In this document: piece after piece, positions 1 to 64,000 of the stretch
Layout: the number at the start of each line of letters is the position of its first letter
How positions within the stretch are numbered: the first letter of the stretch is position 1
Assembly (NCBI GenBank): GCA_023397675.1
Contig: JAEWTV010000128.1
Coordinates: 76,900-140,899, forward strand
Direction of reading: 5' to 3'
DNA: 64,000 bases
From: Bacillota bacterium
Lineage (GTDB): Bacteria > Bacillota > Clostridia > Acetivibrionales > JANLFN01
Notes under the pieces: model-generated
Database searches by the model: none
What the model was told of the DNA's origin: nothing
Seen by the model: only the letters and a program-made list of their open reading frames with translations
Program-made: the position numbers and the translations under genes

Positions 1-507
1 GGAAGAGTTGATTTCAGGGAGCTTGTTAAAGACCTTGCTGCTGTGTTCAAAACAAGAATAGAGCTAAGGCAGATAGGTGTAAGAGATGAGTCCAAAATGA
101 TGGGCGGAATAGGAATCTGCGGCAGAGCTTTGTGCTGTAAGTCTTTCCTGGGAGAGTTCCAGCCTGTATCAATCAAAATGGCAAAGGAACAAGGACTGTC
201 CCTCAATCCCACAAAAATATCCGGAAACTGCGGAAGGCTTATGTGCTGCCTCAAATATGAAGAGGATGCCTATGAAGAGATACTTTCCAGGGTTCCAAAG
301 GTTGGCGCTATAGTTGAAACTCCTGAAGGTCAGGGAACAGTTATGGATATCAACCTTCTTAAAGAACTTTTGAAGGTTAAGATGGATAAAGCAAATGAAA
401 CGGACTTAAAGGTTTATAAGGCTGACGAAGTCAAAGTTATTAAAGATGTTGCAGGCGATGAAGAAGCCGATTTAGATATGGAAGTTTTAAAACAACTTGA
501 GGACTAA
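1..507 (+). CDS. ricT: PSP1/YaaT (RicT) family protein, C-terminal part; the 5' end lies outside the window
   Basis: Frame 1 is open from base 1 (..VDFRELVKDLAAVFKTRIELRQIG..). Cys-rich PSP1 signature GICGRALCCKSFL..GNCGRLMCCLKYE. Synteny with yabB/rsmI/abrB. Confidence 0.85.
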   Translation, partial: GRVDFRELVKDLAAVFKTRIELRQIGVRDESKMMGGIGICGRALCCKSFLGEFQPVSIKMAKEQGLSLNPTKISGNCGRLMCCLKYEEDAYEEILSRVPKVGAIVETPEGQGTVMDINLLKELLKVKMDKANETDLKVYKADEVKVIKDVAGDEEADLDMEVLKQLED

Positions 508-660
508 GACTTATAATTCTTTTAGTGTTTGGTAACCAACTTTTTTTATAAAAATAGTTTTCAATCTGTAACTTTGGTGGTAAAATAGTAAGGTCATGAA
601 AGACATGCTATAAAAAGGTATTTTCTTGACATACGAGAAATTTAAGGAGGTGTTCCTGGT

Positions 661-831
661 ATGGCATATTTTATTACAGAGGCTTGTATCAGCTGTGGTG
701 CTTGTGAATCAGAGTGTCCTGTATCATGTATTTCCGCAGGAGACAGCGTATATGTTATAGATGCTGATGCTTGCATAGAGTGTGGGGCTTGCGCAAATGT
801 TTGTCCTGTAGATGCTCCTCAGCAGCAGTAA
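661..831 (+). CDS. fdx: 2x[4Fe-4S] clostridial-type ferredoxin (56 aa), missing from the ORF track
   Basis: MAYFITEACISCGACESECPVSCISAGDSVYVIDADACIECGACANVCPVDAPQQQ has two CxxCxxCxxxCP motifs. AAGGAGG lies 9 nt upstream of the ATG, and a terminator follows. Confidence 0.9.
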   Translation: MAYFITEACISCGACESECPVSCISAGDSVYVIDADACIECGACANVCPVDAPQQQ

Positions 832-843
832 TTTTGAATAAAT

Positions 844-876
844 GGGTCGAAGGTATAAACTTTCGACCCTTTATTT
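844..876 (+). terminator. Intrinsic terminator after the ferredoxin gene
   Basis: GGGTCGAA (844-851) pairs with TTCGACCC (862-869), followed by TTTATTT. Confidence 0.7.
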
Positions 877-882
877 ATGTCT

Positions 883-1091
883 AAACGTGTGATATGCTTC
901 GCATTACGGCGTTAAACTTCATGCCTGCGGTGCTCATGTATAAAAATACACTACGCTCCTCGGCAATCGTTTTCCTTGTACTGCTTGCATCTGACACGTT
1001 TAAAGAAAAGGTTATATACTTTGCATTTTGGTATCAGATGAAAAGCGTGATAAACTTCGTCTTCCTTGTAATACTCGTTTCTGACGCTTTT
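883..1091. other. Two paralogous hairpin elements, long 883-1001 and short 1041-1091, of unknown function
   Basis: The 15-nt arms AAACGTGTGATATGC/GCATCTGACACGTTT and AAAAGCGTGATAAAC/GTTTCTGACGCTTTT each pair at 13/15 positions. Both have the same two mismatch positions, and compensatory substitutions separate the two copies. They share the loop core CGTYTTCCTTGTA. Confidence 0.45.
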
Positions 1092-1134
1092 CTATTACAA
1101 TGGGAATTATACTAAAAAAGTAAAAGGTATTTGC

Positions 1135-1893
1135 GTGAATATAGATATTTTAGAAAATGAGCGAATAGACGATTTGCAATATAAGGGTTTAAGACTGATT
1201 CAGAAGGTTGATGGTTTCTGCTTTGGGGTGGATGCTGTGCTTCTGGCTAATTATGCCGACATAAAGCCTGGTGATCAGGTGATTGATCTTGGGACGGGTA
1301 CAGGAATAATACCTGTTCTCCTTGCAGGAAAGACTGAAGCAGGAAAGATTATAGGACTTGAGATTCAGCAAGACATGGCGCAAATGGCGGCAAGAAGCGT
1401 AAAGCTTAATGATTTACAGCAGCGGGTGCAAATAGTAAACGGTGATATTAAAAACAGTGTTGAAATATTCGGGGCATCTAAATTTGATGCAGTACTTACA
1501 AACCCGCCTTATATGCAAACAAACGGCGGACTTGTAAATCCTTCCGATACAAAAGCAATATCAAGACATGAAATACTCTGTACACTCGAGGATATTATAA
1601 GAGCAAGCAGTAAGCTTCTAAAACCCGGTGGAAGGTTCCATATGATACACAGACCTGAAAGGCTTGTTGATATAATTTTTCTTATGAGAACCTTTGGAAT
1701 TGAACCTAAATATATAAGGCTTGTACACCCTTCGCCATATAAAAGGGCAAACCTTCTTTTAATAAAAGGCACAAGGGGAGGAAATCCACAGTTAAAAATG
1801 GATCCGCCTTTGTATGTTTATGATGAAAATGGAAACTATTCAGATGAAATAAATAAAATATATAGCCGGCAGGCCATTGATAAAGGATGCTAG
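1135..1893 (+). CDS. SAM-dependent methyltransferase, YabB / tRNA1(Val) m6A37 methyltransferase-like
   Basis: SAM-binding motif VIDLGTGTGI and N6-adenine MTase motif TNPPYM. It occupies the position of B. subtilis yabB upstream of rsmI. GTG start. Confidence 0.85.
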   Translation: MNIDILENERIDDLQYKGLRLIQKVDGFCFGVDAVLLANYADIKPGDQVIDLGTGTGIIPVLLAGKTEAGKIIGLEIQQDMAQMAARSVKLNDLQQRVQIVNGDIKNSVEIFGASKFDAVLTNPPYMQTNGGLVNPSDTKAISRHEILCTLEDIIRASSKLLKPGGRFHMIHRPERLVDIIFLMRTFGIEPKYIRLVHPSPYKRANLLLIKGTRGGNPQLKMDPPLYVYDENGNYSDEINKIYSRQAIDKGC

Positions 1894-2824
1894 CGATGGA
1901 AGTGGAATTTTGAAAAAAGAAGAAAAAAATCTGCAAGAAAATATTAAACAAAAACAGAATCCAGAGGATATTAAAAGCCCGGGAACCTTGTATTTGGTAG
2001 CAACACCTATTGGAAACCTCGGTGATATTACGCTTAGAGCAATTGAAACGCTTAAAATTGTTGACGTAATTGCTGCAGAAGATACAAGGCAAACTCTTAA
2101 GCTGCTTAACCACTTTGAGATAAAGAAGCCCCTTGTCAGTTATTATGAGCATAATAAGAACATCAAGGGCGGATATATCTTAAAAATGCTTTCAGAAGGC
2201 AAAAATGTTGCCCTTGTATCTGATGCAGGTTCGCCTGGTATTTCAGACCCCGGGGAAGATATGGTTAAACTGGCTGTTGAAAATGGAATTAATGTTACCA
2301 TGGTACCTGGAGCGGTTGCTGCTGTCACAGGTCTGGTCCTTTCAGGGCTGGCAACAGGTCGGTTTGTATTTGAAGGTTTTTTGCCTATGAATAAACGGGC
2401 CAGGAAGGAAAGAATCAATTTTCTTGTGGACGAAGTACGTACAATTATTCTGTATGAGGCTCCACACAAGCTCATTTATACTTTAAAAGAACTGTTACAG
2501 ATACTTGGTGATAGAAATATAGCACTTGCCCGTGAACTTACAAAGCGCTATGAGCAGATAATAAGATGCAAGCTTTTAGAAGCCGTCGAAATGTATACGA
2601 ATGAGCCACCAAGGGGCGAATATGTCATTATAATCGAGGGTATCCCTGAACAATCACTCATTTTGGAAAAGAGACATGAATGGGATGAGATGAGTACTGA
2701 GGAACACGTACAACTTTATATTAACCAGGGAATGGACAAAAAAAGCGCAATTAAACAGGCTGCTCAAGACAGGGGAGTAAGCAGAAGGGATGTTTATAAC
2801 AGCCTTCTTGATAAAAACGAATAA
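1877..2824 (+). CDS. rsmI: 16S rRNA (cytidine1402-2'-O)-methyltransferase RsmI
   Basis: Tetrapyrrole-methylase-fold N-terminus GTLYLVATPIGNLGDITLRAIETLK..AEDTR. The exact start is uncertain (36-aa Lys/Glu-rich leader; 17-nt overlap with the upstream gene). Confidence 0.9.
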   Translation: MIKDASDGSGILKKEEKNLQENIKQKQNPEDIKSPGTLYLVATPIGNLGDITLRAIETLKIVDVIAAEDTRQTLKLLNHFEIKKPLVSYYEHNKNIKGGYILKMLSEGKNVALVSDAGSPGISDPGEDMVKLAVENGINVTMVPGAVAAVTGLVLSGLATGRFVFEGFLPMNKRARKERINFLVDEVRTIILYEAPHKLIYTLKELLQILGDRNIALARELTKRYEQIIRCKLLEAVEMYTNEPPRGEYVIIIEGIPEQSLILEKRHEWDEMSTEEHVQLYINQGMDKKSAIKQAAQDRGVSRRDVYNSLLDKNE

Positions 2825-2835
2825 AAAAGGACAGC

Positions 2836-2863
2836 AAAAAGGGGGATTAAAATCCCCCTTTTT
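2836..2863. terminator. Bidirectional intrinsic terminator between convergent rsmI and abrB
   Basis: AAAAA-GGGGGATT/AATCCCCC-TTTTT, with an A-run on one side and a T-run on the other. Confidence 0.7.
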
Positions 2864-2878
2864 AATGATTGTTTCCAA

Positions 2879-3118
2879 TTATTTTTTTAGTTCTCTCATA
2901 CACTCAGGACATATATTTTTTCCCTTATAAACATTTACGTCCTTAGCGTTGCCACAGAAGATGCAAGCTGGCTCATACTTTTTGAGAATGATTGTATTAC
3001 CATCAACGTAGATTTCCAAAGCATCCTTTTCAGCGATATCAAGTGTACGTCTAAGTTCTATTGGCAGTACAACTCTGCCAAGTTCATCAACCTTTCTTAC
3101 AATTCCAGTAGATTTCAT
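2879..3118 (-). CDS. abrB: Transition-state regulator AbrB (SpoVT/AbrB swapped-hairpin domain) with a CxxC..CxxC C-terminal tail
   Basis: MKSTGIVRKVDELGRVVLPIELRRTLDI.. is the canonical AbrB N-terminus. GGGAGG lies 7 nt upstream of the ATG at 3118. The track ORF (TTG 3193) is over-extended. Confidence 0.9.
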   Translation of the reverse strand: MKSTGIVRKVDELGRVVLPIELRRTLDIAEKDALEIYVDGNTIILKKYEPACIFCGNAKDVNVYKGKNICPECMRELKK

Positions 3119-3143
3119 AATAAACCTCCCTACATTTACAGTA

Positions 3144-3150
3144 TTCGACA
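3144..3150 (-). promoter_or_regulatory. Candidate Spo0A box (TGTCGAA on the abrB strand) in the abrB 5' leader
   Basis: Exact 0A-box heptamer TGTCGAA (plus strand TTCGACA) about 20 nt upstream of the abrB RBS. Confidence 0.45.
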
Positions 3151-3283
3151 TTTCTTTTTTTAATATAGTACCATATATGCCAATAAACGTCAACGATAAA
3201 ATGAAAGTTTTTTCAAAAAAATGTTATGGTAATTTATAGAAAACTCATTTTGGCAAGCTTTGTAAATATTGAAATATCGGCCT

Positions 3284-3290
3284 TTCGACA
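3284..3290 (-). promoter_or_regulatory. Candidate Spo0A box
   Basis: Exact TGTCGAA on the minus strand in the abrB/spmA divergent intergenic region. Confidence 0.35.
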
Positions 3291-3384
3291 AACACGAATT
3301 TTAGGCAAAAATTTACATGGTACTCTCGGTACCGCTAGAATCAGGCCTTTGAGGGTATTTTTGCATCCAAATAGAAGAAATAAA

Positions 3385-3401
3385 TTCGACACATATCGAC
3401 A
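3385..3401 (-). promoter_or_regulatory. Tandem candidate Spo0A boxes (TGTCGAA + TGTCGAT)
   Basis: Plus strand reads TTCGACAcatATCGACA, i.e. two 0A-like heptamers 10 bp apart, just upstream of a TATAAT at 3417-3422. Confidence 0.35.
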
Positions 3402-3502
3402 AGCACTTTGGTAGTGTATAATTTCCAATTTTTAATTATTGAATAGCCTAAAGAATGTCCTCATATATATTATTAAAAATTCTTTTAAGGATTATTATCA
3501 AA

Positions 3503-4093
3503 ATGCTAAATTATATATGGTTCGGACTGCTTGTTTTAGGCTTTACAGTTGGTGCAATGAACGGAAAACTTGATGAGGTTACACATGCGGCTATAAGTGC
3601 AGCAGGAATTGCGGTGGAATTGTGCATAGGCCTTCTCGGCGTGATGTGCCTTTGGACCGGCTTGATGGCAATAGCAGATAAAAGCGGACTTGTAAGATTT
3701 ATAGCAAAATTGGTTCGGCCTGTTATGAGGCTTCTTTTTTCGGAAATTCCAAAAGGTCATCCGGCTTTGGGAGCTATTGTGATGAATCTTGTGGCAAATT
3801 TTTTCGGGTTGGGAAATGCGGCTACTCCACTTGGAATAAAGGCAATGGGAGAGCTACAGAAAATTAATAAGAATAAAAACACTGCCACCAATTCAATGAG
3901 TATGTTCCTTGTGCTTAATACAGCTGCTTTCCAACTGGTTCCTGCAACTATTATTGCTCTTAGAACGTCGGCAGGTTCATCAAACCCTACTGATATAATC
4001 GTTCCAATATGGATTGCATCGCTGTGCGCAACCGTTGTGGGGGTAATTGCCGCGAAGCTAATGGCAGCTGCAACACCAAACAAACTGAGGTAG
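3503..4093 (+). CDS. spmA: Spore maturation protein A (nucleoside-recognition/Gate domain membrane protein)
   Basis: MLNYIWFGLLVLG.. is polytopic and similar to SpmA, and it is paired with spmB immediately downstream. ATG 3503 is preferred over the track start. Confidence 0.8.
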   Translation: MLNYIWFGLLVLGFTVGAMNGKLDEVTHAAISAAGIAVELCIGLLGVMCLWTGLMAIADKSGLVRFIAKLVRPVMRLLFSEIPKGHPALGAIVMNLVANFFGLGNAATPLGIKAMGELQKINKNKNTATNSMSMFLVLNTAAFQLVPATIIALRTSAGSSNPTDIIVPIWIASLCATVVGVIAAKLMAAATPNKLR

Positions 4094-4096
4094 ATA

Positions 4097-4633
4097 ATGG
4101 AGCTTTTCAAATCAATTTCCGTATATGCTATACCTGCAATATTTCTAATAATCCTTATTGCAGGTATCTATAAAAATGTGAAGGTATATGATGTTTTTGT
4201 TGAAGGTGCCAAGGAAGGTATTTCAACAGTTATCAGAATTCTGCCGTCCCTAGTGGGGCTGTTGGTAGCTGTGGCAGTGTTCAGAGCTTCAGGTGCTCTT
4301 GATTTGATTGTCTATGCACTAAAGCCACTTGCGTCCCTGTTGTCAATTCCATCAGATGTTGTTCCCCTTGCTATTTTAAGGCCTGTTTCTGGAAGCGCTT
4401 CTCTGGCTTTGGTATCTGATATTATAAAGACCAATGGCCCCGATTCTTTTGTTGGAAGACTTGCATCAGTAATGATGGGCTCCACTGAAACTATTTTTTA
4501 TACGCTAGCCGTTTACTTTGGTTCAGTAGGTATTAAAAATATAAGATACACACTGGTTGCTGCACTTATTGCCGACCTGACAAGTGTAATTGCATCGGTG
4601 TGGGCATGTACACTGTTTTTCGGCAGAGGATGA
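4097..4633 (+). CDS. spmB: Spore maturation protein B
   Basis: 178-aa membrane protein starting 4 nt after spmA, the typical spmAB pair. Confidence 0.8.
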   Translation: MELFKSISVYAIPAIFLIILIAGIYKNVKVYDVFVEGAKEGISTVIRILPSLVGLLVAVAVFRASGALDLIVYALKPLASLLSIPSDVVPLAILRPVSGSASLALVSDIIKTNGPDSFVGRLASVMMGSTETIFYTLAVYFGSVGIKNIRYTLVAALIADLTSVIASVWACTLFFGRG

Positions 4634-4764
4634 AAGCTTAAGTTTATATTTCTGCTTGAAAAAAGTATTTCGAATCTGTATAGTTATAATTATTAACAGG
4701 GAATAACAAATGTGATGTTTGTATCACTTTGATATAGTTGAAAACATGTTCAGGAGGCAATAGG

Positions 4765-6735
4765 ATGAGCGGCAAGAAGTTTTATATTACTACACCGATA
4801 TATTATCCAAGCGATAAACTACATATAGGTCATTCGTATACTACCGTTGCGGCAGATGCAATGGCAAGGTACAAAAGGCTCAAGGGTTATGACGTAATGT
4901 TTTTGACCGGAACCGATGAGCATGGTCAAAAAATACAAAGAAAAGCAGAACAGCGTGGTATTACTCCAAAACAGTATGTTGATGAAATTGTAGACGGTAT
5001 AAAAAAGCTTTGGAAGCTTATGAAGATAACAAATGACAAGTTCATACGTACAACTGATAAATTTCATGAAGATGCTATACAAAAAATATTTAAGAAGCTT
5101 TATGATCAGGGGGATATATATAAGGGTGCTTATGAGGGCTGGTACTGTACACCATGTGAATCCTTCTGGACAAAGACTCAGCTTGTAGACGGGAAATGCC
5201 CCGATTGTGGTTGTGATGTTGAGCTTACAAAAGAAGAAAGCTACTTTTTCAAGCTGTCCAAGTATCAGGACAAGCTCATAGAGTATATAGAAAGCCACCC
5301 TGATTTTATACAGCCGGTTTCAAGAAAGAATGAGATGATAAATAATTTTCTTAAACCAGGTCTTGAAGATCTTTGTGTTTCTAGGACAACCTTCAATTGG
5401 GGTATTCCGGTTTCGTTTGATGAAAAACATGTAGTATATGTATGGATTGATGCTCTTTCCAACTACATTACTGCACAGGGGTATCTTTCTGAAGATGATT
5501 CGGATTATAGAAAATTCTGGCCGGCAGATGTACAGCTTGTGGGAAAGGAAATTGTACGTTTTCACACTATCATTTGGCCTGCAATGCTTATGGCCCTCGA
5601 TGAGCCTATGCCCAAGCAGGTATACGGACATGGCTGGCTGCTTCTTGAAGGCGGTAAAATGTCAAAATCAAAGGGAAATGTTGTTGATCCGGTAATTCTT
5701 GTAGAAAAATACGGTCTTGATGCAATAAGGTACTTCCTTTTGAGAGAAGTGCCCTTCGGTTCAGATGGAGTGTTCTCAAATGAGGCTTTAATAAACAGGA
5801 TAAATTCTGACCTTGCCAACGATCTTGGAAATTTGGTGAGCAGGACTGTTGCAATGGTTGATAAATATTTCGGAGGTACAATTCCACAGGATAAAATAGC
5901 TGGTGATTTTGATGATGACCTTAAGAAAATGGTAATGGAGACACCATCTAAAGTAGATGAACTGATGGATAAGCTTCAGTTCAGCATGGCACTTACAGAA
6001 ATATGGAAAGTAATATCCAGGGTTAATAAGTATATAGATGAAACAATGCCGTGGGTTCTTGCAAAGGATGAAGCAAACCTCCCAAGGCTTGCAGCTGTAA
6101 TGTATAACCTTGTAGAAAGCATAAGAATTATATCAATATTAATTCAGCCCTTTATGCCTGAAACACCAGAAAAAATATGGGCTCAGCTGGGTTTGGACAA
6201 ATATCCCGAAGTTCTTAAGTGGGAAAGCACCGAAAAGTGGGGCGGTTATCCTGAAGGTGCTTCGGTAAGTAAAGGTGAAGTTATTTTCCCAAGGATAGAT
6301 ATAAAAAAGGAGCTTGAAGAGATAGAAAAGCTTACTGCCAATGCAGCCGCAAAGGAAAAGACTACAGAAAAGAATGTTAATGCAGCGCAAAAGAATGAGA
6401 CAAAAGCAGAAGGCATCATAACAATAGAAGATTTTGCAAAACTGGATCTTAGGGTCGCTAAGGTACTTGAGGCTGAAAAAGTTGAAGGTTCAGACAAGCT
6501 TCTTAAATTGCAGCTTGAACTTGGGGACGAAAGACGTCAGGTTGTTTCCGGTATAGCAAAATATTATGCTCCACAGGATATTATAGGAAAGAGCGTATTA
6601 ATGGTTGCCAATTTAAAACCTGTAAAGCTTAAGGGAATAGAGTCACAAGGCATGATACTCGCAGCTTCCAATGGAGACGAACTTGTACTTGCAACTGTTG
6701 ACGGTAGCATAAACAGCGGCAGCAAGGTTAGTTAG
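4765..6735 (+). CDS. metG: Methionine--tRNA ligase with a C-terminal tRNA-binding (EMAP/Trbp111-like) domain
   Basis: Class I signatures P-S-D-K-L-HIGH and KMSKS, plus a CxxC..CxxC zinc knuckle. AGGAGG lies 8 nt upstream of ATG 4765. Confidence 0.95.
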   Translation: MSGKKFYITTPIYYPSDKLHIGHSYTTVAADAMARYKRLKGYDVMFLTGTDEHGQKIQRKAEQRGITPKQYVDEIVDGIKKLWKLMKITNDKFIRTTDKFHEDAIQKIFKKLYDQGDIYKGAYEGWYCTPCESFWTKTQLVDGKCPDCGCDVELTKEESYFFKLSKYQDKLIEYIESHPDFIQPVSRKNEMINNFLKPGLEDLCVSRTTFNWGIPVSFDEKHVVYVWIDALSNYITAQGYLSEDDSDYRKFWPADVQLVGKEIVRFHTIIWPAMLMALDEPMPKQVYGHGWLLLEGGKMSKSKGNVVDPVILVEKYGLDAIRYFLLREVPFGSDGVFSNEALINRINSDLANDLGNLVSRTVAMVDKYFGGTIPQDKIAGDFDDDLKKMVMETPSKVDELMDKLQFSMALTEIWKVISRVNKYIDETMPWVLAKDEANLPRLAAVMYNLVESIRIISILIQPFMPETPEKIWAQLGLDKYPEVLKWESTEKWGGYPEGASVSKGEVIFPRIDIKKELEEIEKLTANAAAKEKTTEKNVNAAQKNETKAEGIITIEDFAKLDLRVAKVLEAEKVEGSDKLLKLQLELGDERRQVVSGIAKYYAPQDIIGKSVLMVANLKPVKLKGIESQGMILAASNGDELVLATVDGSINSGSKVS

Positions 6736-6753
6736 AATATCGGCAAAGAGGAT

Positions 6754-7533
6754 ATGGAGTTAAAAATGCTTTTTGATTCACACGCACATTATGATGATGA
6801 TAAATTTAATCAGGACAAGCAGGATGTTATAGAAAAGGTCAGACAATCAGGGGTAGCCTACATTGTAAATGCAGCATCAAATATACCTTCTTCAATAGAC
6901 AGTATAGCCCTTGCGCAAGAGTATGAATTTATTTATGCTGCGGTTGGGGTACATCCTCAGGACGTTGAGGGTATGAATGATAATGTCATATCAATGCTTG
7001 CAGATTTTGCCCAGAGCCCTAAGGTAGTGGCGATTGGTGAGATTGGTTTGGACTACCATTATGATGATGTCCCAAAACCGATCCAAAAGCATTGGTTTGC
7101 TAGACAGATTTCATTGGCCAGAGAGTTAAAATTGCCTGTAATAATACATGACAGGGAATCGCATGAGGATATACTTAAAATAGTCAAAAATGAAAAGGCC
7201 AGTGAGGTAGGAGGCGTCTTCCACTGTTTTTCGGGCAGTGTCGAGATGGCTCGGGAAGTATTGGATAATAATTTCTATATATCAGTTGGGGGAGTCGTAA
7301 CTTTTAAAAATGCAAAAAAAATAGTTGACGTAATCAGGATTGTACCGTCTGACAGGCTTCTTATTGAAACAGACAGCCCGTACCTCGCACCGGAACCTTT
7401 CAGAGGGACGCGTAACGACTCCAGCTATATTAGGTACACAGCGATGAAAATAGCTGAAATACGGGAAGATTCTTTTGAAAATATAGCACGTGTCACATGT
7501 GAAAATGCAAAAAGACTTTTCGGTATAGATTAG
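6754..7533 (+). CDS. tatD: TatD family metal-dependent hydrolase (YabD)
   Basis: N-terminal FDSHAHY, then GEIGLDYHY, HDRES and ETDSPYL motifs. Conserved position after metG. Confidence 0.9.
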   Translation: MELKMLFDSHAHYDDDKFNQDKQDVIEKVRQSGVAYIVNAASNIPSSIDSIALAQEYEFIYAAVGVHPQDVEGMNDNVISMLADFAQSPKVVAIGEIGLDYHYDDVPKPIQKHWFARQISLARELKLPVIIHDRESHEDILKIVKNEKASEVGGVFHCFSGSVEMAREVLDNNFYISVGGVVTFKNAKKIVDVIRIVPSDRLLIETDSPYLAPEPFRGTRNDSSYIRYTAMKIAEIREDSFENIARVTCENAKRLFGID

Positions 7534-7563
7534 ATTCCTTAAGCAAATGATTGGGGGTTGTAT

Positions 7564-8265
7564 ATGAAAAAGTTTATTCTTGTGATGGTTTGCGTCATAG
7601 TGCTTGCAATTTTTATTGCACTTAACTATCTGCTCTGGGACAGGGATAATAAAATTCAGAATTTTCAGGACCTCAACTCAAGTAAGAGCGTTAGCATTGA
7701 TGCACTTACTGACAAAATTAAAAACCTTGATGAAACTGTAAGACAGCTTAACTCAACAGTAGATAGCTTGCAATCAAAGAACAAGGAATTATTTGATTCG
7801 AGCGCAGCTCTTAGTTTGGATAAAGCAAAACTTCAGTCTCAAATTCAGAATTTAAATGCAGCAATATCAAGACTAAAACTCTCGGCAAACCTTGATGCTC
7901 TTCAGAACAATATAAAAAAATGGGCTGATGGCTTGGACAAGGGACAATATGACATATCCTACAGGCTCATGGATATTGAATCTGTGAACATTGATAACTT
8001 TAAAAGTATGGATGGTTTCAGCAGCTACTTTAAAAATAATATAAAAAGTATAAAGCTAAAGTCCTTAAAGCTAGTCGTCGATGAACTTCCTGCAGATAAG
8101 GTCAACAATATTATTTACAAAACAACCTTTGATATTAAGAAGGCTGATATGGCTGATGCTACAGACCAATTCTTTACGGACGGTCAAAGCACAATGTATA
8201 TAACGATAAGCTTTAACGTTAAGAAAAACGACTGGGTAATCACATCTATGACTACAACTCTCTAA
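7564..8265 (+). CDS. Hypothetical N-terminally membrane-anchored coiled-coil protein
   Basis: MKKFILVMVCVIVLAIFIALNYLLW forms the anchor, followed by heptad-like Q/L/N-rich sequence. A terminator lies downstream. No family recognised. Confidence 0.6.
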   Translation: MKKFILVMVCVIVLAIFIALNYLLWDRDNKIQNFQDLNSSKSVSIDALTDKIKNLDETVRQLNSTVDSLQSKNKELFDSSAALSLDKAKLQSQIQNLNAAISRLKLSANLDALQNNIKKWADGLDKGQYDISYRLMDIESVNIDNFKSMDGFSSYFKNNIKSIKLKSLKLVVDELPADKVNNIIYKTTFDIKKADMADATDQFFTDGQSTMYITISFNVKKNDWVITSMTTTL

Positions 8266-8279
8266 TTAGCCGCAGTTAA

Positions 8280-8306
8280 GGCACACCATATCGGTGTGCC
8301 TTTTTT
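8280..8306 (+). terminator. Intrinsic terminator
   Basis: GGCACACC/GGTGTGCC stem followed by TTTTTT. Confidence 0.8.
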
Positions 8307-8477
8307 GTATAAAAGGTAGTAATTAACATAATTATCACACTATTTATATGCACTCATATAATGATATTGTAGCAAATCAATATTACAAGCAGAATTGAAT
8401 GTTTACATAATCCGTACTGACAACTTGAAAAACACGGGTTGTTTCAATTCAGTTTGGTTTAATTGGAGGGATTTAAT

Positions 8478-8984
8478 ATGTATCCGGAAAAAAATAAAAA
8501 GACTATTGATAGCAGCAGTAAACAAATAATAGCTCCGCAGCAGGAGACTATACCAGTTCCGCAACCTATTCCGCAACCAATGCCCCAGCCTATGCCTCAA
8601 CCGATACAAATGCCACAGCAAATGCCGATGCCGCAGCCAATGCCAATGCCTCAACCAATGCCGGGGCCATGCCCTGATATGTGCGGTGGAATGCCGGAAA
8701 TGGGAATGTGCGGAGATAATATGATGATGCCCGGTATGTCACCAATGATGTCACCAATGATGTCACCGATGATGGCGCCAGGGATGCCAAACGATATGAT
8801 GAACATGGGTGTGAATATGCCTAATCCAATGTTCCAGCAGCAGCCGAGTATGTGCTGCCCGTTTATAATGAACATGCAGTGTCCGTGCCCAATGCTTCGA
8901 GGACAGAACATGGGAATGGGAATGAGCCCTTATGGCGATCCGTATATGGGCAATTATCCGCAGCTCCCGGGTATGCAGTATTAA
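8478..8984 (+). CDS. Met/Pro/Cys-rich low-complexity protein (168 aa), function unknown
   Basis: GGAGGG lies 7 nt upstream of ATG 8478, and a strong terminator follows. Contains MPQP-type and MSPM repeats and two Cys clusters. Confidence 0.6.
   Translation: MYPEKNKKTIDSSSKQIIAPQQETIPVPQPIPQPMPQPMPQPIQMPQQMPMPQPMPMPQPMPGPCPDMCGGMPEMGMCGDNMMMPGMSPMMSPMMSPMMAPGMPNDMMNMGVNMPNPMFQQQPSMCCPFIMNMQCPCPMLRGQNMGMGMSPYGDPYMGNYPQLPGMQY
8736..8771 (+). repeat. In-frame 12-nt tandem repeat x3 (ATGTCACCAATG = MSPM)
   Basis: Three consecutive copies at 8736-8747, 8748-8759 and 8760-8771, with one substitution in the third. Confidence 0.9.
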
Positions 8985-9000
8985 TTCTAGGGTTCACTAA

Positions 9001-9029
9001 AAACAGGTAGTTTTCTTACCTGTTTTTTA
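9001..9029 (+). terminator. Intrinsic terminator
   Basis: ACAGGTA/TACCTGT stem followed by a T-run. Confidence 0.8.
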
Positions 9030-9215
9030 TTTTCCCTTAATAGATAAGGAAATAAGGACGTTTTTTGAGAAATATTCCGGGACATGTTTAAAAATTTGTT
9101 TGGCTTGTAAATACTTCCTCTAAAGGGGCTAGGTGGCATAAATTTGACAAATATATCATATTAGAATAAAATATCGATAGTCCCTTATTAATATTTGAAA
9201 CAGGAGGGTTTAGTT

Positions 9216-10274
9216 GTGATACCACTTGCGAAAAATATTAAAAGGTATTTTTCTTTGAAAGAGGTCATTGTTGTTATACTGGCCATAGTTATTGCTGTAT
9301 CTGCAGGCGTAGCCGTATTCTTCAATCTAAAAAAGGAGGTTGTAATAAGCGACAACGGAAAACAGATTACAGTTAAAACAATGAGGGCTACAGTAGGTGA
9401 AGTTCTTGAACAAAACGGTATTAGTGTATCAAAGTATGATTATATTGAACCGAAGCTAGATTCAAAATTACAAAGGATAACAGAGAATTCAGTTACTATA
9501 AAAAGAGCAGTACCAATTTACGTATTTATTGATGGGCAGGAAAAACAAATAATGACTTACAATGACACTGTACAGGATGCATTCAAAACAAATTCCATTC
9601 AGCTTGGAACACTGGATAGAGTTGAAAATGCGACCTTGCAGGACAAAATTGTAAAAGACATGAAAGTTAAAGTTGTAAGGGTCAGAGAAGAAATAATTGC
9701 AGAACAGACACCAATTCCTTTCCAGATTCAAAGCAGAGAGAATGACCGCCTTGACAAGGGCACTGAGAAAACTGTGGTAGATGGTAAGGAAGGTACACTC
9801 GAAAAATCATATAAAGTTGTATATGAAGATAATGTACAGATTTCAAAAACGCTGGTTAACAACAACATTATTGCAAACCCTGTAAATAAGGTTGTTGAGA
9901 CCGGTACAGTACTTACTTATCGTACTTCAAGAGGAGATACAATAAGGTACAAAAAAGTTATGAACATGAGAGCTACTGCCTATACTGCATCATATGCAGA
10001 TACAGGCAAAGGTCCGGGAGATCCCGGCTTTGGAATTACATATACAGGTGTAAAAGCAAGAAAGGGTATTATTGCTGTTGACCCGAGAGTAATACCGCTT
10101 GGAACAAGAGTATATGTAGAAGTTATGGGTAAGGTTTCAGACTACGGATATGCTGTCGCAGCCGATACAGGAGGAGCTATCAAAGGAAACTTGATTGACC
10201 TGTATTATGACAGTCAGTCCTTCGTTAACAACTGGGGATGCAAAAATGTCAGAGTCTATTTTGTAATGGACTAG
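9216..10274 (+). CDS. yabE: YabE-like cell-wall protein (DUF348 repeats, G5 domain, C-terminal 3D/RlpA-like domain)
   Basis: N-terminal TM segment and a C-terminus ..ATAYTASYADTGKGPGDPGFGITYTGVKARKGIIAVDPRVIPLGTRVYVE..AADTGGAIKGNLIDLY typical of 3D domains. AGGAGGG lies 6 nt upstream of GTG 9216. Confidence 0.85.
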   Translation: MIPLAKNIKRYFSLKEVIVVILAIVIAVSAGVAVFFNLKKEVVISDNGKQITVKTMRATVGEVLEQNGISVSKYDYIEPKLDSKLQRITENSVTIKRAVPIYVFIDGQEKQIMTYNDTVQDAFKTNSIQLGTLDRVENATLQDKIVKDMKVKVVRVREEIIAEQTPIPFQIQSRENDRLDKGTEKTVVDGKEGTLEKSYKVVYEDNVQISKTLVNNNIIANPVNKVVETGTVLTYRTSRGDTIRYKKVMNMRATAYTASYADTGKGPGDPGFGITYTGVKARKGIIAVDPRVIPLGTRVYVEVMGKVSDYGYAVAADTGGAIKGNLIDLYYDSQSFVNNWGCKNVRVYFVMD

Positions 10275-10363
10275 ACTTTTTATATTTGCTTGACAGATTA
10301 AAACCGTGTGTTAAGCGAGGATTATACTTGACACACAATAATGTAATAAGGGACTTTTGAAGC

Positions 10364-10397
10364 AAGCCGGAACCAGTATTCCGGCTTGAATTTTTTT
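10364..10397 (+). terminator. Intrinsic terminator
   Basis: AAGCCGGAA/TTCCGGCTT stem, then GAA and TTTTTTT. Confidence 0.85.
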
Positions 10398-10485
10398 AGT
10401 TGATTAATGCTTAAAGATTCAGGTTTAAGTATCAAGTACTGATATTATGCACAAATTAATTAAAGTTCACATCGGGAGCATTGCT

Positions 10486-11343
10486 ATGGATATAAGAGAA
10501 CAGGTAAAAAAGAATAATATAAGACTTACAAAGTCATTGGGACAGAATTTTCTTACAGATGAAAGTATAGTAGCAAAAATAGCTGACAGTGCCGGAGTTG
10601 AAAAAAGCGATCTTGTAATAGAGGTTGGACCCGGTCTGGGAAGTATGACCCGCCTTTTGGCTGAAAAGGCAGCACAGGTTATTGCTGTTGAGATTGATAA
10701 AAGGCTGATTGAACCGTTGACCCGGAATATGGCTGAGTATGGTAATTTCTCAGTAATAAATGACGATATAATGAAAATCAATTTAAATAATCTCATAAAT
10801 GATACATGCAGTAAGAATACTGATATTAAGTCTGTTAAGATTGTTGCCAACTTGCCATATTATATTACAACTCCTATTATTATGAAAATACTTGAGGATA
10901 ACCTTGGAATAGACTGCTGCGTATTCATGGTTCAGCGTGAGGTTGCTGATAGGATGGTCGCCAAACCCGGCGGAAAGGATTATGGTGCATTATCGGTTGC
11001 CGTTCAATACAGGTCAATTCCGCAAAAAGCTTTTGATGTACCACCCCATTGCTTTATTCCACAGCCCGAAGTTTACTCGACGGTTGTAAGGCTTGATATC
11101 AGGAAGTCTGCGCCGGTAACCGTAAAAGATGAAAAACTGTTTTTCAGAGTAGTCAAAGCATCTTTCGGACAGAGGAGAAAAACCTTGTTAAACGCACTTC
11201 ATAATTCCGGCTTTTTTAAGCCTGACAAGGAGAGGTTGGCCGAACTACTTTCCAGTCTGGGGATTGATCCGAATAGAAGGGGTGAAACCTTATCGATTGA
11301 GCAATTTTCAGACTTGTCCAATGTACTGTATAATGAAAAATAA
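10486..11343 (+). CDS. rsmA: 16S rRNA (adenine1518/1519-N6)-dimethyltransferase RsmA/KsgA
   Basis: KSLGQNFL motif, VIEVGPGLGSMT SAM motif and NLPYYITTPI. GGGAG lies 7 nt upstream of ATG 10486. Confidence 0.95.
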   Translation: MDIREQVKKNNIRLTKSLGQNFLTDESIVAKIADSAGVEKSDLVIEVGPGLGSMTRLLAEKAAQVIAVEIDKRLIEPLTRNMAEYGNFSVINDDIMKINLNNLINDTCSKNTDIKSVKIVANLPYYITTPIIMKILEDNLGIDCCVFMVQREVADRMVAKPGGKDYGALSVAVQYRSIPQKAFDVPPHCFIPQPEVYSTVVRLDIRKSAPVTVKDEKLFFRVVKASFGQRRKTLLNALHNSGFFKPDKERLAELLSSLGIDPNRRGETLSIEQFSDLSNVLYNEK

Positions 11344-11460
11344 AATGTAAGTAAGCTACCAAATAAATTTTTCGGTGGCTTATTTTTTTTCATATTGCCT
11401 CATATACATAATAATAGGTATTTCATGCCTTAATTCGGCTGTAGCCGTGTATTATGTGGG

Positions 11461-12729
11461 GTGGGGAAAATGGCAGGTAAAATTCATGACCAGAGACATT
11501 TTATCATGTTTGAACGTGAAGATCAGGGATTTGAATACGGGCAAAACCCTTCTGGATATGTAAAAATAGAGGTTAGAGGCGGTAAGGGAAAACTTTCGGC
11601 TTTAGCCCAGAATTTAAAATACAGTGATAATTTGTCATACAGATTATATCTGATTAAATGTAGTGACTACCAGACGGTCCCTGTTGACGCCGGTATTATG
11701 CAGGTGAAAAAAAATAGCTTTGAAGCAGATTGGAGCTTTAATCCCGAGCAGGTAGGTGAATCGGGAAATTCAATTGACGAATTTAATGTGGCTGCAATAA
11801 TTGCAGAATACAGTGATAGGAAAAAACTCCATGTTGAGTGTCCTCTTGCAGCATATAGAGGCAAGAAAATCAGTTGGAGAAAAAAACTCGAAGAATACCT
11901 TACAGTGCCACCGTTAAAACAGCAGCCAATTTCCGCTGAAAAAGCCAGTACCACAATTGAGCCTGCCATTATGGAAGCTGAAAAATTTGTTCTAACAGAA
12001 GATAACATGGTAGAAAGCATGGAAACAGTTAATAACAATGCTGTGGATATTTTCTCGGCCCCCGAGCAAATAGAAGGAGAAAAAAACGATGATATTACTG
12101 AGAAGGATTTTAAAACAGACATAGATTTGATGCCTGATGATAATCCGGAAGATAGCCCTACCATGAGTGATGAGGAGTATGATGGAGAATTCGGTAAAGG
12201 CTGTATTTACAAAGAGAATAATACTTGTGGCTTCAAGCAGGGCTCAGCGGGCTTTTATAACCCGTGTATTTATTGTAATATTGGTACAAGTGCTCAAAAC
12301 AGCCAGTACAGCAACAGGCCATCTGGAAGTGCGGACTCATTAAGAAAAAATCTAGACAAATATTTTGAAACTTTTGATCCCTTCGGAAGTAAAAGAAAAG
12401 ATTACAAATGGTGGAAGGTAAATAATCCGGTATACCTTAACAACGTACTTTACCAGTGCAATATTAAAACTCCCCTATTATTCAATCCCAAGGTTATGCT
12501 TGCACATTTTAAGTATAAGCATTTGATAGTGGGTATCTATACCGACCGTATGAGACGCAGAGAATTTATAGTATGCGGAGTACCTGGAGTGTACAGTGTA
12601 GATGAAAAACCCTTCGGTGATATGTGCAGGTGGGTACAACTCGAAGGAAACAGACCTAAACACGGTGCTTTTGGCTATTGGTTGGTTTATATGGACAGCC
12701 GAACAGGCAAATTTATTAACCTTGGATAA
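11461..12729 (+). CDS. Hypothetical protein (about 420 aa): acidic linker, Cys cluster, conserved-looking C-terminal domain
   Basis: Long ORF with normal codon usage directly after ksgA. The start could be ATG 11470. No family recognised from sequence. Confidence 0.65.
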   Translation: MGKMAGKIHDQRHFIMFEREDQGFEYGQNPSGYVKIEVRGGKGKLSALAQNLKYSDNLSYRLYLIKCSDYQTVPVDAGIMQVKKNSFEADWSFNPEQVGESGNSIDEFNVAAIIAEYSDRKKLHVECPLAAYRGKKISWRKKLEEYLTVPPLKQQPISAEKASTTIEPAIMEAEKFVLTEDNMVESMETVNNNAVDIFSAPEQIEGEKNDDITEKDFKTDIDLMPDDNPEDSPTMSDEEYDGEFGKGCIYKENNTCGFKQGSAGFYNPCIYCNIGTSAQNSQYSNRPSGSADSLRKNLDKYFETFDPFGSKRKDYKWWKVNNPVYLNNVLYQCNIKTPLLFNPKVMLAHFKYKHLIVGIYTDRMRRREFIVCGVPGVYSVDEKPFGDMCRWVQLEGNRPKHGAFGYWLVYMDSRTGKFINLG

Positions 12730-12751
12730 AACTTATAAACGTTTATAAGCA

Positions 12752-12780
12752 TTGAAATTATACTTAATCTCTTATATAAT
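12752..12780 (+). promoter_or_regulatory. Sigma-A type promoter of the amtB leader
   Basis: TTGAAA (12752-12757), 17-nt spacer, TATAAT (12775-12780). Confidence 0.55.
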
Positions 12781-12873
12781 ATAAGAGGCAGAGACCGGCG
12801 AACGCTTTCTGTCTGCAATGTTGCATTTTACGGTGACGTATTTTACATTGATGTGAATTATTGGGTATTGAGG

Positions 12874-12908
12874 CCCTGTATGCATTTATATGCGTATGGG
12901 GTTTTTTT
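12874..12908 (+). terminator. Leader terminator (putative attenuator) upstream of amtB
   Basis: 12-bp stem CCCTGTATGCAT/ATGCGTATGGGG, including three G-U pairs that work only on the plus strand. It is followed by T7 and lies 97 nt upstream of the amtB ATG. Confidence 0.55.
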
Positions 12909-13004
12909 AATGTGAAGCGGTCATTATATAATGCGTTTCATGAATTATCTCTTGAGACAATGGGGTTGATGGAAACTAATCTTATTTTATGAGGAGATGC
13001 GGTC

Positions 13005-14348
13005 ATGAGTTTAAGTAATATTGCAGGCGGTTTAAATACTGTATGGGTTCTTCTGGCAGCCGCTTTGGTGTTTTTTATGGAAGCGGGTTTTGCCATGCTG
13101 GAAGCGGGTTTTGTAAGAGCTAAAAACTCTTTAAACATAATAATGAAGGTCTTCATTGATTGTTGTGCAGGTTTACTTGGTTATTGGGCAATCGGTTTTG
13201 GAATCATGTACGGCGCTGATAAGCTGCATATTTTCGGAACCAGTGGTTTTTTTGTACAGGGAAGCATGGAAAATCTACCCTTCCTTAAGCAGTTCGGACT
13301 CCCTGTTGAGGTATACTGGCTGTTCCAGGCAGCATTCGCTGTTGCGGTTGCAACAATAGTATCGGGAGCAGTTGCTGAAAGAATGAAGTTTGTACCCTAT
13401 ATTGCTTTCAGTTTTCTGGCAACAGCAGTTATCTATCCTATTGCAGGACACCTTGTATGGAATCCTAACGGACTTTTTGCAAAAATGGGAATGCTTGATT
13501 TTGCAGGTTCAGCAGCCGTTCACTCTGTTGGGGGATGGGCTTCTCTTGCAGCTGTCCTGGTTCTTGGACCAAGAATAGGTAAATATAAAAAGGACGGCTC
13601 TGCAAATGTTCTGCCAGGGCATAGCATGCCATTTGCAGCATTGGGCGCCTTCATCCTCTGGTTTGGGTGGTTCGGATTTAACCCAGGAAGCGCTTTAAAT
13701 GGTCTTGACAGCAGTATAGCACATATTGCCGTTACAACAAATCTTGCAGCCGCAGCGGGTGGTCTTGTAAGTGCTTTGTTTACCTTATGGAGATATGGTA
13801 AGGTTGATGCAAGTATGACAATGAACGGAGCTCTTGCTGGCCTAGTTGCAATAACTGCAGGTTGTGCATATGTAAACCTTCCAAGTGCTGTAATCATTGG
13901 CGCAATAGCTGGGGTTATAGTTGTTCTTGCAGTTGAACTTGTTGATAGGATGCATGCGGATGACCCTGTTGGAGCAATTGCTGTTCATGGCTTCTGCGGT
14001 TCTTTTGGAACCTTGGCAGTAGGACTTTTCGCTTCAATCGGAAATTCAAAGGGTTTGTTTTTTGGCGGCGGTTTCAAGCTTCTTGGAATACAGGCACTTG
14101 GTCTTGCAACAGTATCCGTTTGGGCGTTCGGAACAACCTTTGGCTTGTTCAAACTGCTAAAGGCCTTATTCGGAATAAGAGTCAAGGCAGATGATGAAAT
14201 TGAAGGTATGGATATAAGTGAGCACGGTATAAGAGCATATGCACAATCACCGATTGATGATAGTCTGATACTCGAAGACGAAGAAAGCATTTCAGGCGAA
14301 TTCGGTGTTCAGTCCAGCCCAGTACGGGTAAGTACTGACAGAGCATAA
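13005..14348 (+). CDS. amtB: Ammonium transporter AmtB/Amt family with a ~40-aa C-terminal tail
   Basis: Amt signatures DFAGSAAVHSVGG and VHGFCGSFGTLAVG; 11-12 TM profile. Confidence 0.95.
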   Translation: MSLSNIAGGLNTVWVLLAAALVFFMEAGFAMLEAGFVRAKNSLNIIMKVFIDCCAGLLGYWAIGFGIMYGADKLHIFGTSGFFVQGSMENLPFLKQFGLPVEVYWLFQAAFAVAVATIVSGAVAERMKFVPYIAFSFLATAVIYPIAGHLVWNPNGLFAKMGMLDFAGSAAVHSVGGWASLAAVLVLGPRIGKYKKDGSANVLPGHSMPFAALGAFILWFGWFGFNPGSALNGLDSSIAHIAVTTNLAAAAGGLVSALFTLWRYGKVDASMTMNGALAGLVAITAGCAYVNLPSAVIIGAIAGVIVVLAVELVDRMHADDPVGAIAVHGFCGSFGTLAVGLFASIGNSKGLFFGGGFKLLGIQALGLATVSVWAFGTTFGLFKLLKALFGIRVKADDEIEGMDISEHGIRAYAQSPIDDSLILEDEESISGEFGVQSSPVRVSTDRA

Positions 14349-14517
14349 AAAGAGAATAATTAAATATTAAAATAAATGACTTTATTGCCGAATTATAGTA
14401 TAATATAGTAAAATGCTGCATTATGTGTGTACAATCTATATCAAAGAACGCCTAAGTGCGTTAACTCCTGGGGTGTATGCATTTTTATACAAAAGATAAA
14501 AGAAGGAGCTGGTAGCT

Positions 14518-14928
14518 GTGACGGTTAAGAATAAAGTCGAAATTAGAATAGCCGGCAAAGACTACACTTTGGTTGGTGTTGAGTCTGATGAATACATCCA
14601 GAAGGTTGGATTGTATATTGACAGGAAAATGAATGAGGTATTAAAGGTAAACAGCACCCTTAGTACCGCAATGGCTTCTGTACTTACGGCAATAAATGTG
14701 GCGGATGATTTCTTCAAAGCTCAGGATAGCGAGAAATTCCTGAAAAAAGAATTAAAACAGGAAACGGAAGAGTTGGAAAAGCTGAGAGAAGAAAATAAAA
14801 GGCTTTCTGAAGAAAACGCAATACTGGCTACAAGGAACACCGGGCTTCAGCTTGAACTTGTAAAGCGTGAGGCAGAGCTGGGTGAAGCAAGAAATTCCGT
14901 TAGTAAGGCAAATAGACACATAGTTTAA
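14518..14928 (+). CDS. zapA: Cell division protein ZapA
   Basis: VEIRIAGKDYTLVG..EYIQKVGLYIDRKMNEV plus a C-terminal coiled coil. GGAG lies upstream of the GTG start. Confidence 0.85.
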   Translation: MTVKNKVEIRIAGKDYTLVGVESDEYIQKVGLYIDRKMNEVLKVNSTLSTAMASVLTAINVADDFFKAQDSEKFLKKELKQETEELEKLREENKRLSEENAILATRNTGLQLELVKREAELGEARNSVSKANRHIV

Positions 14929-14958
14929 TTTTATAAATTTAATAATATTTTGTATAAT

Positions 14959-14995
14959 AATATGGGTTGAATTAATTTTCAACCCATATTATTTT
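14959..14995 (+). terminator. Intrinsic terminator
   Basis: 13-bp stem AATATGGGTTGAA/TTCAACCCATATT followed by ATTTT. Confidence 0.8.
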
Positions 14996-15015
14996 AGAGA
15001 AGAAGATAATTAACC

Positions 15016-15912
15016 ATGAAAATGATCTTTGTTTTTTTAGATGGGTTTGGGCTTGGTGAAAATGATAAATCCAAAAACCCTGTTTATGCTGCAAATGCAG
15101 AAAATATCCGGTATATTTTAAGTAATTTCAGAATGATACCAACTGATTCTACACTTGGTGTGCCAGGTCTTCCACAAAGCGCTACGGGACAGACTGCCAT
15201 ATTTACAGGGGTAAATGCGTCCAAAGCTCTGGGCAGGCATATGCATGGGCAGCCTACTATTACTCTCAAGCAAATACTTAATGAAAACAATCTCTTCCTT
15301 GAATTGGCTAAAAGAGGTTTGAAATTTACAAACTTCAATGTCTATAGAAAGGAATATCTTGATAAAATGAACGATCCCCGTGAAAAACGTTACAGGCCTT
15401 CGGTAACATCCGTTATGACCTTGTCTTCAGGTATAAGCTTTAGAATGGCGGAAGACTATGAACAGGGAAAAGGTATTTATCATGATATTACAGGAAAAGT
15501 CCTTAAGGAATATGGGTATGATATAGATGTTATTACGCCTGTTATGGCGGCGCAAAGGCTTTACCGCGAAAGCAGGAACTATGATTTTACCTTGTTTGAA
15601 CATTTTATGCCAGACATAATCGGACATCGCATGAATATGGAAGAGGCAAAAGATGAGATAATGCTTTTGGATGAGTTTCTAGGCGAACTGGTAAGGCTGT
15701 CAGACCTTGATAATGATATTATATTTATCACTAGTGACCATGGGAATATTGAAGACATTAGTGTAAAAACACATACCTTTAACAAGGTTCCAACTTGTAT
15801 TATAACGAATTTGTTCTGCGCAGCTTCGGTTACGATAGAATCCCTTACGGATATTACACCATCTGTATTGAGGCTTTTTGATGGGTGCGATAAGGGACAA
15901 AATCAGGTTTGA
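15016..15912 (+). CDS. Alkaline-phosphatase superfamily metalloenzyme (iPGM/phosphopentomutase-like)
   Basis: N-terminal FLDGFGLG metal-site motif and C-terminal ITSDHGN motif. Confidence 0.7.
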   Translation: MKMIFVFLDGFGLGENDKSKNPVYAANAENIRYILSNFRMIPTDSTLGVPGLPQSATGQTAIFTGVNASKALGRHMHGQPTITLKQILNENNLFLELAKRGLKFTNFNVYRKEYLDKMNDPREKRYRPSVTSVMTLSSGISFRMAEDYEQGKGIYHDITGKVLKEYGYDIDVITPVMAAQRLYRESRNYDFTLFEHFMPDIIGHRMNMEEAKDEIMLLDEFLGELVRLSDLDNDIIFITSDHGNIEDISVKTHTFNKVPTCIITNLFCAASVTIESLTDITPSVLRLFDGCDKGQNQV

Positions 15913-15932
15913 TAAAGTTCTGGAGGAACAAA

Positions 15933-18422
15933 ATGGGTAAGTTTTTAGAACTTCTGGCACCAGCAGGAGATAAGGAAGCGTTTCTTGCAGCAATTGAGAA
16001 TGGTGCGGATGCAGTATATCTTGGCGGTAAAATTTTAAACGCAAGACAGTTTGCAGGCAATTTCGGCTCAGAAGAGCTGTCCGAAGCAATCAGGTATGCT
16101 CATGTAAGGGATGTGAATGTTTATCTTACAATGAATACCCTCGTATCGGATGAAGAGTTGCCGGAAGCCTTGAACTTTGCGAAAGAGGCATATCTGCTAG
16201 GAATAGATGCAGTTATTGTTCAGGATTTAGGGTTTGCCGGCTTACTCCATAAAGAACTTCCAGATTTACATCTTCATGCTAGTACACAGATGACGGTATA
16301 TAATCTTGAAGGTGTAAGAATGCTGGAAAGCCTGGGCTTTAAGAGGGTTGTTCTAGCCAGGGAATTATCGGTGGACGAAATACGGCACATATGTAAAAGC
16401 ACTGATTTGGAGGTAGAGGTCTTCATACATGGTGCTTTGTGCATAAGCTACTCTGGACAGTGCCTGATGAGCAGTATAATAGGAGGAAGGAGCGGTAACA
16501 GGGGAAAGTGTGCCCAGCCCTGCCGTCTCCCTTACTCACTTCTTAAAGACAACAAAACAATCAATCCGGTTGAAAATAGTAAAACTGAAACGGCATACCT
16601 GTTAAGCCCAAAGGATATATGTACCGTAGGGTTCATTGACAAGATAGCCCAGACAGGAGTCAAATCGCTGAAAATAGAAGGCAGGATGAAAAATCCGGAA
16701 TATGTTGCTACTGTAGTTAGTACCTATCGGAAGTACTTAAATGGAGTAGATAACGGAACGAAGTTAACTGTTGATGATAATGATAAAAGGAAACTGACAC
16801 AGATTTTCAATAGGGGTGGCTTTTCAAAGGGCTACTTTATAGGGAAGACCGGCAGGGACATTATGTGCTGGGAAAAGCCTAAAAACTGGGGTCTATATGC
16901 AGGCAATGTACTTTCCTACACAAAAGAAACAGGACTTTTAAAAATAAGTCTTAAGGAAAACCTTTCAATCGGTGATGGTATTGAAATATGGAATGGGGAG
17001 AATGAAAGTCCGGGAACTGTTATAAGCTGGATGTCATCGGGAGAGAAAAGCATAAATTCAGCCCAACCCGGAACCGTTGTAACCGTAGGAAAAGTCAAAG
17101 GAAGAATATCAAAGGGTGACAAGGTATACAAAACTTCTGACAAGCTTTTGATTTCAGAAGCATTGGAGTCATTCAGAAAACCGAAAAGAAAAACAGTAAT
17201 ACAAGGAATTTTTGAACTTAAAGCCGATAAACCGGCAGTACTTGCTGTAATTGACAGACAGGGGAATTCAGTTCGGGTAGAGGGTTCTGCTGTTCCAGAA
17301 GCAGCTGTTAACAAACCGCTTAGCAGCCAAAGAGTTATTGAGCAGCTACAAAAGACAGGAGCTACACCCTTTGAGTTTGAAAAGATTGATGTACATTCCG
17401 ACAATAACCTTACTATACCCTTGAGCGAAATAAATGATATAAGAAGAAGAGCACTTGATGAACTGGAACTTATAAGAGGGAATAATAACCGGGAATTACC
17501 GTCTGGTTTAACTATTCCTGTATCGAGGCAAAAGCATGATTCAAATAATGTTATACAGCCCAAAATATCAGCTCTTTTTATGACTCCAAGACCTGAACTT
17601 GATTTTAATTCTGTTGAAGCTGACAGGATATACCTGCCTTTTGAGTACTATTCGGGTATGGGCTGGGAACGCTTAAGTGAAATATGCAAAAGCAATAAAG
17701 CACAGGTTTTTCTGTGGCTTCCCTCCATTACAAGAGGTAATTATGATAATTTGATTATATCTAGGCTCAACAAACTTGCAGAATCGGGAATTGATGGAGT
17801 AATGGTAGGAAACCCCGGAAGTATTAATTATTTTAAAGACTTTAAAAAACTTGCTATAACCGGGGATTACTCGTTAAATGTCTTTAATAGTCTTACACTT
17901 GAAGAACTAAAATATATGGGACTTGCAGGGGCTACACTTTCATTGGAACTAACACTTGGACAGGTTAGGGCAATGACAGCACCTTTGGATTTTGAAAAGG
18001 AGATTGTTGTATACGGAAGAATTCCTTTAATGACCTCCGAGTATTGCCCAGTTGGAAGTGTTACAGGAGGCTTTACGTCAGAAACCAAGTGTAATATTCC
18101 TTGCAAATCAGGCAATTATAGGCTTAAAGACCGTAAAGGTATAGAATTCCCGGTTCTTTGTGATAACATTGACTGCAGAAGTACTATACTAAATTCAACT
18201 TCGCTCTTTTTGGCAGATAACATTAAGAAGTCTGATTTTTCAGGTATAGATTATATAAGGCTTAACATATTTGATGAAACTCCTGAAAGGGTTCAAAAGC
18301 TGCTAAAGCTTCACAGACAGGCCCTTGAGGATTTTCAGGCTGTAAAGGCGAATTTTGCAGATGTGGTTGAAGAAATAAGAAGCGAGGGCTTTACAAGGGG
18401 TCATTACTATAGAGGGGTTTGA
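15933..18422 (+). CDS. Peptidase U32 family protein, long form (PrtC/collagenase-like) with a C-terminal DUF3656-like region
   Basis: ELLAPAG..AIENGADAVYLGG start, U32 signature E.FIHGALCISYSGQC and CAQPCR. GGAGGA lies upstream of ATG 15933. Confidence 0.85.
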   Translation: MGKFLELLAPAGDKEAFLAAIENGADAVYLGGKILNARQFAGNFGSEELSEAIRYAHVRDVNVYLTMNTLVSDEELPEALNFAKEAYLLGIDAVIVQDLGFAGLLHKELPDLHLHASTQMTVYNLEGVRMLESLGFKRVVLARELSVDEIRHICKSTDLEVEVFIHGALCISYSGQCLMSSIIGGRSGNRGKCAQPCRLPYSLLKDNKTINPVENSKTETAYLLSPKDICTVGFIDKIAQTGVKSLKIEGRMKNPEYVATVVSTYRKYLNGVDNGTKLTVDDNDKRKLTQIFNRGGFSKGYFIGKTGRDIMCWEKPKNWGLYAGNVLSYTKETGLLKISLKENLSIGDGIEIWNGENESPGTVISWMSSGEKSINSAQPGTVVTVGKVKGRISKGDKVYKTSDKLLISEALESFRKPKRKTVIQGIFELKADKPAVLAVIDRQGNSVRVEGSAVPEAAVNKPLSSQRVIEQLQKTGATPFEFEKIDVHSDNNLTIPLSEINDIRRRALDELELIRGNNNRELPSGLTIPVSRQKHDSNNVIQPKISALFMTPRPELDFNSVEADRIYLPFEYYSGMGWERLSEICKSNKAQVFLWLPSITRGNYDNLIISRLNKLAESGIDGVMVGNPGSINYFKDFKKLAITGDYSLNVFNSLTLEELKYMGLAGATLSLELTLGQVRAMTAPLDFEKEIVVYGRIPLMTSEYCPVGSVTGGFTSETKCNIPCKSGNYRLKDRKGIEFPVLCDNIDCRSTILNSTSLFLADNIKKSDFSGIDYIRLNIFDETPERVQKLLKLHRQALEDFQAVKANFADVVEEIRSEGFTRGHYYRGV

Positions 18423-18444
18423 GGTATTAACAGGGGGTAGAACC

Positions 18445-18921
18445 ATGAAAATCAAAGTTAAATATTTTGAAAATGCAACCAGATTGAAAAAAATTATAAA
18501 GGGCAACTGGATCGATGTATATGCAAACAAGGATGTTTTTGTAAGGGTGGGAGAAAGTGCTATGATTCCGCTCGGATTTGCTATGGAACTTCCGCAGGGA
18601 TGGGAAGCACACCTGGCTCCAAGGAGCTCAACCTTCAAAACCTGGGGGATTATTCAGACAAATTCAGTAGGTGTAGTTGACGATACGTATATTGGGGACA
18701 ATGACCAATGGCATATGCCGGTATATTGCCTCAAGGGTAAACATACTGAAAACTCTCTGGTAGCCATGGAAGGAATACAGCCTGAAGGCACATGGGTTAA
18801 AAAAGGGGATAAGATAGGTCAGTTCAGAATAATGGAAGTTATGCCTGAAATTGAGTTCGAGGAAGTAGATTCATTAGGAAATGCAGAACGAGGCGGTTTT
18901 GGTTCCACCGGAACGAAATAA
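18445..18921 (+). CDS. dut: dUTP diphosphatase
   Basis: Motif 3 GVVDDTYIGDND and C-terminal motif 5 RGGFGSTG. Confidence 0.8.
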   Translation: MKIKVKYFENATRLKKIIKGNWIDVYANKDVFVRVGESAMIPLGFAMELPQGWEAHLAPRSSTFKTWGIIQTNSVGVVDDTYIGDNDQWHMPVYCLKGKHTENSLVAMEGIQPEGTWVKKGDKIGQFRIMEVMPEIEFEEVDSLGNAERGGFGSTGTK

Positions 18922-19047
18922 AAGATGTCACAAATATAGCAAATGTTAGTTTCAAAATGTGATGAACAACGGTTATTATTCAACTCCAGTCCGAATATTA
19001 ATTTATTAAATGGATTAACAAATCCGATTAAACTGGGGGGTGTAACC

Positions 19048-19518
19048 GTGTCTTTATATTCACTTTTGGGTTTCCTGAGTGCTTTTTTGGTATTCTTTTT
19101 TATCATTGTATTGGTTTTGTATGTACTGCTTTCCTATGGCCTTTATAAGCTGGCATTGGGCAGGAAAATGCAAAATGAGTGGCTTGCTTTTGTGCCTATA
19201 GCTCAATTATATTTATTGGGTAAGCTTATAAAAAAGGTAACAATCTTCAACAATGATATTCCCTGTATCGAAGTGGTATTACCTGTTTCAGCAGTAGTAA
19301 CAGGAGTGCTTGCAGGTATTCCAGTGCTTGGCCTGCTTCTTTCACTTGCCTTTGCGGTACTTGTATATGTAAGCTTTTACAGGCTTTTCAGAATGTATAA
19401 ATCAAAAGAGGAAGCGGATGTTATGATTATTGTAAGCATTGTGAGTATAGTTCTTTTTGGATTCATGCTTCCGGTTTATGTATTCCTCATGAAGGACTCA
19501 AAACCAAGAGAGGCCTGA
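19048..19518 (+). CDS. Hypothetical integral membrane protein
   Basis: Four hydrophobic segments. GGGGGG lies upstream of GTG 19048. The N-terminal 35 aa of the track ORF look non-coding. Confidence 0.5.
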   Translation: MSLYSLLGFLSAFLVFFFIIVLVLYVLLSYGLYKLALGRKMQNEWLAFVPIAQLYLLGKLIKKVTIFNNDIPCIEVVLPVSAVVTGVLAGIPVLGLLLSLAFAVLVYVSFYRLFRMYKSKEEADVMIIVSIVSIVLFGFMLPVYVFLMKDSKPREA

Positions 19519-19527
19519 GCATAGTCA

Positions 19528-19558
19528 TAAAAAAGAAAGGGCGAAGGCCCTTTCTTTA
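19528..19558. terminator. Bidirectional terminator between convergent genes
   Basis: AAAGAAAGGGC (19532-19542) pairs with GCCCTTTCTTT (19547-19557) around a GAAG loop. Confidence 0.8.
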
Positions 19559-20419
19559 GCTTATATCTCGTTTTCTAAATTTCCTAATTGAAAGAAGAAT
19601 AAGTCCGGATATATATATAAATACATACAACAGCATCCATGAACTTGGTGTTGCTCCTGATGATATATTTCCGCTTGAAAATAAGTTTATGAATGGGTTT
19701 GTAAATCCTGTTCCTGAGAAAAAATTACCGATAAGCTCACGGTATATAACATCAAATGGAGAAATCAGGCTTGATAATATTCCAAGCGAGTTTATTACAT
19801 CATTGCTTATTAATACGCCTACCTGCTCGAAAATACTACCCAAAAGTCCTAAAATGTAAATTGCAATTACAAATATTCCGCTTCCAAGAGTTTTAAAGGA
19901 AGTGCTGCTGAAAACAGAAAGAGAAAGTATTGCCAGGGGTTCAAGGATGAAAAAGAATAATCCTTTTAATATCATGCCGGTGCTAAACGTACCTATAAAG
20001 TTTGGTGTAATTACCCAATAGATTAGAATCAGAGCAAGATACAGCAGGATAGAATACGAAACTATTAAAATAGCTATTCCAAGATATTTGCCCAATATAT
20101 AACTACTTCTTTTTAAAGGTCTTGTAATTATTGAGTGGAGCACACCACTTTCAATTTCTGATGATACCGAGCCAACTGAAACCATTATGGTAAGAAAAGC
20201 AACAAGCATGCTTGAGAAATAGAATCCCAGAATTGATATAAAAGTTGATGCAACAATATACAAGTTTACAGTGGATTTCCCAAAGGAGACTTGGTTTTTG
20301 CATACATAATAAGTAATGAGAGTTAATATTACAAGGTATATTACTGTAAGAATTGCTATCAGGAGAATAACCTTTTTCCTTAATGCTTCCTTTAGTGAAG
20401 CCATGACTATTGGAATCAT
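19556..20419 (-). CDS. ABC-2 type transporter permease
   Basis: Six-TM profile; start is translationally coupled (4-nt overlap) to the upstream ATPase. Confidence 0.75.
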   Translation of the reverse strand: MIPIVMASLKEALRKKVILLIAILTVIYLVILTLITYYVCKNQVSFGKSTVNLYIVASTFISILGFYFSSMLVAFLTIMVSVGSVSSEIESGVLHSIITRPLKRSSYILGKYLGIAILIVSYSILLYLALILIYWVITPNFIGTFSTGMILKGLFFFILEPLAILSLSVFSSTSFKTLGSGIFVIAIYILGLLGSIFEQVGVLISNDVINSLGILSSLISPFDVIYRELIGNFFSGTGFTNPFINLFSSGNISSGATPSSWMLLYVFIYISGLILLSIRKFRKRDIS

Positions 20420-21333
20420 GTTTCCTCACCGCCTTCAATAAGACTTATGAACAAGCTTTCAAGGCTTTCCCGTTTTGGATGAAGCTCATAAAGGCTTCCT
20501 CCGTTTTCGATTATAATATGTGCGATGTCATTAATATCATTTCGGTCTTCAATTGACATTTCCAACCTGTTTCCTGTAACCGAAATATTATCTGAATATT
20601 GTTTTAAATGGCTTAATAAAGCTTGAGTCAAGCCATCTGCACAAATTTCCAGAATAAGCTTTCCTTCAAGTATCTCATTTGTTTTTCCCTGCTTTATTAT
20701 TGAACCACGTTTAATTATTGCAATGCTGTCACAAATCATTTCAACCTCACTTAAGAGGTGGCTGTTAAGTAATACAGATTTGCCGCGTTTTTTAAGCCCA
20801 AGCATGATATTACGTACTTCTTTCCTGCCGATAGGATCAAGTGCTGATGTAGGTTCATCAAGAAACAGAATATCTGGATCCGCAATAAGTGCACACGCAA
20901 TACCTATACGTTGCTGCATACCTTTGCTGTAGGTCGATATCTTGTAATTTTCGCTTCCTTTAAGCTTTACTTCATTAAGAACATCATCAATTCTTGTGTC
21001 TGTCAGTTTCCTGTCAAGCTTGCATAAAGCAGCATGAAATGACAGGAGGTCAACCCCTGTCATCCATTCCTGGTACTTAAAATTTTCCGGAAGATATCCT
21101 ATTTTTTTTCGTACATCTTCATTGCCAATCGGTTTTCCTAATAGATAAGCTTCTCCGGAGGTTTTATGAATGAGACCTACAATTGTTTTGATAAATGTAC
21201 TTTTACCTGCACCGTTAGGTCCCAGGAGCCCGAATATCTCACCCTTTTTAACCGATATGTTTATATTGCGGCAGCCAATTTTATTACCATAGTATTTAGT
21301 TAAATTACTTGTCTCGAGAACCGTTTCAAGCAT
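20416..21333 (-). CDS. ABC transporter ATP-binding protein
   Basis: Walker A GPNGAGKST, signature YSKGMQQR, Walker B ILFLDEPTSALD. Confidence 0.9.
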   Translation of the reverse strand: MLETVLETSNLTKYYGNKIGCRNINISVKKGEIFGLLGPNGAGKSTFIKTIVGLIHKTSGEAYLLGKPIGNEDVRKKIGYLPENFKYQEWMTGVDLLSFHAALCKLDRKLTDTRIDDVLNEVKLKGSENYKISTYSKGMQQRIGIACALIADPDILFLDEPTSALDPIGRKEVRNIMLGLKKRGKSVLLNSHLLSEVEMICDSIAIIKRGSIIKQGKTNEILEGKLILEICADGLTQALLSHLKQYSDNISVTGNRLEMSIEDRNDINDIAHIIIENGGSLYELHPKRESLESLFISLIEGGEET

Positions 21334-21337
21334 TCTG

Positions 21338-22459
21338 TCACCTCATGGATTTTGCAAGATTAAGAAGTTCATCCCTGCTCAGATCACCTGTTATCCCTCT
21401 TATAATCCCGCCATCTGACCATATGATTGCAGCTTGGGAGGAATCGTTATTATTGTCTAACCGCGGGTATAAATAACCTTTAACTCCGTTTAAATCAACT
21501 TCTTCTGTCTTGTTTTCAACAACCGGAATAAAAAGAGTATTCCTCCAATCCTTTACGGCTTTAAACTGTTTTTGAATACTGTCGGGCAGTATAGGGAGTC
21601 CAACCATAGCTTCATATATTTCATCGGCATTAACACCGTCAGGAATTATAATTTGAGGTGCCCTTGTCTGTATAATGTTAAATATCTTACCGTTAATATG
21701 GTACGATGTATTTACAACAAGAGGTGTTTTTAGTTCGAAGGCTTTTCCTGTAATGTTTTCCGGAAGCAGTTTAGTTGCTCCAAAACTCTTCATAATTGTG
21801 TTTACCTTACTGGCACTCATATTAAAAGCTACCGACATGGGGTCTGTTATGGATATCTCAGGGGTTGAATCCTTAAGAATGCCGGGGAACTGTATTTTAA
21901 AGTCTTGTAAAGCTGTTGCTTCTGATAGGGAAGCCCGCTTCTGTTCTCCACCCTTAACGCTGATTTTACCCATGCTCTTAAGATCTATTTCAGGTGCTTT
22001 GCTTTGAAGCTGTTTTTGTATACTATCAATATCATTAATAGTGAAGTTTATTCCCGTTAGGCTTTCAGCCCTGAATATTGAAAGCATATCCGAAACGGCA
22101 GCTCTGACTGGTTGTATTGTGGTATATGAGGTAACAAATGCGACTGCTGCAGCTATTGCTGCAATCTTTTTGTACTTAACAGTAAATGCTGTAATGCGGC
22201 CCGGTTTTTTTGAATCTTCCTTTTTCATAGCTGCTTTTGCTGGATTAAAAGGTTTTATCTGGGGAACGATGTTTTCTTCCATATAATTTTTATATTCTCC
22301 TATTACATCAGACATAAAATCATTACCGTTTTTTAACTCCTTATATTGAAGGCTACATTTATCACACTTCAAAAGGTGGTTTTCAAACTCATTTTTCTGG
22401 GCGTTTCCAAGTTCACCATCTATATATGTTTGTATAATATCTATCGAAGGACATTTCAT
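21338..22459 (-). CDS. Anti-sigma factor (zf-HC2 N-terminus, single TM, extracytoplasmic domain)
   Basis: MKCPSIDIIQTYIDGELGNAQKNEFENHLLKCDKC matches the H-x3-C-x2-C anti-sigma motif. Its ATG starts 1 nt after the sigma stop codon. Confidence 0.8.
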   Translation of the reverse strand: MKCPSIDIIQTYIDGELGNAQKNEFENHLLKCDKCSLQYKELKNGNDFMSDVIGEYKNYMEENIVPQIKPFNPAKAAMKKEDSKKPGRITAFTVKYKKIAAIAAAVAFVTSYTTIQPVRAAVSDMLSIFRAESLTGINFTINDIDSIQKQLQSKAPEIDLKSMGKISVKGGEQKRASLSEATALQDFKIQFPGILKDSTPEISITDPMSVAFNMSASKVNTIMKSFGATKLLPENITGKAFELKTPLVVNTSYHINGKIFNIIQTRAPQIIIPDGVNADEIYEAMVGLPILPDSIQKQFKAVKDWRNTLFIPVVENKTEEVDLNGVKGYLYPRLDNNNDSSQAAIIWSDGGIIRGITGDLSRDELLNLAKSMR

Positions 22460-22460
22460 A

Positions 22461-23012
22461 CTATTCGACCTCCTTTGAATACTTCTCTTTAAACTTTGCC
22501 TGTGCCCGTGTAAGGGTCTTGCCGACTGAGTTTTTTTCAATACCCGTCATTTCAGCTATTTCATCATACTTGTAGCCTGAAGATTTAAGCAGGATACAAA
22601 GCCTGTCTCTGGGATCCATGCTGTCCAGAACCTTTTTTATGGAACGTATCTCCAGATTCTTTATTGCAGCATCCTCAATTGAAATTACATTGGAAGCTTC
22701 AATCTCTTCGGCGGCAGGCTCTTTACTCTGCCTCGTCTTAAGACTCCTCAGGTAGTTATAGGTAAGGTTTGTAGAAACCTTGGTGAGCCAGGCCACTATG
22801 TTTGTGTGCGACGGCGGTATGTTATAAAGCTTTATAAAGGTTTCTTGCGTAATATCTTCAGCCGCTTGCGCATTACCTGTAAGATAAGCCACATGCTTGT
22901 ATATTGTTTTATAATGGGTTTGGTAGCAGCTTTCGAAATCCGGCTGTGAAGCCGGTTCTTCAGCTTTTTTAAATATATTCAGCTGTAAAATGTATATCCC
23001 TCCCTGCTCAAA
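22461..23012 (-). CDS. ECF (sigma-70 family) RNA polymerase sigma factor; start uncertain (TTG 23012 or ATG 23051)
   Basis: Region 2 FESCYQTHYKTIYKHVAYLTGNAQAAEDITQETFIKLY and region 4 RLCILLKSSGYKYDEIAEMTGI. The reading frame is open upstream of the track start at 22892 and encodes region 2.1. Confidence 0.8.
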   Translation of the reverse strand, partial: FEQGGIYILQLNIFKKAEEPASQPDFESCYQTHYKTIYKHVAYLTGNAQAAEDITQETFIKLYNIPPSHTNIVAWLTKVSTNLTYNYLRSLKTRQSKEPAAEEIEASNVISIEDAAIKNLEIRSIKKVLDSMDPRDRLCILLKSSGYKYDEIAEMTGIEKNSVGKTLTRAQAKFKEKYSKEVE

Positions 23013-23130
23013 GACTTCCAGAAGTTTTGGTTTTCAAATATATAACACATATTGCAGCTGTTTTGTGACATCAAAATTATATTATCACAAATAATCTTTC
23101 TCTTGGATTGTTATTTTTAGTAGCGACTTG

Positions 23131-23156
23131 TGAAACAATGGTAAAACTTTTTCGTC
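23131..23156 (+). promoter_or_regulatory. ECF-sigma-type promoter (TGAAAC-N16-CGTC) facing the GH18 gene
   Basis: TGAAAC 23131-23136 and CGTC 23153-23156 with a 16-nt spacer, 60 nt upstream of ATG 23217. Confidence 0.5.
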
Positions 23157-23216
23157 TACTAGAAAAAGATGTTATAATTAATTTATAACATACAAATATA
23201 CATAGGAGATGTTTTA

Positions 23217-24491
23217 ATGAAAAAGTTTATAACTTACATACTAACAGCAGCGTTAACGGCTGTTTTATTTGTTTCGCCTGCTGCAGCTACTCAGACCAGC
23301 AAGGTGTACATAGACAACGTTCAGCTTTCAACCGCACAGCCTGAATTTAAGAACGGCAGCATGGCCCTACCTTTCAGAGCAGCAGCGGAGGCCATAGGTG
23401 TAAAAGTTGACTGGGAAGCTTCCCAAAAGAAAATTACCGCTACCAACGGAAACAAGGTAGTCGTACTTCAAATAGGTAAAATCAATGCAACTGTAGACGG
23501 CACTACTGTGAAGCTCCCTTTTGCTCCATATCTGGCGCAGCAGGGCACAATGATACCTGCAAGATTTTTTGCAAGCACTTTCGGATGCCAGGTTAATTGG
23601 AACCAGGCTGAAGCTTCTGCATACATAGTTACACCTGTTAAAAAGATGACTGTTGTGGGTTATTATGGACTTGGTTCGGGTGCTACAAGCAGTTGGGAAG
23701 ATCTTTTTACTACCAAATACCCTGAAACTGCTGTTGGAAATACCGGGCTTATAAGTGATCTTGCACTTGCATGGTATACTCTTGACAGCCAATACAATCT
23801 TGTTTCAAATGATACTGTTTCGGGGTGGAAAAAACCTGAGGGCAGCAGTTGGACTTATGTTATTGACGCTGCAAGTAAATACAATATGAGTACCGAGATG
23901 ACAATATTGTCTACAGATGATACCAACCAATCGCTATATAGTCTTCTAAAAGACTCTGCTACAGTTGAAAAGGTGACTGACAGCATAGTAAATGAGGCGT
24001 CAGCCTATAAAGGGGTGAACCTTGATTTTGAGGGACTGGGGCTCAATGAATCTAGTTCTGAGCTTCAGGCTGTAAAGGATTCATATACAGCTTTTGTAAA
24101 GAAGCTTTCGGATAAGCTCAAAGCAAAAGGCTTAAACTTAACACTGACACTTCCTGCAATAAACAGCTGGTATAAAGGCTATGACTATGCAGCTCTAGGT
24201 AAAATTGCAGACAGAATAATAATCATGGCATATGATTATAATGACTCTGCTAACAGAACATCTCCTGAGCCTGTAAACAAGGTGATGGAAGCTGTTGAGA
24301 AGGCAAAGGCATTGGTGTCTGCTGACAAGCTGGTTCTTGGAATAAATGCGGATCATGAAACAGAAAATACTATAAATGACAAGGTCGGGATAGCCAAAAG
24401 GTATGGATTAAAAGGAATAGCTATATGGAGACTGGGGCTTGTTACAAATGAAATGTGGTCTAAACTTGGGGAAACTGTAACTGCAAAATAA
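23217..24491 (+). CDS. Secreted protein: copper-amine-oxidase-like N-terminal (stalk) domain plus a GH18 (chitinase/YaaH-like) domain
   Basis: Signal peptide, stalk domain ..MALPFRAAAEAIGVKVDWE..MIPARFFASTFG.., and GH18 catalytic-type motif GVNLDFEGL. Confidence 0.8.
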   Translation: MKKFITYILTAALTAVLFVSPAAATQTSKVYIDNVQLSTAQPEFKNGSMALPFRAAAEAIGVKVDWEASQKKITATNGNKVVVLQIGKINATVDGTTVKLPFAPYLAQQGTMIPARFFASTFGCQVNWNQAEASAYIVTPVKKMTVVGYYGLGSGATSSWEDLFTTKYPETAVGNTGLISDLALAWYTLDSQYNLVSNDTVSGWKKPEGSSWTYVIDAASKYNMSTEMTILSTDDTNQSLYSLLKDSATVEKVTDSIVNEASAYKGVNLDFEGLGLNESSSELQAVKDSYTAFVKKLSDKLKAKGLNLTLTLPAINSWYKGYDYAALGKIADRIIIMAYDYNDSANRTSPEPVNKVMEAVEKAKALVSADKLVLGINADHETENTINDKVGIAKRYGLKGIAIWRLGLVTNEMWSKLGETVTAK

Positions 24492-24515
24492 TTTTAATAA
24501 TATTACTTACTTGAG

Positions 24516-26327
24516 GTGATGGTAATTAAATCTGATTTTGATATGTACTCTTTTAAAGATTCTGTTAAGGAGCAGCTTGAGCAGCTTTACAACCTATCGG
24601 CAGGCGACGGGGAGTTTATTTCTGAGGAGCTAGCACAAAGGCTTGCAAACCTGACAGGTACTATAAACAGAGAAATTGCTGTTTATATAGACAGAAAAGG
24701 AAGAATTGTTGATGTAAGCGTAGGAGACAACAGTACCGTTTCATTGCCTGAGGTAGAGGGAAGACGGGGTAACTCCCGGCTTTCCGGTATAAGGTGTATA
24801 CATACTCACCCTAATGGAGAAGGAATGCTGTCGTCTGTTGATATAAACTCCATGAAAAGCCTGCGGCTTGATGCAATGGCGGCATTAGGGATCAATGACG
24901 GCAAGTTGTATAACATCTATGCAGCTATACCACTTCCTCAAAATGACGAAGTTCTGACTGAAGTATACGGGCCTTTTTACGAGGCTACCGGCGACATAGA
25001 CGGTTTATTGAAAATGATTGCAGAACGGGACAAGGTTTATGATGCATGTGCTCTACAGATAGACGAAACCGAAAAGGCTATCCTTGTTGGATTGGAAACC
25101 AAAAAAGGAGAACTCCTTAACGGAAAAACCGAAGGACAAAGACTGCTTGATGAACTTGAGGAACTTGCTGCTACAGCAGGGGTAATAGTGCTTGAAAAGG
25201 TGATCCAGAGAAAGGCTTTTGAAGATACCGCCTACTTCCTTGGTAAAGGTAAGATAGAAGAGATTAATCTTTTGAGGCAGGCACATGGAGCGAATCTTCT
25301 CATATTTGACGATGAATTGTCGGGGGCACAGATAAGGAACATTGAAGATATAACCGGAATCAAGGTCATTGACCGGACGACACTGATACTTGATATTTTT
25401 GCACAAAGGGCACGTTCTATAGAAGGAAAGCTTCAGGTAGAACTGGCACAGCTTAAATACAGGCTGCCGAGGCTTATAGGCCTAGGAAACCAGCTTTCAA
25501 GGCTTGGCGGAGGTATAGGAACCAGAGGCCCGGGTGAAAAAAAGCTTGAGGTTGACAGAAGGCATATACGCAGAAGGATAATCATACTTGAAAAAGAGCT
25601 TCGTGAAATAGAAAAAAGACGTACCCTTATGAGGGAAGCAAGAAAGAAGAATGAGCTGCCTGTAATTGCGCTTGTAGGCTATACCAATGCAGGGAAGTCT
25701 ACACTCATGAATCATTTGTGTGGCAGTGATGTTTTTGCGGAAAACAAGCTTTTTGCCACTCTTGATCCCACAACCAGAAAACTTCCGCTGCCTGATGGCA
25801 GAAAAGCGCTTCTAATTGACACTGTAGGTTTTATAAGAAAGCTTCCGCACGATCTTGTTGATGCTTTTAAATCTACATTGGAGGAGACTGTTCACGCAGA
25901 CCTGCTTTTACATGTTGTTGATATGTCCAGCAGTGAAGCTGAAATTCAAATATCAGTGGTTAATAGTCTTCTTGAAAGCCTTGGAGCAATGAACAAACCT
26001 ATCATACTGGTACTTAACAAGGCTGATATATCCATGGATGACCACAGAATTTTGTCTTCCAGCCTTTACGAAAAGGTTTTTACGGTTTCGGCTGTTACAG
26101 GACAGGGTATGGATGACCTGTTAAAAGGTATTGCAGAGCTTGCTGCCGGCGATGAGATAAGTATCAGGCTTGTAGCGCCTTATAATGAAGGATGGATTCT
26201 CCCCTACCTTTACGACTACGGGACAGTTGTTTCAAGTGATTATTCCAACGAGGGAATAGTAATTAGTGCCAATATCAAAAGAAGCAGGGCTGAAAAAGTG
26301 AGAAAATACATTATAAACGGGGATTAA
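24516..26327 (+). CDS. hflX: GTPase HflX with a ~185-aa N-terminal extension carrying a JAMM-like motif
   Basis: The HflX N-domain begins around aa 187. G1 GYTNAGKST, G3 DTVGF, G4 NKAD. The extension contains HTHPNGEGMLSSVD. Confidence 0.9.
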   Translation: MMVIKSDFDMYSFKDSVKEQLEQLYNLSAGDGEFISEELAQRLANLTGTINREIAVYIDRKGRIVDVSVGDNSTVSLPEVEGRRGNSRLSGIRCIHTHPNGEGMLSSVDINSMKSLRLDAMAALGINDGKLYNIYAAIPLPQNDEVLTEVYGPFYEATGDIDGLLKMIAERDKVYDACALQIDETEKAILVGLETKKGELLNGKTEGQRLLDELEELAATAGVIVLEKVIQRKAFEDTAYFLGKGKIEEINLLRQAHGANLLIFDDELSGAQIRNIEDITGIKVIDRTTLILDIFAQRARSIEGKLQVELAQLKYRLPRLIGLGNQLSRLGGGIGTRGPGEKKLEVDRRHIRRRIIILEKELREIEKRRTLMREARKKNELPVIALVGYTNAGKSTLMNHLCGSDVFAENKLFATLDPTTRKLPLPDGRKALLIDTVGFIRKLPHDLVDAFKSTLEETVHADLLLHVVDMSSSEAEIQISVVNSLLESLGAMNKPIILVLNKADISMDDHRILSSSLYEKVFTVSAVTGQGMDDLLKGIAELAAGDEISIRLVAPYNEGWILPYLYDYGTVVSSDYSNEGIVISANIKRSRAEKVRKYIINGD

Positions 26328-26467
26328 TTGTAATAAAAAATAATATGAATTAAGCAGGTTTGATTTGAATATAAAATGTAAATAATGTATTATAAATATA
26401 TAAAATTTTTTTACGAAAATTTAATAATGCTGGTGTTCCATACTAATTAACGAAAGGGGTTTTTGCT

Positions 26468-26893
26468 ATGTTGGTTAGAAAATGTGCAGGAGGAGTAGTG
26501 TTTTACGGTGATAAGGTATTGCTTCTCAGGAACGAAAAAGGCGAATGGGTACTTCCCAAGGGGGTAATTCGCAACGGAGACCTTTCCAGTGAAGTGGCTG
26601 TGCGGAGAGTTAAGGAAGAAGCGGGAGTGACCGCTGAGATTGTTTCACCTGCCGGCAATACGAGCTATGAGTTCTTTTCTGTAACACGACAAAAACCCGT
26701 CTGTAATAAAATCACTTGGTACATTATGCAAAATTCCGATGGAAACTTCAAACTTAATAGTGAAGAATGCTTTACCGATGGCGGCTTTTACACTGTAAAT
26801 GACGCTGCCAGCCTTATTACGTATAGCCAGGATAAATCACTGCTTCACTTGTCATTCCAGAGATATCAGGATTTATCAAAAGAGGTTTGTTAA
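26468..26893 (+). CDS. NUDIX hydrolase
   Basis: Nudix box GVIRNGDLSSEVAVRRVKEEAGV (G-x5-E-x7-REUxEExGU pattern). Confidence 0.85.
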   Translation: MLVRKCAGGVVFYGDKVLLLRNEKGEWVLPKGVIRNGDLSSEVAVRRVKEEAGVTAEIVSPAGNTSYEFFSVTRQKPVCNKITWYIMQNSDGNFKLNSEECFTDGGFYTVNDAASLITYSQDKSLLHLSFQRYQDLSKEVC

Positions 26894-26972
26894 TTTATTT
26901 ATAAAACGTTAAAATAAAAGGTAGCGGAAAGCATTTCGCTATCTTTTTGTTTTGTAAAATTTTATATTATAG

Positions 26973-27641
26973 GTGACACATTTGCTAAAACAATATAAAA
27001 CTGTTCTGAACCGGGCTTCGTGTGAGATTGAAGAAAAGAAGTCAAGGTTTATTGCGACAGTAAGACCGATAAAAACTGAAGAAGAAGCATTAGAGCTCAT
27101 TTCGGAGCTTAAGTCAAAGTACTGGGATGCTACTCATAATGTATATGCATATTATCTTAATGGGGATACCGTTATCCAACGTTTCAGTGATGACGGGGAA
27201 CCTTCAGGTACTGCGGGAATTCCTGTTTTGGAGGCTATAAAACGCTCAGGTATCCAGGATATTGCTGTAGTGGTTACAAGATATTTCGGAGGGACACTTC
27301 TGGGTGCATCAGGACTTATCAGAACTTATGCAAAGAGCGCTTCAGCAGGAATAGAACATGCGGGGGTTGTGTTCAGAAAGCTTTGTGATGAAGTAGGAAT
27401 AATTATGGAGTATACCTTGCTTGGAAAGGTACAGAATATTATTTCCAACAAGGAGTATACCATAAAGGAAAATATTTATGAGCAGGATGCAGAAATAAGG
27501 GTATATATACCAGTAGATGAAACAGAAGCATTTATAGCGGAGCTTATAGAAGCAACCAATGCACGAGTTCTGGTCGATACCGTAAAAAAGTCGTACATAA
27601 CCGTCGACCTTAACGGAAAGCTGATAAGTACGGATGAATAA
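26973..27641 (+). CDS. YigZ/IMPACT family protein (UPF0029)
   Basis: KKSRFIA..ATHNVYAY..DDGEPSGTAG.P motifs typical of YigZ. Confidence 0.85.
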   Translation: MTHLLKQYKTVLNRASCEIEEKKSRFIATVRPIKTEEEALELISELKSKYWDATHNVYAYYLNGDTVIQRFSDDGEPSGTAGIPVLEAIKRSGIQDIAVVVTRYFGGTLLGASGLIRTYAKSASAGIEHAGVVFRKLCDEVGIIMEYTLLGKVQNIISNKEYTIKENIYEQDAEIRVYIPVDETEAFIAELIEATNARVLVDTVKKSYITVDLNGKLISTDE

Positions 27642-27722
27642 GAATTATTTTTCCTGTTTTGCGAATGCTAAATAGGATTAAAAATTTACAGAAAGCTGGT
27701 GATTATTTTGATTGAAGAGGAT

Positions 27723-28082
27723 ATGCTGGATAAAAAAGTCTGGGCAGTAATAGGAGCAAGCGAAAACAGGGAAAAGTACGGTTATAAAATTTATAAGACA
27801 TTGAAGAAGCAGGGTTATACCGTTTATCCTGTAAACCCCAATTATGAGACAATTGAAGGTGACAAGTGCTATCCTGACCTTTCATCCCTTCCCGAAAAGC
27901 CGGAAGTTTTGGATATGGTGGTTACGCCTAAACGCGGAATGGATGTTCTTAAAGAAGCTGATAAGCTCGGAATAAAGAATATCTGGCTGCAGCCGGGGAC
28001 ATATAATGATGAACTGATGGAACTTATAAGTGAAAAGGGTCTTAATGCTGTTAAGGCTTGTGTACTTATTTCCCTAAGCTAA
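27723..28082 (+). CDS. CoA-binding domain protein (YccU/YneT-like)
   Basis: VWAVIGASENREKYGYKIYKTLKKQGYTVYPVNP is a typical CoA_binding_2 N-terminus. ATG 27723 is preferred. Confidence 0.8.
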   Translation: MLDKKVWAVIGASENREKYGYKIYKTLKKQGYTVYPVNPNYETIEGDKCYPDLSSLPEKPEVLDMVVTPKRGMDVLKEADKLGIKNIWLQPGTYNDELMELISEKGLNAVKACVLISLS

Positions 28083-28170
28083 TTTAATTTTTTATATTTT
28101 AAAAAGAATACATGCACCATTGTCGGCATAAAGATATCGTATAAAAGAAATTATGCGAGGTGGCCGGATA

Positions 28171-29013
28171 ATGCGTAAAACTATAAGTCTTATTATAGTG
28201 TGTATTATGATAATGACAATATTTTCAGGATGTGGCCTATTACAGAAACTTGGCCTTGAAAAAAGTGACAATGATGAGCTCGAACCTGTAAGCAGTGTCG
28301 CAATTAACGAAACTGAAGCAAAAAAACTTAACAGTGAACTTCCGATACGCCTGTATTTCGCAAATCAGGATAACACCAAGCTACAGTTGGAGGTAAGATA
28401 TATACCTTTGGAAGAAGCAAAGAAAAGCGTAAATAACCAGGCATCTCTTATAGTAAAAGAGCTTATTAAGGGACCTGCAGGCAAAAGTGCTCAGTCTACA
28501 ATTCCTAAAGGAACAAAACTCCGCTCCCCTGTAAGTATAAACGGAAATGTTGCTACAGTAGACCTTACCAAGGAATTTATTGAAAATCATCCCGGCGGAA
28601 AGAGTGAAGCCCAGATGACAATATACTCAATAGTTAATTCACTTACAGAGTTAAAAGATGTTGAGAAAGTAAAATTCACCATAGATGGTGCTGCAAAGGC
28701 TGATTTTAAAGGCGTTATTCAGCTTAATGCAGTATTCCCAAGGACGGAAGCCCTTATTTCAAAGGAAGTTCCGCCTGCAGCCAATGACAAGGGTACTACC
28801 GATAAAAAAGATACCAAGACCGATACAAAAGCTGCCGACACAAAGTCTACTACAAAAGATACAAAGACTACTGATACTACAAAGAAGAGCAATACCGGTG
28901 ATATAAAAAAGGACACAACCTCCAAAGCAAGTACAAAGAGCGACAAGGCTTCATCAGCTTCAGTGGATGATTCAGAAGCAACATACCTTGATGAGTCGGG
29001 TTTGCTTGAATAA
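28171..29013 (+). CDS. GerMN-domain lipoprotein with a Thr/Lys/Asp-rich C-terminal tail
   Basis: Lipobox IFSGC and a GerM-like core (LYF.N...KL..E.R..P, VATVDLTKEF). GAGGTGG lies 7 nt upstream of ATG 28171. Confidence 0.75.
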   Translation: MRKTISLIIVCIMIMTIFSGCGLLQKLGLEKSDNDELEPVSSVAINETEAKKLNSELPIRLYFANQDNTKLQLEVRYIPLEEAKKSVNNQASLIVKELIKGPAGKSAQSTIPKGTKLRSPVSINGNVATVDLTKEFIENHPGGKSEAQMTIYSIVNSLTELKDVEKVKFTIDGAAKADFKGVIQLNAVFPRTEALISKEVPPAANDKGTTDKKDTKTDTKAADTKSTTKDTKTTDTTKKSNTGDIKKDTTSKASTKSDKASSASVDDSEATYLDESGLLE

Positions 29014-29179
29014 GGTTCTAAAACGAACTCCTTGGTGGAGATGGCAGGTTCGGAATTTAAAATTCCAGGCCTGCTTTTTTGTTGTGAGTATGTAGATATT
29101 TCGCCAACAAACTATACAAAATTAATAATACTATGGTAAAATTAAACATCATATGAGACAGACAAGAATGGAGCATTTT

Positions 29180-29827
29180 ATGAAAAAAGCAGCAGTTCTT
29201 CTTACTATTTTAATATGTACATTTCTTTCTGGTTGTTCTGAATCCAATACAAGTAATCAGCAGCAGGTTATGAATTCTATATCTATTAACAACTCAAATA
29301 CGGTTTCTAATGAGACTGTAAAGACTTTAAAGTCGGATGATTCCAAGACAATTGTTAATGTTTATACTTCTTTATCCAGAGAAACAGGTGATAATCAAAA
29401 GATAGAAAAAATACATATCAGTAACGGAGCTGACAGCTTTACTGTAAGTGATGTTGCCGGGTATTACGATAACATGCAGTGGGTTCAGGGGCAACCAAAA
29501 GTAGTTATAGAGTATTACGGAAGAACATGGAGAAATTTTCTCATTATTGACACTGAAAATAAGAAGGTTTTGTATAAGGAGCCGTTTAGTTTTAAAGAAC
29601 TTTTAGATAGTTTCATAAAGCATGGGGCGTCGTTCAATTATAGCCCCAATGGCAGCAGACCGGATGTTGAGTTTAAATACAGTAAAATACTTGATGATGA
29701 CAATATTATGATTAATTATAAAGTACGTGATGAAAAGTATTTAATTCAGAGTGGAAGCTTTATATACAGCATATCAAAAGCTACTTTTTCAGAATTGATA
29801 CAAAACGTGCCTATAAGTGAAGGGTAA
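29180..29827 (+). CDS. Hypothetical lipoprotein
   Basis: MKKAAVLLTILICTFLSGCSE signal plus lipobox. RBS-like AATGGAG upstream. Confidence 0.6.
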   Translation: MKKAAVLLTILICTFLSGCSESNTSNQQQVMNSISINNSNTVSNETVKTLKSDDSKTIVNVYTSLSRETGDNQKIEKIHISNGADSFTVSDVAGYYDNMQWVQGQPKVVIEYYGRTWRNFLIIDTENKKVLYKEPFSFKELLDSFIKHGASFNYSPNGSRPDVEFKYSKILDDDNIMINYKVRDEKYLIQSGSFIYSISKATFSELIQNVPISEG

Positions 29828-29839
29828 GAACTACAAAGA

Positions 29840-29860
29840 CGGCAGCAGCCTATGCTGCCG
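29840..29860. terminator. Hairpin between convergent genes (weak bidirectional terminator)
   Basis: CGGCAGCA/TGCTGCCG stem; the flanks are only moderately T/A-rich. Confidence 0.4.
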
Positions 29861-29872
29861 CCTTATATGCAC

Positions 29873-30769
29873 CTAAACCGACATGTCATCGGCTTCCTGT
29901 ACCGACTCATTCACTTCCACAAACGGCACCTTGTAATGATTTTTTCTGCGGCGTGCGATGCCTTCCTCTCGTTGAGCATATTCCGCAAAAACCTTTCCGA
30001 GATCCAATACATCATTCATTTCATAATAGCCCGGGTTTCTGTAGATGAAACGAACCGCCTTAACTGCACCAAGTGCGAAAGCTCTGCGCGAGAAGGATTC
30101 GTGTGATATTTCTATCTTATCATCTTCGCCGATAATCATGACTTCATGTTTTCCAACAACTCCTCCAGCTCTAATAGCTGTAATTGGAACACTGATTTTT
30201 TCCTCATTAATACCTGCATGGATAAGCCCTTTTTTAATTTCTCCGGCTATCTTTAATGCGGTACCTGAAGGGGAATCCTTCTTATATTTGTGATGTATCT
30301 CGGTTATTTGAAAATCATAATTGTTAAGAATGCATGATGCAAGATTTGACAGCAGCATAAGTACATTAACCCCTAAAGTTATATTAGGTGCGTATACTAT
30401 ACCGTTATGGTATTTCCTTGTAAGTACGAAAAGCTTTTTCCTTGACATATCCGAAAATCCAGTTGTTCCTATTACAAGGTTAACCTTCATATGCGAAAAA
30501 ACCCTGGCATTTCTTAGAGTTGCGGATGGACTTGTAAAATCGATTGCAACGTCCGGTTTGCTTCTAAAAACGATCTGTTCAATGTTATCCGAGCTTTCAA
30601 CAGGAATATCCATATCGGCACAGCCCAATACCTGACCCAGATCCTTTCCTTGCTTGCTGCTTCCTGGACTGCATACCGCAGCAACTATTTTTATATCCTC
30701 AATAGACTGTAATACTTTGGCGATCTCAATGCCAGTCTTACCAAGCCCTACAAGACATACTTTGATCAT
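29873..30769 (-). CDS. 4-hydroxy-tetrahydrodipicolinate reductase (DapB) family protein with a ~40-aa C-terminal extension
   Basis: Rossmann N-terminus MIKVCLVGLGKTG and DapB signature EIHHKYKKDSPSGTA. The DapB-like end ..YEMNDVLDLG is followed by an extra charged tail. Confidence 0.8.
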   Translation of the reverse strand: MIKVCLVGLGKTGIEIAKVLQSIEDIKIVAAVCSPGSSKQGKDLGQVLGCADMDIPVESSDNIEQIVFRSKPDVAIDFTSPSATLRNARVFSHMKVNLVIGTTGFSDMSRKKLFVLTRKYHNGIVYAPNITLGVNVLMLLSNLASCILNNYDFQITEIHHKYKKDSPSGTALKIAGEIKKGLIHAGINEEKISVPITAIRAGGVVGKHEVMIIGEDDKIEISHESFSRRAFALGAVKAVRFIYRNPGYYEMNDVLDLGKVFAEYAQREEGIARRRKNHYKVPFVEVNESVQEADDMSV

Positions 30770-30799
30770 AAACTGCCACCTCTGTTTCTTAAAAATGGG

Positions 30800-30830
30800 A
30801 ATAAAAATACTACAGAGAAGATTCTGTAGT
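30800..30830 (-). terminator. Expression-platform terminator of the c-di-AMP riboswitch
   Basis: Minus strand reads CTACAGA-atcttc-TCTGTAG followed by UAUUUUUAUU, about 35 nt upstream of the dapB-like RBS. Confidence 0.7.
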
Positions 30831-30864
30831 GAATGCAGGAACGTATATTACCCATTTAGTAGAG

Positions 30865-31008
30865 CATACCTATCACCTTCTCTTCCAACGCTTACGGGAT
30901 TAGCTGACGGATTCGGATCGAAAGAGTTTAACCCTACCTGACCAACAACAGTCAGGATTCACCCCAATTACCTGGTTCTCCCGCTCTTAAACAAGATTAA
31001 GCGCGCTT
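30865..31008 (-). promoter_or_regulatory. ydaO/yuaA-class c-di-AMP riboswitch aptamer
   Basis: Minus-strand motifs GCUUAAUC (31001-30994), GAGCGGGAGAACCA (30985-30972), GGGGUGAAUCC (30964-30954) and CCGAAUCCGUCAGCUAAUCCCGUAAGCG (30915-30888). These match the conserved blocks of the ydaO motif as I recall them. Confidence 0.8.
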
Positions 31009-31319
31009 ATAATATTATGTTTTTAATCCATATAATAATATATTCATAGACAAGTTGAATAAATTACAATATGTAAAAATATTATACACATGTTATGTCA
31101 TTTACTCAAATATTGCCCTATGAAACTATTACACAGCATTTAATACTATAGACGAAGATATTTATCTAAAGTTTCATATGAATAAACTTTTTCTTTTGGA
31201 TATATATTCTCGAATGATTTCCTTCTAAAACTTGAAGTTGGTGTTCTTAAATAGTAAAATATGAAATATACTTTTATAGAATTGGGGTCTTAGGCTTTTT
31301 AGCCGGTGAGGAGATATAT

Positions 31320-32438
31320 ATGTCTGATAAAAAAACTATTGCCGTGGTATTCGGGGGTCAGTCTTCTGAACATGAAGTTTCCAGGGTCTCAGCCCAATCA
31401 GTTATAAGTAATATAAATAAGGATAAATTTAACATAGTAATGTTTGGAATAACCAAGGACGGAAGATGGCTTCACTATGATGGCCCTGTTGAGTGTCTTG
31501 GAACAGGCGAATGGCAAGCTATTGCGGAAGCAAAAAATGCCAAAGCGCTTTCTGGCGGCAGCGCAGCGCTTGTGCCAGCCGTATCTTCGGCAAAGGGGAT
31601 TTTTAAGCTTGCCGATGGAGGTACTCCTTCAATAGATGTTGTTTTCCCTGTTTTGCATGGCTGTAACGGGGAAGATGGTACTGTACAGGGACTTTTTGAA
31701 TTGGCCGGAATACCATATATTGGACCGGGAGTTCTGGGATCGGCAGTTGGAATGGATAAGGTTTACTCCAAGATTATTTTTGAAAAGGAAAGCCTGCCTC
31801 AGGGGAAATATGTGGTTTGTTACAGAAAACAGATAGCATCTGCCATAGATAATGAAATAAAAGCTGTAGAAAGTGTGCTTGAATACCCGTGCTTTGTCAA
31901 ACCTTCAAATGCAGGGTCCTCAGTTGGTGTAGGGAAGGCTCATAACCGTGAGGAACTGATTACTTTCCTTGAGAATGCTGCAAGATATGATAGAAAGGTT
32001 CTTGTAGAAGAGTTTATAAACGGCCGCGAGATTGAATGTGCGGTTCTGGGTAATGATGAGCCGATAGCTTCAACAGTAGGAGAAGTACTTCCTTGCAACG
32101 AATTTTACGATTATAATGCAAAATATCTTGATAACAGTTCGAAAACTGTAATTCCTGCGGATTTGCCGACAGCCACAATCGCTGAAATAAGAGACTATGC
32201 TGTAAGAGCATTTAAAGCTCTTGATCTTGCAGGGCTGACAAGAGTGGATTTCTTTGTTCACAAAGAAACCGGGAAGGTTTATATTAATGAGGTTAACACA
32301 TTACCGGGCTTTACAAGCATAAGCATGTATCCAAAACTTTGGGAAGCGTCCGGAATTCCATACAGCGAGTTGATTGAGAGGCTTGCCGAACTTGCTATAG
32401 AAAGGTTCGAAGACAATAAAAAGGAAGTCGACAGATAA
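31320..32438 (+). CDS. ddl: D-alanine--D-alanine ligase
   Basis: IAVVFGGQSSEHEVS N-terminus, ATP-grasp body, EVNTLPGFT motif. Confidence 0.95.
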   Translation: MSDKKTIAVVFGGQSSEHEVSRVSAQSVISNINKDKFNIVMFGITKDGRWLHYDGPVECLGTGEWQAIAEAKNAKALSGGSAALVPAVSSAKGIFKLADGGTPSIDVVFPVLHGCNGEDGTVQGLFELAGIPYIGPGVLGSAVGMDKVYSKIIFEKESLPQGKYVVCYRKQIASAIDNEIKAVESVLEYPCFVKPSNAGSSVGVGKAHNREELITFLENAARYDRKVLVEEFINGREIECAVLGNDEPIASTVGEVLPCNEFYDYNAKYLDNSSKTVIPADLPTATIAEIRDYAVRAFKALDLAGLTRVDFFVHKETGKVYINEVNTLPGFTSISMYPKLWEASGIPYSELIERLAELAIERFEDNKKEVDR

Positions 32439-32482
32439 ACACAGCACCAAAAAGAAAATATCAGGGGGAAAATATAATTTAT

Positions 32483-33289
32483 ATGGATAACAGACCTATA
32501 GGGGTGTTTGATTCCGGGTTGGGCGGTCTTACTGTTCTGAAGGAAATTATGGAGCTTATACCATCCGAGAGTATTGTATATTTCGGTGACTGCGGTCGTG
32601 CTCCTTATGGTACAAAATCAAAGGAAATGGTAATCAAATATACTTTTCAGGATATAAGGTTCCTGATGGAACATGATATAAAAATGATGGTCATAGCATG
32701 CAACACAATGAGTGCATGCAGCCTGGAAAGCGTAAAGCATGACTTTGACATTCCTGTAATAGAAGTTGTTCAACCAGGAAGCCGATGTGCGGTCCGGGAG
32801 ACAAAAAACAGGAGAGTCGGCGTTATTGGCACTTCCGCGACTGTAGGAAGCGGAGTTTATGAAAAGACTATTAAAAGCATAGATAATTCTATTGAAGTGT
32901 TTTCAAAAGCTTGTCCCTTGTTTGTCAACCTCGCCGAAGAGGGTTGGTGGGATAATGACATTGCATTTCAAATTGCCAGTGAGTATCTTAAAGATTTAAA
33001 AAAGGAAAAGGTTGATACACTTGTCCTAGGATGTACTCATTACCCTCTTTTGAAGGATGTAATCCATAGAGTTATGGGTGATGATGTAAAGCTTGTAAGT
33101 TCCGCTATGGAGGTTGCTAAGGTTGTAAGGGAAGTTATGGAAAAGGACGGCATGCTTAGGGATACCGGGCTTAAGCCTGTATATAAGTATTATACAAGTG
33201 ACAGCATAGAAAAGTTTGATTCGCTGGGAAGTTCAATACTGGGGAAAAACATTGATTGTGCTGAACGGGTAGAAATTGATAAGTATTAG
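32483..33289 (+). CDS. murI: Glutamate racemase
   Basis: IGVFDSGLGGLTV, the catalytic Cys motifs ACNT and GCTHYP. Confidence 0.95.
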   Translation: MDNRPIGVFDSGLGGLTVLKEIMELIPSESIVYFGDCGRAPYGTKSKEMVIKYTFQDIRFLMEHDIKMMVIACNTMSACSLESVKHDFDIPVIEVVQPGSRCAVRETKNRRVGVIGTSATVGSGVYEKTIKSIDNSIEVFSKACPLFVNLAEEGWWDNDIAFQIASEYLKDLKKEKVDTLVLGCTHYPLLKDVIHRVMGDDVKLVSSAMEVAKVVREVMEKDGMLRDTGLKPVYKYYTSDSIEKFDSLGSSILGKNIDCAERVEIDKY

Positions 33290-33364
33290 AAAGGTTTAAG
33301 AAAGCAGTAAAATGCGTAATACTATCATGTGCACTATTTACACTACCTTGAGGAGGAAATTTGT

Positions 33365-33811
33365 TTGAGCAAGCGGGTAATTATCAATGTAAAAGGAACC
33401 CAGAAGTCCGAGGACAGGGAAGCGGATTCAATGGAGCTTGTTACTGAGGGCAAGTATTATAAAAAAGATAATGCTTTTTTCATTACTTATAAGGAAAGTG
33501 AAGTCACGGGAATGGATGGGACAACCACTACCCTGAAGGTTTCGGATGGTACCGTAACACTTATGAGATTTGGTTCTGTCAACTCGCACTTCATTTTTGA
33601 AAGAGGACAAAAACATCTCTCCTACTATGAAACTCCTCATGGAACATTTACTATAGGAGTACTTGCCAATGATGTTAACATCAATATAAATGATGCTGGC
33701 GGAGAAATTTTTGTAGGATATGAGCTTGAAATAGATAACAATCAAACGGGAAGAAATGATTTTTATATGTTGATAAGAGAGGCAGGACAGGTTGATGGTG
33801 AACTTAATTGA
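33365..33811 (+). CDS. DUF1934 (YwiB-like) beta-barrel protein
   Basis: Conserved ywiB-argS arrangement. GAGGAGGA lies 7 nt upstream of TTG 33365. Its end overlaps the argS start. Confidence 0.7.
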   Translation: MSKRVIINVKGTQKSEDREADSMELVTEGKYYKKDNAFFITYKESEVTGMDGTTTTLKVSDGTVTLMRFGSVNSHFIFERGQKHLSYYETPHGTFTIGVLANDVNININDAGGEIFVGYELEIDNNQTGRNDFYMLIREAGQVDGELN

Positions 33812-35489
33812 AAAAATCGGGCTGGATATTAAAAAAGTTATAGGGGATTCAATTTCAAAGGCTGTTGAAGCAGGAGAAATACCAGCTGTAGAGGTATCTG
33901 AAATTACTGTTGAGATTCCAAGGGAAAAGGAATACGGTGATTTTTCGACTAACATAGCAATGCAGCTTGTAAAACAGGTTAGAAAGGCTCCAAGGATTGT
34001 TGCAGACATAATTATTAAAAATCTTAATCTTGAGGGAACATATATTGACAGAGTTGATTGTGCCGGAGCAGGGTTCATTAATTTCTATCTCAACAACAAC
34101 TGGCTTTATGATACTCTCAAAATAATACAGGATGAAGGTACAGGCTACGGAAAAATAAATGTTGGCCAGGGACAGAAGGTAATGGTCGAGTTTGTAAGCG
34201 CCAATCCTACCGGACCACTTCACATGGGAAATGCGCGCGGAGGCGCACTTGGAGATTGTATTGCAAGTGTGTTACAAGCAGCAGGCTATGATGTTACCAG
34301 AGAATTTTACATAAATGATGCAGGTAACCAGATAGAAAAATTCGGATACTCCCTCGAGGCTAGATATATTCAATTGCTTAAAGGTGAGGATGCCGTGGAA
34401 TTCCCTGAAGATGGTTACCATGGGGAAGATATAATCGACCACATGAAAAATTACATACAAGAATATGGGGACAAGCTGTTGGAAGCTTATTCCGCCGAAA
34501 GAAGGCAGATATTTGCCAGGTATGCGCTTGAAAGAAACCTCAAGAGAATAAAAGAGGATCTTGCAAGTTACGGTATAAATTTTGATGTATGGTTTTCTGA
34601 GCAGTCGTTATACGACAGCGGAGATATTAAAAACACTCTTGAACTGCTCCAGAAAAAAGGCTTGACTTATGAAAAAGAAGGGGCAATCTGGTTCAAATCA
34701 TCTGAATTCGGTAGTGAAAAGGATGAGGTTATCGTCAGGAATAACGGTTTGCCAACCTACTATTTATCTGATATAGCATATCACAGGAACAAATTTGAAA
34801 AGCGTAATTTTGACAGGGTTATAAACCTGTGGGGTGCTGACCATCATGGGCACGTTGCCAGAATGAAGGGTGCGGTTGAGGCGATTGGTATAGACCCCAA
34901 TAAACTGGAAGTTGTTTTGTTCCAGCTTGTAAGGCTTTTGAGAAACGGCGAAGTTGCAAGGATGTCAAAAAGAACAGGAAAGGCTATTTCACTTGCAGAC
35001 CTGCTAGAAGAGGTTGGACGTGATGCTGCGAGATTTACATTCAATACAAAAGCATCAGGAAATCATCTTGATTTTGATCTTGATCTTGTTGTTAAAAAAT
35101 CAAATGAAAATCCTGTTTATTATGTTCAATATGCGCATGCAAGAATCTGCAGTATGCTTAAGCTACTTGGCGAAGAGGGCATAAACATTCCTGATCCACA
35201 AAAAACAGATCTTTCTGTTCTTGATAAAAAAGAAGAGAAGGAGCTCATAAAAAAGCTTTCAGAATACCCCGAGGAAATAAGGCTTTCAGCTCAATCGCTT
35301 GAACCAAGCAGGCTCACACGTTATGTTCAGGATGTTGCTGCGCTTTTCCACAGCTTTTATAATGCCTGTAGGGTTAAAGGAGAGGAAGAGAATATTATGA
35401 AGGCAAGAATTATTCTTGTTGATTGCACGAGAATAGTAATTTCCAACGTTCTTAACCTTTTAAGTATTTCAGCACCTGAGAGAATGTAA
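33795..35489 (+). CDS. argS: Arginine--tRNA ligase
   Basis: SANPTGPLHMGNARG (HIGH-type motif), a class I body and the DALR anticodon-binding C-terminus. Confidence 0.95.
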   Translation: MVNLIEKIGLDIKKVIGDSISKAVEAGEIPAVEVSEITVEIPREKEYGDFSTNIAMQLVKQVRKAPRIVADIIIKNLNLEGTYIDRVDCAGAGFINFYLNNNWLYDTLKIIQDEGTGYGKINVGQGQKVMVEFVSANPTGPLHMGNARGGALGDCIASVLQAAGYDVTREFYINDAGNQIEKFGYSLEARYIQLLKGEDAVEFPEDGYHGEDIIDHMKNYIQEYGDKLLEAYSAERRQIFARYALERNLKRIKEDLASYGINFDVWFSEQSLYDSGDIKNTLELLQKKGLTYEKEGAIWFKSSEFGSEKDEVIVRNNGLPTYYLSDIAYHRNKFEKRNFDRVINLWGADHHGHVARMKGAVEAIGIDPNKLEVVLFQLVRLLRNGEVARMSKRTGKAISLADLLEEVGRDAARFTFNTKASGNHLDFDLDLVVKKSNENPVYYVQYAHARICSMLKLLGEEGINIPDPQKTDLSVLDKKEEKELIKKLSEYPEEIRLSAQSLEPSRLTRYVQDVAALFHSFYNACRVKGEEENIMKARIILVDCTRIVISNVLNLLSISAPERM

Positions 35490-35500
35490 GGAGAGTTAGA

Positions 35501-36136
35501 ATGAATATAAAATGGCTGCAGCATTCGTGTTTTCTGTTGACATCAAAAACCGGAACCAGGATTTTAACAGATCCCCCGGGCGAGTATACAGGGTACAAAC
35601 CGGGTAAAACAGCTGCTGATATTGTTACAATGAGCCATAAGCATAAGGACCATAGTAACATTGAAATCACTGAAGGTAAGTTTATTTCTTTAGAAGAACC
35701 GGGTGAATATTCGTATAGAGATATACAAGTTAAGGGTATATCCACATTCCATGATGAATTTGAAGGAGAAAAAAGAGGACGAAACATAGTTTTTGTATTT
35801 GATATTGACGGATTAAGAGTGTGCCATTGTGGTGATCTGGGTCATCAGCTATCTAACAGGCAGTTGGAGGAAATAGGGCACATCGATATCCTACTTGTTC
35901 CTGTAGGATCTGTTTACACAATAAATTATTCCGGGGCTTTAAAGGTTATGGAAGCTCTAAAACCGAAGGTTACAATAGCAATGCACTTTAAAACAAAAGC
36001 GCTTACTTTTGAACTTGATACTCCTGAAAAATTTATTGAAGCAACAGGGGCTAAGAGGCTTACTGCAGGTGATATGGATATCAGTATAGATAATATAGGT
36101 GAAATTCCCAGCACAGTTCTTTTAAATTACAAATAA
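35501..36136 (+). CDS. MBL-fold metallo-hydrolase
   Basis: HxHxDH motif as SHKHKDH; 211 aa. Confidence 0.8.
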   Translation: MNIKWLQHSCFLLTSKTGTRILTDPPGEYTGYKPGKTAADIVTMSHKHKDHSNIEITEGKFISLEEPGEYSYRDIQVKGISTFHDEFEGEKRGRNIVFVFDIDGLRVCHCGDLGHQLSNRQLEEIGHIDILLVPVGSVYTINYSGALKVMEALKPKVTIAMHFKTKALTFELDTPEKFIEATGAKRLTAGDMDISIDNIGEIPSTVLLNYK

Positions 36137-36148
36137 ACAATTCAGGAT

Positions 36149-36182
36149 AAAGAGCCGATACATTACATGTACGGCTCTTTTT
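36149..36182 (+). terminator. Intrinsic terminator
   Basis: AAAGAGCCG/CGGCTCTTT stem followed by a T-run. Confidence 0.8.
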
Positions 36183-36213
36183 AGTACTTAATCCAAAATA
36201 TGAAAGGTTATTT

Positions 36214-39210
36214 ATGAATAAGAATTTTTTTAAATACTTCAAAAAAGTTAACAGGTTTGTATTGTCAGCAGCAGTTGCACTATCTGTAACTGCTTCAAGC
36301 GTCCCGGTCTTTGCGGAGACTACTGAAGCCTCTTTTACCGGTTCCTCAGACGCAACAGCTGTACTAAACAACTTACGATATAATGATGTAAGAAATTCAA
36401 ACACATGGGCAAAGGAAGCCATTTATGAATCAGGTGCTCTTGATGTAATAAAAGGCTTTGGAAGCCAGACATTTGGTCTTAATAGTACTTTATCAAAAGA
36501 GCAGGCAATTGCGATAGCTTATAGAATGGCTGGAAGAGAAGCTGATGCACAAAAAGCTGCAGAGACACTTGATAATGCAAGGTCCAAGGATGATAAAAAA
36601 ACCAATGCCATAAGTATGTGGTCTGACGGATATCTACAGCTTGCTGCCAATGAAGGCTTGATAAGCCAAACCGATTTAAATGATGCGTTCACACAGGATC
36701 AGACTTCCCTTGATACAACTGCCTTTCACAAAAGTGCTCCGGCACAAAGGCAGGAAATGGCTTTTTATATAGCAAAGGTTCTTAAACTTGACCCTGCATA
36801 TGAGCAGCAGGAAATATTCAATAGCTATAGTGACTGGTCTTCGGCTGACCCAACAAAGGTACCTTATATTGAAGCGGTTCTTAAAAATAATATTATGAAC
36901 GGATCAAATGGGCGTTTCTATCCTACACAGTCATTAACCAGAGAACAGGGTGCACAGATTGCAAAAAATGCTTCGGATACTATTCTCCCTCTTCGCAAAT
37001 ATGTGAAATACTCGGGAGTTATAGAAGATAAAACAGGAGTTTCTGATGTTTCTGTCAGCGGCAACATAAACAGAACTTTGCTAAGTGTACGCAATAGTAA
37101 TGGAAATCTTCATGTTATAACGGTAGATAACCCTGTAAATAGCTCAAGTATGGGCAGAAATGAAGAAAACGGACAGTATGTCAGCAATAATCAAAAGGAA
37201 TTGGTAGTTTATAAGAACGGTCAGATAGGTAACAGCAGTTTGCTTAGAACAGGAGATTCAATTGAGTACATAACAGCGCCTGATAAAACGGTTAAATTTG
37301 TTAATGTAATTAATTCCTCAAATACGTCAAGCTACATTGCCGTGAGGTTTGAAGGTATAGACCCAGCCACAAAAAAACTTACTGTAACACAGCTCTATAA
37401 AACAGACAACTCAGATGGTACGGGTTCAGTTATTAATTCCTCCATAAGCGGCACACCTGCCATATATAGCTATAGCAATAATGTTATAGTAAACTCTGAT
37501 GACGGTATTTCAAGTATTGATGAAATATCATCGGGAGCAACAGGTGTTGTAACGGTTACCAACGGAATTGTAACTTCCATAAAGTTGTCAAACCTTAACG
37601 GATACAACAAGGAAAAAGGTGTTGTAAGCGGTATAGTGCAGGACAATAATCCCCAGCTTGGTTATATAACCTTATATAATGCAGACGGTTCGGGAACAGA
37701 CCCCGATAAGGAAAGTCAGCTTATCTTGAGCAGAACATATAACTATAATACAGGAGATTTGGAAGTTCAGAAAAATCATTCACCTGCCGCAATTGAGGAC
37801 ATTGAGCCGGGAGACACTGTATTTTTAAAGACTGATGAGATGGGTACTGTTGTTTCCATAAGTGCTGTAGACAATTTTCAGACCAAGTATGCAAAAGTAA
37901 TTTCCAAAAAGCCCGCAACTATTGCCGTAAGATTCGATGACGGTTCACAGCAGGTGCTTGATGTTCCTTCACAGACACCGGTACTTTCTGACAATAAGCT
38001 GGTTGGTTACGGTTCTGTTAAAGACGGTGACCGTGTTCGTTTGATGCTGCATATAACAAATGGCTTCACGAGGGTTAAGGAAATAGCAATAGAAGGCAGT
38101 AAAGCAGGCGGACAGCTAATTTCAAATGTATATAAAGGAACGGTTTCATATCTTAATGAAGCAAAGAACAGTCTGGTTGTCCAAAACCTTCAGGTGCTGG
38201 ATAACGGCAAATGGCAAAGAATTGACCAAAAGGGTTTCAATGACATAAAGCTTTCAAAGGATTGCAGTATTTATCTCAATGACAAGGCAATTGACACAAA
38301 AACTTTAAACAGGTATTCCAAAGGAAATGAAGCTTACATAGCTGTTAAAAAGGATTATGGTAACGAAGAAAATGCTGTAATGGTGAGCTTCAGAAATATC
38401 GGGGATACTGAAACTTTGTATGATGACAGCGTAGCCAGTGCTGTTCCGGGTTCCAATTCATTCAGTATCATGAATTCTTATAAAACTGTATCATATGGAC
38501 CGGGCTCAATAATCATTAAAGATGGAAGACTTGTTACAGGCAGCAGCCTTAATGGTGATGACAGCGCTTACATAGTTGCAAATCTTAATAACTATGGAAC
38601 TGATAAGTATTATGCAGGGGTGGTCCAGGTAAGCCAAAGACCAAATTCCAACTTTATTCAGATTTATCGAGGCAGAATATCTAAGATTAATGAAAATCAG
38701 GACTTTACAGTTGAGTCATTCTCACAACTTAACGGAAATACATGGCAGTACAGTAATACGCCTAAAACGTTTAACCTCAAGAGTAGTACAAGAATACTTG
38801 ATGAATCAGGTGTGGTAAACCAGAGAGACTTTATTTCGTATGGTGATAACAGTTATGTAGGCAAGGTGGTGTATGTACTCGCCAATAATCTTGATACTGT
38901 AATGATAAGTGCTGCTCCATTCGGGAACGCTTTGGTGAAGGGAACCATATACGATGTATCAAGCGGGGGAACAGGCAGTGGTTCATCAGGAACAACTTTG
39001 AAACTGAGAAATGCAAAGTCATTTAATCCTAATACGAACCTATGGACAGACAGTAATGAGATGAGTATTGGAACGCTTAGTGATACAATTGTTATTAAGA
39101 ATAATTCAATAGTTACTGCGGATGATCTGAAGAACGGTGACAATATAAGGGTTATAAAGGCCGACAATACTCCTTCAGGCACCGGGTATATAATATTTGT
39201 AGAGAATTAA
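36214..39210 (+). CDS. Large cell-surface protein with N-terminal SLH domains (998 aa)
   Basis: Signal peptide ..SSVPVFA, then SLH repeats (NDVRNSNTWAKEAIYESGALDVIKG.., SMWSDGYLQLAANEGLI.., DWSSADPTKVPYIEAVLKNNIMNG). The remainder is beta-rich with no recognised catalytic motif. Confidence 0.8.
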   Translation: MNKNFFKYFKKVNRFVLSAAVALSVTASSVPVFAETTEASFTGSSDATAVLNNLRYNDVRNSNTWAKEAIYESGALDVIKGFGSQTFGLNSTLSKEQAIAIAYRMAGREADAQKAAETLDNARSKDDKKTNAISMWSDGYLQLAANEGLISQTDLNDAFTQDQTSLDTTAFHKSAPAQRQEMAFYIAKVLKLDPAYEQQEIFNSYSDWSSADPTKVPYIEAVLKNNIMNGSNGRFYPTQSLTREQGAQIAKNASDTILPLRKYVKYSGVIEDKTGVSDVSVSGNINRTLLSVRNSNGNLHVITVDNPVNSSSMGRNEENGQYVSNNQKELVVYKNGQIGNSSLLRTGDSIEYITAPDKTVKFVNVINSSNTSSYIAVRFEGIDPATKKLTVTQLYKTDNSDGTGSVINSSISGTPAIYSYSNNVIVNSDDGISSIDEISSGATGVVTVTNGIVTSIKLSNLNGYNKEKGVVSGIVQDNNPQLGYITLYNADGSGTDPDKESQLILSRTYNYNTGDLEVQKNHSPAAIEDIEPGDTVFLKTDEMGTVVSISAVDNFQTKYAKVISKKPATIAVRFDDGSQQVLDVPSQTPVLSDNKLVGYGSVKDGDRVRLMLHITNGFTRVKEIAIEGSKAGGQLISNVYKGTVSYLNEAKNSLVVQNLQVLDNGKWQRIDQKGFNDIKLSKDCSIYLNDKAIDTKTLNRYSKGNEAYIAVKKDYGNEENAVMVSFRNIGDTETLYDDSVASAVPGSNSFSIMNSYKTVSYGPGSIIIKDGRLVTGSSLNGDDSAYIVANLNNYGTDKYYAGVVQVSQRPNSNFIQIYRGRISKINENQDFTVESFSQLNGNTWQYSNTPKTFNLKSSTRILDESGVVNQRDFISYGDNSYVGKVVYVLANNLDTVMISAAPFGNALVKGTIYDVSSGGTGSGSSGTTLKLRNAKSFNPNTNLWTDSNEMSIGTLSDTIVIKNNSIVTADDLKNGDNIRVIKADNTPSGTGYIIFVEN

Positions 39211-39243
39211 TGCTGACAGTAAATAAATTACGGGGTGACACAT

Positions 39244-40767
39244 ATGAGAAAGTATCTAAAAATTATATTAAGCTTGACAATAATAGTGGGGTTGATTTTT
39301 CCCTCGATGGTATACGCCAGTCAGGGTGAATTCGGATATGAAGGTGGAGTATCAACACAGATACTTCCGGCCAAAACTGCCAGCAAAATCTCATATAATT
39401 ATTCGGAAATGTGTTTTATAACAGGCAAACCGGTTAAATTCACCGGAACTCTTACAATATCAAAATCTTCAAAGGCCAATGGCAAAACGGCTACATATAT
39501 ATACAGCCTTGCCAATACACAAAATAAAGCTACCCTTACCCGTACGCTTGTTTATAACACCAAGCTTACAACAGATGTAAACGGGCAGACTATAGAAGAA
39601 ACCTCATTTGGTAAAACACCTACCGAAGTTATTAAATTTGATAAGAATGTTTATACCCTTACAAATTATCAGCTGACAAAAACAAATATTATTGATTCAA
39701 AGCCTGTTTCAAATTATTTTTCGGGGAACATACAAAGCCTTAAGGAATATAATATTGGAAATAACCCGGTAATAGGAAAAATGACTGTGGATACTACCGG
39801 CAGATTCTATGGATATGACCAATATTGGAGCAGTTCAGAGGTACAAACACTGGATTATCTTTATAACTATGAAAGTAATGACAAAAAGGAAAAATGGGGC
39901 GGTTCAGTAAGTGTAAATGTTTCATCTAGTACTGTTAAAGACCTGCAATACCAGGAAAATGAGCCTGATCAGATAAGCTTTGACGGTGGTTACATTCAGA
40001 CTCAGAAAAACGATGTAGTTTTGGATTACAGCAGTGAAATGCCTGAATTTGATTCTAAAGGAATCTCTACGGATAATGTTGTTAAATCACAGGATAGTAT
40101 AAAGATGGAAGCATTTCCTACACAAACAAGATTACCTGTTACAGATCTCAATTATCTTAGAGGTAATTGGGCTGAGAATGATATAAAATTGCTGTTCAGT
40201 ATAGGAGCATTTAAAAATACAAGCGGAAAATTGGACCCTCAGAAATTCATAACAAGAGCAGAATTTGCTTCGGCACTGATAAATTCAGTAAAGGACGTTC
40301 CTGCTGACCCTACAATAAAGACTACAGCCACAAGAACAACCTCCAAAACGAAACTTACATCTCCTTTTAATGATGTTCCTACTAACAGTGTTTACTTCAA
40401 CGAAATAAACACCGCTTATAAGAAAGGTATATTCAGTGGGAGGGGAAATAATAACTTTGAGCCTGGTGAAACAATTTCCCTTGCAGAAGCGGTAGTCGCG
40501 TTCATAAGGGCTTTAGGACTACAAAATATGGCTCCAAATGCTAATGCAGTAACTACATTTAAGGATAATGATAGTATTCCTTCCTTTGCAAGAAGCTCTA
40601 TGTATGTAGCCGAACAAATCGGTTTAATTCATGCAGATGACCGCGGTTACATAAATCCTAACGACAAGATAACCAAAGCAAGGGCTGCAGTGATGCTTAA
40701 TGACCTTATAGAATACATGAGAAATGGGATATCAAAGGACTACAGGGAAAATATTCTGAATTATTAG
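39244..40767 (+). CDS. Secreted protein with C-terminal SLH domains
   Basis: Signal peptide ..PSMVYA and C-terminal SLH-like repeats (NWAENDIKLLFSIGAF.., FNDVPTNSVYFNEINTAYKKGIFSG.., FKDNDSIPSFARSSMYVAEQIGLI). Confidence 0.75.
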   Translation: MRKYLKIILSLTIIVGLIFPSMVYASQGEFGYEGGVSTQILPAKTASKISYNYSEMCFITGKPVKFTGTLTISKSSKANGKTATYIYSLANTQNKATLTRTLVYNTKLTTDVNGQTIEETSFGKTPTEVIKFDKNVYTLTNYQLTKTNIIDSKPVSNYFSGNIQSLKEYNIGNNPVIGKMTVDTTGRFYGYDQYWSSSEVQTLDYLYNYESNDKKEKWGGSVSVNVSSSTVKDLQYQENEPDQISFDGGYIQTQKNDVVLDYSSEMPEFDSKGISTDNVVKSQDSIKMEAFPTQTRLPVTDLNYLRGNWAENDIKLLFSIGAFKNTSGKLDPQKFITRAEFASALINSVKDVPADPTIKTTATRTTSKTKLTSPFNDVPTNSVYFNEINTAYKKGIFSGRGNNNFEPGETISLAEAVVAFIRALGLQNMAPNANAVTTFKDNDSIPSFARSSMYVAEQIGLIHADDRGYINPNDKITKARAAVMLNDLIEYMRNGISKDYRENILNY

Positions 40768-40779
40768 GATGAGATGCAC

Positions 40780-40819
40780 ACAGACAGGAATGTAAATAAT
40801 TTCTGTCTGTTATTTTTTT
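40780..40819 (+). terminator. Intrinsic terminator
   Basis: ACAGACAG/CTGTCTGT stem followed by TATTTTTTT. Confidence 0.8.
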
Positions 40820-40881
40820 GTAGAAAGTGCTAATCTATAATATATATTTATATTTTAGCAAAAAGGGGAATTGCTGAGAAC

Positions 40882-42363
40882 ATGAAAAATTTAAGAAAGC
40901 TTATTGTTATTGTCTTAATATCCTGCATTTTATTTGTACAGCAGGTCTTTGCAGAAAATTCTTACCAAGCTTTGAGCTCGGGTTACATGCAAAGTGTTTT
41001 GGATATGATTAAAGGTATTTATAACGGAAGTGTTACCGATGACAAGCTGCTTGAAGGCTCTTTAAAAGGCATGTTTGGAACAATGGACCCGTACACTGTT
41101 TTTTATACACCCAAGGAAGCACAGGCTTTTATGGATAGTATGAATGGCTCCTATAGCGGTATAGGTGTTTCAATATCGCTTGAGGATAAGTACATAGTTG
41201 TGAACAAGGTATTCAGGGGTTCCCCGGCAGAACGTGCAGGTATTAACATTGGAGACAGAATAGTTGAAGCTGGAGGCAACAGTCTTGTAGGGGTAGGAAC
41301 CGATGTAGCTGTCGGTTTTATTACAGGACAGCCTGGAACTTCAGTAAAACTTGGTATTATTAAAGGTGGTAGTTCAGATAAGACATATATTGAGGTTAAA
41401 CGTGAAAGCATACAGTACAACCCTGTTACATATCTAATAAAGAATAATATCGGTTACATAAAGCTTGATATATTTAACTCAAATGCATACCAGGGAGTGC
41501 GCGAAACACTTGACAGCTTTGATAAGGCGGGAATTAAAAAAATTATACTCGACCTTAGGGACAATCCTGGAGGGGAAGTTGATCAGGCTGTAGCAATTGC
41601 CAGAGAGTTCATTCCAAAGGGACTTATTACAAAGCTTGATTTTAAATCTGAGGATATTAAAGATGTCGAATATTATTCATACCTCGAAGCTGTAAAATAT
41701 AAGGTGGCTGTACTTACCAATGGCCAAAGTGCCAGTGCTTCCGAGATTTTGGCAGGAGCATTTCAGGATACTGGAGCAGGAACCTTAATTGGAACAAAAA
41801 CCTTTGGAAAGGCCAAGGTTCAGAATTTGCTTCCTCTGCTTACACCTCAGGCATTTGAGAAATATCAGAATCAGCTGGGTGTAAAAGTGGTAAATGCTTA
41901 CGAGCTTATTTCAAAGTATGGCGTCAGCCCTACTCAGGATGAAATAATAGGCTGGACTAAGATCACTACCGGAATGTATACTACTCCAAAAGGAAGAATG
42001 ATTGATCTTAAAGGTATAGAACCCGACAAATCAGTGGAAGATAAAAGGATTGTAAACGGAATTGATGTATCTTCAATACAGAAACTGCCTGAGACACGCA
42101 AACCCAAGCTGAATGATACCGGCAGTGATATTTTGAATGCTGAAAGAATATTAAAGGCTAGTGGGTATTTCAGTGGTACTCCTGATTTTACCTTCGGGAG
42201 TGATACTTCGTCTGCAATAGCCAAATTCCAAAGGGATTCAGGTGGATATGCATATGGAGTAATGGATTTTAATACTCAGAAATGGCTTAATTCCAAGCTT
42301 GATGAACTTGTAAAAAAATATGATACACAGTACGCAAAAGCTGTAGAGGTTTTAAATAATTAG
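40882..42363 (+). CDS. S41 family C-terminal processing peptidase (Ctp) with PDZ and C-terminal peptidoglycan-binding domains
   Basis: PDZ segment GIGV..V..V..GSPAERAGI..GD.I, S41 core LDLRDNPGGEV and GQSASASEILAG, and a PG_binding_1-like tail. Confidence 0.9.
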   Translation: MKNLRKLIVIVLISCILFVQQVFAENSYQALSSGYMQSVLDMIKGIYNGSVTDDKLLEGSLKGMFGTMDPYTVFYTPKEAQAFMDSMNGSYSGIGVSISLEDKYIVVNKVFRGSPAERAGINIGDRIVEAGGNSLVGVGTDVAVGFITGQPGTSVKLGIIKGGSSDKTYIEVKRESIQYNPVTYLIKNNIGYIKLDIFNSNAYQGVRETLDSFDKAGIKKIILDLRDNPGGEVDQAVAIAREFIPKGLITKLDFKSEDIKDVEYYSYLEAVKYKVAVLTNGQSASASEILAGAFQDTGAGTLIGTKTFGKAKVQNLLPLLTPQAFEKYQNQLGVKVVNAYELISKYGVSPTQDEIIGWTKITTGMYTTPKGRMIDLKGIEPDKSVEDKRIVNGIDVSSIQKLPETRKPKLNDTGSDILNAERILKASGYFSGTPDFTFGSDTSSAIAKFQRDSGGYAYGVMDFNTQKWLNSKLDELVKKYDTQYAKAVEVLNN

Positions 42364-42389
42364 TAAATTAGCAAATCTAAATTATAATT

Positions 42390-42418
42390 TCTCTAAAACG
42401 CCTTATTTAGAGATTTTT
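42390..42418 (+). terminator. Intrinsic terminator
   Basis: TCTCTAAA/TTTAGAGA stem followed by TTTTT. Confidence 0.75.
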
Positions 42419-42453
42419 CACGCTTATACTTTTAGATTCTGCGGCAAACTCTA

Positions 42454-42482
42454 TTGACACTCTAAAGTGCCAAATATAAAAT
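42454..42482 (+). promoter_or_regulatory. Candidate sigma-A promoter of pyrG
   Basis: TTGACA (42454-42459), 17-nt spacer, TAAAAT (42477-42482). Confidence 0.45.
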
Positions 42483-42567
42483 AATAAAGGTGATAAAATA
42501 ATCTATAATAATATGCTTATATTATCTGTTATATGCTTCATTTCCAGCTAATTTTTAGGAGGATTAA

Positions 42568-44184
<1,617 letters not shown>

Positions 44185-44194
44185 ATATATTATA

Positions 44195-44227
44195 AAAAAA
44201 CAGGATAACAATATCCTGTTTTTTTTG
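44195..44227 (+). terminator. Intrinsic terminator
   Basis: ACAGGATA/TATCCTGT stem with an A-run before and T8 after. Confidence 0.85.
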
Positions 44228-44333
44228 TGATTTTAGCGCAAATATTTCCAACCCGTATAAAATAACTCATTATTGACAATACTTCTTAATACCGATAACA
44301 AAAAACAAAAAAGGTATGATAAGGGGTGCGATA

Positions 44334-45047
44334 ATGAGTAAAGTATTGTCTGTGGTCAGGAAAAGCTTAAAAACTTTAAGTGGGAAAAAGGCTCTAAAAT
44401 TATCTTTAATTTTTGTTCTTCTTACAGTAGTAACGTCAGGTATGATCCTGTCCACATATTCCGAAAATGTTAATAAAAATCTTGAGAATAATCTTATAAG
44501 GCTGCATGTAATTGCTAACAGTGATTCTGATGCGGACCAGTCTTTGAAAAGAGACGTAAGAGATGCAATACTTCAGTATATGAAGGATGAGCTTAAGGAT
44601 ACAAAGAGTATTCAACAGACTAAAACAATTTTAAATAGTAATATTACAAAGATAGAAGAAATTGCTGCAAAGGTAATTAAAGAGGAAGGTAAAAGCTACC
44701 CGGTTAAGGCAATGCTTGGTGAATTCCCGTTTCCAACCAAAGTATACGGGGATATAACCCTTCCGGCGGGAAACTATCAGGCTCTTCGAGTTGTTATAGG
44801 CAGTGGCAGCGGAGCAAACTGGTGGTGTGTTTTGTTCCCTCCGTTATGCTTTGTTGATGCAACTCATGGCGTGGTACCGGATTCAATGAAACAAAAGCTC
44901 AAAAGTACACTCACCGAGGATGAGTACAAAATAATTACAGAATCAGAAGATAAAGATAATATACCGGTAAAAATCAAGTTTAAGATAGTAGAATTCTTTC
45001 AGGAGTCAAAAAATAAGATAGCAGCCTTTTTTAGCAGCATATTCTGA
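44334..45047 (+). CDS. spoIIR: Stage II sporulation protein R
   Basis: LIRLHVIANSDSDADQSLKRDVRDAIL and NWWCVLFPPLCF are SpoIIR hallmarks. AAGGGG RBS lies upstream of ATG 44334. Confidence 0.85.
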   Translation: MSKVLSVVRKSLKTLSGKKALKLSLIFVLLTVVTSGMILSTYSENVNKNLENNLIRLHVIANSDSDADQSLKRDVRDAILQYMKDELKDTKSIQQTKTILNSNITKIEEIAAKVIKEEGKSYPVKAMLGEFPFPTKVYGDITLPAGNYQALRVVIGSGSGANWWCVLFPPLCFVDATHGVVPDSMKQKLKSTLTEDEYKIITESEDKDNIPVKIKFKIVEFFQESKNKIAAFFSSIF

Positions 45048-45060
45048 TAGAAGTATATTA

Positions 45061-45087
45061 AAAAGTGCATTAATGATGCACTTTTTT
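45061..45087 (+). terminator. Intrinsic terminator
   Basis: AGTGCAT/ATGCACT stem followed by TTTTTT. Confidence 0.8.
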
Positions 45088-45195
45088 GCGTTAAGCAAGA
45101 AAAAGATAATATTATTGGTGCTTGTGAAATATAGCTATATTGACGATATAAAATAATATATATTATTTATTATTGTCAGTCTGGCAGGAGGAGAA

Positions 45196-45864
45196 ATGCT
45201 AACCACATATATGATATATGCTTTTAGACTGGTCTTGGCTTGTGTACTGGGTGGAATCATAGGCTATGAGAGGGAACATACTCACAGGCCTGCAGGCTTC
45301 AGAACTCATATACTTGTCTGTGTAGGTTCTGCACTGGTAATGATTACTTCAGAATTTATTTTTAATAAATACCTGCATATGGCTGCAGTTGATCCAACCA
45401 GGCTTGGAGCTCAGGTAATCAGCGGTATTGGCTTTCTTGGTGCAGGAACAATAATCAGGGAGGGTTTCAACGTAAAAGGCCTTACTACTGCTGCCAGCCT
45501 TTGGGCGGTTTCATGTGTGGGGATTGCAGCAGGTATAGGTTTTTATGAAGGAGCAATTGCAGCTACTATTCTTATTTTTCTTACATTAATAGCACTTAGA
45601 AAGATTGAAAAGGGCATGATGAAGAAAAGTATGCTTAAAACCATATATATACAGGCATTTAACATTACAGGCCTAATTGGTCAGATAAGTGAAATATTGA
45701 TAAGTCACAATGTTACTATAAAAACTATTGAATTCATGAACAATGAGGAAGAGGGAAACCTGGCGATCAAGATAAATGTAAAGTACACAGACAGCAATGC
45801 ATGTGGAAATGTTATCAATGACATACATAAACTTGAAGGTGTCCAAAAGGTTCATGAAGAATAG
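45196..45864 (+). CDS. MgtC/SapB family membrane protein with a C-terminal ACT-like domain
   Basis: LGGIIGYEREHTHRPAGFRTHILV signature. Confidence 0.85.
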   Translation: MLTTYMIYAFRLVLACVLGGIIGYEREHTHRPAGFRTHILVCVGSALVMITSEFIFNKYLHMAAVDPTRLGAQVISGIGFLGAGTIIREGFNVKGLTTAASLWAVSCVGIAAGIGFYEGAIAATILIFLTLIALRKIEKGMMKKSMLKTIYIQAFNITGLIGQISEILISHNVTIKTIEFMNNEEEGNLAIKINVKYTDSNACGNVINDIHKLEGVQKVHEE

Positions 45865-45903
45865 ATAGGCAAGATTTTTGTGATAAAACCATTTGTACAA
45901 CAT

Positions 45904-45946
45904 AAACATATTTTTAGAGTGTCCTCTATAAATATGTTTTTTTTTA
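45904..45946 (+). terminator. Strong intrinsic terminator
   Basis: ~15-bp interrupted stem (one unpaired T on each arm): AAACATATTT-t-TAGAG / CTCTA-t-AAATATGTTT around a TGTC loop, followed by T7. Confidence 0.85.
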
Positions 45947-45971
45947 TTAATTTCTCTCGGAGGTTGTACAA

Positions 45972-46397
45972 GTGGTATTTCTTCTTGCAATGTTCGGCAT
46001 GGTGTGCTGGGGGCTTGCTCCAGTCTTCGGAAAGCTTGGTTTATCAAACGTCAACCCTATTACCGGGCTGCTGATAAGAACTTATATGGCGGCTGGCCTG
46101 TTGACAATATGGGTAATATTTAATGGCCTTGGTTCCACCTTTGCCCAGGTAAAAACTATAAGTTGGCAAACCTGGCTTTTCATCGGCATAGAAGGAATAT
46201 TGGCAACTCTTGTCGGTGATTTGGCATATTATGCTGCATTGAAGCATGGTGAAGTATCCTTTGTAACACTGGTTATGTCTTGTTCGCCGCTAATTAGTAT
46301 GCTTATGGCAACGTTTATTTTGGGGGAACATATCACACTCACCAGAACTCTTGGAAGCATCATGATAGTTGGCGGTCTTGTACTTATTATGAAATAA
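45972..46397 (+). CDS. Small EamA/DMT-superfamily transporter (single EamA domain, 141 aa)
   Basis: Four to five TM helices and an EamA-like GDLAYYAALKHGEVS segment. GGAGG lies upstream of GTG 45972. Confidence 0.7.
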   Translation: MVFLLAMFGMVCWGLAPVFGKLGLSNVNPITGLLIRTYMAAGLLTIWVIFNGLGSTFAQVKTISWQTWLFIGIEGILATLVGDLAYYAALKHGEVSFVTLVMSCSPLISMLMATFILGEHITLTRTLGSIMIVGGLVLIMK

Positions 46398-46444
46398 TTT
46401 TTCTCTTTTTTCACTCGTAATTGCACTCCTTCATATTATATTAC

Positions 46445-46529
46445 ATAAGTTGAATTAAATATTTTAATATGCATCATAGCTCTTAATGCCGGCCATGATG
46501 GTATGATAAATGATTTTAATTCAACTTAT
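46445..46529 (+). other. Long hairpin element 1 in the decarboxylase leader
   Basis: Perfect 15-bp arms ATAAGTTGAATTAAA (46445-46459) and TTTAATTCAACTTAT (46515-46529), with an inner CATCAT/ATGATG stem. Confidence 0.45.
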
Positions 46530-46542
46530 TACATCTGTAATA

Positions 46543-46623
46543 GGATAAGGTAAATTCTGATTTGATGTCCATTTGCATTTGGCTTCTGAAATGCAAATGA
46601 TGTATAAGAAATTTACTTTATCC
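46543..46623 (+). other. Long hairpin element 2 in the decarboxylase leader
   Basis: 14-bp outer stem (46543-46556 / 46610-46623, including one G-U that is valid only on the plus strand). Perfect 10-bp inner stem ATTTGCATTT/AAATGCAAAT (46571-46580 / 46589-46598). Confidence 0.45.
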
Positions 46624-46704
46624 TATATAGCGTGGAATAAATTGAAGTTAAGTTAACTGAAAATTCTATGCTGTATATGCTATTTTGTTTAAGGTCTTGA
46701 AGGG

Positions 46705-48171
46705 GTGATTTGGTTGCTAAAACTTGATCAGAACCGTACTCCGCTGTTTGATGCAGTAAGAAAGTATGTTGATGATAAGGTTGTACAGTTTCATGTTCCT
46801 GGTCATAAACAGGGCAGAGGAATAAAGGAGTTAAAGGATTACATAGGCGAAAAAGCACTTCAAATGGACGCAAATGGTATGGATGACCTTGATTATGCAA
46901 ATAATCCTACGGGTGTAATTTTTGAAGCTGAAAAACTTCTTGCATACGCTTTCGGCGCACAGAACGCATACTTCCTGGTTAATGGCACAACAGCAGGGGT
47001 ACAAGCAATGATAATGAGTGCCTGTGAACCGGGGGATAAAATAATCATTCCAAGAAATGCGCATAAGTCAACAATAGGCGGAATAATTCTCAGTGGCGCA
47101 ATGCCTGTATATATACAGCCTGAAATTAATGAAGCTTTAGGTATTGCAATGGGGGTTACTGTTGAAAGCGTTAAGAAGGCTATTAAGGATAACCCGCACT
47201 CAAAGGCAATCTTTTTAATAAATCCTACATATTATGGAGCTTCATCAGATCTCAAATCAATTGTTAGAATTGCACATAGACATGAAATTGCAGTACTTGT
47301 TGATGAAGCACATGGTGCACATATGTCCTTTCATGATGACTTCCCGCTAACGGCAATGGAGGTTGGGGCGGACATGAGTGCAGCAAGTATTCATAAGACA
47401 GGCGGTTCGCTAACGCAGAGTTCAGTTCTGCTGCTAAGAAGCAACATGATTACCCCTGAAAAGGTAAAGCAGGTTTTAAACCTTACTACAACATCAAGTT
47501 GTTCATACTTACTTATGTGTTCACTGGATATTGCAAGGAAACAGCTTGCAACCTGTGGGAGCGACATGCTGGAAGATACCTTGAAGCTGGCAAGATGGGC
47601 AAGGGATGAAATAAACAAAATTGAAGGTGTATATTCATTCGGAAAAGAATTGATAGGCACACCAGGTGTATACGACTTTGATGAGACAAAGCTTGGGATT
47701 AATGTTCAAGGGCTTGGTTATACGGGCTATCAAATGGAAACCAAACTTCGCAGGGAATATAACATTCAGATAGAGCTTTCTGATTTGTATAACATATTGG
47801 CCATTGTAAGTATCGGAGACCGTAAAGAGGATTTGGAGGCACTAATTAAAGCATTAAAGGACATATCTTCAAAAACCGAAATAAAGCAGCCGGAAAAGGG
47901 CGTTTTGGTTCCTCAGACACCAAAGATGATTGTATCCCCAAGGGATGCATTTTATAGCTCCAAAAAGGTAGTTCTTCTTGAAAAATCTGAGGGGGAAATA
48001 GCTGGTGAAATGGTAATGGCTTATCCTCCAGGAATACCTGTTATTTGTATGGGTGAAAGAATAAATAGAGATGTAATAGATTACATAAAGATTTTGAAGC
48101 AGCAAAAATGTGAATTGCAGGGTGCTGCAGATCCACATGTTGATTATATCAGGGTACTTGGCAGCGAGTAA
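46705..48171 (+). CDS. PLP-dependent Orn/Lys/Arg decarboxylase family protein (B. subtilis SpeA/YaaO-like)
   Basis: TPLFDAVRKYVDDKVVQFHVPGHKQG N-terminus and the PLP-lysine region SIHKTGGSLTQSS. Confidence 0.9.
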   Translation: MIWLLKLDQNRTPLFDAVRKYVDDKVVQFHVPGHKQGRGIKELKDYIGEKALQMDANGMDDLDYANNPTGVIFEAEKLLAYAFGAQNAYFLVNGTTAGVQAMIMSACEPGDKIIIPRNAHKSTIGGIILSGAMPVYIQPEINEALGIAMGVTVESVKKAIKDNPHSKAIFLINPTYYGASSDLKSIVRIAHRHEIAVLVDEAHGAHMSFHDDFPLTAMEVGADMSAASIHKTGGSLTQSSVLLLRSNMITPEKVKQVLNLTTTSSCSYLLMCSLDIARKQLATCGSDMLEDTLKLARWARDEINKIEGVYSFGKELIGTPGVYDFDETKLGINVQGLGYTGYQMETKLRREYNIQIELSDLYNILAIVSIGDRKEDLEALIKALKDISSKTEIKQPEKGVLVPQTPKMIVSPRDAFYSSKKVVLLEKSEGEIAGEMVMAYPPGIPVICMGERINRDVIDYIKILKQQKCELQGAADPHVDYIRVLGSE

Positions 48172-48474
48172 TTTAACAGGTTAAATTTTTATGGGCAGAA
48201 CAACTTAAATTCTGCCTTAATAACATGCATATATTATCCCTTGGCAAAATGCTAATAAAATGTACCAATGGGAAACATGGGTTTAGAATAAGTATTTCAA
48301 ACATTTTCTGATATTTTTCTTACTCCGTTTTAATAATATGTCGATTTAGCAGATTTGGCAATTTAATCTCAAATCCCTTATAGGAAAATATGCACCAAAT
48401 TTACTAAAAGAGAATAAACCGTACAAGCATTTAGTTGTACTATCTTTGGGTTCTAATGAATAAATTAGGACGGG

Positions 48475-51195
48475 GTGATATTATTGAAAGTCTTGGATAC
48501 ATTAGTAAGAAATATCGAAGAACATAACCGGAATTATAACGGTTTAAGCAAAAATGATGCAAGGCACAAACTCGAAAAATATGGCGCTAACACCATTGAA
48601 AAGAAAAAGAAGATTTCATCCATTAAGCTCTTGCTCCAACAATTTAGTGATTTCATGGTACTTATATTGATTGCGTCTACAGTAATATCAGCTTTTATGG
48701 GTGAAATTACCGAAGCTATCACCATTATCGCTATTGTTATTTTAAATGCAATTCTGGGTTTTGTTCAGGAATTCCGTACAGAAAAGACAATGGATGCACT
48801 TAAAAGCATGGCTGCTCCAGTGGCAAAGGTTATTAGGGAAGGCGTGCTCGAATTTATTCCGGCTGAAGAGATTGTTCCGGGAGATCTTATTGTAATTGAA
48901 GCAGGGGATAAGGTACCGGCCGATGCAACCTTAATAGATGCAAATAGTGTTCAGGTAGATGAATCCCTTTTGACAGGCGAATCTGTCCCGGCGGAAAAGA
49001 AGCCCATGCCGGAGAATGGAAAAGGCGCGAAAACCGAGAGTAGCGACAGTTCAATATATATGGGAACCATAGTTACATATGGAAGAGGTAAAGCAATAGT
49101 TCACTCTACAGGTATGAATACTGAAATGGGTAAAATCGCAGATATGATTCAGAGTGTGGAAGACGAACAAACTCCACTTCAGAAACGTCTTGCCTATCTG
49201 GGGAAATTTATAGTAGTTGGCTGCCTGGCAATATGTGCAGTAGTTTCAGTTACCGGTATATTGAGAGGGGAATCGGCATTCTCAATGATGCTTGCCGGTA
49301 TAAGTCTTGCTGTTGCTGCAGTGCCTGAAGGCTTACCGGCCATAGTAACCATAGCACTTGCATTAGGTGTTCAGCGTATGCTTAAGAAAAATGCGCTTAT
49401 ACGTAGACTTCCAGCTGTTGAAACCCTTGGCTGCGCAAGTGTAATCTGTTCAGATAAAACCGGAACACTTACTTTAAACCGCATGACGGTAAGAAAGATT
49501 TATGCTGGAGAAAACCTTGTTGAAATAAGGGATGACAAGGAACCTGGTGATGGGGTGTTTTGTTCAAATGGAAGAGCAGTCAATTCCGGCAAAAGCGGTG
49601 CACTAAGGCTTATTCTTGAAATAGGAGGCGTTTGCAACAATTCAGAGGTAAGAAAGCTTCCGCCCGAAGATGTAAAAGAACTTAACAAATTAAAATCGGT
49701 AGCAAAGAGGACGGATGTGTGGGAAGTTAATGGAGACCCTACCGAGGGAGCACTTTTGATTGCAGCATCAAAGTTCGGTCTCAGTTCAAAAGTACTTGGA
49801 GATTCATATTACAGAATAGATGAATTACCCTTTGATTCGGACAGAAAATGTATGTCAGTTATATGCGACAATCACAGGGGAGAAACCTTTGTATTTACAA
49901 AGGGAGCTCCGGATGAAATAATAAAAAAATGCAGCAGGATGATGACTTCAAAAGGACTAGTTGATATAAGTCCGGTGATGAGATCGGGAATCATGAGAGT
50001 AAACGACAGTATGGCTGCAGAAGCGTTAAGAGTTTTGGGATTTGCATACAGGAAGCTTGATTCAAGGGTTTTTAAGCATGATAAGGCTGAAGAAAATCTT
50101 GTTTTTGTAGGCCTTATGGGGATGATAGATCCTCCCAGAAAGGAAGCACAGGAAGCCGTAATTAAATGCAGATTGGCCGGAATCAAGCCTGTTATGATAA
50201 CAGGAGACCATAAAATTACTGCCAAGGCGATAGCAAAAGAGTTAAATATTTATAATGATGATGATAAGGTGCTGACAGGTCCCGATCTTGAGTTAATGAG
50301 CGAAAAACAGCTTGAAAAAGAGGCTCCCAATGTATCTGTATATGCAAGAGTATCGCCAAGACATAAGCTCATGATAGTAAGGGCTCTTAAAAAACAGGGC
50401 CATATAGTTGCAATGACAGGGGACGGAGTTAACGATGCACCTGCTGTCAAAGAAGCGGATATTGGTGTTTCTATGGGCATGACAGGTACAGATGTCACCA
50501 AAGAAGCATCTTCAATGATACTTTTGGATGATAATTTTGCAACTATTGTTTCAGCAGTAGAGGAAGGAAGAGTCATATATAATAATATAAGGAAGTTTAT
50601 CAGGTATATGCTATCCTGTAATCTTGGAGAAGTACTCACCATGTTTCTGGGTATGCTGGTAGGGCTTCCGATACCTCTGCTGCCCATTCAGATCCTATGG
50701 GTCAACCTTGTTACCGATGGATTACCTGCAATAGCGCTTGGACTTGACCCTCCAGAAAAAGACATTATGAAAGATTTTCCCAGGGGAGCAGGAGAAAGTA
50801 TATTCTCCCATGGGTTGCTTAAGCTGATTTTGGCAAGGGGAGTACTTATTGGTTTAAGTACGCTTGCCGTATTTATAAGTACACTGTATTTTACCGGAAG
50901 TATCGAGCGTGCAAGGACATCTGCTTTTGCAACACTTGTTTTAATTCAGCTGATACACGTATTTGAATGTAAGTCAGAGAAGAAAAACATATTTGATATA
51001 CCTATATTTAACAACCTTCCTTTAGTGTTTGCAGTAGCGTGTTCACTGGTGATGATATTTGGTGTTTTGTATATACCATTCCTTCAGGTTATATTTAACA
51101 CTGTTTCACTTACATTAAATGACTGGCTGATCATAGCGGGTTTTTCCACTGCTGGGCCTGTATTATCAAGTATGTTCAGAATACGCGGAACTTAG
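48475..51195 (+). CDS. P-type (type IIA, Ca2+-type) cation-transporting ATPase
   Basis: TGES, phosphorylation site [24 protein letters not shown], and a 10-TM topology. Confidence 0.92.
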
Positions 51196-51211
51196 ATCCA
51201 AGCTGTAAAGG

Positions 51212-51244
51212 AAGGGCTGTAGCATGTTGACTGCAGCCCTTTTG
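51212..51244 (+). terminator. Intrinsic terminator
   Basis: GGGCTGTAG/CTGCAGCCC stem (one wobble) followed by TTTT. Confidence 0.7.
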
Positions 51245-51271
51245 GCATTGATAAAGGGCAATTTCTTACAC

Positions 51272-51300
51272 TTGAAAACTGGCAGAAAAAAATATATAAT
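51272..51300 (+). promoter_or_regulatory. Sigma-A type promoter of the ABC/GldG operon
   Basis: TTGAAA (51272-51277), 17-nt spacer, TATAAT (51295-51300). Confidence 0.5.
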
Positions 51301-51487
51301 GTACTATGCATTTTAGGCAATTGAAATACTGCCGTATTAGATTAAGTCTACAATTTCAATTTAAGTTACAATTCGTTCATAAATTATTCAAAAATTTTAT
51401 GGATAATGGTAATTGCGGATATACTGTAGAATTGTCTTAGTAAAGGCTTTAGTTTTACATCAGATCTGAAATGTAAGGGGGAGTAAG

Positions 51488-52435
51488 ATGATAGAGATAC
51501 AGAACCTGTCCAAGAACTATGGTCAAATCAAAGCTGTTAAAAATCTTAATTTCACAGTTGAAAAAGGTGAAATCCTTGGTTTCCTTGGCCCAAATGGTGC
51601 AGGAAAGTCAACAACCATGAATATGATAACAGGCTTTGTTCCTTCAACTGAAGGAACTGTTAAGGTTTGCGGCTATGATATTACAAAAGAACCCGAAGAG
51701 GTTAAAAAGCGTATCGGTTATATGCCTGAACTTCCGCCGCTCTATTTGGATATGACAGTAAAGGAATATCTTACCTTTATATCTGAATTGAAGCAGGTTG
51801 AGAGGGGTAAAAGAAAAAGCCAGATCTCCGATATAATGGAGCTTATAAAAATAACCCATGTTAAGGGCAGATTGGTAAAAAACCTTTCAAAGGGTTACAA
51901 GCAGAGGGTTGGCTTGGCTGGTGCACTTATCGGAAATCCTGATGTACTTGTCTTGGACGAGCCTACAGTAGGTCTTGACCCCAAGCAGATTATTGAAATA
52001 AGAAAGCTTATAAAAGCACTTGGAAAAGAGCACACAATAATTCTCAGTTCGCATATACTTCCTGAAGTTAGCGCAGTTTGCGAGCGCGTCGTAATTATCA
52101 ATAAGGGTGAAATCGCTGCTATTGATACACCAGAAAACCTTTCTAAAGGATTCAATTCAGCTTCAAGACTTTCAGTAACGGTTGCAGGACCTAAAAAGAG
52201 TATAATGAGCGGTATCAGAGATATTTACGGTGTAAAGAATGTTGAGGAAAACATAGAAAAGGAAAAAGATATCGTCAATTATATAATTGAGTCTGATAAT
52301 GAAATAGATATCAGACGTCCGTTGTTCTTTGCAATGGCCAAGCTCGGATATCCTATTATTGAGCTTAAATCAATGGATATGACTCTTGAAGACATATTCC
52401 TCCAGATTACAACCGAAGAGAAGGAGGTTATCTGA
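51488..52435 (+). CDS. ABC transporter ATP-binding protein
   Basis: Walker A GPNGAGKST, signature LSKGYKQR, Walker B VLVLDEPTVGLD. Confidence 0.9.
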   Translation: MIEIQNLSKNYGQIKAVKNLNFTVEKGEILGFLGPNGAGKSTTMNMITGFVPSTEGTVKVCGYDITKEPEEVKKRIGYMPELPPLYLDMTVKEYLTFISELKQVERGKRKSQISDIMELIKITHVKGRLVKNLSKGYKQRVGLAGALIGNPDVLVLDEPTVGLDPKQIIEIRKLIKALGKEHTIILSSHILPEVSAVCERVVIINKGEIAAIDTPENLSKGFNSASRLSVTVAGPKKSIMSGIRDIYGVKNVEENIEKEKDIVNYIIESDNEIDIRRPLFFAMAKLGYPIIELKSMDMTLEDIFLQITTEEKEVI

Positions 52436-53136
52436 TGTTTGCAATATTTAAAAGAGAGTTGAAGTCTTATTTTTATTCACCTATTGCATATGTATTAATA
52501 GGCTTGTTTATTCTAATATCCTCTTTTGTTTTCCGTTCCAACCTGACAGGTGGGTATGGAGGATTTAACGATAATCTTAATACCATGGGTTTGATTCTTG
52601 TATTTATAATTCCAATACTGACAATGAAGTTGCTTGCTGAAGATAAAAAGAACGGTACGGAAGTTCTTTTAGTTACATCACCTGTAAAGCTTACCGGAAT
52701 AGTAGTTGGAAAATATATGGCTGCTTTGATTGTTTTTCTGTTAATGGTAATTGTTACACTTATTTATCCAATAGTACTTGCAATTTACGGTGCTCCAATT
52801 ACAGCACAGATAATAGGCGGATATATAGGGTTTATTCTTATGGGTGCTGCTTTTGTAGCAGTAGGAGTATTTGCTTCCTCATTAACTGAAAACCAGGTTA
52901 TATCGGCGGTAGTTGGTTTTGTAAGTTTGTTGCTTATGTATGTGTTTAATCTTGGCACAAGCTTTGGAGGCATTCTTTCCGAGGTATTAGGCTGGCTGTC
53001 CCTTTTCACCCGCTATGAGAAAATTAACAGCGGTGTATTCGATATTAGCACAATAGTGTATTTCCTTAGCTTTATAGGGATATTCCTATTCCTAACAGTA
53101 AGAATAATTGACAAAAAACGCTGGAGTCAGGGGTGA
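52435..53136 (+). CDS. ABC-2 family transporter permease
   Basis: Six-TM profile; start codon overlaps the ATPase stop. Confidence 0.8.
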   Translation: MFAIFKRELKSYFYSPIAYVLIGLFILISSFVFRSNLTGGYGGFNDNLNTMGLILVFIIPILTMKLLAEDKKNGTEVLLVTSPVKLTGIVVGKYMAALIVFLLMVIVTLIYPIVLAIYGAPITAQIIGGYIGFILMGAAFVAVGVFASSLTENQVISAVVGFVSLLLMYVFNLGTSFGGILSEVLGWLSLFTRYEKINSGVFDISTIVYFLSFIGIFLFLTVRIIDKKRWSQG

Positions 53137-53142
53137 TGAATA

Positions 53143-54597
53143 ATGAGCAAATCAGAAAATAAGCTGGCAAAGTTTTTTACCAGCAAGAGTGTTAGATATG
53201 GCACCTTTTCATTTGTAATTATTGCGGTAGTTATAGCAATAACCATATTAATAAATGCGCTTATTGGAATGGCAGGTATTAAGCTGGATTTAACTTCAAG
53301 CAAAATGTATTCAATAAGTGACGAATCAGTTAAGATATTGGAGGCTGTAAATAAGGAAGTAACAATTTATGGCTTGTTTGATGATACAAAGTATGGCAGC
53401 GGTAATGGGCATACAATAGCTGTGGATTTGCTTAAACAATATGCAAAGTATAAGAATATAAAGGTTGAGTATGTTGATACAGATAAAAACCCTGGATTTA
53501 TTAAATCCCTTGATCCATCAAACCTTTATAAACTCCAAAAGGATGACTTTGTTATTAAGTGTGGTAAAAAAATAAAGGTAATCTCGGGAGCAGAACTTTT
53601 CCAGGAAAATTATGACCAGAATACACAACAGTCAAACGGATATCTGAATTATGCGGAACCGGATATAACAGGTGCAATTAAATATGTCACTTCCGACAAA
53701 AACCCGACAGTATATTTCCTGCAGGGACATGGAGAAGGTGACCTAAATACTGTATATCCTGCCCTTAAATCACTTTTGGCTAACAATAATTTCGATGTAA
53801 AAACATTAAGCCTGCTTACTGAATCAAAGGTACCGGATGATGCTTCGATTATTATTGCAGCTTCTCCTGCAAGTGACCTGGCATCAGTTGAAGAAGGAAA
53901 AATCAAGTCTTACCTTAACGATGGTGGTAAAGCAATATTCATGTTTGATGCTAATCAGAACGGAACTCAGTTACCTATATTTGAACGTGTAATGGAAAAT
54001 TACAATATAGGAATAAACTACGATATTATCAAGGAAACAGATGAAAACAGGCATTTGCCGAATCTTGTGTATGATATAATTCCTGATGTACAAAAAACCG
54101 GTATAACCGGAGATGCATCAAATGTATTTATGCATAATGCAAGAAGTCTGAAGATTCTGAAGAACACCAAGGAATGGCTTACAGTAACTTCCCTCATAAG
54201 CACTTCAAAAGCTGCTGTTGGTGAAAGGATTGACAAGAGTAAGGGAGCTGATACCTCAGGACGTTTGGATGTTGCAGTTTCAGCAGAGGTTAAAGGATCA
54301 AATGAATCCAAGATGACAAGGCTGCTGGTAATAGGTGATGGAAACTTCCTGTCTGACGAGGCGTTAAGCCAGTACGGCCAATATGCAAATTACAATTTAA
54401 ACTTCTTTATGAGTGCAGTTAACTGGATGAGAGGCACCCAGACTGATACTGTTATACAACCAAAGACATTTAACAATGAAAGTATAGTGGTTTCCAGTTC
54501 TTCAGTTACTTTTATGAGTATACTTCTAATTGCAGTACTTCCTATCCTGATTTTAGGAATTGGAACTGTTGTTTGGCTTAGAAGGAGGCATCTATGA
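53143..54597 (+). CDS. GldG-like auxiliary component of an ABC-type uncharacterized transport system
   Basis: N- and C-terminal TM anchors flank a large external domain. This is the typical third gene of ABC-2/GldG/DUF4340 clusters. Confidence 0.75.
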   Translation: MSKSENKLAKFFTSKSVRYGTFSFVIIAVVIAITILINALIGMAGIKLDLTSSKMYSISDESVKILEAVNKEVTIYGLFDDTKYGSGNGHTIAVDLLKQYAKYKNIKVEYVDTDKNPGFIKSLDPSNLYKLQKDDFVIKCGKKIKVISGAELFQENYDQNTQQSNGYLNYAEPDITGAIKYVTSDKNPTVYFLQGHGEGDLNTVYPALKSLLANNNFDVKTLSLLTESKVPDDASIIIAASPASDLASVEEGKIKSYLNDGGKAIFMFDANQNGTQLPIFERVMENYNIGINYDIIKETDENRHLPNLVYDIIPDVQKTGITGDASNVFMHNARSLKILKNTKEWLTVTSLISTSKAAVGERIDKSKGADTSGRLDVAVSAEVKGSNESKMTRLLVIGDGNFLSDEALSQYGQYANYNLNFFMSAVNWMRGTQTDTVIQPKTFNNESIVVSSSSVTFMSILLIAVLPILILGIGTVVWLRRRHL

Positions 54598-55958
54598 AAT
54601 CTTACAAGATTGCGATTATACTTGTTGTCATTCTGGGTATACTCGCTTGTGCGTACCTTATAATTAAGGGGAACAAAGATTCAACTATAGCTGAACAGGA
54701 CATAAAGGTAATAAATTTGAGTAAGGAATCATTCAGTGAAGTAAATATCAAAACTAAGGATGCAAATTTCATATTTACAAAAAAGGGTCAGTCATGGACA
54801 ATGACTTCTCCTAATTCTTTTGAAGCTGATGTGACAAAGATAGACAGTGTTATTGAAAACTTATCATCCCTGACAGCATTAAGAGCAGTAGAAGATAGTG
54901 CATCAGATGTTGCAAAATACGGGCTTGATAAACCATCTGCGATTATTACAATTAAAGCAGCAGGTGTTAATCCTATTGTTGTAAATATTGGTGATAAGAA
55001 TTCTGTAGGTGATGGCACATACGTTAACTTGGGCAATAGCAATAAGATTTATTTGATAAGCGCAGTAATAGGTGACAGGTTAAGCATAAAAGTAAATGAT
55101 TTAAGAAAGATTGGGCTTTTTCCTTTCACGAGTGACGAAATAACTTCGTATACACTGGAAAAGTCCGGGAAAGTTCAATACAAAATCATAAAAACCGGTG
55201 AAAAGACCTGGAAGATTACAGTTCCTGTAGAAGTTGCTGCTGATTCGCCTTCAATGCCGGATATAATGGATAAGATTTTAAGTATTAAAACAATACAAGT
55301 TATTGAAAATGATGCCAAAGATCTTGCAAAGTATGGTTTGAATACCCCTTCTTATGCGGTGGAGTTAACTGGAACATCAAAAACAGTTAAGCTGCTTTTT
55401 GGTGGGGAAGACTCTGAAACGGCCAGGGTTTATGTTAAACTGTCTGACTCAAAAGAAGTTTATTCAGTTTCTCTTGAAAACCTGGATTTCCTTGATAAAC
55501 CTTTAAAGGAAGTAATGGATCCTTTTGTATATATCGCTGATATCAGTACTGTAAGTAATCTTGAAATTGATATGGATAGCTATAAGATGAATGCTGAAAT
55601 GAAATGCGATACTCAAGATACCACAAAGGATAAGATTACTGTTAACGGTAAGGATGTAAGCCAGGTTAAGGATAATAATTATCCGCTGTTCAGAAAGCTT
55701 TATGAAGTCATGTCGAATATGCCAATCGATGATGTTGACTTGAATGCAAAACCTTCAGGAAAAGCAGATATAACCATTACTTACAAGGACAAAAGCGGAA
55801 CTACCAAAATTGAGTTTATACCAAGAGATAATGATTATTATTACGCTGTGGTTAATGGTAAATATACAGGTAATCTAATATTCAAAAAGCAGTTTGATAA
55901 GGAAGATGGTGTTAGGGCAACACTTAAAAAGCTTATGGATGTAGTAAATAAAAAATAA
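54594..55958 (+). CDS. DUF4340-like protein
   Basis: N-terminal anchor and repeated ..AKYGL(D/N)(K/T)PS.. segments characteristic of DUF4340. 4-nt overlap with the GldG-like gene. Confidence 0.7.
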   Translation: MKSYKIAIILVVILGILACAYLIIKGNKDSTIAEQDIKVINLSKESFSEVNIKTKDANFIFTKKGQSWTMTSPNSFEADVTKIDSVIENLSSLTALRAVEDSASDVAKYGLDKPSAIITIKAAGVNPIVVNIGDKNSVGDGTYVNLGNSNKIYLISAVIGDRLSIKVNDLRKIGLFPFTSDEITSYTLEKSGKVQYKIIKTGEKTWKITVPVEVAADSPSMPDIMDKILSIKTIQVIENDAKDLAKYGLNTPSYAVELTGTSKTVKLLFGGEDSETARVYVKLSDSKEVYSVSLENLDFLDKPLKEVMDPFVYIADISTVSNLEIDMDSYKMNAEMKCDTQDTTKDKITVNGKDVSQVKDNNYPLFRKLYEVMSNMPIDDVDLNAKPSGKADITITYKDKSGTTKIEFIPRDNDYYYAVVNGKYTGNLIFKKQFDKEDGVRATLKKLMDVVNKK

Positions 55959-55974
55959 TTAATGGATTTAATAG

Positions 55975-56010
55975 AACCGGGAATGTTTAGACATTCCTGG
56001 TTTTTCTTTT
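55975..56010 (+). terminator. Intrinsic terminator
   Basis: ACCGGGAATGT/ACATTCCTGGT stem (one G-U) followed by a T-run. Confidence 0.8.
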
Positions 56011-56065
56011 TTCATGCGGAATCTATGAAACAACTTCATCATAGAATTTATACAGAGCATTAGAT

Positions 56066-57181
56066 TTGTTGAATTTAAGCGGGGTTATTTCATTGAAGGA
56101 AAGCTTTAAAAATATATTGAAAATTGCGTGTATGTACACTGCGACAATAATAGGGGCAGGTTTTGCTTCGGGGCAGGAAATTGTGCAGTTTTTCACGGGG
56201 TACTTTAAGGGAGGGTACTATGGAATAATTACAGCAGGAGTACTTTTTGCCATAATTGGCGCTATAGTGCTTGATAAGGTTTATAGAGGCAGAATACGGA
56301 ATTATGAAGAGTTCATTTTCCCTTCGGTCGGCTGGTTTATGGGCTGGGTAATGGAAATTGCATCAACAGTTTTTATGATTTCGGTTTTTTGTGTAATGAT
56401 GGCAGGGATGGGGAATATAGTACAGGAAAAGCTTGGAATACCAATGATATATGGTATTGTAACCATGGCTGTATTATGTATGATTGTAATTCTGACCGAT
56501 ATAAATGGAATAGTATCACTAAGCGCAATAGTCACACCCATTATGATATTCGGTATAATTTTCATTGGAATATATATAATCCTATGTAGGGATACCGCTG
56601 TTTTTAATGTTATGAATGTAGTTAAATCATCTACTGATAACTGGTTCTTTTCATCACTTCTGTATGTTAGCTATAATTCCATTATTGCCATAAATGTAAT
56701 GTGTAGTCTTCTGCCTTATATGAAAACGCGCCGTACCGGAATAGCAGGAGGTCTACTTGGAGGAGTATTTTTATGTGGGGTTGCTCTTATTCTTAACTCT
56801 GCAATTATGATTTTTGCTCCAGGCTCACTCGCGCATGAGCTTCCGGTCATGGAAATAGTAAAAAGATATGGAGGGATTGCCAGTATTTTATATACAATGG
56901 TTCTATGGCTTGCAATGTTCCTGTCTGCCGCAACCTCCGGTTACTGCTTTATAGGTAAGATATCAAGTAGGGTTAAAATTAACACAAAGATTATTGCTGC
57001 AGTAATATGTGCTCTCGTAATACCTCTATCCAGTATGGGTTTTTCTAATTTAATTGCTACAATCTATCCTGTCTTTGGCTACATTGGGTTATTCCTTGTA
57101 TTTGTTGTATTATTCCAGGGCCTGTCTACTGCATTTTCAAAAACGTTACTAGGCTTAAAACGGTTAAAAAATTATAGGTAG
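56066..57181 (+). CDS. YkvI-family polytopic membrane protein (amino-acid-permease-like fold)
   Basis: TATIIGAGFASGQEIVQFF motif and about 11 TM segments. The start (TTG 56066) is uncertain. Confidence 0.7.
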   Translation: MLNLSGVISLKESFKNILKIACMYTATIIGAGFASGQEIVQFFTGYFKGGYYGIITAGVLFAIIGAIVLDKVYRGRIRNYEEFIFPSVGWFMGWVMEIASTVFMISVFCVMMAGMGNIVQEKLGIPMIYGIVTMAVLCMIVILTDINGIVSLSAIVTPIMIFGIIFIGIYIILCRDTAVFNVMNVVKSSTDNWFFSSLLYVSYNSIIAINVMCSLLPYMKTRRTGIAGGLLGGVFLCGVALILNSAIMIFAPGSLAHELPVMEIVKRYGGIASILYTMVLWLAMFLSAATSGYCFIGKISSRVKINTKIIAAVICALVIPLSSMGFSNLIATIYPVFGYIGLFLVFVVLFQGLSTAFSKTLLGLKRLKNYR

Positions 57182-57248
57182 CAAGGTAAACTGCAAGTAT
57201 GATAAAATAAATCTGTTAATTACAAATGATAACTGGGGTGAACACGGT

Positions 57249-58424
57249 TTGAGTTTTCCTGAAAGCAATAAACCGGAGAATAAAGGTAAAAAAATAAATA
57301 TACTGATGTTTATTCTGCTTTGCTTGATAATAGCAGGATTGGGTTTTTATGCGTATGCTAAAAGTCACAATATTAGTCTTGAAAGTATTAACCCCTTTAA
57401 AAGCTCATCCTCCACAAAAGCCGCAGTAAGCGAGCAGCCAGTTAAAATAAAGTACGATTCCATTGACCATCCTGATTTCACTATTCAAAATGAAACAATA
57501 ATTAAATATACCAAAGACTACATAAAAGGGATTGGCAAAAACGGTGACGAGGTATGGGCTGTTCAGCTTAATACATCCAATCCGATGGTAAAAGTATCGG
57601 ACAGCGGGATACTTGTTGCAGATATTGGTGGTAAGGATATTTATGTTGTGAGCAATAAGGAAATAAAGTGGAGTAAAAAGCTTGATGATAATATAATTAA
57701 TGCGGACATAAATGATAAAGGCTACGTTACAGTTGTTCATGAAGCCAAGGGTTATAGAAATGCTGTTACTGAGTTTAATTCCCAGGGGGAAAAATATTTT
57801 ACTCGGTTTATTAACGAAACAAATGTACTTTGTGCCAGGGCATCTTCCTCAGGGGACAAGGTTATTATAAGTAGTATCGATACCAACGGAGTAACCGCAG
57901 ATACAAATATTGAATTTACTGACAAGCTGGGCAAACCACTATCTAAGGCTGTTAAAAAGGACTCCGTTATGCCCTATGTAAATTTTATCGGAAAAGATTA
58001 TGTTCTTGCAGTAGGTAATTACTTACTAACACTTTATGACGATACTTATAAAGAGAAATGGAATATGGATTTCAAAAACAGTGAAATTTACAGCACCATT
58101 GTAGTTGCAGGTAAGTATGCCGTAGCTGCTGTGGGGGGAGAAGAGCGGAACGGTTCGACTGCCGATACCATTTCCATTAAAATTATTGATATCGATGGTA
58201 AAGTTGCAGGAGAGTACAAGGTCAATGCGGAAGTAAAAAGTATATATTCATACGGCAAAACAATTGCGATAAATACAGGAAGACAGGTGTTTTTTATAAA
58301 TACCTCTGCTGAATTAATAAAAAAGTTTGATTCTCAAAATGATATTACAAAGGTTTGCTTCTTTGACAGTAGTGAGGCAATAATAGTATCAAAGTCTGAT
58401 GTAGAAATTTTTAAAATAAATTAA
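57249..58424 (+). CDS. Hypothetical membrane-anchored beta-propeller-like protein (possibly DUF5711)
   Basis: N-terminal TM segment (ILMFILLCLIIAGLGFYAY) followed by repetitive beta-strand-rich sequence. Confidence 0.55.
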   Translation: MSFPESNKPENKGKKINILMFILLCLIIAGLGFYAYAKSHNISLESINPFKSSSSTKAAVSEQPVKIKYDSIDHPDFTIQNETIIKYTKDYIKGIGKNGDEVWAVQLNTSNPMVKVSDSGILVADIGGKDIYVVSNKEIKWSKKLDDNIINADINDKGYVTVVHEAKGYRNAVTEFNSQGEKYFTRFINETNVLCARASSSGDKVIISSIDTNGVTADTNIEFTDKLGKPLSKAVKKDSVMPYVNFIGKDYVLAVGNYLLTLYDDTYKEKWNMDFKNSEIYSTIVVAGKYAVAAVGGEERNGSTADTISIKIIDIDGKVAGEYKVNAEVKSIYSYGKTIAINTGRQVFFINTSAELIKKFDSQNDITKVCFFDSSEAIIVSKSDVEIFKIN

Positions 58425-58457
58425 TAAACAGATTAATTTGAAATTCGGGGGTGCATC

Positions 58458-59162
58458 TTGAACTACATTGATATTATTGTGATAGCGGTTATTATTGGTT
58501 TTGCCTTTTTTGGCATGAAAACAGGGTTCTTGCTTTCGGCATATAGAATCGCATCCTTTTTCCTGTCAATCTTTCTTGCAATTAAGCTATATCCTATATT
58601 TTCAAAACTCATGCAAAAAACATTCATTTTTACCAGTATAAGAAATTCGATCTATGGAAGTCTTGTTAAACAATCTCCAGAGGCAGCAGGGCAGGTAAAA
58701 CAGGTTGCTGCCGACACTGTAATCAGTAATATGAATATGCCTGGCTTCCTCAAGCCTGTGGTAAGAAATACGGTAGTGGATAAAATTGATCCGACAAAGC
58801 TTATTGATACATCAAAGGTTATGGGTACGGTAAGTGATGCATTGGCAAAAATAGTTATGGATGTATTAAGCCTTATTCTCCTTTACATACTTATTAGAGT
58901 GGCTCTCGTATTCTTCAAATTTGTAATAAAGGGCCTTACAAAGCTTCCGATTCTAAAGCAGGTAAACAATCTTGGCGGATTCATTCTTGGCGCAGTAGAA
59001 GGCGTTCTTGCCCTCTATATCGCATTTGCTTTAATTACTTTGTTCCATACCTCCGGTGGAATGGCCGGTTTATTTACAAGCATTGACAACTCCCTTATTG
59101 CCAGGACTTTTTATGAGCATAACTTTATTGTAAATTGGATGTTCCCGAGCAAGGGAGCGTAG
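58458..59162 (+). CDS. cvpA: CvpA family membrane protein
   Basis: N-terminus NYIDIIVIAVIIGFAFFGMKTGF and a four-TM organisation typical of CvpA. TTG start after GGGGG. Confidence 0.7.
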   Translation: MNYIDIIVIAVIIGFAFFGMKTGFLLSAYRIASFFLSIFLAIKLYPIFSKLMQKTFIFTSIRNSIYGSLVKQSPEAAGQVKQVAADTVISNMNMPGFLKPVVRNTVVDKIDPTKLIDTSKVMGTVSDALAKIVMDVLSLILLYILIRVALVFFKFVIKGLTKLPILKQVNNLGGFILGAVEGVLALYIAFALITLFHTSGGMAGLFTSIDNSLIARTFYEHNFIVNWMFPSKGA

Positions 59163-59164
59163 TA

Positions 59165-59242
59165 AGTTTACAGTTGGCAATGTACAATGTACAGTTAACT
59201 GCTTATTTAAGTGTACAGTTGATAATGTACAAATTACAGTTA
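59165..59242 (+). repeat. Array A: two tandem 33-bp modules (A1 59165-59197, A2 59210-59242) with TGTACAGTT boxes, plus orientation
   Basis: ACAGTT starts at 59170, 59191, 59215 and 59236 (spacing 21/24/21). The module reads AGTKTACAGTTRRYAATGTACAAWKTACAGTTA. Confidence 0.85.
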
Positions 59243-59390
59243 CAAAACTGCAAAAAGAGTTAATTGACAAAACCTAATACTCTATAATTAATAGTTCAAG
59301 GAATATTCCAAAATCTGTTTTAATGTTAAACTTTGAGTTTCCCTCAAACTATAACACTAACTATGTTTTTAACTATAATTGTACAGTGTA

Positions 59391-59511
59391 TTTTTGCACT
59401 GTATACTGCTCTTTGCTTTTAACTGTAAACCATAAACTGTACACTATCTTTTGCACTGTGCACTGTCTTTGCTTTTAACTGTACATTGTAAATTGTAAAC
59501 TGTACACTATT
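59391..59511 (+). repeat. Array B: tandem ~58/62-bp duplication carrying the same module in inverted orientation
   Basis: B1 is 59391-59448 and B2 is 59449-59511 (TTTTGCACTGT..CTTTGCTTTTAACTGTA..AAACTGTACACTAT). B2 59476-59508 matches module D1 at 31/33 positions. Confidence 0.85.
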
Positions 59512-59632
59512 ATGTATGTTAATGAAAACAATCAATGAGTCTTTTTAAATATTAATGAATTCTGCCTTTTGCTGCCATGTTATAGACAATTAATGTGTTA
59601 GCTAGTAAAATTAAAATACAAACACTAAATTT

Positions 59633-59653
59633 ATAGCCGGATAATCCGGCTAT
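59633..59653 (+). other. Hairpin in the ilvD leader (possible weak terminator/attenuator)
   Basis: ATAGCCGGA/TCCGGCTAT 9-bp stem with a 3-nt loop, followed by TATTATA rather than a clean U-tract. Confidence 0.3.
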
Positions 59654-59705
59654 TATTATACCTGTAAGATTAAGTCAAAAGTTTTTATAGAAGGTGGTAA
59701 ATGCC

Positions 59706-61364
59706 ATGCGAAGTGATACAGTAAAAAAAGGAATTGAACGTGCACCGCATAGATCGCTCTTTAAAGCAATGGGATATACGGATGAAGAAATCAGCAGGCC
59801 TCTCATTGGCGTAGTCAACTCAAAAAGTGAGATAATTCCGGGGCACATAAATCTGGATAAAATAGCTGAAGCGGTTAAAGCCGGAATCAGGATGGCCGGG
59901 GGGACTCCAATAGAATTTGGAGCTATAGGAGTGTGTGATGGAATTGCAATGGGTCATACCGGTATGAAATACTCCCTTGCAACCAGAGAATTGATTGCTG
60001 ATTCCTGTGAAGCGATGGGAATGGCCCACAGCTTTGATGGGATGGTTTTTATACCCAACTGTGACAAGATAGTTCCCGGTATGATAATGGCAGCCGCAAG
60101 AATAAATGTACCCTCTGTTGTAATAAGCGGGGGACCGATGCTTTCAGTGAACCGTAATGGAAAACAGCTTGATTTTAACAGTATGATGGAAGCTGTTGGC
60201 GCTGTTAAAGCGGGGAAAATGACTGAAGAGGAAATGTGTGACCTTGAAAACCATGCCTGCCCAGGCTGCGGTTCATGCTCAGGTATGTTTACGGCAAATT
60301 CCATGAACTGCTTGACAGAGGTCTTGGGAATGGGGCTTACGGGCAATGGTACAATTCCGGCGGTTTATGCAGAAAGGATACGTCTTGCTAAAACAGCAGG
60401 TATGAAGGTTATGGAATTGGTGGAAAAAAACATCAGACCTTCAGATATCCTTACACAAAAGGCTTTCCAAAATGCATTGACTGTTGATATGGCTCTTGGA
60501 TGCTCTACAAATTCGGTACTTCACTTGCCCGCAATTGCCAATGAGGTTGGAATAGAAATTAACCTTGATATTATAAATGAAATTAGTGCTAGGGTTCCAA
60601 ACCTATGCAAGCTCTCACCGGCAGGACAACATCATATACAGGATTTATATACTGCAGGTGGTGTTCAGGCCGTGATGAAGGAGCTGTCCAAAAAGAATCT
60701 TCTTCACCTTGACCTGATAACAGCTACAGGTAAAAAAGTTGGTGAAAACATAGAGAATGCAAAGGTTCTTGATAATGAAGTCATAAGGGATATAGACAAT
60801 CCTTACAGCACAACCGGGGGGATAGCAGTCCTCCGTGGGAATATAGCTCCAGATGGGGCTGTTGTAAAACGTTCTGCCGTAGCTAAGGAAATGCTGGCTC
60901 ATAAAGGGCCTGCAAGGGTTTTTGATTCAGAAGATGACGCCATTGAAGCAATTTATAACGGAAAAATTATTAAAGGCGACGTTATAGTAATACGTTACGA
61001 AGGTCCAAAAGGTGGTCCTGGAATGAGAGAAATGCTTGGACCCACTTCGGCTATAGCTGGGATGGGATTGGATAAGGATGTTGCCTTAATTACAGATGGA
61101 AGGTTTTCTGGGGCATCGAGAGGGGCATCAATAGGGCATGTTTCACCTGAAGCTATGGAAGGCGGTCCTGTTGCATTTATTAAAGAAGGAGATATTGTAA
61201 GTATAGATATACCAGCCGGCAAGCTTGATATAGAAGTAAGCAGTGAAGAAATTGAAAGAAGAATGAAGGAATGGAAAGCTCCGCAGCCTAAAATAACATG
61301 GGGATACCTTGGAAGGTATGCAAGACAGGTATCATCCGCAAGCACAGGAGCGGTATTAAAATAG
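59706..61364 (+). CDS. ilvD: Dihydroxy-acid dehydratase
   Basis: [19 protein letters not shown]-terminus, CDKIVPGM and the Fe-S ligand region. AAGGTGG lies 8 nt upstream of ATG 59706. Confidence 0.95.
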
Positions 61365-61367
61365 TTA

Positions 61368-61470
61368 ATAGTGTACAATTTACAGATTACGGTTAAAAGC
61401 TAAATTACAAGTTTTCTGTTAGAGCAAGGTATTGTACATTATAAAAGATGTTATACATTTTGCAGTTAAA
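61368..61470 (+). repeat. Array C: degenerate plus-orientation TGTACA/ACAGTT-like boxes directly after the ilvD stop
   Basis: AGTGTACAATTTACAGATTA, ATTACAAGTT, ATTGTACATTA, TGCAGTTAAA. It resembles array A only loosely. Confidence 0.5.
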
Positions 61471-61642
61471 TTTAAGATTAGCGTTTGTTAAAGCGATTTT
61501 GAAAGTTAAAGTTAATAATAAACATTATTGATATATGTAAAATATCCACTCAATTGGTTGTTTAATAAAAATAAATACTCAATTAACTATAAGTTTTGAG
61601 ATATTAACTAAAATTAAGTATTAATATTTTTTTATACGCAGT

Positions 61643-61713
61643 TAACTGTACCTTGTACATTATCAATTGTACACTTACTATAACTGTACATTGTACATTG
61701 TTAACTGTACACT
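61643..61713 (-). repeat. Array D: two tandem 33-bp modules (D2 61643-61675, D1 61681-61713) in minus orientation, ending 7 nt before the ilvB SD
   Basis: The reverse complement of D1 matches A1 at 30/33 positions, including an exact 20-mer CAATGTACAATGTACAGTTA. The reverse complement of D2 matches A2 at 30/33. Confidence 0.85.
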
Positions 61714-61734
61714 CGAAGAAGGGGTGGTGTGGTT

Positions 61735-63402
61735 ATGAAGTTGAATGGTTCTGAGATTTTAATGGAATGTCTGCTGGAACAAGGAGTTGATACGGTCTTT
61801 GGGTTCCCAGGCGGTGCTGTGCTGAATATATATGATGCTTTATATAAGTATAAGGATAAGATAAGACATATCTTAACTTCACATGAACAGGGTGCGGCGC
61901 ATGCTGCAGACGGTTATGCCAGAGCTACTGGAAAGGTTGGCGTTTGTATAGCCACATCAGGCCCGGGTGCAACAAACCTTGTTACTGGAATAGCAACTGC
62001 TTACATGGATTCAATTCCGATGGTTGCCATAACAGGTCAGGTAGCTACAAGCCTGCTGGGAAAGGATTCTTTCCAGGAAGTTGATATTACAGGCATAACA
62101 ATGCCTATTACAAAGCATAATTATATTGTAAAAAATGTTGAAAAGCTTGCGGATACAGTAAGGCAGGCGTTTATAATAGCAGCTGAAGGAAGACCCGGCC
62201 CTGTGCTTATAGATGTCTGCAAGGATGTAAGTGCAGCTTTCACCGAGTATACTCCTAAAAAGGCAGAAAAGCCCCCGGTACTTGAAATAGGTGTAAGTGA
62301 TTATGAAATAGAGAAAGCAGCTGAGACCATTAATGGGTCTAAAAAGCCTTTCATACTTTCTGGTGGTGGGGTTGCTATCTCAGGTGCACACGAAGAGGTG
62401 CTTATGCTTGCTGAAAAGGCAGGTATTCCAGTCTCGACAACTCTTATGGGACTTGGATCATTCCCTGGTAACCATGAGCTGTTTACGGGCCTAATGGGTA
62501 TGCACGGGACTAAAACTTCCAATCTTGCAGTTTCAGAAGCTGATCTGTTTATCGCAATAGGAGCCCGGTTCAGTGACAGGGTCATAAGTAATGTAAACAA
62601 GTTTGCGCCTAAGGCGGAAATTATGCACATTGATATAGATGCTGCTGAAATTGGTAAGAATATTAAAGTAAATCATCCTCTTGTAGGAAATATTAAGATG
62701 ATTCTTCAAGAACTAATTGCCAAGGTTGAAAAGAATAGCAGGGCTGAGTGGGTGGAGAAGGCAAATGATTGGAAGCGTGCCTATCCCTTGAAATCAGAAT
62801 GGAATGGCGAACTTAAGCCTCAGTTTATAATCGAGAAAATTTATGAAGTGACCCGCGGAGACGCCCTCATAACAACTGAAGTTGGACAGAATCAGCTTTG
62901 GGCTGCACAGTTCTATAAATATACAAAACCCAGGCAGTATATTTCTTCAGGCGGCCTCGGAACAATGGGTTTTGGTCTTGGAGCATGCATAGGTGCACAA
63001 ATAGGCAGACCTGATAAAAAAGTAATAAATGTTGCCGGCGACGGGAGTTTCAGAATGAACTTGACAGAACTTGCAACAGCTGTAGAATATAAAGTGCCGG
63101 TAATAATTGCTATTTTAAACAACAGGGTTTTGGGAATGGTAAGACAGTGGCAGGAATTATTCTATGCAGGAAGGTATTCGGCGACTACTATTGATAGGGG
63201 TACAGACTTTGTAGCTCTCGCAAAGGCTTTTGGGGCTGAAGGTATAAATGTTTCAAAACCTGAGGAAGTAGCTCCTGCGTTGGAAAAGGCATTAGCCTCT
63301 GTTGATGTTCCGGTAGTTATAAATTTTGAAATAGGTATGAACGAAAAGGTATTTCCGATTGTACCTCCCGGCTCACCAATATATGAAATTATTGAAGGGT
63401 AA
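61735..63402 (+). CDS. ilvB: Acetolactate synthase large (catalytic) subunit, biosynthetic type
   Basis: ThDP-enzyme N-terminus GSEILMECLLEQGVDTVFGFPGG and ThDP motif GDGSF.MN..EL.T. GGGGTGG lies 7 nt upstream of ATG 61735. Confidence 0.93.
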   Translation: MKLNGSEILMECLLEQGVDTVFGFPGGAVLNIYDALYKYKDKIRHILTSHEQGAAHAADGYARATGKVGVCIATSGPGATNLVTGIATAYMDSIPMVAITGQVATSLLGKDSFQEVDITGITMPITKHNYIVKNVEKLADTVRQAFIIAAEGRPGPVLIDVCKDVSAAFTEYTPKKAEKPPVLEIGVSDYEIEKAAETINGSKKPFILSGGGVAISGAHEEVLMLAEKAGIPVSTTLMGLGSFPGNHELFTGLMGMHGTKTSNLAVSEADLFIAIGARFSDRVISNVNKFAPKAEIMHIDIDAAEIGKNIKVNHPLVGNIKMILQELIAKVEKNSRAEWVEKANDWKRAYPLKSEWNGELKPQFIIEKIYEVTRGDALITTEVGQNQLWAAQFYKYTKPRQYISSGGLGTMGFGLGACIGAQIGRPDKKVINVAGDGSFRMNLTELATAVEYKVPVIIAILNNRVLGMVRQWQELFYAGRYSATTIDRGTDFVALAKAFGAEGINVSKPEEVAPALEKALASVDVPVVINFEIGMNEKVFPIVPPGSPIYEIIEG

Positions 63403-63415
63403 GAGTGACACTTGT

Positions 63416-63462
63416 GAGTTTATGGTTTATCCAGCCGGGTGAATCATAAACTCTTGACTTTT
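63416..63462 (+). terminator. Possible terminator after ilvB
   Basis: Perfect 9-bp stem GAGTTTATG/CATAAACTC with a 20-nt loop, followed by a T-containing stretch. Atypical geometry. Confidence 0.35.
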
Positions 63463-63574
63463 AGTAAAATATATGTTAAATTATTTATTGCTTCGTCGTA
63501 AAGGTCTTTTTTTTTATGCAAAAAATATTTTTATTTACGTAGACATAGTAGACCAGAAGCTGGAGGTGTAAAAA

Positions 63575-63724
63575 ATGAGAGTAAAGATCACATTGGCTTG
63601 TTCAGAATGCAAACAGAGAAATTACAACGGCATGAAGAACAAGAAGAATGACCCGGACAGGCTTGAAATGAATAAGTACTGCAGATTTTGCCGCAAACAC
63701 ACAACTCATAAAGAAACAAAATAA
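63575..63724 (+). CDS. rpmG: 50S ribosomal protein L33 (49 aa), missing from the ORF track
   Basis: [49 protein letters not shown] has the CxxC..CxxC zinc ribbon. GGAGGTG lies 6 nt upstream. Conserved rpmG-secE-nusG order. Confidence 0.9.
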
Positions 63725-63750
63725 TTAAGAAGAATTGCGAGGATGTTGAT

Positions 63751-63972
63751 ATGGCGGATGTTGCTAAAACTTCAAAACTGAACAACGCTGCTAGGGGTTT
63801 TTCGAGATTCTTTAAGGACGTAAGGTACGAGCTTAAGAAGGTTATATGGCCAACAAGGAGTCAGCTTATCAATAATACCGGAACGGTTTTATTAGCTTGC
63901 TTATTTATAGGCGCTTTGATATGGATTGCTGATGTTTTGATGGATAAGCTTTTGAAGCTGTTCTTTGTCTAA
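63751..63972 (+). CDS. secE: Preprotein translocase subunit SecE
   Basis: RFFKDVRYELKKVIWPTR followed by a single TM helix, directly after rpmG. Confidence 0.85.
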   Translation: MADVAKTSKLNNAARGFSRFFKDVRYELKKVIWPTRSQLINNTGTVLLACLFIGALIWIADVLMDKLLKLFFV

Positions 63973-64000
63973 AAAAGGTAAGGAGGACATAGGACATAAT

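Follow-up and report, generated by a model that had tools for sequence, protein, structure and literature searches.

[quoted passage not shown] A sequence-only reading had placed a ydaO-class c-di-AMP riboswitch in the leader of the gene. The ydaO/yuaA class of c-di-AMP riboswitches was reportedly described by Nelson and co-workers in 2013. The commoner targets of these riboswitches are K+ and osmolyte transporters and cell-wall hydrolases.

Scanning the window against Rfam 15 with cmscan, we found a match to RF00379 on the minus strand at 30873-31013. The match scored 101.8 bits, above the gathering score of 38 (E = 4.7e-23 over the whole 64-kb window), and covered model positions 1-134 of 134. 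This bears out the proposed riboswitch class, and the four ydaO/yuaA blocks quoted in support of it are all present verbatim on the minus strand. The RNA span originally given, 30865-31008, was correct as to location but differed from the RF00379 match by a few bases at its ends. RF00379 was the sole Rfam match in the 64-kb window, in which the same scan detected no L-box (lysine riboswitch). Within the aptamer, P1 is formed by CGCU (31003-31000) and AGCG (30892-30889). Across 39 homologous leaders, 97.5% of cells were paired and both-side changes occurred in 15 of 28 pairs, in an alignment that leans towards structure because it was fitted to a model from the same 39 leaders. This covariation was matched by none of 500 shuffles, and slid controls were at most 50% paired.

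The aptamer also contains a candidate for the pseudoknot typical of the class. From a reading of the sequence, its 5' partner would be the hairpin loop CUCUUUC (30926-30920), which is complementary to GGAAGAG (30886-30880) over seven contiguous pairs, one of them G-U. Both candidate partners are nearly invariant, such that there is no covariation to score. GGAAGAG belongs to a purine-rich 3' tail, GGAAGAGAAGGU (30875-30886, minus strand), that is kept in nearly all DapB-associated leaders. Overall, the minus-strand RNA at 30873-31013 is a c-di-AMP riboswitch of the ydaO class.

Between the aptamer and the gene, a terminator scan identified an intrinsic terminator at 30800-30830 (minus strand), comprising the stem ACUACAGA/UCUGUAGU with a 6-nt loop (hairpin, 30830-30809) followed by AUUUUUAUU. 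The region contained five terminator-like sites versus approximately one in shuffles. The terminator precedes a Shine-Dalgarno sequence, AGAGGUGG (30783-30776), and an ATG (30769-30767), both assigned by sequence reading; this is the transcription-terminating OFF-switch layout that had been anticipated. The leader and expression platform are 77% identical over 206 nt to the ablA switch of Dehalobacter sp. CF, and the window terminator falls, in the alignment, on T2, a terminator of the Dehalobacter construct that was tested experimentally. In transcription assays in vitro, the c-di-AMP switch of Dehalobacter sp. CF allowed <5% read-through with c-di-AMP (White 2022, PMC9337991). By analogy with this element, c-di-AMP would induce termination at the window leader. 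At the other end of the leader, a consensus scan returned a promoter-like site, TTGAGT-17 nt-TATAAT, at 31081-31109 (minus strand; 10/12 matches), which is a consensus match only, the number of such sites in the region being not above that in shuffles. It would put the transcription start about 60-70 nt 5' of P1.

The purine-rich tail may also supply an antiterminator. The proposed 5' strand, AGAGAAGGU (30883-30875), shares 4 nt with GGAAGAG, and the proposed 3' strand, AUCUUCUCU (30814-30822, minus strand), spans the terminator loop and runs 3 nt into the 3' arm of that hairpin. The duplex predicted between the 3' tail and 30822-30814 has 9 bp and an energy of -12 kcal/mol. About 27 loci retain the element CUUCUC(U/C) in the terminator loop/3' arm despite differing stem sequences. 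We compared the duplex energy of the tail and terminator with that of composition-matched shuffled terminators. In the common architecture, to which the window belongs, the pairing was no better than in shuffles (mean z = -0.9) because purine/pyrimidine composition alone gives pairing, so the window antiterminator rests on conservation, not statistics. In a second architecture (L013, L012, L006, L024 and L026), the P1 3' strand and the tail would form a helix of >20 bp with the terminator 5' arm; z-scores were -2.5 to -5.5, and L024/L026 carry a compensatory change. The purine-rich tail of L036 and L039 is itself the Shine-Dalgarno sequence, which fits tail sequestration as the switching event. 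The exact antiterminator pairing in the window leader is thus a prediction; the alternative pairing put forward by White et al. for the Dehalobacter element is somewhat different (PMC9337991).

The regulated gene (29873-30769, minus strand) encodes a 298-residue DapB, 4-hydroxy-tetrahydrodipicolinate reductase, of a discrete, tail-bearing and riboswitch-associated subfamily. The protein contains DapB_N (PF01113, 94.2 bits) and DapB_C (PF05173, 128.8 bits) domains according to Pfam, scored 215.5 bits against TIGR00036, the NCBIfam dapB equivalog (cut-off, 122), and matched DapBs in the PDB at E = 1e-37. It possesses the catalytic motif EIHHKYKKDSPSGTA (E-x-H-H-x-x-K-x-D-x-P-S-G-T-A) and an N-terminal GLGKTG (GxGxxG). 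Neither motif varies among 40 subfamily members, and both line up with their counterparts in the PDB DapBs; the invariant positions include H159, H160, K163, PSGTA and R228, together with H208. A nearly invariant Cys33-Ser34 occurs at the position of Glu38-Arg39, the nucleotide-specificity residues of E. coli DapB. Mean identity in the subfamily alignment was 73%. The clade is a single representative in a 50% library, and its next relatives are at most 54% identical. These sequence comparisons make a genuine 4-hydroxy-tetrahydrodipicolinate reductase the most likely identity of the window protein.

Matches to the Pfam and NCBIfam models stop at residues 255-256, leaving a tail of 42 residues (257-298; 29876-30001, minus strand, by alignment). 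The assignment to the DapB family, the intact catalytic signature and the tail of ~40 residues, all previously noted from the sequence, are thus upheld. The first ~20 residues of the tail are conserved (…L.K.L.DY.E.E…KR.), with D263 and Y264 nearly invariant, and the remainder is variable and charged. AlphaFold2 predicted disorder at 279-298 and, with low confidence (pLDDT about 50 or less), a helix at residues 257-278.

A strong terminator lies 3' of dapB (29836-29864, minus strand; 12-bp stem with 7 G-C pairs, T-rich tail), and the unit is therefore monocistronic. As described earlier, the gene is divergent from ddl (D-Ala-D-Ala ligase; 31320-32438) and murI (glutamate racemase; 32483-33289), and Pfam supports both plus-strand neighbours. 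They are context outside the regulated unit, and this neighbourhood is common only to the window, L001 and L002. According to Pfam, none of 30 further ORFs of the window is a lysine-pathway gene. Among the relatives, a gene for a PBP5-type D-Ala-D-Ala carboxypeptidase adjoins dapB in 17 loci, and one for a DarA/PstA-type c-di-AMP receptor lies directly 3' of the paralog in two. Subfamily neighbourhoods are otherwise variable.

The pairing of riboswitch and gene is conserved. The same riboswitch occurs directly 5' of dapB in 37/39 related subfamily loci and in 0/27 loci of distant DapBs. In 33 of the 37 riboswitch-bearing loci, including the window, the c-di-AMP switch is alone; a Na+ aptamer is present in L003, L006, L016 and L035. 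A tandem Na+-I/c-di-AMP logic gate was considered for the window and rejected, both Rfam and a custom model finding it without a Na+ aptamer: RF03071 (Na+, DUF1646) gave no match in 30700-31400 at E up to 10, and the custom Na+ model none in the 64-kb window at E up to 0.1. Scans of genome contigs revealed that three MAGs each carry two copies of the subfamily. In the MAG nearest to the window (96% identity), both copies are riboswitch-controlled, and the second, L035, lies behind a tandem Na+/c-di-AMP switch.

Acetivibrio thermocellus is informative as to which dapB is regulated. Its orthologue, identified by cluster membership and an identical 12-gene context, is Clo1313_1090, which carries an upstream riboswitch and for which a literature search returned nothing. 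According to the published annotation, the species also has Clo1313_1253, within a lysC-dapB-dapA-asd cluster. In a published proteome table, Clo1313_1253 was quantified in 8/8 mid-exponential samples; Clo1313_1090 is absent from this table, in which its neighbours 1087, 1089, 1096 and 1098 are present. Its absence from one table is a weak indication of repression. With a housekeeping dapB coexisting in A. thermocellus and two copies in the nearest MAG, we favour reading the window dapB as a paralog, as had been supposed, and not as the housekeeping gene, which we infer to be encoded elsewhere in the genome. Were the window gene instead the sole housekeeping dapB, c-di-AMP would gate the whole DAP/lysine pathway. 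Such an arrangement would agree with the tblastn search, which found no second dapB in the 64-kb window, and with a protein that passes the dapB equivalog model. We nevertheless consider it very unlikely: A. thermocellus has its lysC-dapB-dapA-asd copy separate from the riboswitch-controlled one, the closest MAG has two subfamily copies, linkage to dapA, asd or lysC occurs in none of 41 subfamily loci, and placing an essential gene under an OFF switch would be risky.

Two further alternatives concern what the paralog does. It might have drifted to another reductase reaction, such as one in compatible-solute synthesis, and be a DapB by annotation only. The discreteness of the subfamily, its distance from its next relatives, the conserved C-terminal extension and the replacement of Glu38-Arg39 by Cys33-Ser34 would all suit such drift, as would a riboswitch type common to the osmolyte genes ablA and eam (White 2022, PMC9337991). 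However, EIHHxxKxDxPSGTA, H208 and R228 are invariant, the protein scores far beyond the curated equivalog cut-off and the genes beside dapB include no conserved partner for a new pathway. Drift therefore appears highly improbable, and the different reductive step once suggested for this paralog found no support, every catalytic or substrate-binding position checked being invariant in the subfamily. Alternatively, the protein could be a sporulation or cortex isozyme that provides meso-DAP for the spore cortex or keeps the HTPA branch point in balance with dipicolinate synthesis, c-di-AMP then being a developmental rather than an osmotic cue. The hosts form spores (GerM and SpoIIR in the window, SASP/SspH near relatives), A. 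thermocellus has dpaAB, and the adjoining carboxypeptidase gene would fit cortex synthesis. By contrast, sister copies bear tandem Na+ riboswitches, which argue for ionic/osmotic signals (White 2022), and the remaining neighbourhood is not constant; a sporulation role is thus hard to credit.

Overall, the locus is probably a transcription-terminating c-di-AMP OFF riboswitch on a monocistronic second copy of dapB. In the proposed mechanism, binding of c-di-AMP would close the aptamer and hold the GGAAGAG tail in the pseudoknot with the CUCUUUC loop. The ACUACAGA/UCUGUAGU hairpin and U-run would then form, and transcription would stop 5' of the ribosome-binding site. At low c-di-AMP, the freed tail would pair through AGAGAAGGU with AUCUUCUCU in the terminator loop/3' arm, the terminator would not form and the DapB isozyme would be made. 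The isozyme would add flux to tetrahydrodipicolinate, meso-DAP and lysine beyond that provided by the housekeeping dapB encoded elsewhere, for use in peptidoglycan synthesis or remodelling or in lysine-derived osmolytes. The cell-wall genes found beside dapB, ddl and murI in the window and the carboxypeptidase gene in 17 loci, accord with this reading. No lysine 2,3-aminomutase was found among the A. thermocellus annotation entries listed, which, as weak evidence, weakens the beta-lysine route for that species. Low c-di-AMP is associated with osmotic upshift, K+ limitation and envelope stress. The locus suggests that cells raise DAP/lysine flux specifically as c-di-AMP falls, for example under osmotic or envelope stress.

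It is conceivable, if doubtful, that the riboswitch-controlled dapBs constitute a dedicated isozyme subfamily, not housekeeping enzymes, whose members have in common the tail, the Cys-Ser pair and frequent duplication. The C-terminal extension would then be a conserved helix-plus-basic element, and duplicates would often include one copy that is also Na+-gated. The tail may provide control or localisation at the protein level, as a second layer, possibly through contact with a DarA/PstA-type c-di-AMP receptor or with the peptidoglycan-precursor machinery. Either contact, if true, would point to a specialised stress branch of DAP/lysine synthesis.

The sequence-only reading had offered dapB as a new c-di-AMP riboswitch target. 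This claim fails because dapB is already listed by Weinberg et al. (2017, PMC5737381), in whose work dapB and kamA already count as genes with known c-di-AMP-dependent regulation, and by White (2022, PMC9337991, Suppl. Table 2), where tandem Na+/c-di-AMP riboswitches precede dapB in Acetivibrio cellulolyticus and Pseudobacteroides cellulosolvens. The occurrence of the same leader in 37/39 relatives likewise tells against novelty, as one half of the refuting condition set in that reading; the relatives argue against the other half, a sole dapB in the genome. The riboswitch-dapB pairing opens no new class of regulation and, being conserved in related bacteria and already in the riboswitch literature, is a solid but ordinary find: a clean, well-conserved example added to the known c-di-AMP riboswitch regulon. 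The published association is nonetheless sharpened, in that the c-di-AMP-controlled dapB seems to encode an additional isozyme that bears a tail and whose gene is kept outside the lysine operon. In the literature searched, we found neither a discrete tail-bearing paralog subfamily as the regulated gene nor single c-di-AMP switches far outnumbering the tandem form. A. thermocellus is genetically tractable, and its pair Clo1313_1090 and Clo1313_1253 allows a direct test.

Compared with known systems, the window leader resembles the RF00379 class (ydaO/yuaA motif) in its full-length match, covarying helices, terminator-type OFF platform and candidate pseudoknot-forming purine tail. Nothing structural differs; only the gene does, being dapB rather than one of the commoner targets. 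The dapB loci of A. cellulolyticus and P. cellulosolvens (Weinberg 2017; White 2022) have the same gene family and the same c-di-AMP switch; the paralog L035 of the nearest MAG is exactly their tandem form, whereas the window has a single switch. With the Dehalobacter ablA switch, the window has in common GGAAGAGAAGGUGAU, AUAUGCU and the …CAGA..CUUCUCUG…UUUUU terminator. It differs in being without the upstream Na+ aptamer and first terminator of that tandem, and in controlling dapB rather than ablA (lysine 2,3-aminomutase). As in housekeeping DapBs (E. coli 1ARZ; Clo1313_1253), the protein has a two-domain fold, a Rossmann motif, HHxxK and PSGTA. It is set apart from them by the 42-residue C-terminal extension and by Cys-Ser at the Glu38-Arg39 position, and its gene is stand-alone and second-messenger-controlled instead of being part of a lysine-pathway operon. 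Finally, regulation at this locus is like the L-box control of DAP/lysine genes in Firmicutes, in that it is RNA-level and terminator-based and acts on a lysine-pathway gene, but its effector is a stress second messenger rather than the end product of the pathway.

According to cmscan with Rfam 15, the window contains a c-di-AMP riboswitch (RF00379) at 30873-31013 on the minus strand, with a score of 101.8 bits (gathering score 38; E = 4.7e-23; full model covered). This was the sole Rfam family matched in the entire 64-kb window, and no Na+ riboswitch was present in the window 5' of the c-di-AMP element. All four sequence blocks from which the sequence-only reading had recognized a c-di-AMP riboswitch occurred verbatim on the minus strand, and the RF00379 match confirmed that identification. 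A terminator hairpin, ACUACAGA-AUCUUC-UCUGUAGU (30830-30809, minus strand), begins 42 nt past the aptamer and is followed by AUUUUUAUU. On the same strand, AGAGGUGG and then the ATG at 30769 lie 3' of this terminator.

The ORF under this leader (29873-30769, minus strand) encodes 298 residues with Pfam domains DapB_N and DapB_C and matches the NCBIfam dapB equivalog TIGR00036 at 215.5 bits (cut-off 122), which bears out its earlier assignment to the DapB family. The domain and equivalog matches stop at residues 255-256, leaving a 42-residue C-terminal extension. The top PDB matches were proteobacterial DapBs (E = 1e-37; E. coli 1ARZ at 1.5e-34), the short-form DapBs of Firmicutes and actinobacteria being weaker matches (1e-20 to 1e-22). 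After clustering of a library at 50% identity, one representative (65% identity, 399 bits) stood for the whole subfamily; beyond it, matches dropped to 54% and 50% identity, and ordinary DapBs scored ∼130 bits. In an alignment of 40 members (73% mean identity), the Rossmann GxGxxG, H159, H160, K163, D165, PSGTA, H208 and R228 were invariant. From these comparisons, we conclude that the protein is most probably a real HTPA reductase of a discrete subfamily. In E. coli DapB, Glu38-Arg39 contact the adenosine ribose of the cofactor. The subfamily has a nearly invariant Cys33-Ser34 at this position (window nt 30668-30673), which suggests an altered NADH/NADPH preference. Within the C-terminal extension, the first ∼20 residues were conserved in the same alignment, including nearly invariant D263 and Y264 and a K/R-R patch, and the remainder was variable. 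AlphaFold2 predicted a helix at 257-278, at a pLDDT of only ∼50, and disorder further on.

We then surveyed related loci, using one genome per GTDB species. The survey yielded 41 loci whose protein products share 56-96% identity with the window DapB, as well as 27 loci with distant DapBs. RF00379 was directly upstream in all seven loci checked with Rfam, two of which also had a tandem Na+ riboswitch (RF03071). Covariance models built from the riboswitch matches of the survey loci were run on all loci. With these models, 37 of the 39 loci having upstream DNA showed a c-di-AMP riboswitch immediately 5' of the gene, and no distant DapB was preceded by one. L038 and L040, the two loci lacking it, were riboswitch-negative also with filters off. 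A tandem Na+ aptamer occurred at four loci only (L003, L006, L016 and L035); a single c-di-AMP switch, present in 33/37 riboswitch-bearing loci, is the common form and the tandem the exception. In 39 aligned aptamers, 97.5% of cells were paired and 15 of 28 pairs had changes on both sides, values reached by 0/500 shuffles; slid controls were at most 50% paired.

Several loci had particular features. L038 (5268-6044) and L040 (795-1598; Clostridium sp. N3C) encode riboswitch-free, short-tail relatives of 272 aa, 57-59% identical. Read by eye, the L038 gene adjoins a very long ORF, a methionine synthase candidate, and small ORFs beside the riboswitch-free genes are thioredoxin-like (L040) and rhodanese-like (L038 and L040) candidates. 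At L013 (4071-4907), the riboswitch is intact and the DapB frame is broken after 41 codons, which may reflect a frameshift, pseudogene formation or misassembly. A second c-di-AMP riboswitch at L034 (2098-2227, plus strand) precedes a putative 233-aa peptidoglycan-binding NlpC/P60 hydrolase, and a second Na+ riboswitch at L003 (14894-14946, minus strand) precedes a putative 424-aa membrane permease. T-box leaders within the flanking DNA of two related loci (L041 14188-14442 and L014 6327-6564) are unconnected with the riboswitch-DapB pairing.

Comparison of the leaders pointed to a switching mechanism. The purine tail 3' of P1 (GGAAGAGAAGGUGA) was nearly invariant among loci. In the window, the hairpin loop CUCUUUC (30926-30920) has its complement in GGAAGAG (30886-30880). 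A pseudoknot between hairpin loop and purine tail is typical of this riboswitch class. Overlapping GGAAGAG, AGAGAAGGU (30883-30875) has a complement of its own in AUCUUCUCU (30822-30814), a stretch covering the terminator loop and the beginning of the terminator 3' arm. CUUCUC(U/C) was kept in the terminator loop/3' arm at ∼27 loci despite differing terminator stems. The tail/terminator pairing of the window's architecture was not significant against shuffles (mean z = -0.9) because base composition by itself yields pairing; from conservation, we infer a putative antiterminator in the window. In a second group of loci, the P1-3' strand and tail pair with the terminator 5' arm in helices of >20 bp (z-scores of -2.5 to -5.5 versus shuffles), with compensatory changes in L024 and L026. 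A translational variant occurs at L036 (1199-1324) and L039 (9868-9995), where the 3' tail, GAAAGAGGAGG, doubles as the Shine-Dalgarno sequence, 4-5 nt ahead of the ATG; the DapBs encoded there have a shorter C-terminal tail (271 aa). When c-di-AMP is bound, the purine tail would be locked in the pseudoknot, the terminator would form and the gene would be OFF; when c-di-AMP is low, the tail would invade the terminator, turning the gene ON. The OFF-switch layout proposed from the sequence was judged right. Over 206 nt, terminator included, the window's leader shares 77% identity with the c-di-AMP portion of the ablA leader from Dehalobacter sp. CF, an element whose published sequence gave <5% read-through in vitro with c-di-AMP and for which a slightly different alternative pairing was proposed (White et al. 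2022, PMC9337991).

A strong terminator predicted by scan 3' of the gene (29864-29836, minus strand) indicates that the transcription unit is monocistronic, and the related loci had no conserved operon partner. The divergent neighbours in the window are ddl and murI, an arrangement common to L001 and L002. Elsewhere, the neighbours include a PBP5-type D-Ala-D-Ala carboxypeptidase (17 loci), a glycogen-phosphorylase-like candidate assigned from sequence reading (12 loci) and, directly upstream, a small GGDEF-ribbon-helix-helix protein (8 loci: L005, L008, L010, L011, L016, L024, L026 and L035). The latter, of 206-224 aa, is encoded on the same strand and ends ∼400-670 nt 5' of the DapB start; it looks degenerate because its signature reads RHGDEI. 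A PF06153 (CdAMP_rec) gene, for a DarA/PstA-type c-di-AMP receptor, lies directly 3' of DapB in L069 (11025-11345) and L070 (11009-11344), which represent the same place as L035 (106 aa by the ORF call on L035); the DapB ahead of it is the paralog under the Na+/c-di-AMP tandem. By eye, a similar-looking 109-aa protein is encoded 3' of DapB in L019 (∼915-1245). In A. thermocellus and A. straminisolvens, cdaA-cdaR-glmM lies 5 kb downstream of DapB. The gene context is suggestive of a link to the cell wall and to c-di-AMP and does not separate a peptidoglycan from an osmolyte role. Convergent with the window gene, a 224-aa ORF (29153-29827, plus strand) without a Pfam match has a signal-peptide-like N-terminus with a lipobox (…FLSGCSES). 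The window also encodes GerM (28153-29013), two SLH-domain (cell-surface) proteins, SpoIIR, an Orn/Lys/Arg decarboxylase and a P-type cation ATPase (36214-40767, 44316-45047, 46705-48171 and 48475-51195), suggesting a spore-forming, Clostridia-type host.

The gene might be the housekeeping dapB or an extra copy. The 64-kb window has no second dapB, and no other lysine-pathway gene is among its annotated ORFs. Three MAGs each carry two subfamily copies, including OH_PDB_31, the nearest relative of the window: one copy (L001; 96% identity) lies in the same ddl-murI setting behind a lone c-di-AMP switch, and the other (L035; 68% identity) is preceded by the tandem Na+/c-di-AMP switch. Acetivibrio thermocellus ABN52402.1 and ADU74154.1 also belong to the subfamily. 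The context of the A. thermocellus member (DUF155, DUF155, PilZ, Fe-S protein, S11 peptidase, DapB, …, AMMECR1, radical SAM, CdaA, YbbR) corresponds to Clo1313_1084-1096 as annotated by Garcia et al. 2020, identifying the gene as Clo1313_1090, which has a c-di-AMP riboswitch. A second dihydrodipicolinate reductase, Clo1313_1253, is flanked by aspartate kinase (1252) and dapA (1254), then asd (1255), and was quantified in 8/8 mid-exponential proteome samples; Clo1313_1090 is missing from the proteome table, in which 1087, 1089, 1096 and 1098 are present (Garcia et al. 2020). Together, these data support the riboswitch-controlled DapB being an extra, normally silent isozyme, and we infer the same for the window's own genome. 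On this evidence, the suggestion that the gene is a paralog appears correct.

In the searchable literature, we found neither the regulated dapB as a separate, tail-bearing paralog subfamily, nor the single-switch form as the rule (33/37 loci) with the tandem as the exception, nor genomes with two such copies. The c-di-AMP riboswitch-dapB association is itself already published (Weinberg et al. 2017, PMC5737381; White et al. 2022, PMC9337991), so the sequence-only reading's claim of a new riboswitch target is refuted. Both dapB and kamA were already described as being under c-di-AMP-dependent control (Weinberg et al. 2017, PMC5737381). Tandem examples before dapB were reported in A. cellulolyticus and P. 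cellulosolvens, and dapB was discussed as an osmotic-stress gene (White et al. 2022, PMC9337991).

Follow-up and report, generated by a model that had tools for sequence, protein, structure and literature searches.

Heptamer-repeat arrays in the spacers flanking ilvD as probable hairpin-forming intergenic elements of a Clostridia genome

The repeated boxes on either side of ilvD in a 64-kb stretch of DNA from a Bacillota bacterium (the window; contig JAEWTV010000128.1) are probably, at odds of roughly two in three, imperfect tandem heptamers that make up two hairpin-forming intergenic elements of ~350 bp, lying in mutually opposite orientation. The arrays belong to a widespread, poorly understood class of intergenic heptamer-repeat arrays and, judged by where else they occur, are not specific to ilv genes. 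A preliminary description of the window had proposed an undescribed regulatory or recombination architecture dedicated to ilvD and ilvB. Distant phyla contain arrays of the same heptamer family at about 30 unrelated loci, and the boxes are absent from orthologous ilv regions; the claim of an ilv-specific regulatory arrangement therefore fails. The same findings leave two of its readings unsupported, operators that loop the DNA around each promoter and RNA boxes or long-range duplexes serving the ilv genes, and an operator for a branched-chain amino acid (BCAA) regulator is unlikely. A false lead is thereby removed: no new system for BCAA regulation or for recombination is to be seen in the boxes.

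Layout of the spacers

Each spacer flanking ilvD contains inward-facing inverted arrays around an AT-rich core, ~350 bp in all (Table 1); the cvpA-ilvD element measures 350 bp and the ilvD-ilvB element 353 bp, and within each single spacer the inverted pair (A:B and C:D) comes from one heptamer family. The preliminary description had the anatomy right (plus-oriented boxes, AT-rich core, minus-oriented boxes), and the mirrored arrays A and D that it reported to bracket ilvD are real, correctly placed and 80-91% reverse-complementary. The cvpA stop codon is TAG (59160-59162); C1 begins on the ilvD stop codon (TAG, 61362-61364), and a few nucleotides separate the end of D1 from the ilvB ribosome-binding site (RBS; about 61717-61727, with the ATG at 61735). 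In the B region, each tandem copy consists of a small hairpin, CTTTGCTTTTAAC and a minus-oriented heptamer array. The cvpA-ilvD core could not be aligned to the ilvD-ilvB core or to the orthologous core of L031/L032, two strains of a sister species described below. All heptamer arrays of the window are intergenic, and in 71 kb of the source genome such arrays occupy 2 of about 55 spacers. A 51-aa open reading frame (ORF) at 59323-59478 was rejected as a gene; it reads through the repeats, is not preceded by an RBS and is not conserved.

Table 1. Features of the cvpA-ilvD and ilvD-ilvB spacers (window coordinates).
Feature	Position	Strand	Remarks
Whole cvpA-ilvD hairpin element	59163..59512	.	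350 bp; ends AGTTTACAGTT...AACTGTACACT
A1 heptamer array	59165..59199	+	AGTTTACAG TTGGCAA TGTACAA TGTACAG TTAAC; opens 2 nt past cvpA stop
A2, second heptamer array of outer 5′ arm	59210..59244	+	
AT-rich core, cvpA-ilvD element	59245..59375	.	
B region	59376..59512	-	two-copy tandem of 57-63 nt; pairs with A1/A2
B1 array in B region	59413-59447	-	14-nt spacing
B2 array in B region	59476-59510	-	
ilvD promoter-like site and 5′ hairpin	59583..59653	+	TAGACA-17-TAAAAT; hairpin ATAGCCGG-ATAA-TCCGGCTAT; outside repeat element
C1, degenerate heptamer array	61361..61400	+	last bases TTAAAAGC; resembles rc(B2)
AT-rich core, ilvD-ilvB element	61401..61642	.	
D2 heptamer array	61643..61675	-	resembles rc(A2)
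D1 heptamer array	61681..61713	-	91% like rc(A1)

The heptamer unit

TGTACA occurs at 36 sites in the window, compared with 15.6 ± 4.1 in shuffled sequence (none of 100 shuffles reaches 36), and 15 of the 36 sites fall at 59181-59506 and 61372-61711, in the spacers flanking ilvD. The 33-bp module and 21-bp phasing reported in the preliminary description are both present, but the true repeat unit is a heptamer: the module comprises four to five imperfect heptamers (TKTACAR/ACAGTTN), and the boxes are phased by 21 bp because this is 3 x 7. By autocorrelation, no short period other than 7 is enriched in the window, and of the seven stretches that reach the 19/28 threshold at this period, five sit in the two ilvD-flanking spacers. 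TRF returns period 7 with 2.1-3.6 copies of a perfect core in the window and period-7 arrays of 4.6-10.4 copies in sister species.

The exact arrangement ACAGTT-N15-ACAGTT is found in the 64 kb only in A1 (59170), A2 (59215), B2 (59477, minus strand) and D1 (61682, minus strand), and D2 has it with one mismatch. Spacing between arrays is 45 for A1-A2 and 38 for D2-D1, a difference of 7, and the inner spacing is 14 nt in B1 and 21 nt in B2. Provision of stop codons in three frames was considered as the purpose of the heptamers; it holds for TTGACAG, AATTGAG and TAACTGA but was rejected as a general explanation because TGTACAA and TTTACAA do not fit.

Turnover among sister species and strains

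The comparison set comprises species X (L026-L032 and L036) and species Y (L034), whose ilvD is 87-89% identical in nucleotides to that of the window. In both species the ilvD-ilvB spacer keeps the layout seen in the window, with the heptamers GAATTGA/TCTCAAT or GTTGACA/GATGACA; across the same two spacers the sister species have at least three heptamer families, and in the sequences compared the arrays turn over completely between sister species. In more distant relatives the ilvD-ilvB spacer is short, 55 nt in L033 and 31 nt in Anaerobacterium chartisolvens and L039, where it reads CAATTGACGAGGAACAGTT, a plausible seed; no period-7 array was found in 21 kb of the latter two.

Strains of species X, whose ilvD sequences are at least 99.2% identical, have three structural alleles of the cvpA-ilvD spacer, and the TGTACA hairpin element is present in L031/L032 only; differences in the ilvD-ilvB spacer are SNPs and a 1-nt indel only. 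The cvpA-ilvD slot of other strains holds a different dispersed repeat, of which there are five copies in 8 kb of L024. In all 14 contigs (13 public and that of the window, from three species) cvpA, ilvD and ilvB are collinear with ilvD in the same orientation, and Pfam lists for ±10 kb contain no recombinase or transposase gene. In the Logan contig from the same strain as the window, the break falls within B2.

Inverted pairing and folding

In inverted orientation, A1 matches D1 at 91% over 33 nt, and longer alignments of the two arrays give 87% over 47 nt (59160-59206 with 61634-61680) and 80% over 59 nt (59184-59242 with 61643-61701); A1 likewise matches B2 (88% over 34 nt) and B2 matches C1 (80% over 44 nt). 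Local alignment scores fall from 87 for A:rc(D) to 48 for A:B and 28 for C:D. Global alignment of the two elements scores 199 as reverse complements versus 142 directly, with a match that includes ~30 nt beyond A2; the two elements share both ends, in inverted orientation. Aligned with each other, the cores give a local score of 17-21, the shuffle mean being 22.

As RNA, the A:B element folds at -105.8 kcal/mol (z = -6.75), C and D form a weak stem (z = -2.5), and the whole spacer of species X folds no better than shuffles (z = -1.1); six mirrored array pairs from other taxa gave z values of -3.4 to -8.8. Complementarity of the arms is variant-specific, with scores of 50 and 45 within variants versus 14-24 across them. 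The elements of the window and L031 can be aligned in the arms only, where mismatches are uncompensated in a set of independent sequences too small to weigh either way.

Occurrence elsewhere and orientation

The exact pattern KTACARTTNNNAATKTACAANKTACAGTT was found at 23 loci, every match being a heptamer array, against a chance expectation estimated here at ~0.02; the hosts are Bacteroidales, Natroniella, Orenia, Halanaerobacter, Ignavibacteria, Victivallales, Clostridium aromativorans and others. At these loci 73 arrays have period 7, and the count for every other non-harmonic period is 8 or fewer. A second pattern matched seven loci in metagenomes; their contexts are unrelated and include positions downstream of lysS and beside tRNA genes. 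Natroniella, L024 and L006 have many arrays each, and compact versions with inverted arrays lie downstream of lysS (L044), in Bacteroidales (L009) and in Natroniella (L014).

Orientation was surveyed in 65 arrays with crude ORF calls. In about 26 arrays that follow a co-oriented stop codon by no more than 100 nt, the sense strand reads ACARTT, with one clear exception; about 12 arrays read AAYTGT and precede a start codon by 100 nt or less. Arrays in the reverse orientation adjoin ribosome-binding sites, as in D1 of the window, L044 and L014.

The ilvD promoter and known regulators

Only the promoter-like site and 5′ hairpin at 59583-59653 are conserved in the spacer out to A. chartisolvens. 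They are downstream of, and separate from, the arrays, and are the likely control region for ilvD-ilvB in this lineage. The preliminary description reported no T-box, CodY site or leader peptide, and these absences were borne out. An Rfam scan at gathering thresholds found neither a T-box nor any other family in the two spacers, and E-value scans of these and of the L030 spacer gave chance matches only (E > 1). No CodY-like site with three or fewer mismatches is present in either spacer, the count across the window being not above chance. The conserved hairpin proper (59633-59653) starts ~15 nt past the predicted start site, too close for a leader peptide to fit in between. Over the whole window, the gathering scan gave one match, a c-di-AMP riboswitch outside the ilvD-flanking spacers.

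A four-heptamer module can be read as a sigma-70 promoter (TTTACA-N17-TACAGT), but this likeness is considered a by-product of 3 x 7 + 2, because the arrays end consistently in TACAGT, not in a better -10 hexamer, and because the same arrays are found in Bacteroidales, whose promoters differ. Likenesses to Fur, TnrA, Spo0A-box and boxA sites, sought by eye, were partial and unconserved and were set aside.

Proposed origin and function

The arrays may have grown in situ from short seeds in an ancestral operon spacer of 31-55 nt, through slippage by 7-nt steps and duplication of higher-order units of 40-60 nt; template switching or gene conversion would then keep the arms and neighbouring spacers alike (A-D, B2-C1). 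The arrays run from the stop codon to just before the RBS in fixed orientation relative to the mRNA, which suggests that they are probably transcribed; any function would in that case most likely be that of a long intercistronic or 3′-UTR stem-loop. Such a structure could shield the upstream cistron or take part in its processing, and could bring the ilvD stop codon beside the ilvB RBS across the 370-nt spacer. The predicted ilvD promoter is downstream of the A:B element, which would be transcribed only via read-through from cvpA. The orientation rule and the co-varying arms hint at an RNA-level role, and the strictness of that rule, together with arms that co-vary when the heptamer is replaced, makes such a role testable.

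A bolder extension, that inverted heptamer-array hairpins are a selected class of intercistronic RNA that spans phyla and joins termination and initiation sites, is quite doubtful. With the 5′ arm at the stop codon of one gene and the 3′ arm before the RBS of the next, the hairpin would hold both together over 100-400 nt. If such a class exists, it would provide structure-mediated translational coupling or shunting, or an RNase III or stability checkpoint, and its arms would co-evolve with the heptamer sequence free to change. In favour of such a class are the three heptamer families that share one stop-to-RBS geometry in three sister species, the compact versions in L044, L009 and L014, and the orientation rule of about 26:1 that unpaired arrays obey.

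Growth in situ alone leaves unaccounted the use of the same heptamer vocabulary and of the ends AGTGTACAG...ACAGTTAAAAG across distant phyla, as well as the closer resemblance of A to D than to B, with which it shares a spacer. Both observations would be expected of a mobile element, or of a binding protein common to the arrays.

Alternative explanations

The two elements could be copies of a non-autonomous transposable element (MITE- or REPIN-like) that flank ilvD as oppositely oriented insertions, with terminal inverted repeats and subterminal heptamers as transposase-binding sites. This alternative survives best, although it too is unlikely; of the four readings in the preliminary description, copies of a MITE-like insertion came closest, in that the ends are shared in inverted orientation, but the cores are not shared. 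The terminal inverted repeats of a MITE- or REPIN-like element would be AGTGTACAGTT...AACTGTACACT. Besides the inverted match of the ends (199 versus 142), transposition would account for the similar lengths of the elements (350/353 bp), termini that fit 5′-TG...CA-3′, terminal inverted repeats AGT(T/G)TACA(G/A)TT...AACTGTACACT on both elements, the presence/absence polymorphism in species X despite near-identical ilvD, the different dispersed repeat in the same slot (the five copies in L024) and the many copies in Natroniella. Against it, the likeness of the cores is not above that of shuffles and the orthologous elements of the window and L031 match in the arms only. There is no target-site duplication (flanks are GTA/ATT for A-B, AAT/CGA for C-D and AT/AG for L031), no transposase lies within ±10 kb, and the remaining ~60 kb of the window is without a further copy. 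One and the same stop-to-RBS slot is filled by three different heptamer families in the three sister species, and seed-like sequence is already present in the spacer of the outgroup, which favours evolution in situ.

It is rather improbable that the arrays are RNA sites for an abundant single-strand-binding protein (S1, Csp, CsrA or KH type) in a post-transcriptional network acting at gene boundaries. The constant orientation of the arrays on the mRNA (about 26:1 after stops, with the reverse orientation adjoining ribosome-binding sites) agrees with such a network, a heptamer vocabulary common to several phyla would fit a conserved protein, and the same idea was put forward for TAACTGA repeats (PMC4679880). 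However, unrelated heptamers (GAATTGA, GATGACA) hold the same position in sister species, leaving no single sequence for the protein to recognize, and paired arrays would be double-stranded.

Very improbable is a role as DNA sites for a nucleoid-associated protein (IHF/HU-like, gyrase), or as cruciforms, that would make the arrays topological insulators between transcription units. REP/BIME elements are the known analogy for gyrase-type architectural sites. The inverted AT-rich arrays with 21-bp sub-phasing (two helical turns) would suit such sites, and IHF/HU-type binding has been proposed for the paired arrays of Geobacter (Aklujkar et al., 2009; PMC2700814); but the strand rule of unpaired arrays relative to stop and start codons is not predicted, and the sequence is unconserved between sister species.

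Operators of the LytTR type (AgrA/ComE-like), with 9-bp direct repeats ACAGTTNNN placed 12 bp apart, are largely refuted by the heptamers of the sister species and by the failure to find a LytTR protein, and can be held highly improbable. The motif and spacing of the boxes are those of the AgrA box: ACAGTTNNN-N12-ACAGTTNNN is exact in A1, A2, B2 and D1, and the four exact ACAGTT-N15-ACAGTT matches of the window are confined to these spacers. The position is plausible for A1/A2 only, which have a TTGACA hexamer downstream of them; D1/D2 point away from ilvB, and D1 adjoins the RBS of that gene in the wrong orientation for a promoter. In contrast to a LytTR operator, the match results from the 7-nt period of the arrays (the 21-bp spacing falls out of 3 x 7) and is unconserved, orthologous spacers having unrelated heptamers or no arrays. 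No LytTR domain was found in 10 candidate ORFs scanned or in the ±10 kb Pfam lists, and identical arrays with a single ACAGTT are present in Bacteroidales and elsewhere.

Inversion of the 2.4-kb ilvD segment between A and D as recombination sites, also raised in the preliminary description, is scarcely credible: A and D are the best inverted pair (47-78 nt at 82-91%) and the Logan contig ends within B2, but gene order and orientation are the same in 14/14 contigs (these being assemblies, in which a minority orientation in the population is possible), no invertase or recombinase is nearby, ilvB would lose the ilvD promoter, and in sister species the A- and D-position arrays belong to different heptamer families and so form no inverted pair.

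Comparison with known systems

Like MITEs (Correia, RUP, BOX, ERIC), the elements are ~100-400 bp long with terminal inverted repeats, would form a hairpin if transcribed, lie between cistrons and show presence/absence polymorphism; unlike MITEs, they are without target-site duplication, shared core or, within ±10 kb, a partner transposase, and the heptamer family is replaced in situ between sister species. With the REPIN/BIME elements of Proteobacteria (PMC3116915) they share inverted short repeats that form a hairpin around a spacer, an intergenic or intra-operon location, variable presence between strains and a mosaic arrangement with other motifs. REPs, in contrast, are single palindromic units of 20-35 nt moved by RAYT (Y1) transposases, of which none was seen in the window, and REPIN copies are alike over their whole sequence, unlike the two elements flanking ilvD.

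Intergenic heptamer repeats are already noticed in several bacterial groups (cyanobacteria, Beggiatoaceae and Geobacter), without explanation, and inverted pairs are among those described (PMC4679880; PMC2700814), so the statement in the preliminary description that no nameable system corresponds to the boxes was not quite right. In Geobacter metallireducens, paired arrays of five MTYCTGA heptanucleotides were described as "class 3 global regulator binding sites"; eight pairs were described, one of them between proB and proA, and the IHF/HU-type binding was offered as interpretation only (Aklujkar et al., 2009; PMC2700814). Like these, the present arrays are intergenic, inverted and multicopy, consist of about five imperfect heptamers, include a pair between two cistrons of an amino-acid biosynthesis operon and are absent at the same place in sister species. 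They differ in heptamer (TKTACAR/ACAGTTN here, MTYCTGA there), in phylum and in the analysis of placement relative to stop codon and RBS, which the Geobacter description (PMC2700814) does not include.

TAACTGA repeats lie upstream of start codons, with the reverse complement after stop codons; in BOGUAY, 169 sets are direct and 1 is indirect, and a post-transcriptional RNA-binding network was proposed (MacGregor, 2015; PMC4679880). TAACTGA is one base away from the TAACTGT of the present arrays. With these repeats and the cyanobacterial STRR and LSSR-7 repeats, the present arrays share tandem 7-nt intergenic units whose orientation is tied to gene boundaries, and the class as a whole shows several heptamer families per genome, a patchy distribution across phyla and indels in 7-nt steps. 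TAACTGA-type repeats are nearly all direct, often perfect, and overlap the ribosome-binding site, whereas the present arrays are imperfect and form inverted pairs around a core of 130-240 nt. Short-read assemblies break at such arrays, which genome scans can mistake for operator, LytTR or promoter motifs; with three sister species, several strains and short-spacer outgroups, the arrays flanking ilvD provide a well-resolved comparative case for this neglected phenomenon.

Heptamer arrays flanking ilvD

The boxes on either side of ilvD are most probably hairpin-forming inverted heptamer-repeat elements of an already known class, a reading to which a probability of roughly 0.65 is assigned. The window is identical to the 612-kb ENA metagenome contig ERZ27269055 k141_20375, and likewise to a Logan contig from the same strain; downstream of ilvB lie rpmG-secE-nusG and ribosomal protein genes. 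The cvpA-ilvD spacer contains arrays A1 and A2 (5' arm) and B1 and B2 (3' arm), and the ilvD-ilvB spacer contains C1 (5' arm) and D2 and D1 (3' arm). The mirrored boxes reported in the preliminary description are confirmed, since motif counts and an inverted-repeat search reproduce them: TGTACA occurs 36 times in the window (15.6 ± 4.1 expected), with 15 of the 36 sites in the two ilvD-flanking spacers; ACAGTT-N15-ACAGTT has four exact matches in 64 kb, namely A1, A2, B2, and D1; and inverted repeats pair A1 with D1 (33 nt, 91%), 59160-59206 with 61634-61680 (47 nt, 87%), A1 with B2 (34 nt, 88%), and B2 with C1 (44 nt, 80%).

The boxes are built from heptamers. In the ACAGTT orientation, the module reads in every case TGTACAG-TTGATAA-TGTACAA-TGTACAG-TTA.., and the 21-bp phasing of the boxes is 3 x 7. 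B1 is one heptamer short (inner spacing 14 nt), and the A1-A2 and D2-D1 spacings (45 and 38) differ by 7. Sliding autocorrelation finds 7 as the sole enriched short period in the window, with five of the seven period-7 stretches at the 19/28 threshold corresponding to arrays A-D; TRF likewise assigns period 7 to the arrays.

Features of the cvpA-ilvD-ilvB locus and a riboswitch in the window
Feature	Position	Remarks
c-di-AMP (ydaO/yuaA) riboswitch	30873-31013 (-)	101.8 bits, full length; upstream of minus-strand ORF 29873-30769
cvpA	58458-59162	
Predicted single-strand fold, first element	59155-59530	-105.8 kcal/mol, z = -6.75
Promoter-like site TAGACA-17-TAAAAT	59583-59611	upstream of ilvD
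Hairpin ATAGCCGG-ATAA-TCCGGCTAT	59633-59653	~15 nt past predicted start site
ilvD	59706-61364	
Predicted single-strand fold, second element	61355-61740	-81.2 kcal/mol, z = -2.5
ilvB	61735-63402	

In both spacers the plus arrays begin at the upstream gene's stop codon (A1 starts 2 nt past the cvpA TAG; C1 sits on the ilvD TAG) and the minus arrays close the element, D1 stopping a few nt short of the ilvB ribosome-binding site; in both predicted folds the arrays form the outer stems. The two ~350-bp elements are inverted copies of one another at both ends: A1A2 matches the reverse complement of D1D2, extending ~30 nt past A2, and B2 matches the reverse complement of C1. Element-against-element global alignment scores 199 in reverse complement versus 142 in direct orientation; core-to-core similarity is not above that of shuffles.

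The B region (59380-59510) is a two-copy tandem with units of 57-63 nt, each copy comprising a small hairpin (e.g., TACAGTG-TATTTTTG-CACTGTA) followed by CTCTTTGCTTTTAAC, which is loosely boxA/NusB-like, probably by coincidence. A 51-aa Cys-rich ORF (59323-59478, +) that reads through the repeats is not considered a gene: it lacks a ribosome-binding site and has no conserved counterpart in L031/L032, two strains of a sister species. The Logan contig of the same strain begins at window position 59475, within B2, a break that is consistent with the repeats disrupting short-read assembly; heptamer arrays may therefore be under-represented in MAGs.

Conserved promoter-like region of ilvD

The absence of a T-box and of a CodY site in the preliminary description holds: no Rfam family reaches threshold in the two spacers (a permissive scan gives only chance matches, E > 1), and neither spacer contains a CodY-like box with up to three mismatches. 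In sister species, conservation covers the end of the cvpA-ilvD spacer next to ilvD, ~165-190 nt upstream of the start codon. All sister species retain the promoter-like site and the 5' hairpin, as do the outgroup loci L033, L038 (Anaerobacterium chartisolvens), and L039. Among these relatives the hairpin changes in stem and loop in a compensatory manner. The -35 hexamer is preceded, at a distance of ~45 nt, by a conserved TTAATGAAT(T)CT motif. The region at 59583-59653, downstream of the heptamer arrays, is the probable true site of ilvD-ilvB control.

Orthologous ilv loci

Judged by its IlvD homologues, the organism belongs among Acetivibrionales/Hungateiclostridiaceae-like Clostridia. GCA_023446715.1 is one of the sister genomes. 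Two sister species have the same locus: species X (L026-L032, L036), whose ilvD genes share 99.2-99.8% nucleotide identity within the species and 89% with the window (72% at third codon positions), and species Y (L034/L035), 87% identical to the window. The outgroup loci are L033 (88% amino-acid identity), L038 from A. chartisolvens, and L039 (both 86%).

The layout of the ilvD-ilvB spacer is the same in all three species: from a plus array at the stop codon it passes through an AT-rich core to a minus array whose end lies 3-8 nt ahead of the ribosome-binding site. The heptamers are TGTACAR in the window, GAATTGA / TCTCAAT-TCTCCAT in species X, and GTTGACA-GATGACA (in 41-47-nt higher-order repeats) against TTAACTGTCAACTGTCC in species Y; arm complementarity is 50 and 45 within variants versus 14-24 between them. 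The outgroup spacer is 55 nt or 31 nt; the shorter of the two, CAATTGACGAGGAACAGTT, resembles a possible seed of the species Y heptamers, and the loci that have it (L038, L039) contain no period-7 arrays in 21 kb. The comparison of these spacers indicates that ilvD-ilvB is ancestrally a tight operon, that the 300-390-nt spacers are derived, and that the box sequence is not conserved.

The cvpA-ilvD spacer of species X has three structural alleles; the window-like TGTACA hairpin element is found only in L031/L032, and the remaining strains have other heptamers and a GC-rich insertion. This insertion, ~190 nt, fills the slot of the TGTACA element in most strains (L030 9670-9725; also L026-L029 and L036). 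Its 54-nt core, TTTTTAGTCGGTGGAACCGACTTGGTTTTGATAGCCGTGGG, is present in five copies (90-96% identity) within 8 kb of L024, an unrelated Bacillota MAG (435-545, 1021-1071, 1580-1629, 1976-2025); these copies make up a dispersed repeat family of their own, one found in association with heptamer arrays. In L033, heptamer arrays lie instead after rplK and before rplJ (15258-15305, 16424-16473; ATTGACA/ATTGATA, TTAATTA), so array positions shift between genera.

Distribution and orientation of the arrays

The exact four-heptamer pattern matches 23 loci among GTDB species representatives, versus ~0.02 chance matches by our estimate: Bacteroidales, Lentimicrobiaceae, Prevotellaceae, Natroniella (seven loci, two species), Orenia, Halanaerobacter, Ignavibacteria, Victivallales, Saprospiraceae, a gammaproteobacterium, Clostridium aromativorans, and Bacillota MAGs. 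All 23 are intergenic heptamer arrays, and these 8-kb loci hold 73 period-7 arrays of many heptamer families, no other non-harmonic period exceeding 8. Cultured relatives that carry arrays include Natroniella acetigena and Orenia metallireducens. A second, end-specific pattern matches seven metagenome loci in unrelated contexts, L044 and L045 among them. Because both patterns match unrelated loci, the module is generic, and such recurrence is what the preliminary description named as counting against its ilv architecture.

Mirrored pairs in Natroniella, Orenia, a Bacteroidales MAG, and metagenomes are predicted to form hairpins (z -3.4 to -8.8). In a compact example (L044 7562-7652; predicted RNA fold z = -5.2), a 17-nt loop separates a plus array of 33 nt, which follows the lysS stop codon, from a minus array of 32 nt that lies 5 nt from the ribosome-binding site of the next gene. 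An uninterrupted tract of >700 nt of CACTGTA / CACTGTG / CACTGCG heptamers (L045, Ga0123355_10153327, ~1000-3490) is a 'megasatellite' of the same heptamer family. Natroniella acetigena has higher-order tandem units of ~126-140 nt (L012 4362-4816, L016 1848-2024), composed of a terminator-like hairpin (AAAAAATCTAAGAGCGGATTTTTT), a GGGTTCGAAGAACCC hairpin, GGAGGG, and a TKTACAR heptamer array.

In a census of 65 arrays, each with three or more phased ACA[AG]T motifs, based on crude ORF calls, ~26 arrays with ACARTT on the sense strand follow a co-oriented stop codon by no more than 100 nt (there is one clear exception), and ~12 arrays with AAYTGT precede a start codon by no more than 100 nt. 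Mirrored pairs show this polarity automatically, whereas unpaired arrays need not; that unpaired arrays also obey it argues for a constraint tied to transcription or RNA.

Interpretation

On the favoured reading, the elements would probably be transcribed as 3'-UTR or intercistronic stem-loops and would have no specific role in ilv regulation. As for the earlier proposal of RNA duplexes, folding predicts long hairpins of A with B and of C with D, and the RNA level is favoured by the orientation rule; no tie to branched-chain amino acid control emerged. Structurally, the closest reading is that the two elements are MITE-like copies, as their ends match in inverted orientation; their cores are unrelated, however, target-site duplications are absent, and comparing the three species favours evolution in situ, presumably with homogenisation of the arms.

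Some features are odd: distant phyla share the same heptamer vocabulary and array ends (AGTGTACAG...ACAGTTAAAAG), sister species keep the stop-to-RBS geometry although the heptamer is replaced, the strand rule extends to unpaired arrays, and array A resembles D more closely than it does B, its local partner. They keep in view a predicted RNA-level role in structure-mediated coupling or processing at cistron boundaries, which is nonetheless improbable. As for regulator operators, the resemblance to a LytTR/AgrA site is exact but is a product of the heptamer period. Conservation of the boxes is lacking, the orientation of D1/D2 is wrong for an operator, and neither the ten ORFs scanned nor the neighbouring genes include a LytTR gene. 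Inversion of the ilvD segment finds no support: 14 of 14 contigs (the window's own and 13 from public assemblies) are collinear, sister species lack the A/D inverted pair, and there is no recombinase gene within 10 kb on either side.

Comparison with known heptamer repeats

A literature search found no paper on the TKTACAR family, on such arrays in Clostridia, or on the stop-to-RBS geometry. Geobacter metallireducens has eight pairs of sites, each of five tandem MTYCTGA heptanucleotides, read by the authors as targets of a global (IHF/HU-like) regulator; one pair, not in G. sulfurreducens, occupies the proB-proA spacer (Aklujkar et al., 2009, PMC2700814). A Nostoc preprint reports that heptamer repeats modestly affect reporter expression and gives no mechanism. 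TAACTGA direct repeats of Beggiatoaceae, cyanobacteria, and Bacteroidetes are mixed with other heptamers and are mostly immediately upstream of start codons, occasionally as the reverse complement after stop codons (MacGregor, 2015, PMC4679880); TAACTGA is one base apart from the TAACTGT unit of the window.

Follow-up and report, generated by a model that had tools for sequence, protein, structure and literature searches.

In the present study, the repeated boxes lying between ilvD and ilvB were followed up in a stretch of 64,000 nucleotides (hereafter, the window), which is part of a 612-kb metagenomic contig. Several findings have been obtained. First, two well-preserved modules, D1 and D2, and their degenerate partners share a defined, heptamer-based anatomy. 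Second, the content of the site is hypervariable among close relatives. Third, modules of this kind are dispersed in other genomes, and they are not specific to ilv genes. Herein, we propose as the likely explanation that D1, D2, and their partners belong to a dispersed, hypervariable family of intergenic heptamer modules, which turns over at the DNA level and is not dedicated to ilv. According to this proposal, the modules of this genus would have occupied an ilvD-ilvB spacer with an ancestral length of 31-55 nt and would now extend from the stop codon to within 7 nt of the Shine-Dalgarno sequence. Turnover would involve single units of 7-8 nt, whole modules, or the whole spacer between conspecific strains, and the laying down of one module family in both orientations would yield complementary arms as a by-product.

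Arrays in the two spacers flanking ilvD

According to the gene calls and direct reading, ilvD occupies positions 59706-61364, with the stop codon TAG at 61362-61364, and a 370-nt spacer separates it from the ATG of ilvB at 61735. Array C (61363-61402, + strand) begins at this stop codon and is a degenerate forward-sense module (..AGTGTACAATTTACAGATTACGGTTAAAAGCTA), scored by a 33-nt weight matrix at 19.7 bits (61363-61395) and 11.0 bits (61370-61402); it takes part in the repeat families D2, D11, I3, I4, I9, and I11 and shows an identity of 0.62 at an offset of 7 nt. Remnants of decayed modules (ATTGTACATTATAAA ... TACATTTTGCAGTTAAA; repeat families D3 and I21) are located at 61431-61470, followed by an A+T-rich core at 61472-61642, which has 81% A+T compared with 62% in the whole window. 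The spacer then carries two 33-nt modules in the inverted sense (- strand), namely the heptamer-built D2 at 61643-61675, reading TAACTGTACCTTGTACATTATCAATTGTACACT on the + strand and scoring 53.3 bits, and D1 at 61681-61713, reading TAACTGTACATTGTACATTGTTAACTGTACACT on the + strand and scoring 55.3 bits. From the end of D1 at 61713, the 7 nt CGAAGAA lead to the ilvB Shine-Dalgarno sequence GGGGTGG (61721-61727, + strand), and the start codon ATG is located at 61735-61737 in a gene called at 61735-63402. A previous sequence-only reading of the window had described degenerate plus-orientation boxes after the ilvD stop codon, an AT-rich stretch of about 170 bp, and an array D ending 7 nt before the Shine-Dalgarno sequence, and all of these were recovered, although two of the quoted strings were shifted by 1-2 nt (AGTGTACAATTTACAGATTA starts at 61370, not 61368, and TGCAGTTAAA is located at 61461-61470).

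The spacer between cvpA and ilvD is arranged in the same manner. Array A (59165-59242, + strand) begins 2 nt past the cvpA stop codon (59160-59162) and consists of the forward-sense modules A1 (59165-59197, 53.6 bits) and A2 (59210-59242, 52.4 bits). Array B (59392-59508, - strand) has the inverted sense, with a degenerate module at 59413-59445 and a well-kept one at 59476-59508, scores of 12.5, 21.3, and 52.4 bits, and TTTTGCACTGT..CTTTGCTTTTAAC preceding each of its modules; it ends 75 nt upstream of the -35 element of a promoter-like site of ilvD. Relative to the genes, all on the + strand, the order is identical in both spacers: stop codon, forward modules (A or C), A+T-rich core, inverted modules (B or D), and next gene. 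The positions and sequences of D1 and D2 and the matches reported for them were all confirmed. D1 is identical to the module at 59476-59508 at 31 of 33 positions, its reverse complement matches A1 at 30 of 33 with the exact 20-mer CAATGTACAATGTACAGTTA in common, and the reverse complement of D2 matches A2 at 30 of 33. The cores of the A-B and C-D regions, however, showed no significant similarity to each other in local alignment (z = 1.2-1.7), and the near-equal spans (about 344-347 bp) are therefore coincidental. The length of the ilvD-ilvB spacer, 296-389 nt in relatives, also indicates that the near-equality is not meaningful. Thus, of the repeated architecture claimed from spans of 346 and 347 bp, the mirrored layout stands and the significance of the equal span does not, and in the comparison of the two regions and their orthologues the modules align, whereas the cores are non-homologous and the boxes of the relatives differ.

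The 33-nt box is composed of approximately 4.5 related heptamers (TGTACAR / ACAGTTR), usually with the end ACAGTTAAAAG; for example, one box can be read as TGTACAG, TTAACAA, TGTACAA, TGTACAG, and TTA. A period of 7 was detected using Tandem Repeats Finder at 59178-59193, 59452-59466, 59480-59504, and 61685-61701. Identity at an offset of 7 nt is 0.51-0.62 in arrays A-D compared with 0.26 +/- 0.06 in the window, and values of at least 0.5 were reached only at these four places. The string AACTGTACA occurs 8 times versus 0.62 expected, with 7 of the 8 occurrences in the spacers on either side of ilvD. The window contains five good copies of the 33-nt module, for which the weight matrix gave 52-55 bits; degenerate copies scored 11-21 bits, the rest of the 64 kb gave no match, and shuffled sequence reached a maximum of 8.8 bits. 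The boxes are real and far beyond chance. The arrays are not near-perfect runs of a single heptamer, as each 33-nt module comprises 4-5 related but non-identical heptamers and the non-repeat end. Single modules fold no better than shuffled sequences (z from -1.3 to +0.2), indicating that the module is not a palindrome.

Variation among relatives and dispersal in other genomes

Spacers were read in the loci surrounding the closest IlvD proteins; the IlvD of the window is 85-86% identical to that of Ruminiclostridium, Acetivibrio, and Anaerobacterium. In locus L003, where ilvD has 87% nucleotide identity to the window, forward GTTGACA/GATGACA modules follow the stop codon and one inverted module (TTAACTGTCAACTGTCC..) ends just before the Shine-Dalgarno sequence. 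Loci L005, L010, L011, and L012 (ilvD with 89% nucleotide identity to the window and >99% to one another) carry GAATTGA modules in the same layout. Locus L013, with an ilvD 98.9% identical in nucleotides to that of L005, carries the GTTGACA type; the ilvD and ilvB genes of L013 and L005 are 98.9-99% identical, yet the array type is different. Three unrelated heptamer families occupy the orthologous site, and the type differs even between 99%-identical strains. Smaller steps have also been observed, including single-unit indels (one 8-nt unit) between the modules of L003 and L013, and one whole module more in L005 than in L011. The cvpA-ilvD spacer is equally variable, with window-like TGTACA modules in L012 and L013 and forward-only runs of other types, lacking an inverted partner, in L003, L005, and L011. 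The site thus stays constant while what occupies it turns over within species, which is incompatible with a conserved operator.

Import by recombination from an L003-like species was considered as the source of the L013 array and rejected, since the flanks of L013 are approximately 100% L005-like up to the last 10 nt or so of ilvD, at the spacer edge, and the donor was therefore not L003-like. In all three sister species, arrays are present in both ilvD-flanking spacers, which counts against our proposal and suggests that something keeps arrays there. In L007 and L008, whose IlvD proteins are 88% and 86% identical, the ilvD-ilvB spacers are 55 and 31 nt long and contain no arrays. The ancestral ilvD-ilvB junction is an operon junction.

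For the distribution beyond this locus, TAACTGTACANTGTAMATTG was scanned against one genome per species, and 36 matches in 30 loci were found, compared with approximately 9 expected according to our own estimate, which assumes uniform base composition. Multiple loci per genome were observed in Natroniella acetigena, N. sulfidigena, and the metagenome-assembled genomes OH_PDB_31 (whose kinship to the genus of the window is judged solely from shared repeat families), bin149, and Th196P3bin66. Single matches, each amid heptamer arrays, were observed in Ruminiclostridium, Lachnospiraceae, Lentimicrobiaceae, Ignavibacteriae, Cytophagales, and one cyanobacterium. Nearly all of the matches (34 of 36) are intergenic, and heptamer-periodic flanks were present at 20 of the 34 re-found matches versus 3 of 28 matches from an 18-mer metagenome scan, which yielded mostly chance matches, many inside ORFs, and was used only as a picture of chance. 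The neighbouring genes are unrelated to branched-chain amino acids and include an rRNA methylase, relA-dtd, ftsY, an M23 peptidase, a radical SAM gene, priA/pth, and a 16S-23S spacer. The non-repeat end ACAGTTAAAA is common to Natroniella, a Lachnospiraceae metagenome-assembled genome, bin149, OH_PDB_31, and the window. Among these carriers, N. acetigena is in culture and has many copies of the module.

The position and orientation of the dispersed modules also follow a pattern. Between co-directional genes, the modules have the forward sense and lie 5-40 nt past the upstream stop codon in 19 of 23 cases and 10 of 12 genomes. The relA-dtd junction of bin149 comprises the stop codon, 4 nt, a forward module, a 40-nt loop, an inverted module, 4 nt, and the Shine-Dalgarno sequence, which is the layout of the ilvD-ilvB spacer; moreover, the same 33-mer is present at two loci of bin149 and is 94% identical to the modules of the window. 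Modules also occur singly, in forward-only runs, or with loops of 20-280 nt. No further arrays were found in the 10 kb beyond the window (nusG-rpoC), and within approximately 74 kb of the source genome the modules are confined to the two spacers flanking ilvD. Hence dispersal, which was observed directly in other genomes, is inferred from relatives for the source genome. No module matches were found in viral contigs, and a phage origin was rejected. At the loci inspected, no transposase (including any of the RAYT, or Y1, type), evident target duplication, or recombinase was seen.

RNA pairing and alternative explanations

No terminator was predicted in any version of the ilvD-ilvB spacer, and no consistent promoter was found in it. 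The promoter-like matches are weak and inconsistent; one weak match (9 of 12) is located in the core of the window at 61499-61528, the core of L003 has none, and array D is overlapped by none on the coding strand and by one on the opposite strand. Upstream of ilvD, a promoter-like site (TAGACA-N17-TAAAAT, 59583-59611) is conserved out to L007 and L008. In view of the lack of a terminator and of a consistent promoter, the arrays are probably transcribed within the ilvDB mRNA, and we infer that transcription of ilvB continues to start at the promoter-like site preceding ilvD, which would place C and D inside the message. In such a transcript, D1 could pair with C, and through its 3' end also with the Shine-Dalgarno sequence. 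Given co-transcription and pairing, the translation of ilvB could be damped or tuned only as a side effect, local and specific to the strain, and would not respond to branched-chain amino acids.

The predicted pairing is the basis of one alternative, namely that a functional long-range RNA stem is formed in the ilvDB mRNA, in which the forward array pairs with the inverted array and approximately 300 nt are looped out. Such a stem might bring the stop codon close to the Shine-Dalgarno sequence and so preserve coupling, provide an RNase III site, protect the 3' end of ilvD as a duplex, or gate the translation of ilvB. Several predictions are consistent with a stem of this kind. Duplexes of cognate arms reach -32 to -52 kcal/mol (z = -5 to -7; z = -5.7 for C-D1 in the window), and unlike types pair poorly; 61361-61393 pairs with 61677-61708 in the minimum-energy fold of the window; and the z values are -2.3 for the whole ilvD-ilvB spacer of the window, -3.4 for that of L003, and -8.3 for the A-B region. 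In addition, the spacer has no predicted terminator, and the extent from stop codon to Shine-Dalgarno sequence is exact both here and at relA-dtd in bin149. However, the mismatches between arms are not biased towards G·U: over eight pairs, 10 are G·U, 15 are A·C, and 40 are transversions. Selection at the RNA level was accordingly rejected, as nothing indicates that pairing in the sense RNA has been selected for. The L005-type spacer has no more stable a fold than shuffled sequences (z = -0.6), and the forward arrays in the cvpA-ilvD spacers of L003, L005, and L011 have no inverted partner to pair with. Furthermore, array B precedes the promoter-like site of ilvD, and A-B pairing would therefore need read-through from cvpA. 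A functional stem thus appears unlikely, and the complementarity of the arms looks like a by-product of one module family laid in both orientations at the DNA level.

The Shine-Dalgarno sequence provides a more local case. Pairing is predicted between CACUC (61710-61714), at the end of D1, and the core GGGUG (61722-61726), which would be only about 3% unpaired, although this 5-bp helix is weak as modelled. In other array types, the Shine-Dalgarno sequence is predicted to be 26-74% unpaired, and occlusion would therefore be a property of the allele of the window, not of the architecture. The suggestion that an RNA duplex might occlude the initiation of ilvB translation was consequently retained as a predicted pairing in the window and rejected as a shared property, and the lack of conservation between array types is a further point against a functional stem.

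The dispersal data bring in a second alternative. The heptamers and the ACAGTTAAAA end are conserved across phyla, and the modules have an orientation bias; pure slippage explains neither. This conservation, together with the bias, is a hint of a specific trans-acting factor. The modules (N x heptamer + ACAGTTAAAAG) might accordingly be a discrete cross-phyla element read by a conserved factor, either a dedicated enzyme that mobilises them to gene ends or a protein binding RNA or DNA, for which the modules would serve as intercistronic insulators or tuners. This possibility follows from the mRNA sense of the modules directly after stop codons and from the persistence of the heptamers and the end motif in groups as far apart as Halanaerobiales, Clostridia, Bacteroidota, and Cyanobacteria, and we assign it a small probability. 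If it were true, the ilvD-ilvB arrays would set the ilvD:ilvB ratio and would be swapped between strains as a cassette.

It is still less probable that each unit of approximately 346 bp is a MITE, that is, a non-autonomous transposon whose terminal inverted repeats contain transposase sites, with two insertions beside ilvD. Terminal inverted repeats (inverted pairs I6-I11) do surround an A+T-rich core at a MITE-like size, the more distant relatives have empty sites, copies of the module are dispersed in other genomes, and the extra module of L005 relative to L011 has CAGTTA on both sides, although CAGTTA is also part of the modules. However, the two cores in the window are non-homologous, direct repeats are not apparent at the outer edges of A-B or C-D, and three module types are present at the identical site in sister strains. 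Single modules, forward-only runs, and loops ranging from 20 to 280 nt do not fit a unit of this kind, nor do the lack of a transposase near the inspected copies and the lack of matches in viral contigs.

Another alternative is that of ilv-specific operator arrays, in which a regulator binds TGTACA boxes and controls ilvD and ilvB through looping or a roadblock in response to branched-chain amino acids. In its favour, multiple phased boxes are present on both sides of ilvD and only there within 74 kb, and D1 adjoins the ribosome-binding site of ilvB. On the comparative sequence data, however, the operator reading appears largely refuted and has very little probability left. At the same site, the boxes differ in sequence among conspecific strains and sister species; boxes are absent altogether from relatives with 86-88% identity in IlvD; and no coherent regulon is evident, as the same modules adjoin unrelated genes elsewhere. 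A gap of 75 nt separates the end of array B from the downstream -35 element of the conserved promoter-like site, and no promoter-like site on the coding strand overlaps D; a conserved palindrome at 59631-59655 is a better candidate for an operator. The dedicated ilv operator or device implied by the sequence-only reading is not supported, given the swapping of families in 99%-identical strains, the modules at unrelated genes, and the lack of a G·U preference. Least probable of all is an inverton, in which the arrays would be recombinase sites flipping the A+T-rich core to switch ilvB or ilvD: inverted repeats flank an A+T-rich segment of 170-280 bp with the weak promoter-like site at 61499-61528, but each type has a single core orientation in a small sample (L001 and L002 for the window type; L005, L010, L011, and L012 for another), the core of L003 has no promoter-like site, the arm sequence is strain-variable, unlike a recombinase site, and no recombinase was identified in the partly annotated window.

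Other candidates were tried and rejected. Sites for CodY, TnrA, CcpA, Spo0A, LexA, and boxA/NusB do not fit the sequences or conflict with the strain variation, and back-up stop codons in all frames were rejected on the same ground. Restriction-site avoidance was also rejected, as TGTACA occurs 21 times outside the arrays compared with about 20.7 expected for the whole window. Searches against Rfam 15 gave nothing at the gathering threshold in the window and nothing in the arrays of three array-bearing loci, and a permissive search of 59100-61800 gave only chance-level matches (E = 1.2-2.1, approximately 19 bits versus thresholds of 50-70).

Relation to known repeat systems

Intergenic heptamer repeats have been known since 1990. 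The cyanobacterial STRR sequences, which are intergenic heptanucleotide repeats, were reportedly described by Mazel and co-workers in that year. Direct repeats of TAACTGA have been reported in Beggiatoaceae, Cyanobacteria, and Bacteroidetes; these repeats often abut start codons, share arrays with other heptamers, and differ among strains in steps of 7 nt (MacGregor 2015, PMC4679880). "Long simple sequence repeats" have also been described (Mrazek et al. 2007, as cited in PMC4679880), and heptamer repeats near recF/recO of Nostoc influence reporter output (bioRxiv 10.1101/2022.06.06.494920). The closest known relatives of the modules of the present study are the STRR and TAACTGA repeats, which they resemble in several respects, including a 7-nt unit, an almost exclusively intergenic location, the mixing of related heptamers in each array, contact with start or stop codons, strain differences of whole units, the frequent lack of an array in the closest relatives, and a patchy occurrence across phyla; the unit TAACTGT is one base apart from TAACTGA. 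The differences are as follows. First, the arrays are found here in Clostridia and Halanaerobiales, which are not among the groups listed in PMC4679880. Second, the arrays are short (4-5 units) and degenerate, in contrast to long runs of a single heptamer. Third, they are organized in modules of approximately 33 nt with a conserved non-repeat end (ACAGTTAAAAG..CAAAG), typically as forward and inverted pairs.

The boxes are unlikely to be a new regulator of branched-chain amino-acid synthesis, and a tempting false lead for annotation is removed; similar mirror-image arrays elsewhere should not be read as operators. The feature is real, yet ordinary with respect to ilv regulation, and the heptamer-module family is under-studied. 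The new points are the occurrence of heptamer repeats in Clostridia and Halanaerobiales as modules of fixed length with a conserved end motif, the preference for one strand and for the position just after stop codons, the approximately ten-fold expandability of a tight operon junction, and the exchange of arrays between strains with flanking genes that are about 99% identical. These points on range, form, strand, and exchange could make the question of heptamer repeats tractable.

Similarities to other repeats have also been considered. REP/BIME elements and REPIN doublets are likewise dispersed extragenic units of approximately 33 nt, often located after stop codons inside operons (Bertels & Rainey 2011, PMC3116915); the pairing of a forward with an inverted array in the present spacers resembles the arrangement of REP doublets, and, as in REPINs, inverted pairs are able to form long hairpins and evolve fast within genomes (PMC3116915). 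In contrast to REP sequences, the single module described here is non-palindromic (z about 0), is built of heptamers, and has a loop of up to 280 nt. The BOX elements of Streptococcus pneumoniae have the composition boxA-boxB(n)-boxC, with a variable number of internal modules of approximately 45 nt. Like the present arrays, BOX elements are modular, intergenic, and hairpin-capable, and they are co-transcribed with their neighbours and able to alter expression; however, there is no sequence relation, BOX elements have no heptamer period, and their A and C ends are distinct, whereas both arms belong to one family here. Finally, the hmw1A and hmw2A genes of Haemophilus influenzae carry 7-nt repeats between promoter and start codon, the copy number of which varies by strain and tunes expression, partly through the structure of the 5'-UTR and RNase III (PMC8262952, PMC12721329). 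Those repeats are long, perfect tracts of a single unit at contingency loci for surface proteins, whereas the arrays described here are short, mixed, and bidirectional and are located in a biosynthetic operon.

Array boundaries at the ilvD locus

The final ilvD codons were found to vary synonymously in step with the type of heptamer array that follows them. Over the terminal ~10 nt of the gene (61353-61364 in the window; 4648-4659 in the sister loci L003, L005 and L013), the end GTACTTAAATAG is paired with a TTGACAG.. array in L003 and L013, and the end GTATTAAAATAA is paired with a TTAAGAATTG.. array in L005. The replaced segment therefore takes in a few nucleotides of ilvD. Even the stop codon is part of a module at cvpA and in the array-bearing locus L042. 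A break in synteny also coincides with the array region in L013 (2539-2830), where, compared with the sister loci L005 and L012, a peptidase S8 gene replaces DUF5711-cvpA upstream of ilvD and the inverted TGTACA modules are retained. The arrays may mark a point of rearrangement.

A conserved region upstream of ilvD

Two elements upstream of ilvD are kept in L003, L005 and the more distant, array-less loci L007 and L008. First, a promoter-like site, TAGACA-N17-TAAAAT, is located at 59583-59611 of the window. Second, a palindrome or hairpin, ATAGCCGG-N5-CCGGCTAT, is located 3' of this site at 59631-59655, ~50 nt before the ATG start codon of ilvD, and among these loci its loop is variable and its stem is invariant. 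Compared with the arrays, this region (59583-59660) is a stronger candidate for the true operator or 5'-UTR element of ilvD. Elsewhere in the window, the Rfam search identified a c-di-AMP riboswitch of the ydaO/yuaA type on the minus strand (30873-31013, 101.8 bits).

Associated elements and modules in other genomes

Immediately 3' of the forward heptamer modules, several loci (L005 2590-2730; L042 ~1000-1115, 1960-2080 and 4040-4160) carry a dispersed element of ~110 nt that contains three hairpins rich in G+C (GAGCCGTGGAATTCCACGGCT, AGTCGGTGAAACCGACT and GCCGTGGGTTTCAACCCACGG); no match to this element was found in Rfam. In Natroniella, TGTACA heptamer arrays are present in many copies per genome within ~126-nt tandem units (loci L015, L021-L024, L026, L029, L031, L032, L036, L040 and L043), which also hold the heptamer families TATTCAT and CACTGCT and two hairpins, GGGTTCTTCGAACCC and AAAAAATC..GATTTTTT. 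In L059 (~640-800), a forward array lies directly 3' of the 16S rRNA end (GGATCACCTCCTTTCT) and an inverted array follows ~110 nt further on; therefore, the modules are also present within an rRNA operon spacer. Finally, L035 is a contig of 5.5 kb that belongs to an Oscillospiraceae MAG from termite gut. It carries the housekeeping genes rpoZ-like, coaBC, priA and pth and has forward/inverted heptamer hairpins and a larger common repeat at both ends (120-270 and 5335-5450), so that such arrays probably break assemblies.
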